Shown here one piece after another: positions 1 to 20,000 of a DNA stretch of 20,000 nucleotides (positions are counted from its first letter, which is position 1; each line of letters starts with the position of its first letter). The notes below the pieces were generated by a model. It was not told the DNA's origin, did no database searches, and saw nothing but the letters and a program-made list of their open reading frames with translations. The DNA is from an uncultured virus (IMG/VR IMGVR_UViG_3300007871_000062) (lineage: Duplodnaviria; Heunggongvirae; Uroviricota; Caudoviricetes), in the IMG/VR virus record IMGVR_UViG_3300007871_000062; one strand, written 5' to 3'. Position numbers and translations under genes: made by a program.

Positions 1-332
1 TCGTATTCCTGTAAAACATAGTGTGGTACACGTGAACTAATTTCAATTGTAAAATTAGTAGGGCCATAGATTGATTTTACCATCCCCATAGGTTGTCCTA
101 AATGTGTGCGACTCTTAACAACAGGCATAATATCAATATGGCCACCAACTTCTTCAGCCACATTTAACAATGAACCACGTGCCATTCCTGACCAAACGGG
201 AACTCGACCCGTCACAGCATGTAACCAAGTTTTTGTTACACGTTGTAACTCGCTTTTCAAATGAGCCTCTAAGCGTCTTTGAAAAGCACTAAGATCGAGT
301 TTTGCTCCCGTGAAATGGCCGGTAAATTTCAT
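1..332 (-). CDS. HK97 gp10-like neck/tail-completion protein (partial, runs off the left edge; not in ORF track)
   Basis: Hand translation from ATG at 332: MKFTGHFTGAKLDLSAFQRRLEAHLKSELQRVTKTWLHAVTGRVPVWSGMARGSLLNV...SSRVPHYVLQEY, open to position 1. PVxSGxxRxS and vPxYxxxEy match the HK97 gp10 family pattern. The ATG overlaps the TGA of the frameshifted chaperone (ATGA). Confidence 0.7.
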   Translation of the reverse strand, partial: MKFTGHFTGAKLDLSAFQRRLEAHLKSELQRVTKTWLHAVTGRVPVWSGMARGSLLNVAEEVGGHIDIMPVVKSRTHLGQPMGMVKSIYGPTNFTIEISSRVPHYVLQEY

Positions 333-984
333 ACTTGCAATGTTACTTTCGGGTCTTCCAGTGTACGCACTTGATCAAATCCTATTAAATCACTTTGTAC
401 ATCGATATTACAATCATCCCAAGCCTCTTTAACCCCAGGTGGTCTTACTCTGGAACGTTCACAGGCTCGCCAGATGGCATAATACTCAGTACGACCGGCG
501 GGGAGGTAAATTCTTCTTGTTGTGCCTCCCGCTGAAGTAAAAAACGTTCACGCGCGGCTTGAACCTTCGCCTCCGAAAGTGCATTAACCGCAATAGCACC
601 ACCAATAATGCGATTAATTTCGACCTCATTAAAGCCAGAGTCTTTCAATTCTTCGCGTAGAAGTAGCCATGTAGATGAATCTGAAAGATCCACCTTCTCC
701 CATTCTAAATTTTCAGTAGCTTCGAGTGATTTCAAAATTGTCCAAGCGACACGTTGTTCGGCATAATGATCCAACGCCTTTACAAAAGCTGGATCACTCA
801 TATTCGGAACATCTGTACCACCTTTTATTTTTCTCATCGGCGGTTTTGGTGCTGGACACATTTTTTCAAACACATCCATATCAAGAACAGCCTCAACATT
901 AAGAATAATGTCTTCGCCGTTACCGCGAGGAATTACAATAACATCTCGATTCGGCCCTTCGATCCTTTGACCGTTAAGTTTCAT
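329..984 (-). CDS. Tail assembly chaperone, long gpGT-like form made by -1 ribosomal frameshift at 538-544
   Basis: After T-TTT-TTA the -1 frame is open for 69 codons (TSAGGTTRRIYLPAGRTEYYAIWRACERSRVRPPGVKEAWDDCNIDVQSDLIGFDQVRTLEDPKVTLQV*). It ends at TGA 329-331, overlapping the next ATG, and fills the otherwise empty 333-444 gap. Confidence 0.8.
445..984 (-). CDS. Tail assembly chaperone (gpG-like, short form)
   Basis: 179-aa ORF directly downstream of the major tail gene (TAATG overlap at 984), with a slippery heptamer near its 3' end. Confidence 0.75.
   Translation of the reverse strand: MKLNGQRIEGPNRDVIVIPRGNGEDIILNVEAVLDMDVFEKMCPAPKPPMRKIKGGTDVPNMSDPAFVKALDHYAEQRVAWTILKSLEATENLEWEKVDLSDSSTWLLLREELKDSGFNEVEINRIIGGAIAVNALSEAKVQAARERFLLQREAQQEEFTSPPVVLSIMPSGEPVNVPE
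498..544 (-). promoter_or_regulatory. Programmed -1 frameshift signal: slippery heptamer T TTT TTA plus downstream stem-loop
   Basis: The minus strand reads CGT TTT TTA CTTCA GCGGGAGG-N18-CCTCCCCGC: an X XXY YYZ heptamer in the correct frame, a 5-nt spacer, then a GC-rich stem with one bulged C. Confidence 0.8.
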
Positions 985-2057
985 TACGTGTACCTATGGA
1001 TTTCTGGTTCTAAGATGTTGCACTTACCGGAAGCTGAAACTTGCGAATCATTGATATTATGATCAAGTGCTTCAACACGAAAATCTGCAAAAACAAACTT
1101 TTCTTTTGCATTAGTGGTCGAGCAAGCAGGAACATTCCATATTTCAATAATAACACTCTTCGGTTCACATTCATCATCCGCACTACTTACCCAATCAGCT
1201 GCCGGTCCAGTTCCTTTCAGAGCTTCCTCGATAGTAGGTACAGCGGCACCACAAACAGAACTAATATAGTCCCACTCAAAATCAAAAGACAATTCAAGCG
1301 GCTCTTGATCTGCATTTCTCACAGTATTCAAGAGTCCACGATTCTTTCGGTATTCACGATTATACGTCTCTTTGTAATTCGCATTACCTTCACCAATTAC
1401 AATCTCGATCTTTCGGCCTTTGAAATGTACCAAGCCACCAGCAGTCGTAGCTGTCAATACACCCGGAGTAATAACCAGATCCGTGGTTGCTGTCGGTGCG
1501 ACACCGGGCGTGTCAATAGTCAAAACTGCATCTTGATTATCAGTATAATCCTGAAGCGTGAGATCGTCAGTAATCGTAAGAGGTTGATCACCAAGAGTAC
1601 CTGAGAACGTGATAATCCAATCAGGCGGCGGCGTACCAGCAGCTGCGACTGTTCCTTCGCCTACCGGAACATTACAAAGTGCCTCAAGAGCCAACTCAAC
1701 AGTAGCAGCGGCCGCATCATACGCAATTGGTTCAGTGACTTCGCCGCGAAACGTGAGCGTAAATGTTCCAGCAGTAGCCGTGCCAGGATCCGCATGAAAA
1801 ATAGTGTCAGTGCCACCAGTTCGAGTCGCACTAGCAACAGTATACTCTTCATCGGGTTCATTGCCGAAAGTAACGCAAGCACCATCAGGAACATTCAAAC
1901 CACAATCTGACAAAGCGATAGCTGTAGTACCAATTGCTTCAATATCTGTAGTAGTAGGCGTTTGATCACCATTATCAAAACCATCTCGAATATACATAAA
2001 TGTTTCTTTCAAATCAATTGGGGCAAACGCAACGAATTGCGGTTTTGCTTTTAGCAT
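984..2057 (-). CDS. Major tail (tube) protein with inserted accessory domains
   Basis: Lies between a tail-terminator-like gene and the frameshifting chaperone. The C-terminal half has tube-like beta strands (IGEGNANYKE..RG.L.TVR.ADQEPLELSFDFEW...SASGKC). The central insert AGTFTLTFRGEVTEPIAYDAAAATVELALEAL is typical of tail-tube accessory domains. RBS AGGAG upstream. Confidence 0.8.
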   Translation of the reverse strand: MLKAKPQFVAFAPIDLKETFMYIRDGFDNGDQTPTTTDIEAIGTTAIALSDCGLNVPDGACVTFGNEPDEEYTVASATRTGGTDTIFHADPGTATAGTFTLTFRGEVTEPIAYDAAAATVELALEALCNVPVGEGTVAAAGTPPPDWIITFSGTLGDQPLTITDDLTLQDYTDNQDAVLTIDTPGVAPTATTDLVITPGVLTATTAGGLVHFKGRKIEIVIGEGNANYKETYNREYRKNRGLLNTVRNADQEPLELSFDFEWDYISSVCGAAVPTIEEALKGTGPAADWVSSADDECEPKSVIIEIWNVPACSTTNAKEKFVFADFRVEALDHNINDSQVSASGKCNILEPEIHRYT

Positions 2058-2066
2058 TGTTGACTC

Positions 2067-2522
2067 CTACGTGGTTAGATGCATCTTGTATGTTCCTTCT
2101 ACCGTACCTTGTACAATATCAGTATCCGGACGAATTTTACCAAATTGATTAGTACGAACAGAATTATTTTTATCCATCACAACTTGTAATACACCGAGGA
2201 AAGTATCCCCGTCCCCATAACGGTAAACACAGATACTTTGTAATGTTTGTGCTATTAACCCGGCCAATATTTGTGGACCATACATCGTCGTTTTACTCAT
2301 ATGACATGTGAATAGTACATTGATTTCAAAATCAAGCTTAAAATAACCTTTACTTAATTCTCGAATATGTGGACCGTCAGTTCGTAACTCAATGTACTCA
2401 GAGTAATTTTGTGTTTTACGCTCCTGTCCCTCAATAAATAAGTGTACGCCATTGTCATCCGCCATTGTCTGAAAAACTTTGAGAACAGATATTTGAATCC
2501 AGCGTGACCAATTTTCATTCAT
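2067..2522 (-). CDS. Tail terminator / tail completion protein (putative)
   Basis: 151 aa, immediately upstream of the major tail gene. Size, position and alpha/beta pattern fit lambda gpU / SPP1 gp17-type terminators. Confidence 0.55.
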   Translation of the reverse strand: MNENWSRWIQISVLKVFQTMADDNGVHLFIEGQERKTQNYSEYIELRTDGPHIRELSKGYFKLDFEINVLFTCHMSKTTMYGPQILAGLIAQTLQSICVYRYGDGDTFLGVLQVVMDKNNSVRTNQFGKIRPDTDIVQGTVEGTYKMHLTT

Positions 2523-3013
2523 GTTTTCACCGCGGCTGTTGAATCAGTGGCAATTATAGTTTCTTCAATAGTTTGATTCGATGGATCTTCTAACACTTGA
2601 CCAACAACGTGACGCATTTTAACACCAAAAATTGTCTCTTCAATAAAATCTTGTATTTCAACAACTATGTATTCTTCATTATTGTAGATTACTCTGTCAT
2701 CAATGGCTATTTCGTCAATATCACGTACATCCAAAAAGATTACACGATCAGTCGGATCAAAAAAGCTACCAGTCATAAAATTCTTGTTCGAGGCGACATA
2801 AGTTAAATCATACACAAATGACCGAAAATTACGTGCCGGTAGAAAAATAGCTCGTTTTATACTATGATAACTAAAAGTTGGTCGTTTCGTGCCGTTTATT
2901 AAATCTACATCAACGCTTAATGTTTTTACAATCAATATTTGAAAGCCGTAATCACGTTTAAGATCATAGACAAGCTGTCGTAGGAACCGTGCGTTTTTAC
3001 GGCGTTCACGCAT
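2519..3013 (-). CDS. Head closure / head-tail joining protein (putative); start revised to ATG 3013
   Basis: The first 25 codons of the track ORF overlap the upstream gene. ATG 3013 overlaps its TAA (TAATG) and gives a 164-aa protein (MRERRKNARF...). The IAIDDRVIYNNEEYIVVEI motif is typical of SPP1 gp16-like stopper proteins. Confidence 0.55.
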   Translation of the reverse strand: MRERRKNARFLRQLVYDLKRDYGFQILIVKTLSVDVDLINGTKRPTFSYHSIKRAIFLPARNFRSFVYDLTYVASNKNFMTGSFFDPTDRVIFLDVRDIDEIAIDDRVIYNNEEYIVVEIQDFIEETIFGVKMRHVVGQVLEDPSNQTIEETIIATDSTAAVKT

Positions 3014-3249
3014 TAGAGAAGATACCTTACAAGAATAGCACCAACAACAGTGGCCGTGATAGTAGCACCACCACCAATAATTGTCCAAAGAATACGATTA
3101 TGTGCTTTCTTTGATTGCTCTAAACGATCAACACGTAAAAAGAGACCAGGCTTATCAACATCACTAGGATCACCACTCAAGGCTGCTACAATACTATCAA
3201 GTTGTCTTTTGATGTAATCCAATTGCAATAGAATTTTTTCTTCATTCAT
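3013..3249 (-). CDS. Small coiled-coil protein with C-terminal transmembrane helix (XhlA/holin-accessory-like, function unknown)
   Basis: 78 aa. LSGDPSDVDKPGLFLRVDRLEQ is followed by the hydrophobic ILWTIIGGGATITATVVGAILV. RBS GGAGAG upstream. Confidence 0.55.
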   Translation of the reverse strand: MNEEKILLQLDYIKRQLDSIVAALSGDPSDVDKPGLFLRVDRLEQSKKAHNRILWTIIGGGATITATVVGAILVRYLL

Positions 3250-3260
3250 GTTACTCTCCA

Positions 3261-3286
3261 GAAAAAGAAGCGGCTTCCGTGCCGCT
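3261..3286 (-). terminator. Rho-independent terminator after the major capsid gene
   Basis: Minus strand AGCGGC-ACGGAA-GCCGCT-TCTTTTT, starting 6 nt after the capsid stop codon. Confidence 0.75.
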
Positions 3287-3292
3287 ATGTGG

Positions 3293-4729
3293 TTATCGTA
3301 TCAGAACAGCGCCACGGTCCACGTCAAGAACTTCCACTCCACAGAGTAGATCCATAGTCACAAGATGACCTTGTGCAGTACCATCATAGGTGATGACTAC
3401 ACGCATAGCCAAATCATTATACGAACTCACACCAGAAAGTGCAGTACCAGCCTTCGGCAACGCCAACGGACGCACAACCAAAGCTACAGCACCCTCATCA
3501 AAAGCAAAATTAAATTGTCCAATCGGGCCGAAATCAACCATATCGTCATCAACCAATGCTGCTTCAAGCGGACGGTCGAGAGTAATGAAATAATCAGCGC
3601 CATTGGCGTCAACAGCAATAATACAATACTCGCCCGTGATTACCACATTCGTAGCAGCATCAGATGCAAATCCAACAAGCTGACCGACTTGCGGAACAAC
3701 ACCCTCAGCACTGTCTACATTGATTTGCTTATCATAACCAATCGGGTATTCAGTTACACCAGCATGGCCGGGCAAATCAATAGTACCACGAGTATAGTAA
3801 TTAACATCAGTATTATCAGCCAAAGCTGTAAGCAAAGGACGATCAAGCGTCAATTTTGTGGCAGCAACCGTAGTCAAACGATACACACCGCCATCATCCT
3901 CAAAAGTAACATACATACCAGGTTGCATGATATTAGTAGCATCAGTCACAACAGTAAAGCTCGTATCACCAGCAGCAATATCCGCTTGATTAATATCACC
4001 TTCAGCACCATCAGTAGGCGTGGTGTACGTACCAGTCGGAATAGACGAAACATTTTGACACATGAACGTATTGAAGCCAAGCTTTCTACCGAGGGATGCT
4101 TCTCGCAGAGCAGTACCCTGGTCACCAACTTTTTCAGCACTAATGAACAGATCAAGCTTCAAAGCTTCCGTTTCTGTGACCGGGCTCAAAATCAGATTAC
4201 GACCGATCGCGGGAACCTTGTTCACATTCATCTTATTACGTGTATCGAGAATAGCGTCCTTAATATCATCAGCAGTCACATCGGGATCAATAGCGACCTG
4301 GTTATCAAGAAATTGATAGACCTGGCCGAGTAAAATACGATCAATATGCTCTGCCAAACTCTTAGCTGCTGGTTGCAAGTACGTTTTAACAAGATCCTGA
4401 AAAGAGAGACTCTCTTCACCATCTCTAATCATGAATGAAGTATGAACATGCTGATCCAATGTAACAGGAACATTCGTAGCGGTTGCGGCCTGGACCGTAA
4501 TATCGTCATTTACGCCCTTACGTCGAGCAGTAAACGTACCCGGCTTACGCGTATTAACAACATCACCAAAAGTAGCAATTTCGTCACTAAAATCAGAGTG
4601 AACAAGTCTACCAATAACCATATTCTCTTCAAGAATAGCCAACGACTCAGCGGCCCAAACTTCGGGTACCCAAGCGCGATCATTGGTATCAAAATCATTA
4701 TCAAAAGCTACAAAACTAAGAGTTTTCAT
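3293..4729 (-). CDS. Major capsid protein, P22 coat-like (HK97 fold), with a duplicated insertion domain
   Basis: 478 aa. Motifs PEVWAAESLAILEENMV, GDVVNTRKP, VTLDQH, G.LGRKLGF..FMCQN, FAFDEGAVALVVRPL and DLLCGVEVLD. Follows the scaffold and precedes a terminator. RBS TAAGGA. Confidence 0.92.
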   Translation of the reverse strand: MKTLSFVAFDNDFDTNDRAWVPEVWAAESLAILEENMVIGRLVHSDFSDEIATFGDVVNTRKPGTFTARRKGVNDDITVQAATATNVPVTLDQHVHTSFMIRDGEESLSFQDLVKTYLQPAAKSLAEHIDRILLGQVYQFLDNQVAIDPDVTADDIKDAILDTRNKMNVNKVPAIGRNLILSPVTETEALKLDLFISAEKVGDQGTALREASLGRKLGFNTFMCQNVSSIPTGTYTTPTDGAEGDINQADIAAGDTSFTVVTDATNIMQPGMYVTFEDDGGVYRLTTVAATKLTLDRPLLTALADNTDVNYYTRGTIDLPGHAGVTEYPIGYDKQINVDSAEGVVPQVGQLVGFASDAATNVVITGEYCIIAVDANGADYFITLDRPLEAALVDDDMVDFGPIGQFNFAFDEGAVALVVRPLALPKAGTALSGVSSYNDLAMRVVITYDGTAQGHLVTMDLLCGVEVLDVDRGAVLIR

Positions 4730-4773
4730 TTTTTTCCTTATCTGGGGTTAGGGTTTCCAACCCGGAATATTCC

Positions 4774-5517
4774 CTACCGCCCAAAGAGTTCCGGTCGCTC
4801 TTTACGCAGTTTTCGGTACTGAGCAGGATCGTTTTTCGCGACTTGAACAAGATCAATATCACCCTTCTTACCTTTATTACCTGAGCCACCAACACCACTA
4901 AATTTACTATTTGTAAATAAATTACCGCATGATTCAAGTTCAGACATTCGTTTGACGGCTTCCGGTACAGTAAGATCAAGAGTGATAGGTTTTCCGTCCT
5001 TGTCCATATCCTTAAACGCTACTCTTGCCTCAAAAGTACCACTCGGTTTGCCGGCATCATCAGTTTTTTCTGTCAATTTTGTCGCAGGTCGCAATAATGC
5101 TGTAATTTGCTCCGTTGCAACAGCCTTATTTGCGACTGCAGCTTGGGCAATTTCTACATCAATAGTTGCTTCTGTATAACGTGATTGCCAAGTGTCGCGG
5201 TCGGTTGACAGTGTTTTTACTTGAGTTTCATGTGCATCCTTGGCTTTTTCTGCTGACTGCCGCGCTCGTTCCTCAGTCGTCATATATTTAGTTTGCAGTT
5301 CATCAATTTGTTTTTGCAAATCTTCACGCTCTTCGGCACTCAACGCTACACTTTTCTTAGCTTCCGCTAATTGATCGGCTAATTGGCGTTGAACATCTTG
5401 CGTCTTACGCTTTTCTCTTGCAAGAAAAGTGTTAACATCATCTTGATTAAATATCTTTTCATCCTTTTTCTTAGCAGCAGCAGAATCATCACCTTCGAAA
5501 CAAACAAAACTCTTCAT
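4774..5517 (-). CDS. Capsid scaffolding protein
   Basis: 247 aa, charged and coiled-coil, with an FNQDDVN motif near the N-terminus and a Gly-rich linker plus basic helix at the C-terminus (GVGGSGNKG...YRKLRKE). Directly upstream of the capsid gene. Confidence 0.8.
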   Translation of the reverse strand: MKSFVCFEGDDSAAAKKKDEKIFNQDDVNTFLAREKRKTQDVQRQLADQLAEAKKSVALSAEEREDLQKQIDELQTKYMTTEERARQSAEKAKDAHETQVKTLSTDRDTWQSRYTEATIDVEIAQAAVANKAVATEQITALLRPATKLTEKTDDAGKPSGTFEARVAFKDMDKDGKPITLDLTVPEAVKRMSELESCGNLFTNSKFSGVGGSGNKGKKGDIDLVQVAKNDPAQYRKLRKERPELFGR

Positions 5518-5528
5518 GGTTATTACTC

Positions 5529-5993
5529 CTAGGATACCCTATGAATTTTTACAGTTCCAGACGCCTTGAGATACGGTTTGAGATATTGCCAAGCATAGGC
5601 GCTTGGAATACCTGCCGCAAAATGCGCTGGAACCTCCTCGCGAGCATAGGTGGTTCTCGCTGAGGATATGCCTCTAGCTACAACAGCTAAATTTTCTAAT
5701 TCCAAATCAGGATCAACACCATCGAGTAAAGCAAATGCGACTTCATAACAAGCGATTTTAATATCATCAGGAACTTCTTCATCCCCTACAGCTTCATCAC
5801 CATAGTATCGTGGAAATTCTTCAGTCTGATCGGAATCAACTTTCGTACCAGCAAACTTGAGTCTATCGATACGTGCTGATGCTTCCAAAAGTGCTTTTGT
5901 TTTGTCACTATTTGTTGATGCCGTCCACTCACCGACATGAAGTCGAGTAAGAAAATAAGTGTCTGCGTTAGCATATGTGTCGTAAGCTGCCAT
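5529..5993 (-). CDS. Head-tail adaptor / head completion protein (family often labelled DnaT-like)
   Basis: Motifs Y.TYANADTYF..R, KTKALLEASARID, F.GTK...DQ..EFPR, VPDDIKIACYEVA and LKPYL are typical of this phage family. Confidence 0.75.
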   Translation of the reverse strand: MAAYDTYANADTYFLTRLHVGEWTASTNSDKTKALLEASARIDRLKFAGTKVDSDQTEEFPRYYGDEAVGDEEVPDDIKIACYEVAFALLDGVDPDLELENLAVVARGISSARTTYAREEVPAHFAAGIPSAYAWQYLKPYLKASGTVKIHRVS

Positions 5994-6001
5994 GTTTCTC
6001 C

Positions 6002-7078
6002 TTAGAATTTATTAAAATAGCGTGACAAACAAAAATCAAGAGGTATATTATCGAAACCATATCCAATTTGTCCAACAGCCGTACTATTAAATGGAATACC
6101 GTAGATTACACCATTTGGTGCTAAAATTCCACTCGTCCATTTATCGCCACCGGCTAAATTACCAAAGGTTGTAGCAGTATCAGTGGTAGGATCAATTTCT
6201 AAAACTGCCGTACTATCCCACGGAATACCGTAAATCTTACCATTTGGTGCCAAGACACCACCCATCCATTTACTACCACCAACTAGACTACCAAAGGTTG
6301 ATACAGTGTCAGTAGTAGGATCAATCTTTAGAACAGTTGTACTATCAAACGGAATACCGTAAATCATTCCATTCAGTGCTAAAACACCACCGTACCACTT
6401 AAAATTACCACCTGTAGTACCGATAGTTGTGTGACTATCATCCGATGGATCAATTTTTAGAACAGATCCATGGCTAAATGGAATACCATAAATCATACCA
6501 TTCGGAGCTAAAACGCCGCCTGTAAAAGCATCACTGGTGCCTATAGTACCGAAAGTTGTAGCGGTATCATTAGTGGGATCAATCTTCAAAAATGCATTAT
6601 GATTATAGGGCATACCATAAATCATACCATTCGGAGCTAAAACACCACCACACCATTTAATATCTTGAATAGGCAGACTACCGAAGGTTGAAATAGTGTC
6701 AGTAGTAGGATCAATTTTTAGAACGATTGTCATATCACGTGGAATACAATAAATCATTCCATTTTCAGCTAAGACACCACCTTGATATTTAGCTGTTTCA
6801 ACTATACTACCGAAAGTTGAAGCAGTATTAGTGGTAGGATCAATTTTTAGAACAGTTGAACTTGTGTAAGGCACGCCATAAATCATCCCATTCGGTGCTA
6901 AAACGCCACCAAACCACTTATTAGCACCAGCTAGACTACCAAAAGTTGTGCCAACTCTATTTGTTTGTGGATAAGCTGTACCCCAACGCTTTGAAAATGC
7001 TTCCTTTGTCTTAATCCAATTAGTAGTTTCCCAACTAGGATATGGTGGAACAGGAGTAATCAAAGTATACCCAAACAC
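6002..7078 (-). CDS. Seven-repeat beta-propeller protein, probably virion-associated
   Basis: Seven copies of a 43-aa repeat (KWxGGVLAPNGMIYGIPxxxxxVLKIDPTTDTxxTFG). GTG start lies 6 nt after GGAG. Confidence 0.8.
   Translation of the reverse strand: MFGYTLITPVPPYPSWETTNWIKTKEAFSKRWGTAYPQTNRVGTTFGSLAGANKWFGGVLAPNGMIYGVPYTSSTVLKIDPTTNTASTFGSIVETAKYQGGVLAENGMIYCIPRDMTIVLKIDPTTDTISTFGSLPIQDIKWCGGVLAPNGMIYGMPYNHNAFLKIDPTNDTATTFGTIGTSDAFTGGVLAPNGMIYGIPFSHGSVLKIDPSDDSHTTIGTTGGNFKWYGGVLALNGMIYGIPFDSTTVLKIDPTTDTVSTFGSLVGGSKWMGGVLAPNGKIYGIPWDSTAVLEIDPTTDTATTFGNLAGGDKWTSGILAPNGVIYGIPFNSTAVGQIGYGFDNIPLDFCLSRYFNKF
6075..6950 (-). repeat. Coding tandem repeat, 7 x 129 bp (one 132-bp interval)
   Basis: Equivalent ccatt anchors occur at 6111, 6240, 6369, 6498, 6627, 6759 and 6888. 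Confidence 0.9.
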
Positions 7079-7079
7079 A

Positions 7080-7397
7080 TTACACTCCTATCCAAGTTAA
7101 AATTTGATCTGCAGCTGTTGAAATGGCATACAGATTTTGTAGGTCAGAGAAGGGAAGCATTAAACTGCCGCCTGGAACAATTGGGAACCCCCCCGAGAGC
7201 GGGTCAGAATTCGCTGTCACATTACTTTTTCCAATCCAAATAGTTTTTGTATTATCCGTATTGGCAAGAAAAATAATACCATATTTCAAACGCCTTACTT
7301 GATCATTTAATACACTTGCGGTTACATCAATTACACTATTGCCATGTACGCAATGCTTACTTGCAACTGTTTGAACATTATTGTGTATTCTTAACAT
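7080..7397 (-). CDS. Small beta-rich hypothetical virion protein
   Basis: 105 aa. The pattern ANTDNTKTIWIGKSNV...GFPIVPGGSL.L....LQNLYAIS resembles small phage beta-sandwich decoration/spike-base proteins. Confidence 0.55.
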   Translation of the reverse strand: MLRIHNNVQTVASKHCVHGNSVIDVTASVLNDQVRRLKYGIIFLANTDNTKTIWIGKSNVTANSDPLSGGFPIVPGGSLMLPFSDLQNLYAISTAADQILTWIGV

Positions 7398-7398
7398 A

Positions 7399-7791
7399 TT
7401 ATCTCCAAATTGTTTTGTAACTTGTACCTAATTGACCGTCAGGTAAAAGTGTGTTGACTACAATGTCCCAAGTATTATTAAGTAAAGTGTAATCAACTAT
7501 TTTGGAATAATGATCACCATCTAAATCTAATTTAATTTCAGTATTACCAATTTTACATACAGGGAAATCTGAAATGATAGTGATTTTAATATCGAAAGTT
7601 GTTGTCGTACAATATTCCAAACCATTGTCTGTAAATCTTTTGTCTGTTACTGTTTCTTTAACATCTTGAGGATTAATGTCCGCAATTGAAATTTTACTAT
7701 TGTGTGCAGCAAGAGACAAAATTTTCCGCTGTAAGTCTTTTTGATTAATGAGTGAATCATAATCATTCCAAATGTCTTGAAGGCAACTCAT
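7399..7791 (-). CDS. Hypothetical protein
   Basis: 130-aa ORF with a strong RBS (AAGGAGATATAATG), tightly packed in the operon. Confidence 0.7.
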   Translation of the reverse strand: MSCLQDIWNDYDSLINQKDLQRKILSLAAHNSKISIADINPQDVKETVTDKRFTDNGLEYCTTTTFDIKITIISDFPVCKIGNTEIKLDLDGDHYSKIVDYTLLNNTWDIVVNTLLPDGQLGTSYKTIWR

Positions 7792-7809
7792 TATATCTCC
7801 TTGTAATTC

Positions 7810-8007
7810 TTAATTGTCCAGTGCCTCTGCTTCTGAAATCATTGCTTCCCACTTAGCTTTTTCTGCTTCTTGGATTGCAATATCATCCTCACACATTCTA
7901 ATAAAGTTTTGTATTTGTTTTATTGTATATTTCCGCACTTTTGGCGTAGTGAATTCAAATACTTCTTTGTCTAGTTTTTTACCATTGTTCCTACACGTGT
8001 TTTGCAT
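7810..8007 (-). CDS. Small helical hypothetical protein downstream of the fibre gene (start uncertain)
   Basis: 65 aa with a coiled-coil-like C-terminus. It fills the gap between two genes and overlaps the upstream gene by 17 nt. Confidence 0.6.
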   Translation of the reverse strand: MQNTCRNNGKKLDKEVFEFTTPKVRKYTIKQIQNFIRMCEDDIAIQEAEKAKWEAMISEAEALDN

Positions 8008-11000
8008 GACTTACATCATACCAATTACTTCCATCACAAACAAATGAAAATCCACCACCATCTATTGTTTCATCTGCCCGGGTATGCATATAAAAATCTT
8101 GATTAATTCCTTCTGTATCTTCAAGGGTTAGTGTATTTGTCCAATCACCGATGTAAGCAACCCGTAAAATTTGTCCAGCAACACCACCTACTAATCCACC
8201 GAGAGTAATATTTCCACTCGTTGTATTAACTAAAAGCGTATTGACTCCTGATACATCAGTATCATCTGCTGACGCCGTAATTGTTGTTGTATTAGAAGCT
8301 ATTGCGCCATTCACATCCAATTTACAACTTGGAGTAAAATCATTGACACCCATATTTCCAGAATCATCTACAGTTATTCTTATATTACCTGCACCGTCTG
8401 CAAGAATAACATGATTTTGTAAATCAATGGCTAATCCAGTTACTCTTGCACCAATGATAGTATTATTATCACCAGTTGTAATACCTCTACCTGTGCCGTA
8501 ACCAATAATTGTATTGTGATCCCCTGTTGTTACATCATAACCTGCACTACTTCCAACACCAACATTCCATTGACCCGTGGTCATACGCATTGCATCATAA
8601 CCAACTGAAGTATTATAATGACCAGTAGATGTATAAAGTGAATAATTTCCAACAGCAACATTATAATCACCGGTAGTATTAGTATAAAGTGCATTAGGTC
8701 CAATACCAATATTATAATCACCATCCAGATTATTAAAAATTGCTCCTCTTCCAATAGCAGTATTTTGATCACCATGTATATTTTCTCTAAGTGCATGTGT
8801 TCCAATAGCAGTGTTATATTTACCATAAGTATTTTTATACATCGCCCATCCACCAATGGCAGTATTTTGACCACCTGAAGTATTAGCATTAAGTGCATCT
8901 CCTCCAACACCAACATTACCATAACCATAAGTATTATCTTCAAGTGCATATCCTCCAAAAGCAACATTACCATAACCACTGAGATTATTCTTAAGTGCAT
9001 TTCCTCCAACTGCAACATTATCATAACCATCTGTATTATTACTAAGTGCATTAGTTCCCATGGCAACATTATAATCACCATACGTATTATGTTGTCCTGC
9101 AGCCATACCGATATACGTATTATTTACACTGTTTTCACCACGTACTTCAAAAGTAGCAGAATCAGAAGAATCTTTTAATATCAATATTGGTGTTGATACA
9201 CCAGTGAGATGTCGTAATATTATGGTATCAAGCCTGCCATCAAAATCATTTTCTGGCGTAAATTTTAGATCAAGAGGGCCTGTTAAATTTGCCTTAAAAG
9301 TAGTATAAAGTGTAGCATTACTACCTCTAGTTAATGGACAATCACACGTTCCAAGAGTTACTGTGACTGTTCCAGCTGTACGATTAGATATTGTAAATTC
9401 TAATTGATATGTCTCACCATCAACTACATTAATAGCTTGAAAAAGTGGATCAACATTTCCAGCAATATGTTGTGCTTTACCCGTATTCCACACCCATTCA
9501 AGTAGAGTATAACTCCAGTCACTTAAATCAATTAAAAAATCCCAATTTACCACTAGATTAGAACCAAAGGCAGCAGTATCTATACCAGTTCCACCTGTGA
9601 GTGAAACACTAAGTGTTCCACCATCAAAATCATATTCACCTGCAGTTATAGTGTGTACAGCATTACTACCATTCCATTGAACACTATAATCTTGTGCTAC
9701 TCCAAATTGTAGAAGCTGACTATCATAAGGTAATTGAATGTATCCTGAAGCATCTACAATTATTCTCTTATTACCTTCACCGTCTGCAAGAATAATATGA
9801 TTTTGTAAATCAGCAGCTAATCCTGTAACTTGTGCTCCAATGATAGTATTATTATCACCAGTTGTAATACCTCTACCTGTGTTATAACCAATAAGTGTAT
9901 TGTAGTCCCCTGTTGTTACATCATAACCCGTAGTATACCCAAATGCAGCATTAAAATCACCAGTAGTCAAACGCAGTGAACTATAACCAATAGCAACATT
10001 ATCCTCACCAGTAGATGAATTAAGTGCCCAATTTCCAATAGCAACATTATGATCACCAGAAATATTATCACTTAATGTACTTCTTCCAATTGCAGTATTA
10101 GCATCACCATCTTCATTACTAAAAAGTGCATTTTTCCCAATAGCAATATGATCATCACCATCTATATTTTCTTTAAGTGAATCAGTTCCAATAGCAACAT
10201 TATATAGACCTGTAGTATTTTCATATAATGACCAATCTCCAATAGCAATATTTTGTCTACCCGTAGTATTAGTATACAATGTATATCCGCCAACACCAAT
10301 ATTACCAGAGCCACAAGTATTATCTTCAAGTGCATGTCTTCCAAGAGCAATATTATTGTAACCTTGAATATTATTTTTAAGTGTATTCATTCCAATAGCA
10401 ACATTATCATAACCATCAGTATTAGTACTAAGTGCATTAATTCCGAGAGCAATATTATAATCGCCCGTAATATTATATTGTCCTGCATTTACACCAATAT
10501 AGATATTATCCACACTGTTTTCACCACGTACTTCGAGAATAGCAGAATCAGTAGAATCTTTTAATATTAATACTGGTGTTGTCGTACCAGAAACATGTTG
10601 TAATTTTATATCATCAAGCCTGCCATCAAAATCAGTATGCGGTGTAAATGTAAGATTAATAGGGCCAGTTAAATTTGCCACAAAAGAAGTATAGTATGTA
10701 CCATTACTAACCGCAGTTAATGAGCAATCACACGTTCCAAAAGTTACTGTGACTGTTCCGGCTGTACGATTGGATATTGTAAATTCCACTGCATATATTT
10801 TACCATCAACTACATTAATAGCTTGAAAAAGTGGATCAACATTCCCAATAATATGTTCTGCTTCACCAGTATTCCACACCCATTCAAGTGGGGTAAAATT
10901 CCAATCGCTTAGATCAATTGAAAAATCCCAATTCGTTACTAGATTAACATCAAAAGGAGGAGTATCTACGCCAGCCCCACCTGTGAGTGAAACATTAAGT

Positions 11001-11911
11001 GTTCCACCATCAAAAACATATTCACCCGCAGTTATAGTGTGTGTAGCATTACTACCATCCCATTGGACACTATAATCTTGTGCTGCTCCAAATTGTAGAA
11101 GCTGACTATCATAAGGTAATTGAATGTATCCTGAAGCATCTACAATTAAAGCAGGATCAGGATCACCATCTGAAGCCACTAATTCAGAGTGTCTGTGAAG
11201 AGCATCTGCAACAGAATTATCCGTAAGAGTATCTAATTGCGCTCCGGTTGCAGAAGTATCATGTGAAGCAATAGTTCCAGCAATCAAATTATCATGATCA
11301 AGAGAACTCTCAAAACTATCGAAAGTGATTTTATTATTATGACCACCGTCACTATCATAAAATGGAATTTGATCAGCGTCAGCTATAACATCTACATTCA
11401 AACTAACGATATCAAAATCACCAGCATTAATCAGATTATTGTGATCAAGAGAACTCTCAAAATTAGCAAAAGTGATTTTATTATTGTGAGTGCCGGTATC
11501 ATCATAAAACGGAAGAGTGTCAGCGTCAGCTATAGTATCTGCATCCAATCCATCGATATTAAAATCACCCGCATTAATCAGATTATTGAGATCAAGTAAT
11601 GATTCAAAATCAGTGAAAGTAATTTTACTATTATTGCTCTCTGAGACGTCAAAAAATGGTATATAATCTGCAGCAACTATCGTTTCAACACCCAATTGAT
11701 TAATTTCAAAAGGAATATTGTCTTGCCAAATTGGTGCATTGGAAGGACCATTTGATACAAGAACCTGTCCTGCTGTTCCTTGTTCAAAAGGAATATAATT
11801 ACGCACTGAAGAATTATCGACTTTAACTAAAAGCGTTCCGGGTAGACCAATAGTATTGATTGATGTGCGTAAATTAAGTTCTTCAAAGACGTAGTCTGAG
11901 AAATTACTCAT
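7991..11911 (-). CDS. Large repetitive fibre/adhesin-like virion protein (~1306 aa); start revised to ATG 11911
   Basis: RBS GGAGA-ATATC-ATG at 11911. Contains three 49-aa acidic repeats, then two 462-aa modules. Each module has a carbohydrate-binding-module-like domain (NLVxNWDFxIDLSDW...) and about 14-aa beta-roll repeats (NxAxGxxALxxNxxG). A GNMGVNDFTPSCKLDVNG fibre motif lies near the C-terminus. Confidence 0.8.
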   Translation of the reverse strand: MSNFSDYVFEELNLRTSINTIGLPGTLLVKVDNSSVRNYIPFEQGTAGQVLVSNGPSNAPIWQDNIPFEINQLGVETIVAADYIPFFDVSESNNSKITFTDFESLLDLNNLINAGDFNIDGLDADTIADADTLPFYDDTGTHNNKITFANFESSLDHNNLINAGDFDIVSLNVDVIADADQIPFYDSDGGHNNKITFDSFESSLDHDNLIAGTIASHDTSATGAQLDTLTDNSVADALHRHSELVASDGDPDPALIVDASGYIQLPYDSQLLQFGAAQDYSVQWDGSNATHTITAGEYVFDGGTLNVSLTGGAGVDTPPFDVNLVTNWDFSIDLSDWNFTPLEWVWNTGEAEHIIGNVDPLFQAINVVDGKIYAVEFTISNRTAGTVTVTFGTCDCSLTAVSNGTYYTSFVANLTGPINLTFTPHTDFDGRLDDIKLQHVSGTTTPVLILKDSTDSAILEVRGENSVDNIYIGVNAGQYNITGDYNIALGINALSTNTDGYDNVAIGMNTLKNNIQGYNNIALGRHALEDNTCGSGNIGVGGYTLYTNTTGRQNIAIGDWSLYENTTGLYNVAIGTDSLKENIDGDDHIAIGKNALFSNEDGDANTAIGRSTLSDNISGDHNVAIGNWALNSSTGEDNVAIGYSSLRLTTGDFNAAFGYTTGYDVTTGDYNTLIGYNTGRGITTGDNNTIIGAQVTGLAADLQNHIILADGEGNKRIIVDASGYIQLPYDSQLLQFGVAQDYSVQWNGSNAVHTITAGEYDFDGGTLSVSLTGGTGIDTAAFGSNLVVNWDFLIDLSDWSYTLLEWVWNTGKAQHIAGNVDPLFQAINVVDGETYQLEFTISNRTAGTVTVTLGTCDCPLTRGSNATLYTTFKANLTGPLDLKFTPENDFDGRLDTIILRHLTGVSTPILILKDSSDSATFEVRGENSVNNTYIGMAAGQHNTYGDYNVAMGTNALSNNTDGYDNVAVGGNALKNNLSGYGNVAFGGYALEDNTYGYGNVGVGGDALNANTSGGQNTAIGGWAMYKNTYGKYNTAIGTHALRENIHGDQNTAIGRGAIFNNLDGDYNIGIGPNALYTNTTGDYNVAVGNYSLYTSTGHYNTSVGYDAMRMTTGQWNVGVGSSAGYDVTTGDHNTIIGYGTGRGITTGDNNTIIGARVTGLAIDLQNHVILADGAGNIRITVDDSGNMGVNDFTPSCKLDVNGAIASNTTTITASADDTDVSGVNTLLVNTTSGNITLGGLVGGVAGQILRVAYIGDWTNTLTLEDTEGINQDFYMHTRADETIDGGGFSFVCDGSNWYDVSHAKHV
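8365..11146 (-). repeat. In-frame tandem duplication with a 1386-bp period (2 copies)
   Basis: ctgaagcatc occurs at 11131 and 9745, and catcta at 9751 and 8365; both offsets are 1386. The peptide IVDASGYIQLPYDSQLLQFG opens both copies. Confidence 0.92.
11270..11710 (-). repeat. Coding tandem repeat, 3 x 147 bp (49 aa)
   Basis: Equivalent anchors at 11294, 11441 and 11588. Peptide unit: FxIxxLxxxxIADADxIPFYDxxxxHNNKITFxxFESSLDHNNLINAGD. Confidence 0.9.
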
Positions 11912-11922
11912 GATATTCTCCA

Positions 11923-11950
11923 TAACCGGGCCCACAATTGGACCCGGTTA
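11923..11950 (-). promoter_or_regulatory. 12-bp intergenic RNA hairpin abutting the fibre-gene RBS
   Basis: Minus strand TAACCGGGTCCA-ATTG-TGGGCCCGGTTA (one G-U pair), followed directly by TGGAGAATATCATG. There is no U-tract on the coding strand. Confidence 0.55.
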
Positions 11951-11960
11951 TTTTCTTCCT

Positions 11961-12689
11961 TTAACCGTTGTCCCCGATGTTACTCCAAACAATGGTGAAC
12001 ACACCAGATACTTTCAAAACATCAGCAGTCGTACCGTGATCAGCATCATCAACGGTGCGGAAATTCAAGTGATATGTCTTACCACTCCCATGACCATCAA
12101 CAACGGCAGCCGTACTGTTAATTCCTTTTTCAATTGCAGCGGATGTTTTGGCAGTCAAAGCACAAACGATAGCACCAATCACATCTTCTTCATCACCACC
12201 ATTTAAATCAAAAGAAGTAGCTTGAGCCGCAGCGGCAGTACCAACACCGATTTCAAAATCAGCGGTAGTCGAGAAACCGGTGCCACCACCAGTAACTGCC
12301 TCTAATTTACCTAATGGAAATTGAATATGTACACCATGAACAAGAATATGGCCATCGGGAAAAGTGTAAAGAGGTTGAGTTCCCCACGCACCATCAGTGG
12401 CAGGTACGGTACCGTCTGTTGACACCATCTCCATTTCAGTAAAAGTAAAGACGGTCTTATGAAGAGCACCGTCACCTTTTTCAGTAACTACCATTCCTGT
12501 TTTTGTCGCTGCAGTACCAACAGTGTGAAGAGTGTCGTTATCGCGACCCGCATTATTGTCATCTACTCTAGTTTGTAGAGTAGCTACTTGATCAAATAGT
12601 GTATAATAATCATCTGCATTCGGTCCCTTTTGAGGAGCATCATCACTGTCACGATTCAGGGAGTCTCCGTCCCAAATTGTTAGAGTCAT
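11961..12689 (-). CDS. Putative capsid decoration/structural protein, paralogue B; start revised to ATG 12689
   Basis: TAATG overlap with the upstream paralogue gives 242 aa (MTLTIWDG...). Gly/Ala/Thr/Asp-rich and aligns end-to-end with 12689-13411. Confidence 0.65.
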   Translation of the reverse strand: MTLTIWDGDSLNRDSDDAPQKGPNADDYYTLFDQVATLQTRVDDNNAGRDNDTLHTVGTAATKTGMVVTEKGDGALHKTVFTFTEMEMVSTDGTVPATDGAWGTQPLYTFPDGHILVHGVHIQFPLGKLEAVTGGGTGFSTTADFEIGVGTAAAAQATSFDLNGGDEEDVIGAIVCALTAKTSAAIEKGINSTAAVVDGHGSGKTYHLNFRTVDDADHGTTADVLKVSGVFTIVWSNIGDNG

Positions 12690-13411
12690 TAGTCGTCCCC
12701 CAAGGCAGTCCAAACAACCGTAAGAACACCACTAACCGTAAGAATATCAGCAACCGCACCATGATCAGCATCATCGAGAGTACGGAAATTCAGATTCAAT
12801 GTCTTAGCGGCGGCTGTACCATCAAATGCTACAGCTGTTCCACAAGCCGCTGACTCAATTGCATCAGATGTCTTTGAAGTCAAATTTACGTCCAAAGCAG
12901 TAACAATATCTTCTTGGGTTGCGTTATTAAGACCATATCCTGTCCACTGAGCCGAGGCCACTGTCCCTACACCGAGTTCAAAATCAGCAGTATCAGAAAA
13001 ACCAGTGCCACCACCGGTAGTAGCAACTATAAGACCTAGTGGAAATTGAGCGTGTGATCCAAGAAAAAGAATATGACCTACAGGAAAGGTGTAGAGAAGT
13101 TGTGTTCCCCAAGCACCATCAGTCCCCGCCGTTGTACCATCTTTGGATGCCATCGACATTCCATCAAAAGTAAAGACGGTTTTATGAACAGCGCCACTAC
13201 CTTTTTCTACAACTGTCAAACCAGTTTTGGTCGCAACCGCACCCGGAGCATCAAGAGTATCGTCATCACGACCAGTATTATTGGCATTTACTCGGGTTTG
13301 TGCGGCTGACACTTCTGAAATTACACGATTCCAATCACGCCAATCAGGAGACTTTCGCTGATTTGCAGTACGATTATCAGAAGCTCCAGTCCAAATTGAA
13401 GTAGGATACAT
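12689..13411 (-). CDS. Putative capsid decoration/structural protein, paralogue A
   Basis: 240 aa, directly after the portal. Shares HKTVFTF, TDGAWGTQ.LYTFP.GHIL, TGGGTGFS.TADFE.GVGT and LNFRT.DDADHG with the next gene. Confidence 0.65.
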   Translation of the reverse strand: MYPTSIWTGASDNRTANQRKSPDWRDWNRVISEVSAAQTRVNANNTGRDDDTLDAPGAVATKTGLTVVEKGSGAVHKTVFTFDGMSMASKDGTTAGTDGAWGTQLLYTFPVGHILFLGSHAQFPLGLIVATTGGGTGFSDTADFELGVGTVASAQWTGYGLNNATQEDIVTALDVNLTSKTSDAIESAACGTAVAFDGTAAAKTLNLNFRTLDDADHGAVADILTVSGVLTVVWTALGDD

Positions 13412-13413
13412 CT

Positions 13414-15033
13414 TTATTCCTTTTTATCGGGGTCTTGAGACGCTTGTTTTTCTGCTTTAGCAGATGTATTATTGACGATTGTATCAGTAAGAGTATCATG
13501 TGTTTGCGACTCTTGAATTCTTTTTAATCGCTTCGCATGATCTTCTTCTGCTTTCTTTGGTTCATCATGGTTATAACCACGAGCAAGTGAAGCAGTCTCT
13601 AATGAGACAATACCTTTTTCTACATCGGCATGAATTGTTTCAGCGTCAGCAGTCATGTAATTAGCATTTTCAATCTCTCTTATCATGGTATCTAAATCTT
13701 TAACAGATACTCTTGATCCTAAAAGCATTCTCACAATTTCTTTATTCACTTCTTTTTGATAACGTTTCGAGGGAACAACAGATATTAATTTGTCTAGGCG
13801 CTCCGCCTCTTCCATTCTTTGAAGATCTGTTTTTAGGCCATAACGCTCAGGATAATTAATAGTGACGGTTTCTTGTTCATTTTCATACTGATGAAAAAGG
13901 TTAGCAATTTGTTGTTCGCCTTTTTCTAATATCAAACCTAAGAAGCTAAGACCACTTTCTAAGCCTCTTTCATCAAATTGTTTTGCTTCAGCGGATGCAA
14001 ATTTCGGCCTAATACTACTCAAAGCTAAATTAATAAGAGAACGAATATCTTCTTTTAGTTGTTTTTGTTTTTCTATTGATGCAATAATTGGTTCTGAACT
14101 TGGATGTATAAAAGATGGACTGTCTAATCCTTTGGCATAACGCCTACCTTGAATATTACCAACTTCTATCTGATCATCCTCATTATTTTCAGGATTATCT
14201 TTAAGATGTGAACTATCAAATTTACCGCTGTATTGCTCGACGTAAAATGGAAAATTAGCTTTCAAAGCATAAGAAATGTCACTTGATTCCAAATTCAATA
14301 ATGCAATTTGATGATTTGCAACATCTTTTAATAGTGAGCGATCCAATTCAAATAGAACAAAGGGTATTTTGTCAATTTCTAGTAACATTTCTGGTCCTAT
14401 CTTTTTATCATTTTCATCAAGATATTGTAAAGAAACACCATCGTCTCTTTTTTGAAAAAGACGATATCGCGTCTTTATCTCTTCCGGTAAGTTATATTTA
14501 TCATATTCATAGTAAGTTTCTTCTAACAATAATGTTTCAAAATCAACATTATTGTTATCTTCAGTATAGACCCAATTTTTTATTTCTTCGGCTGTATAAA
14601 TATAAATATAAGGGTGTGTATTTTCTGCTTCTTGTTTTGTTGATCCAATAAAAGCCGGCATATCCACAAATACGCCAACCTTGCCCATGAATAGTAATTC
14701 TGACAATACTTCATGGCCAATAAAATGATTCATTGTAGCGCCTTTCAAATCAACGCCGCCATATGCGCCATTAACAACATCTTGAAAAACTGACGATCCA
14801 CCTTTTCGTGTTATATCCGCCATTCTTTGATAAATACTATTACGAATATCAATCAAAGCAGCACTTGCAAAACCCGGTATAGGTGTGATTTTTTTGCGAT
14901 CTATAAAATCATCAGCGTCTTCACGTGTGCTAAATTTAACAAGATATTGATCAATAAAATCATTCCCACCATTTTTAATATAACGATATTTTCGCCATGC
15001 ATTGGGTGTATAATCTGGATGCACTGAAATCAT
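13414..15033 (-). CDS. Portal protein
   Basis: 539 aa, immediately after the large terminase (ATGA overlap). HPDY...W, RE....F..R, G.VGVFVDMP, PY...YTAEEI.NW and IPFV motifs are typical of DUF4055/SPP1-like portals. Confidence 0.88.
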   Translation of the reverse strand: MISVHPDYTPNAWRKYRYIKNGGNDFIDQYLVKFSTREDADDFIDRKKITPIPGFASAALIDIRNSIYQRMADITRKGGSSVFQDVVNGAYGGVDLKGATMNHFIGHEVLSELLFMGKVGVFVDMPAFIGSTKQEAENTHPYIYIYTAEEIKNWVYTEDNNNVDFETLLLEETYYEYDKYNLPEEIKTRYRLFQKRDDGVSLQYLDENDKKIGPEMLLEIDKIPFVLFELDRSLLKDVANHQIALLNLESSDISYALKANFPFYVEQYSGKFDSSHLKDNPENNEDDQIEVGNIQGRRYAKGLDSPSFIHPSSEPIIASIEKQKQLKEDIRSLINLALSSIRPKFASAEAKQFDERGLESGLSFLGLILEKGEQQIANLFHQYENEQETVTINYPERYGLKTDLQRMEEAERLDKLISVVPSKRYQKEVNKEIVRMLLGSRVSVKDLDTMIREIENANYMTADAETIHADVEKGIVSLETASLARGYNHDEPKKAEEDHAKRLKRIQESQTHDTLTDTIVNNTSAKAEKQASQDPDKKE

Positions 15034-16655
15034 AAGAAACTCCGGATATTTTCATTTGTTGTTAGACTGGCGGCACATGGTAAAGCAATTTCACTGTAAC
15101 AACGTGCGTGTGCAGCGTGATCAGCACCATCGCCAATAGTAATATAGCGGCCTACTGGATTACCACTTTGATCTTTTTCGTAACGTCGTACTAATTTTTT
15201 AATATGATCTTGATACTCTAGAGAGATATTTTGTGGAAGTGAAATTGTTTGATTGTGAAATCTATTCAATGCTACATCCAACCAAGATGTTCTGTCTACA
15301 CTCAATTCGTGTGAATTGTCATCTTGATTGATATTTATCATTTTACCACGAACACCAGTGCTATAGAAACACAATTTCACGTGGCCCCAAAAGTCACACG
15401 CAAACTCATAAGCCAATCGTCTTTCAGGTTGTGCATCAATAACACAAAACATTACTTGATATTGTTTCATTAGTTGACCAAGTTCATGAAAGTCTATTAC
15501 TTTACCTTCTTTAAGAACTGTAGCTTTGGCATTCATATTAATGTCATTACCAAGTTTGCATTGCCACGATGTTATTTCGTAGTGTAACCAACGACCTTGA
15601 TCGACACCCATTGTAATTATATTACCTTTCTCACCGGGTTTAATACATTTTCGAATTTCAAGATCAGTAACTTGCGCACCCTCTGGTACATGCGGCATAC
15701 CTAATCTACTATTGTAAAACTCTTGTTCCTCGACTTTATCAACCAGTGAAGCGAGGTATTTTGTTGCTAATTGATGTGGTTCAATAGTGTAAGAATAGAG
15801 TTGATTAACATAGAATCCTCTTTTACTTGATTGATTTGTGGATTCCCAATAACCAGTTTTTAACCACTCCGGTTTGGCTTTATGAGATAATTTTTTCTTA
15901 CATTCTTTACAAATAAGGTAAGAATTTTCGATTTTAGGATCAAGACGATCCTCCGCAGTAATAACAAGACATTCAGGGAAAATGAGTTCTGTTAGTTTGC
16001 CACAATTAGGACATTTAAAGATAAAATGATCTTGCGTGGATAAAAGAAACTCTTTATTTATACCATGATTTGGTGCAGTGGGTGTTGAAATTTTCCAAAT
16101 TTGCCAATCAATTTGTCCATCCACTCTGGATTCACCAAGCGTGACATTAGGTTGATTCATTTCATCCAATTCATCAAAGATTAAAAGACTCACAGGTAGA
16201 CCTTTCATACCACCGCGACTATTACTGCCTCTGATATAGAGATTTGCTGAACCTGAACGTTTGTGCCCAACATTTTTTACGTCACTGTAAATATTCTTGA
16301 GATGTTGTGATAAATCAAGAGCAGCATCGAAACGAGCTGCAGAGAAATCAGAGGCATCAGGTGTTTTAGATGGTAAGACATACAAGACACTTTGTCTTTT
16401 GATGTCCATCTTGAAGAAAGCAATATTGAGCATTGTTTCTGTATAACCCATTTGTGCGGATTTCTGACCAATACAAAACGGTTCGGTTGCATTATGCATA
16501 TCCAATGTCCATGGATGATATTTCGGTGTCCACAGACCGGGAAACGGTGGGCCCATCATCCTATAAGATGATGCCCATTTGGAGCAAGAAGTAATGGCTT
16601 TACGCCGAAGACCGCTTACTAAAGTGTCAGTGAATACTTGTTGTAATTTATGCAT
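15030..16655 (-). CDS. terL: Terminase large subunit, lambda GpA family
   Basis: Walker A-type KSAQMGYTE, Walker B LLIFDELDEM, coupling motif ISTPT, zinc ribbon CPNCG...CKEC, nuclease motif MGVDQG and C-terminal DHAAHARCY. Confidence 0.95.
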   Translation of the reverse strand: MHKLQQVFTDTLVSGLRRKAITSCSKWASSYRMMGPPFPGLWTPKYHPWTLDMHNATEPFCIGQKSAQMGYTETMLNIAFFKMDIKRQSVLYVLPSKTPDASDFSAARFDAALDLSQHLKNIYSDVKNVGHKRSGSANLYIRGSNSRGGMKGLPVSLLIFDELDEMNQPNVTLGESRVDGQIDWQIWKISTPTAPNHGINKEFLLSTQDHFIFKCPNCGKLTELIFPECLVITAEDRLDPKIENSYLICKECKKKLSHKAKPEWLKTGYWESTNQSSKRGFYVNQLYSYTIEPHQLATKYLASLVDKVEEQEFYNSRLGMPHVPEGAQVTDLEIRKCIKPGEKGNIITMGVDQGRWLHYEITSWQCKLGNDINMNAKATVLKEGKVIDFHELGQLMKQYQVMFCVIDAQPERRLAYEFACDFWGHVKLCFYSTGVRGKMININQDDNSHELSVDRTSWLDVALNRFHNQTISLPQNISLEYQDHIKKLVRRYEKDQSGNPVGRYITIGDGADHAAHARCYSEIALPCAASLTTNENIRSFL

Positions 16656-16661
16656 CCCGAC

Positions 16662-16940
16662 TTACAGTGGGCTACTCTTGGGATCATGAAGCGTTTCATT
16701 TTCTAACTCCTTGAAAAGGTACTCTATGAGAAGCATACCAGGAACTGATAAAGTAACTAAAGAAAACCAAGTGATTATAAAACTATAAAAGGAAGATTGA
16801 TTAAGAGCTATGAAGAAAGCGAGATAATGAGCAAAACAGTAAGAACATTTTAGGACATGCCATTTCTGAATAGGTCTGAAAAGTACACTTCTACAGACTG
16901 TTTCAGAAATTGTTGATATTGCTAAGGCTTCTAAGATCAT
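16662..16940 (-). CDS. Small membrane protein with CxxC (DUF1360-like); start revised to ATG 16940
   Basis: TAATG overlap with the upstream small ORF gives 92 aa. LKCSYCFAHYLA sits among hydrophobic helices. Confidence 0.6.
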   Translation of the reverse strand: MILEALAISTISETVCRSVLFRPIQKWHVLKCSYCFAHYLAFFIALNQSSFYSFIITWFSLVTLSVPGMLLIEYLFKELENETLHDPKSSPL

Positions 16941-17098
16941 TAGAATTTCTTTAGTGTTTTCCATAGGTTACATTGTCTTCGAGCACGTGTCGACAAATTC
17001 TTTTGTGCACAATATTGTGCGATCGTCATACCTTTGGCTTTTGCTTTTCTAGTTAAAGCACCAGGTCTTTTGATTGCTCCTTTAATCCATTTCTTCAT
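16940..17098 (-). CDS. Small highly basic phage protein (52 aa; not in ORF track)
   Basis: Hand translation: MKKWIKGAIKRPGALTRKAKAKGMTIAQYCAQKNLSTRARRQCNLWKTLKKF*. It fills the intergenic gap and its stop couples to the next ATG. The KWI..AIK.PGAL pattern is one I recognise from small phage proteins. Confidence 0.8.
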   Translation of the reverse strand: MKKWIKGAIKRPGALTRKAKAKGMTIAQYCAQKNLSTRARRQCNLWKTLKKF

Positions 17099-17336
17099 CA
17101 ATTGCCTCACGATACTGTTCTTTGGTTCTTGTGCCTATTACTTTCTTTTTATTTATTAATAAGGTTGGTAATTTTGTGATATTGTGCTTTTTGAATCGTT
17201 TATCTGGATGATCAACGATTTCAATATCATAACCCTCTAACATCAAAAGGAGAATACTTGGTTTTGCTTCCTTGCAAGCTATGCACCACTCCGCCGTAAA
17301 AAAGAGAATCAGAAGAAGTAATGTTGTTTTTACCAT
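17082..17336 (-). CDS. Minimal thioredoxin-fold protein
   Basis: 84 aa. FFTAEWCIACK matches the FxAxWCxxC active site, and ITKLPTLLI matches the cis-Pro loop. Confidence 0.85.
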   Translation of the reverse strand: MVKTTLLLLILFFTAEWCIACKEAKPSILLLMLEGYDIEIVDHPDKRFKKHNITKLPTLLINKKKVIGTRTKEQYREAIDEEMD

Positions 17337-18220
17337 AAGATGTACTTCCTCTCGGGTATTGGGAAACCTTTATAATTACTAAGGGCGTACGCTTCATTTC
17401 TCTTTACGTGGTAGTCAATATATCTGGCGTCAATCCACACACTACCATCTGGTTGATTATGGCGTTTTGGGCCGGAAGCCCACTTACCGTGTGAATTTAG
17501 TAGACATACTCCGGGTCTACGACCATCATCAACACCAGCAATCAACCAACCGTGCGGCCATTTGCCCTTGGGTTTGATGAAACCGTCTTTGTCTCGTTGA
17601 CTATTTTCTGCGCCCATTGTTGAACAAAATAGAACAGGATGGCCACTTGCCACAGCATCTCTAATTTCTGAATAACTATTCAAAGAAGAATAATCAAGAA
17701 GAGGGTGAAGTTTTGCGTAATCCAAAAGAAATTGTGGAAGAGGATTACGGTTTAACTCTATACAAGTTTGTCTTGAATAAGGGGTAAGATCAATAGAGTC
17801 GTACTTTTGTCTTAGAAGATTGCCATACGTTTGAAGATATTTGGTAGCCCACCATCCACGCATTCCATTTCTCGCAAATTCATGGGGAATATTATTCCTG
17901 CCACCTGAATAAATTGCATCACAAGATGATTTTGTAATCCATTTTTCTGCTTTGCCTTGTGCTATTTGTACAGTGGAAAGAATATCCATCCCTGCACCGG
18001 TAGCTTGAGCTATACAATCAGCATATTTTTGACGGTGTGGTTCCCACTCTTTTCCGGTTACTTTTTCCCAAGGCTTCCATAGTAAAGCGACTTTATTTTG
18101 TCCAAAGGATCTTAGGTGTTTCGTTTTATAATCAGGTTGAGCGTAACAAGGTATCCATCCGTACTCTCTCTTCGGGAAGAGAGAGAGCATAGCGATTGTT
18201 AGAAAGTCACGTCTTAACAT
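17330..18220 (-). CDS. Papain-like (C1 family) cysteine peptidase; start revised to ATG 18220
   Basis: Catalytic residues are in papain order: Q..C in RQKYADCIAQ, H in WPHGWLIAG, N in LLNSHG. GHPVLF strand present. The N-terminus MLRRDFLTIAMLSLF resembles a twin-arginine motif. Confidence 0.8.
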   Translation of the reverse strand: MLRRDFLTIAMLSLFPKREYGWIPCYAQPDYKTKHLRSFGQNKVALLWKPWEKVTGKEWEPHRQKYADCIAQATGAGMDILSTVQIAQGKAEKWITKSSCDAIYSGGRNNIPHEFARNGMRGWWATKYLQTYGNLLRQKYDSIDLTPYSRQTCIELNRNPLPQFLLDYAKLHPLLDYSSLNSYSEIRDAVASGHPVLFCSTMGAENSQRDKDGFIKPKGKWPHGWLIAGVDDGRRPGVCLLNSHGKWASGPKRHNQPDGSVWIDARYIDYHVKRNEAYALSNYKGFPIPERKYILW

Positions 18221-18918
18221 GGTTTCAGGGCTGCTGCAATTTTGAGCCAAAGAGCAACATGCTCTTCCAGGGACTTACCTTGATAATTTTTCTGAAGATA
18301 TTCAGAGAAAGATATAAGGAACGATTTGTACTGATCTAAATTAACACCTAGGACTGCACGGTTTGCTACTGCGGTCATCTTAATTAGGGTTTCAATATCT
18401 TTGGCTTTAGCGGACTCTTCAAAAGAACGACTCAAAGCCTCTAGCAACAAGGGATTAGAGTTTTTTGGAAGCCAACTTCTTATTAAGGTGGTGAATTTAT
18501 CGGATATTGGTTGACCTTCCACTCTAAGGGAATGAATAATGCAACTTACAGCATTCTCCTTAGCGGCAGCAACGAAAAAGATGTAATCCCCATTTTCACT
18601 GCTTGAGAAAAAGGCTCTTTTACCATTCTCAATAACAACAAAATTAAGAGATTCAGGCTTTATTTTCCATTCAAATGATGCAGCGGAAGATGCAGAAGCA
18701 TCCAAAGTGACTAGCTCACCGATTTTACAAACATTCGGTGCCACCAAAGAAAGAATTACTTTTTCTTCTTCTTCTTCTTCTTCAAAGGTGATAGTTACTT
18801 CCTCAGGAACAATTACTTTCCCAGGAACTTCCTTTTCTTCAAAAGAAAGGAGAGAGAAAAAAACAAAAATAATAATGGCGAGAACAAAAATAGTGATGGG
18901 GTAGATGTTCTTTTTCAT
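18214..18918 (-). CDS. N-terminally membrane-anchored protein with PKD/Ig-like domain
   Basis: Basic N-terminus plus a ~20-aa hydrophobic helix, a poly-Glu linker, then APNVCKIGELVTLDASAS...FEW...GDYIFFV (PKD-like) and a helical C-terminal domain. Confidence 0.65.
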   Translation of the reverse strand: MKKNIYPITIFVLAIIIFVFFSLLSFEEKEVPGKVIVPEEVTITFEEEEEEEKVILSLVAPNVCKIGELVTLDASASSAASFEWKIKPESLNFVVIENGKRAFFSSSENGDYIFFVAAAKENAVSCIIHSLRVEGQPISDKFTTLIRSWLPKNSNPLLLEALSRSFEESAKAKDIETLIKMTAVANRAVLGVNLDQYKSFLISFSEYLQKNYQGKSLEEHVALWLKIAAALKPC

Positions 18919-19094
18919 TCTACACCTTCAGCAGTGATAAGTCTGAGCCCGCAATTGATAAAACCGATGATTGCAAGAACAGGGCCACTATGGTCAGCCA
19001 TGATCCATTGCTCATTAGAGACAACAACCAAAAGACCAGCGGCAAGAGTCAGCAAATTAACAATCATCGTCTTGCTTTTGTACCACTTTTTCAT
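18915..19094 (-). CDS. Holin-like two-TM protein (59 aa; not in ORF track)
   Basis: Hand translation: MKKWYKSKTMIVNLLTLAAGLLVVVSNEQWIMADHSGPVLAIIGFINCGLRLITAEGVE*. Coupled at both ends (TAATG, ATGA). The KxWYxSKT...NxxLRxxT pattern is typical of small phage holin-like proteins. Confidence 0.75.
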   Translation of the reverse strand: MKKWYKSKTMIVNLLTLAAGLLVVVSNEQWIMADHSGPVLAIIGFINCGLRLITAEGVE

Positions 19095-19627
19095 TAGATT
19101 TCTCCGAGAGCTTTGAGGATTTCTTCGCTAACTTGATCCATATCATTCTCTTGAACATAATTACTAATAATTTCTACACAGATTTGTGCGAATTGTGTTA
19201 CTCTAGTTCGATCCAAAAGATTATTTAGTCTATTCTCAAGTCTTTGACACTTTTCTACAAGGGTGGAACATTTGATTATAAGATCAGAGAGTGGACCAGA
19301 AGATAATAGTAGATCGCTGGCATCTTCGCAACGATTCACTTTTTCTTCTATCAATATTCTTAAGATGGCTACTTCATCCGTCAAAGACGAAAGGGTACTG
19401 CTGTTTGATAATTCCTCTGCACGTTGCTTAAATTTCGTGAGACGGTAGTTTTTGAGTTCCTTGTTTTTTATTGCTGCATTATGTCTCCCACCACCGTGCA
19501 TAAGACAAAATTTACCATTTTCCTCAGCGATCATTTGACACTGTCCGTGTGCAGTGATTCCTTGACATCTGTTCGGTTGGTCGGGATCAGTGATTCTCTG
19601 CATGATTTTAAGATCGTTTCTGGACAA
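19094..19627 (-). CDS. terS: Putative terminase small subunit (alternative start ATG 19603)
   Basis: First gene of the late operon. N-terminal RC......GQC........FCLMHGG (HGG-type Cys/His finger) is followed by helical segments (SLTDEVAILRILIEE). Confidence 0.6.
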   Translation of the reverse strand: MSRNDLKIMQRITDPDQPNRCQGITAHGQCQMIAEENGKFCLMHGGGRHNAAIKNKELKNYRLTKFKQRAEELSNSSTLSSLTDEVAILRILIEEKVNRCEDASDLLLSSGPLSDLIIKCSTLVEKCQRLENRLNNLLDRTRVTQFAQICVEIISNYVQENDMDQVSEEILKALGEI

Positions 19628-19889
19628 ACTTTTTTCTTGTTTCTCTGGCTAACTATACTACGCAATTTTCAGACTTTTTGTGCAAGAAAATTTTTGGTCC
19701 AAAATCGTTCTCAATTACTCTTGCGTCTTGATAATAAAATTTTTTTGAAATATTTTTTTGATATATATTTTTGTCACCCCAGATGTGCCACGAATGGGGG
19801 GTAGGGTGCGAAGCACCACCCGAAAATAACCCCACCCTTGGAGTCAAGACACAAGACGCAAGATGCAAAGATGATAGGAAAATCAAACC

Positions 19890-20000
19890 CTTGTGTCTTG
19901 TGTCTTGTGTCTTGTGTCTTGTGTCTTGTGTCTTGTGTCTTGTGTCTTGTGTCTTGTGTCTTGTGTCTTGTGTCTTGTGTCTTGTGTCTTGTGTCTTGTG
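19890..20000 (+). repeat. Perfect 7-bp tandem array (CTTGTGT)n, at least 15 complete copies, running off the window
   Basis: Directly visible, with no mismatches from 19890 to 20000. Confidence 0.97.

Follow-up and report, generated by a model that had tools for sequence, protein, structure and literature searches.

The host cysteine protease Prp (MEROPS C108, clan CR) processes the scaffold and the capsid protein of Staphylococcus phage 80alpha (PMC5744158, PMC9405229), and its motif is given as (D/N)LQ(F/L)F|A (PMC9405229). The motif has also been noted on the major tail protein of phage phi13 (Kizziah 2017, PMC5744158). According to the same paper, cleavage is dispensable in 80alpha, the scaffold leader itself is required, and the role of the leader is still called unclear (PMC5744158). 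A Prp-like protease of Streptococcus phage Cp-1, also of clan CR, is described as taking 40–48 residues off one protein (PMC12445089). Both known systems of such a kind, host Prp and phage Cp-1, employ clan CR enzymes.

In a stretch of 20,000 nucleotides from an uncultured virus of the Caudoviricetes (the window), scaffold, capsid and probable tail-tube proteins start with comparable leaders. As described for Prp and 80alpha, a short N-terminal leader (about 13 residues) with an aromatic end is carried by non-homologous assembly proteins, an HK97-type prohead protease is absent, and a small cysteine peptidase is the likely reader. Unlike in that system, LQ(F/L)F|A, mimicry of L27 and Prp itself are not found here; the motif is lineage-specific, the candidate enzyme is phage-encoded with a papain fold, and the likely hosts are Planctomycetota. 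The Cp-1 system is similar to the arrangement proposed here in that a phage cysteine peptidase takes an N-terminal extension off the major head protein, whereas the fold here is C39-like and a tag of 6–24 residues is common to two or three proteins.

Three virion proteins with a common leader

The features of the window that concern the leaders are as follows.

4774..5517, minus strand: head scaffolding protein, 247 aa (phrog_206, E 6.7e-14)
5497..5517, minus strand: scaffold leader MKSFVCF (sequence; co-variation with the capsid leader)
3293..4729, minus strand: major capsid protein, 478 aa, P22-coat family (PF11651, P22_CoatProtein, E 1e-28; phrog_283, E 7e-57)
4703..4729, minus strand: capsid leader MKTLSFVAF (sequence; co-variation; leaderless homologues with Met at the junction)
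984..2057, minus strand: probable major tail (tube) protein, 357 aa (gene position, PHROG hits, weak fold matches)
2025..2057, minus strand: tail-tube leader MLKAKPQFVAF (sequence; leaderless start in 38 of 69 homologues)

The leader positions agree with those in a preliminary description of this DNA, and a Shine-Dalgarno-like AGGA(G) lies directly upstream of the ATG of all three genes. The tetrapeptide F-V-[AC]-F is, as claimed there, confined to these leaders: three occurrences are found against 0.06 expected in the 23 minus-strand genes, and it appears nowhere else in them. However, when the 23 N-termini are shuffled, a four-residue pattern with one wildcard common to three genes arises in 1604 of 5000 trials, so that the match within the window is weaker than it appears and the case depends on comparison across the family. 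When the 30 N-terminal residues of ORFs from 16 records were scanned for further leader-bearing substrates, with ORF starts called crudely and some true leaders missed, none was clearly above background.

In the probable tube protein, PHROG major-tail matches span residues 63–149 only, a large insertion missing in short homologues is present, and the model (pLDDT 87) finds weak matches to tail proteins only. Leader residues 6–11 in this model have a pLDDT under 50, and the first strand starts at residue 19. For the tube, which alone was folded, the model as well as the leaderless homologues rule out a leader forming an integral strand. The absence of an HK97-type prohead protease is borne out, with no S78 member among the 20 window proteins scanned and no match to PF04586 (S78) in 33 related records, of which 17 have a completeness of 90% or more.

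Leaders of one phage vary in step

The leader is conserved family-wide, with a sharp aromatic residue before the junction. Among 136 capsid homologues (dereplicated at 90%), 126 have a leader of 6–24 residues, which ends in F or Y in 115 of the 126; the other 10 are leaderless with Met at the junction, and intermediate lengths of 2–5 residues are found in none of the 136. Tube homologues carry a leader in 31 of 69 cases (28 ending in F or Y) and otherwise begin at the junction. The end of the leader coincides exactly with the start position of the leaderless homologues. F-V-[AC]-F, put forward as the recognition sequence, does hold for this phage, but the motif of the family is broader and each lineage has its own version.

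The leaders of one phage vary in step, beyond permutation. Between scaffold and capsid leaders, z is 15.7–17.5 at 90% dereplication (n=102), 10–12 at 70% (n=52) and 8–9 at 60% (n=19), and between tube and capsid leaders it is 4.9–7.2 (n=31, 16). Shared leader residues have identical codons in 82 of 179 cases, against 84 expected; because codon identity equals chance, the constraint acts on the protein and not on codons, and a nucleic-acid motif (DNA or RNA) or recent gene conversion behind the leader is ruled out. In some phages, such as G004 (VLY, SHG and TVC), the leader ends do not match one another, and in G095 the leaders end in Gly.

These comparisons uphold one half of the preliminary proposal, namely a conserved, removable-looking leader on three unrelated virion proteins, which would work like that of 80alpha and is likely cut after its last Phe, the second of the motif; neither of the two proteases proposed with it stood. 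The leader on the tube is likewise real, but extension to a tail protein is not new, the Prp motif of the phi13 major tail protein being already known.

Prp and the papain-like protein

It is very improbable that the leaders are mimics of L27 and are cut by a genuine Prp (C108) of either the phage or its host, although scaffold and capsid both have an aromatic residue followed by one that is small or acidic, which resembles F|A. PF04327 is matched in none of 33 phage records, in none of 151 Planctomycetota genomes and, over the cut-off, in none of five prophage-bearing genomes; controls matched. In the five likely-host genomes, L27 is short, starting with MAHKK in all five, and none has an N-terminal extension. 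The leaders of the family were found to contain neither LQ(F/L)F nor the whole (D/N)LQ(F/L)F|A motif, with no Gln in the P3 column. The Prp explanation is largely refuted, for a phage whose own host is assigned from relatives, likely to the phylum Planctomycetota. A prophage search with a single capsid as query found none, and one with a capsid alignment as query found 24 loci.

The second protease proposed earlier is encoded in the window itself.

17330..18220, minus strand: papain-like protein with a twin-arginine-like start, rejected as leader peptidase

Points in its favour are that the phage itself encodes this cysteine-protease-like protein and that Gln, Cys, His and Asn do not vary among nine homologues. 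Even so, it can hardly be the cutter: of 31 near-complete relatives, only 7 have the gene at full length, and it is also present in the leaderless phage G009. The hydrophobic start of several members, which we take to be a twin-arginine-like signal, moreover suggests that the protein is exported.

A candidate C39-like leader peptidase

Outside the window, within the replication module, relatives encode another peptidase.

G072:8302-8769, minus strand: candidate Cys-His-Asp peptidase P0167, 156 aa, C39-like fold, Cys12-His120-Asp131

P0167 is found on 12 contigs, of which the longest has 65,023 bases, and the same holds for the window's scaffold; G072 is linked to the window indirectly, no overlap between them having been found. 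The window's phage very probably carries the peptidase. Its G002 homologue (54% identical to P0167) is modelled with a pLDDT of 96, in agreement with the structure rows for P0167 in the Atlas, as a papain-like fold with Cys, His and Asp in the C39 order. The top fold matches are leader-cutting C39 domains of PCAT/ComA/AMS transporters (8vp3, 6mpz and 5xe8; Z 11.8–12.4, rmsd 2.7–2.8, 119–123 residues aligned), led by 8vp3 (Z 12.4, rmsd 2.8, 123 aligned) and 6mpz (Z 12.3, rmsd 2.7, 120 aligned), with which the putative job of leader removal would also be shared. It differs from these domains in standing alone as a protein of 150–160 aa with no transporter, in an identity of 12–17%, in lacking a Pfam C39 match (PF03412 over the cut-off in none of 37 members, one reaching E 0.2) and in putative substrates that end in F or Y, not Gly-Gly. 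Fusion to an ABC transporter was not found, complete ORFs having 150–175 aa and the best 150 representatives 139–266 aa.

Among 56 aligned homologues, Cys is conserved in all, His in 55 and Asp in 54. The oxyanion Gln of C39 lies six residues before the Cys; Gln is at this position in 18 of the 56, the alignment register being loose there. Complex prediction for P0167 with capsid residues 1–32 gave a score of 0.01 and a mark of 0.32, which count neither for nor against the pairing. The family comprises 1,919 clusters at 50% identity and has no name; no member was found in cultured phages, and no profile match was found between the two peptidase families.

This small phage peptidase probably cuts the leaders of the scaffold, capsid and tube precursors. 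The three proteins would be produced with a short leader, first basic, then hydrophobic and closing with F or Y, of which an enzyme of the P0167 type would recognise the terminal four to six residues to cut behind the aromatic one, leaving the same N-terminus that leaderless relatives get by starting at the junction. Since its gene lies among replication genes, distant from the head genes, the enzyme would be present early and would probably trim soluble subunits, as Prp may, rather than act inside the prohead. A broader and more tentative idea, which we hold to be possible, is that this large family of Planctomycetota phages has a self-contained lock-and-key system, in which a portable tag co-evolves with a stand-alone C39-like peptidase, of a clan for which no role in virion maturation is described, and each lineage licenses its own subunits alone. 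In that case the tag would be gained or lost independently on head and tail proteins, and co-infecting relatives or satellites would be excluded from assembly.

In the literature searched, which included few subscription papers, no publication was found that deals with these leaders or with a maturation peptidase of the C39-like type in phages. A papain-fold, C39-like enzyme in the same job would, if true, be an independent solution and give a large unnamed family a function. With phages that are leaderless in nature, mixed cases and several dozen enzyme–tag pairs, the role of the 80alpha leader would become testable without phage culture, and the pairs would also form a natural panel of small sequence-specific proteases.

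The peptidase is present in 38 of 40 polymerase-selected records. Of the capsid-selected records, all eight with a completeness of 68% or more have it, and so do 11 of the full set of 37; the capsid leader occurs in all 57 tabulated genomes with both genes. Such co-occurrence is partly expected, because the peptidase is nearly a core gene and the leader nearly universal. Among the leader-bearing records with no peptidase match, the four inspected (G053, G063, G099 and G116) lack the region where the gene lies. G069, the one fully read phage without any of the three leaders (G073 bridges its two ends), gives no peptidase match, and in its leader-bearing relatives G067 and G068 the peptidase adjoins the NYN gene. 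This joint loss is one event, the single testable one among at least eight independent changes, other leaderless lineages being represented by fragments too short for such a comparison.

The loss in G069 also bears on the idea that the leader serves as a tag for assembly or folding, read by a chaperone or partner subunits and left uncut or cut incidentally, with the peptidase serving another job. Such a tag is unlikely, but it would accord with L256, which retains the scaffold leader alongside a leaderless capsid, with the leaderless tubes of many phages (38/69), and with 80alpha, in which an uncleavable scaffold or capsid is described as viable and a pre-cleaved scaffold as not (PMC5744158). 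Against it, besides the leaderless phage without peptidase, stands the position of the conserved end: it coincides exactly with the start of leaderless proteins and is marked by a sharp aromatic residue in front, like a scissile bond. Cleavage by a host protease other than Prp, the lineage-specific sequence then following host range, is less probable still. The known precedent is a host enzyme and host lineage could drive leader variation, but wherever a test was possible, the phages encode an enzyme with the fold of a leader peptidase, which the leaderless phage lacks, and the family of this enzyme occurs in one of 151 Planctomycetota genomes, in a prophage context only.

For cutting by the C39-like peptidase, distances were also compared. 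Over 32 genomes, capsid-leader distance follows peptidase distance with a rank r of 0.42, against 0.10 for the phage's own capsid body and 0.27 for the polymerase, in permutations that ignore shared descent. Two of 16 control genes, each on its own small subset, beat the peptidase (NYN, 0.38 vs 0.30, n=16; PD-DEXK, 0.39 vs 0.33, n=15), and the ligase comes close to it (0.56 vs 0.61). The stops flagged within the peptidase matches of G064, G068 and G108 are real gene ends.

Leaders of the late proteins

The window is a tailed phage's late region. Its minus strand encodes terminase, portal, head-tail adaptor, scaffold and capsid together with tail proteins. The three leaders lie where the preliminary description placed them, each preceded by a Shine-Dalgarno-like site:

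5497-5517, minus strand: scaffold leader, MKSFVCF
4703-4729, minus strand: capsid leader, MKTLSFVAF
2025-2057, minus strand: tail tube leader, MLKAKPQFVAF

As claimed there, F-V-[AC]-F is limited to these three among the 23 genes of the window (0.06 expected). The contrast is weaker under a looser look-elsewhere test, where 1604 of 5000 shuffles produced some three-gene match, and thus the window by itself is suggestive and the decision rests on the family. In the tube model, pLDDT is under 50 at residues 6-11 and the first strand starts at residue 19; none of the refuting outcomes named earlier, such as leader residues forming an integral strand, was encountered in the checks that were run.

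Capsid relatives were drawn from viral, metagenome and genome collections, and the junction, the start of the mature body, was set by landmarks within that body independently of the motif; it was obtained at 224 capsid loci. After 90% dereplication, a leader of 6-24 residues (median 13) is present on 126 of 136 capsids, ending in F or Y in 115 of the 126, while leaders of 2-5 residues occur in 0/136. Met lies exactly at the junction in 10/136, which is not a frequency because some leaderless capsids were retrieved with a pattern requiring that start. Tubes bear a leader in 31/69 cases and start at the junction in 38/69. A quickly built tree of 98 capsid rows requires no fewer than 8 changes to account for the nine leaderless ones, suggesting that the leader was lost repeatedly. 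Judged from the sequences, the leader is optional protein by protein: tubes often lack it, and locus L256 retains it on the scaffold only.

Some loci deserve separate mention. L256 and L244/L254 show mixed states, a scaffold with a leader-like extension and a leaderless capsid. In L338, the nearest of the long relatives (76% capsid identity), there are two tube genes, and each of them bears an FVAF leader. L419, L420 and L142 (genomes G110 and G095) form a lineage with Gly-ending leaders (RWFG, SWYG, KWVG); the peptidases of G110 and G095, described below, are among the most divergent and suited as a pair to specificity testing. At L057:6824-8353 (G010), the tail terminator has a long N-terminal domain fused in front of it. 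Directly ahead of the terminator domain stands a leader-like HLVCY with D after it, perhaps a site of internal cutting.

Leaders are alike inside one phage and unlike between phages.

Leader ends within individual loci
L013: KTVF, KTVF, QTVF
L014: LICF, three times
L206: CPVF, VPVF, VPVF
L142: IKWVG, twice

Permutation of scaffold against capsid leaders gives z of 15.7-17.5 (n=102), and 8-9 at 60% dereplication (n=19), with noise added by automatic placement of the scaffold junction, wrong in some rows. For tube against capsid, z is 4.9-7.2 (n=31 and 16), and 60% dereplication leaves 4 pairs (p about 0.04). Codons are identical at 82 of 179 shared leader residues, 84 being expected, and therefore the leader is selected as protein. 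In sequence terms, unrelated assembly proteins share a portable protein tag placed where their mature forms begin.

A C39-like peptidase accompanying the leader

Gene-by-gene comparison of related genomes reveals, in the replication module, a 154-aa ORF adjoining the NYN gene and having no Pfam assignment. Its model (pLDDT 96) best matches C39 leader-peptidase domains (8vp3, Z 12.4; 6mpz, Z 12.3; 5xe8, Z 11.8); a score on a par with these (11.9) goes to the pseudomurein endoisopeptidase PeiR, and the predicted catalytic residues are conserved (Cys 56/56, His 55/56, Asp 54/56). The family comprises 1,919 clusters at 50% identity. It is matched in 1 of 151 Planctomycetota genomes, there in three prophage-like contexts; three separate prophage-like copies of a polymerase-nuclease-peptidase block lie near 1.51, 2.17 and 2.72 Mb of one Planctomycetota chromosome (G115:C1).

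The peptidase is found in 8/8 capsid-picked records at least 68% complete (11/37 over all) and in 38 of the 40 that were selected through their DNA polymerase, a subset of 80 loci chosen by length and as not previously searched. The two misses are G099, which stops short of the NYN gene, and G073, which represents the G069 phage and bridges both ends of G069. In G069, scaffold, capsid and tube are all leaderless; an unfiltered six-frame scan of G069 and G073 found no peptidase, the NYN-to-ligase interval being intact, and in the leader-bearing relatives G067 and G068 the gene lies inside this interval. This joint absence counts as one event. The capsid leader is present in 57/57 tabulated genomes holding both genes. 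The presence of this phage-encoded enzyme, with its leader-peptidase fold, follows that of the tag.

Of these 57 genomes, 11 were left out because the N-arm had insertions, the junction was unplaced or sequence was missing; another 14 were dropped as near-duplicates or as having no polymerase. In the remaining 32, capsid-leader distance is correlated with peptidase distance (rank r 0.42; partial r 0.42 with the capsid body controlled, p 0.001) and more weakly with capsid body (0.10) and polymerase (0.27). The peptidase is ahead of 14 of 16 control genes, behind NYN (16-genome subset) and a PD-DEXK nuclease (15-genome subset); these tests ignore shared descent and have a supporting role only.

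The replication arm G072, which encodes the peptidase P0167, continues in gene order from G041, itself overlapping the window; no direct overlap between G072 and the window was found. Among the 80 polymerase loci, its tetranucleotide profile is nearest to the window (0.050; next 0.071). P0167, the window scaffold and the papain-like protein are each recorded on 12 contigs, the longest 65,023. P0167 is very probably part of the window phage's genome.

The peptidase presumably cuts after the F/Y of the leader, the reading we favour as reasonably likely. Since its gene sits among replication genes, it may be made earlier than the late proteins and trim them in the cytoplasm. Possible roles of the tag are assistance in folding and the timing of assembly. 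For 80alpha, the available text of PMC5744158 describes a scaffold leader that is needed but whose removal is dispensable. A tag that stays uncut here seems rather unlikely.

Other proteases and known systems

The preliminary description had proposed the papain-like gene (17330-18220) as one possible leader protease. Among 31 near-complete relatives, 7 have it at full length and an eighth match spans 31 positions. The gene does not track the leader and occurs in the leaderless record G009; several members start with a twin-arginine-like hydrophobic stretch. Distribution, G009 and this start speak against it, and cutting by it is scarcely credible.

The genome collection yielded 24 capsid loci, 15 of them under titles naming Planctomycetota groups, among these 8 of the 9 loci that lie on contigs over 100 kb; we take the titled groups to belong to Planctomycetota. 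The prophage capsids are ~40% identical to that of the window, and for this reason a Planctomycetota host is only what we infer. The suggested Prp did not turn up in any of the 33 phage records scanned, nor in a sample of 151 Planctomycetota genomes, and L27 has the short form in 5/5 prophage-bearing genomes. S78 protease was not found in the 33 related phage records. The leader system resembles that of Prp in its working but is not a member of it, since neither the motif nor the enzyme nor a long L27 was found; cutting by Prp is extremely improbable. Cutting by a different host protease, as a host enzyme cuts in 80alpha, is distinctly unlikely beside the phage enzyme found with the tag.

As far as the available texts go, a comparable tag is known on a tail protein of phi13 (PMC5744158), and Cp-1 encodes its own leader peptidase (PMC12445089, PMC9405229), which is of clan CR whereas the candidate here is C39-like. 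A C39-like phage leader peptidase was not found in the literature searched, within the text available.

Further features of the window

19890-20000: 15.9 perfect tandem copies of a 7-bp unit, extending past the window end and located upstream of the small terminase gene
16940-17098: small basic ORF, about 52 aa
11961-13411: two tandem paralogues after the portal, phrog_11997
3293-4729 and 984-2057: capsid and tube

The repeat, resembled by simple repeats at the equivalent place in the relatives G002 and G007, is possibly an origin or packaging-region feature. The small ORF is conserved in G002 and G004 at different positions. Tube and capsid homologues are grouped together by BLAST, and a segment of the Bxb1 capsid aligns with the tube model over about 105 columns (rmsd 2.1-2.4); tube and capsid likely have an inserted decoration domain in common. 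The phrog_11997 paralogues, in two to three copies in close relatives, are possibly head decoration proteins.

Follow-up and report, generated by a model that had tools for sequence, protein, structure and literature searches.

The window analysed here, a stretch of 20,000 nucleotides from an uncultured virus (IMGVR_UViG_3300007871_000062), carries genes for packaging and for virion structure that belong to a tailed phage, comprising a gpA-type terminase, a portal, a scaffold, a P22-like coat and a major tail protein. As the first-pass annotation had described, the terminase pair is split by six coupled and overlapping ORFs, all on the minus strand (16662..19094; Table 1). Proceeding from terS down to gene F, successive overlaps measure 1, 4, 7, 7, 17 and 25 bases, followed by a 6-base gap to terL. 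The name of the small-subunit gene rests on position, because its sole match is a weak one to phrog_3678, a family of unknown function. Scans of the window for promoters and terminators stayed near the level of shuffled sequence (15 versus 9.7 and 3 versus 2.3, respectively). Moreover, a Pfam and PHROG scan of the 24 window proteins returned no muramidase, amidase or spanin match, in agreement with the earlier description.

Table 1. Genes and features of the cassette and of the flanking terminase genes
Feature	Position	Strand	Basis
Putative terminase small subunit (flank), 177 aa	19094..19627	-	position before terL kept in L002-L007; weak phrog_3678 match
Gene A, 59-aa two-helix holin-like membrane protein	18915..19094	-	two hydrophobic stretches; weak phrog_4712 match
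Gene B, 234-aa anchor: membrane helix 8-26, PKD/Ig ~49-137, helical (predicted docking) domain ~141-231	18214..18918	-	AlphaFold2 model, PKD matches
Gene C, 296-aa papain-fold cysteine peptidase, N-terminal RRDFL; catalytic set Gln64, Cys69, His223, Asn242	17330..18220	-	fold match
YILW, predicted C-terminal docking tag of peptidase C	17333..17344	-	homologue conservation, predicted interface, tag statistics
Gene D, 84-aa thioredoxin (WCIAC)	17082..17336	-	PF00085 over cut-off
Gene E, 52-aa basic peptide	16940..17098	-	phrog_20603, E 4e-7
Gene F, 100-aa DUF1360-like membrane protein with CxxC	16662..16964	-	relatives pass PF07098
Terminase large subunit, gpA type (flank)	15030..16655	-	PF05876, E 1.5e-25; phrog_675

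The order terS, A, B, C, thioredoxin, F, terL, portal recurs in all six of the closest non-self loci (L002-L007, with extra genes in L002, L004 and L005), and because of this recurrence the arrangement is not attributable to chance. The co-occurrence of six genes implied by the first-pass annotation thus stands for A, B, C, the thioredoxin and F, which keep their order in each of these relatives, but not for gene E, which is absent from all six. A wider scan found 281 loci, 80 of which were kept and, together with the first nine, gave 72 distinct peptidases. Two groups of loci emerged. One consists of terminase-linked phages resembling the window. The other is an unrelated set of large phages encoding ribonucleotide reductase and PhoH, where the same core is placed among replication genes; here, two small membrane genes and a short anchor precede the peptidase, and hhalign relates this anchor (probability 59, E 9e-5) to the helical domain of B. 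No match was returned by tblastn with two queries against 50,697 deposited phages. Sequence and gene order show the cassette to be a genuine, conserved unit with the anchor and the peptidase at its core, usually accompanied by a thioredoxin and small membrane proteins.

Peptidase C starts at the ATG at 18220, which yields 296 residues and the N-terminus MLRRDFL; the alignments and models began at residue 2, and residue numbers there lie one below those of the full-length protein. The earlier notion of a papain-like enzyme, to be compared with C1A, C39 and NlpC/P60 folds, was settled in favour of C1A: the AlphaFold2 model (pLDDT 91) is best matched by xylellain (PDB 3ois; Z 22.5, rmsd 3.2, 237 aligned), versus Z 11.1 for a C39-like chain, with C1A chains spanning Z 17-22.5 and the pseudomurein endoisopeptidase PeiR reaching 12.0. 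By sequence, C matches no Pfam, PHROG or NCBIfam model, PF00112 being silent at E 0.1, while 2 of 60 scanned relatives narrowly pass the PF00112 cut-off, and searches of the PDB with its sequence yielded nothing real. At 50% identity, this large family divides into 1,049 clusters. No substitution of Gln64, Cys69, His223 or Asn242 occurs in 41 close homologues, and the catalytic Cys and His are likewise invariant in 99 distant ones. In addition, 33 of the best 150 relatives are interrupted by inteins, which are inserted just before the catalytic Cys (25), just after the catalytic His (7, two proteins having both) or at other active-site positions (3). Since inteins tend to gather in active sites that are needed, this distribution suggests that the peptidase activity is under selection. 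For a putatively periplasmic protease, it is unusual to have inteins at five positions of the active site.

The product of gene B was modelled with a pLDDT of 88.6 as a membrane helix followed by a PKD domain, whose best match is the PKD domain of collagenase G (E 1.4e-4), and by a helical C-terminal domain that had been absent from the earlier description and for which the Atlas offered no usable match. The predicted complex of B and C scored 0.65 versus 0.00 for the best control. Of 157 solved complexes, 116 attained this mark, as did 2 of 215 mismatched pairs, counts that apply roughly to these alignments. Model runs share at least 88% of contacts, with a pLDDT of at least 81 for the partner. 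In these models, the last residues of C (287-295) lie against B helices 175-214 without involvement of the catalytic residues, and the YILW tail forms the core of the interface, its Tyr and Trp each being found in 39 of 41 homologues. Hence, B is predicted to bind the C-terminal tail of C through its helical domain.

The distribution of the tail is in keeping with such a predicted docking function. Within 25 author-chosen terminase-linked loci, whose protein ends were viewed before the motif was defined, 23 of 25 peptidases terminate in Tyr-x-[LIVF]-[WFY], compared with 8 of 25 thioredoxins encoded nearby and 1 of 357 remaining ORFs. The motif is confined to the peptidase among the 157 ORFs of G003, a close relative of 85 kb that is rated 100% complete, and to the peptidase and the thioredoxin among the 155 ORFs of G983; the window's thioredoxin D is devoid of it. 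Four anchor-less chromosomal copies of C (three from the Bacteroidota group and one from Novosphingobium) end in a different tail. Moreover, an anchor of either type is encoded no more than 1.5 kb upstream of the peptidase in 58 of the 61 viral loci with room for one.

Export signals of the peptidase vary across the family. The window copy bears an RRxFL-type Tat motif (MLRRDFL), and 42 of 46 close homologues have an RR motif as well. As a rule of thumb, TatFind asks for an uncharged stretch of 13 or more residues; 28 of the 42 RR-bearing close homologues have at least 13 after the RR, and this copy falls short with 11. Three of 60 relatives matched PF10518. At greater distance, 147 representatives were divided into 43 with an RR motif, 18 with a hydrophobic signal or helix and 86 with neither; of the 66 viral copies whose start is intact, 43 have no signal. 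The signal is split by anchor type: where the viral locus has a PKD-type anchor the peptidase scored RR in 19 of 27 cases, and where it has a short anchor the peptidase is without a signal in 29 of 29. By analogy, this split resembles that between exported and holin-released endolysins.

With regard to the smaller genes, A has the size and topology of a holin, with 59 residues and two hydrophobic stretches, and lies beside a hydrolase gene. Its match to the holin family phrog_4712 is weak (E 0.017 over 24 residues); the same family is matched by 2 of 10 further relatives (best 4e-5) and by the G003 copy, and the family of gene A occurs in 13 of the 72 loci. Gene D passes PF00085 with 25.7 bits versus a cut-off of 23.5 and possesses the CxxC and the cis-Pro loop; its hydrophobic N-terminus merges into the first strand, and most relatives likewise start with a hydrophobic segment. 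A thioredoxin follows the peptidase in 31 of 66 loci by a strict pattern, CGPC being commonest, and a looser cluster that includes some unrelated and zinc-finger-only proteins covers 57 of 72. Gene F itself gave no Pfam match in the window scan; three homologues pass DUF1360 (PF07098; 23.3-27.9 bits versus 21), its Atlas neighbours include DUF1360 clusters, and Cys40 and Cys43 are invariant in 15 sequences. A profile of these 15 sequences matched no PDB entry at E 10, VKOR/DsbB-type structures included. Gene E was considered as a module member and rejected, given that it is missing from the closest cassettes and mobile elsewhere: its family is found in 6 of 72 loci at varying places, and in G003 a homologue lies at the end of the tail genes. 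By gene content, E is a passenger outside the cassette core.

The lack of a classical endolysin, which the first-pass annotation had noted for the window, extends to 32 related virus records, none of which holds one over the cut-off; three of these records are at least 98% complete and most are partial. In G003, 150 of 157 ORFs were compared with Pfam and PHROGs, which revealed no wall hydrolase or spanin and gene A as the only lysis match. Likewise, Pfam scans detected no wall hydrolase among 138 of 216 ORFs of G963 (98% complete), 105 of 155 of G983 (86%), 39 of 152 of G002 (78%) and 150 of 288 of G971 (100%), the ORF calls of the last being less sure because of its high G+C content. Six-frame searches of the 32 records found phage lysozyme, Amidase_2, M15_4, GH108 (for which the positive control was silent) and PG_binding_1 nowhere over the cut-off, with one sub-threshold M15_4 match in G966, and SLT was equally missing from 29 records. 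Amidase_3, GH19, M15_3, M23, PF11860, CHAP and GH25 were blank in the five most complete records, the positive controls for GH19 and PF11860 being silent as well; NlpC/P60 was covered by the ORF scans only. A divergent endolysin could be present among the unannotated ORFs, and G002 and G003 share a cysteine-motif ORF of 153-154 residues that matches no family. Spanins, which diverge fast, gave no PHROG match in the window or in G003.

The suggestion of a Planctomycetota-type host is borne out at the level of the peptidase family, which genome counts tie to the class Planctomycetia. A GTDB motif scan gave 79 loci with 65 true family members, by record title 42 from Planctomycetota, 5 unclassified and 18 other; several of the copies titled otherwise nest inside planctomycete or viral clades of a quick tree from which 14 rows were left out, which suggests mis-binning. 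By profile search, with taxon names taken from the record titles of the centre genomes, the centre included and some candidates per genome scored, the family is present in 101 of 301 Planctomycetia versus 3 of 301 Phycisphaerae genomes, in 44 of 151 Gemmataceae genomes and in 5 of 401 Bacteroidota genomes (2 of them strong). The idea of a core housekeeping gene was dropped, only 15 of 401 phylum-wide genomes having matched. For the window phage itself, a host of this kind is putative and follows from the family, because none of the seven members of its own clade is cellular; the wider clade contains a single genome record, a phage-like contig of 10.8 kb that bears the label Anaerolinea. The large phage G963 encodes two DUF1501 proteins, a family typical of planctomycetes. 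According to the accessible part of PMC8567305, cysteine-rich YTV proteins occur in the walls of Planctomycetales, most of which are without peptidoglycan genes. The accessible part of PMC12673574 describes the YTV motif as exclusive to Planctomycetia and peptidoglycan components as detected in several Planctomycetia species.

Cassette genes are also found in cellular genomes, and there in two kinds of surroundings. In Bremerella cremea and several MAGs they lie among prophage-like genes. In the complete chromosome of Limnoglobus roseus, B, C and a small exported protein form an operon among housekeeping-type genes, with no phage genes within 20 kb (unannotated ORFs being judged by eye). Moreover, of 27 loci in the Gemmataceae clade, 14 also have the third gene of this operon, 8 share one flanking set and 5 another. 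Chromosomal copies of B and C with no phage genes nearby indicate that the pair can do something non-lytic. These prophage-free copies, which may reflect domestication or a host origin, are the main evidence against a purely lytic role. Neither they, nor the inteins, nor the predicted docking of the peptidase on the anchor had featured in the first-pass annotation.

Since no ordinary wall-cutting enzyme was detected in the complete relatives, the cassette is read here as a probable lysis route for protein-walled bacteria. That it serves lysis in some way appears fairly probable; that it is specifically a late-operon, protease-based lysis module for hosts with a cysteine-rich protein wall is the likeliest single reading, its probability being close to evenly balanced and leaning slightly towards doubt. 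According to this proposal, anchor B would be embedded in the inner membrane and expose its PKD spacer and helical domain on the outer side, and C would reach the periplasm by Tat export in this lineage or, in lineages without a signal, by passage through holin lesions. There, C is predicted to dock on B via its C-terminal tail of Tyr, any residue, a hydrophobic and an aromatic one. The thioredoxin, tagged in some relatives, might keep the catalytic Cys reduced or open disulfides of wall proteins, and electrons might be relayed by F, the membrane protein with the CxxC. Holin-like A would set the timing and C would cut wall protein in place of an endolysin. A more far-reaching version, in which Planctomycetia phages exit by proteolysis of a disulfide-linked protein wall, a scaffold recruits protease and thioredoxin via a shared four-residue tag, and hosts kept the module for wall remodelling, is put forward tentatively, and we would sooner expect it to fail than to hold. 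Besides the prophage-free chromosomal copies, the weak holin match, the restriction of the A family to 13 of 72 loci, the short Tat signal, the lack of a cellular member in the clade of the window phage and the peptidoglycan components detected in several Planctomycetia speak against the protein-wall lysis reading.

Alternatively, the cassette might be a non-lytic envelope module, a phage cargo whose anchored protease trims surface or periplasmic proteins of the host, for instance to block superinfection. This is unlikely in our estimation, even if it accounts for the prophage-free Gemmataceae copies with their shared flanks (and a family found in 44 of 151 genomes) and for the position of the large-phage block among replication genes, and finds a parallel in the structural kin Cwp84 (Z 17.7), which reportedly processes the S-layer. 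It is at odds with the coupling of the cassette into the packaging operon beside a holin-like gene, and a signal-less C needs a holin-like exit to meet an exported anchor; furthermore, it would leave complete genomes without any lysis enzyme. Quite improbable is a role of C as a new peptidoglycan peptidase that cuts peptide cross-links while B holds it near a thin murein layer. Some viral proteins annotated as peptidoglycan-binding, N-acetylmuramidase or Lysin A do contain papain-like domains, PeiR does match C at Z 12.0, and peptidoglycan components have been reported in Planctomycetia (accessible part of PMC12673574), but the fold of C is much nearer to C1A proteases (Z 17-22) than to PeiR or C39 (Z 11-12), no peptidoglycan-binding domain was found in the 32 records, and the family is frequent in groups poor in peptidoglycan genes and rare in Phycisphaerae.

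Very improbable is the notion of B as a keeper that holds C inactive or sequestered until a trigger, in the manner of an antitoxin or anti-lysin. The near-obligate pairing of the two genes and their predicted binding would suit it, yet the predicted contact is limited to the tail (287-295), away from the catalytic residues, the thioredoxin shares the tag, as befits a scaffold, and the four chromosomal copies of C without B end in a different tail. Finally, it is hardly likely that C serves as a virion-maturation protease and owes its place next to the terminase to this role: C does belong to the packaging operon, and the window proteins scanned included no recognised prohead protease, but the capsid is P22-like with a separate scaffold, a type needing no protease, many relatives of C carry export signals, C pairs with a membrane anchor, and the large phage G963 has a Clp-type protease of its own.

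To our knowledge, how phages exit from bacteria with little or no peptidoglycan is an open question, and there is continuing debate about what gives the planctomycete wall its cohesion. The module names a candidate enzyme, an anchor and a four-residue predicted docking tag, and cultured carriers are at hand in Bremerella cremea, Kolteria novifilia and Limnoglobus roseus; hence, both questions become testable. The literature yielded no title or abstract on this module, the searchable part of PMC12596118 does not contain the terms planctomyc, papain or cysteine, and a supplementary file of PMC10380794 may list family members. As a large family for which Pfam has no dedicated model, the peptidases could serve as a metagenomic marker of Planctomycetia viruses. 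If true, the lysis reading would add an undescribed way of bursting protein-walled bacteria and a variant of the lysis cassette.

Several known systems resemble parts of the cassette. A thioredoxin fold, putatively exported, beside a putatively periplasmic cysteine enzyme, together with a membrane protein bearing a CPYC-like motif, is reminiscent of DsbG/DsbC, which protect single-cysteine periplasmic enzymes, and of VKOR-thioredoxin pairs; gene F has a single CxxC and no match to solved structures, and the likeness is one of analogy. Xylellain has the same catalytic set as C, and the alignment takes in the N-terminal segment. Xylellain-type C1A peptidases have been acquired by tailed phages, as stated in the accessible part of PMC10380794. 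In contrast to xylellain, with which it is 18% identical, C comes with an RR signal, and with a partner anchor onto which its tail is predicted to dock. The papain fold is also shared with Cwp84 of Clostridioides difficile (PDB 4ci7; Z 17.7), which is said to be an envelope-held cysteine protease acting on a protein layer. Whereas Cwp84 has its own wall-binding and lectin domains, the protease described here is encoded by a virus and has its anchor in another protein of the membrane. Pseudomurein endoisopeptidases such as PeiR (PDB 8z4h; Z 12.0) have a papain-like fold too and are cysteine-protease lytic enzymes against an unusual wall; unlike C, they belong to another branch of the fold and cut pseudomurein peptide links in archaea. 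Similar in layout is the holin-endolysin-spanin cassette in the late operon of lambda. Both are late-operon blocks beside the terminase that pair a small two-helix membrane protein with a hydrolase, and both draw on hydrolase families with and without export signals. Unlike in lambda-type cassettes, the hydrolase is a papain-type protease, with no peptidoglycan hydrolase of a known family in the window and the related records and no PHROG spanin match in the window or G003, and the cassette adds a predicted docking anchor, a thioredoxin and a CxxC membrane protein.

The papain-fold peptidase of the cassette also occurs without the anchor gene, as was found at loci L125, L180, L122 and L176 in Mucilaginibacter, a Balneolaceae MAG, Flexithrix (partial) and Novosphingobium, and each of these lone copies was probably transferred on its own. 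Two relatives of the peptidase, P0103 and P0149, each carry two inteins within one protein, of which one is positioned at the catalytic cysteine and the other after the catalytic histidine.

Beyond the peptidase, several features of the window and of related viruses were recorded.

Features of the window and of related loci
Feature	Location	Remark
Tail spike-like protein, ~1,306 aa	window 7991-11911	between portal and head genes
Tandem paralogue pair, phrog_11997	window 11961-13411	directly after portal
7-base tandem array, unit CTTGTGT	window 19890-20000	upstream of terS
153-154-aa ORF common to G003 and G002	L012 16861-17322; L015 10803-11261	
Two tandem DUF1501 genes	L237 110-2610	G963, 163-kb phage
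Two additional cassette genes	L005 11469-11999; 12365-12664	

Within the tail spike-like protein, a large segment is duplicated (68% over 487 aa). The phrog_11997 copies share 57% identity and recur as a tandem pair in L003 and L004, two of the six closest loci. The array comprises at least 15.9 perfect copies; 7-base arrays of different sequence lie a few hundred bases ahead of terS in the related viruses G002 and G004, and those of G003 and G983 are located elsewhere, close to one end of the record. The array possibly constitutes a packaging or genome-end signal. In G963, the DUF1501 genes are close to a long series of sugar-modifying genes.

The ORF common to G002 and G003 matched no Pfam, PHROG or NCBIfam entry where scanned; its cysteine motif is reminiscent of C39 peptidases. 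The additional genes of L005, another of the closest loci, both encode an N-terminal membrane helix and an apparent coiled coil; the first had no match in a Pfam scan, and both bring inner-membrane spanins to mind.
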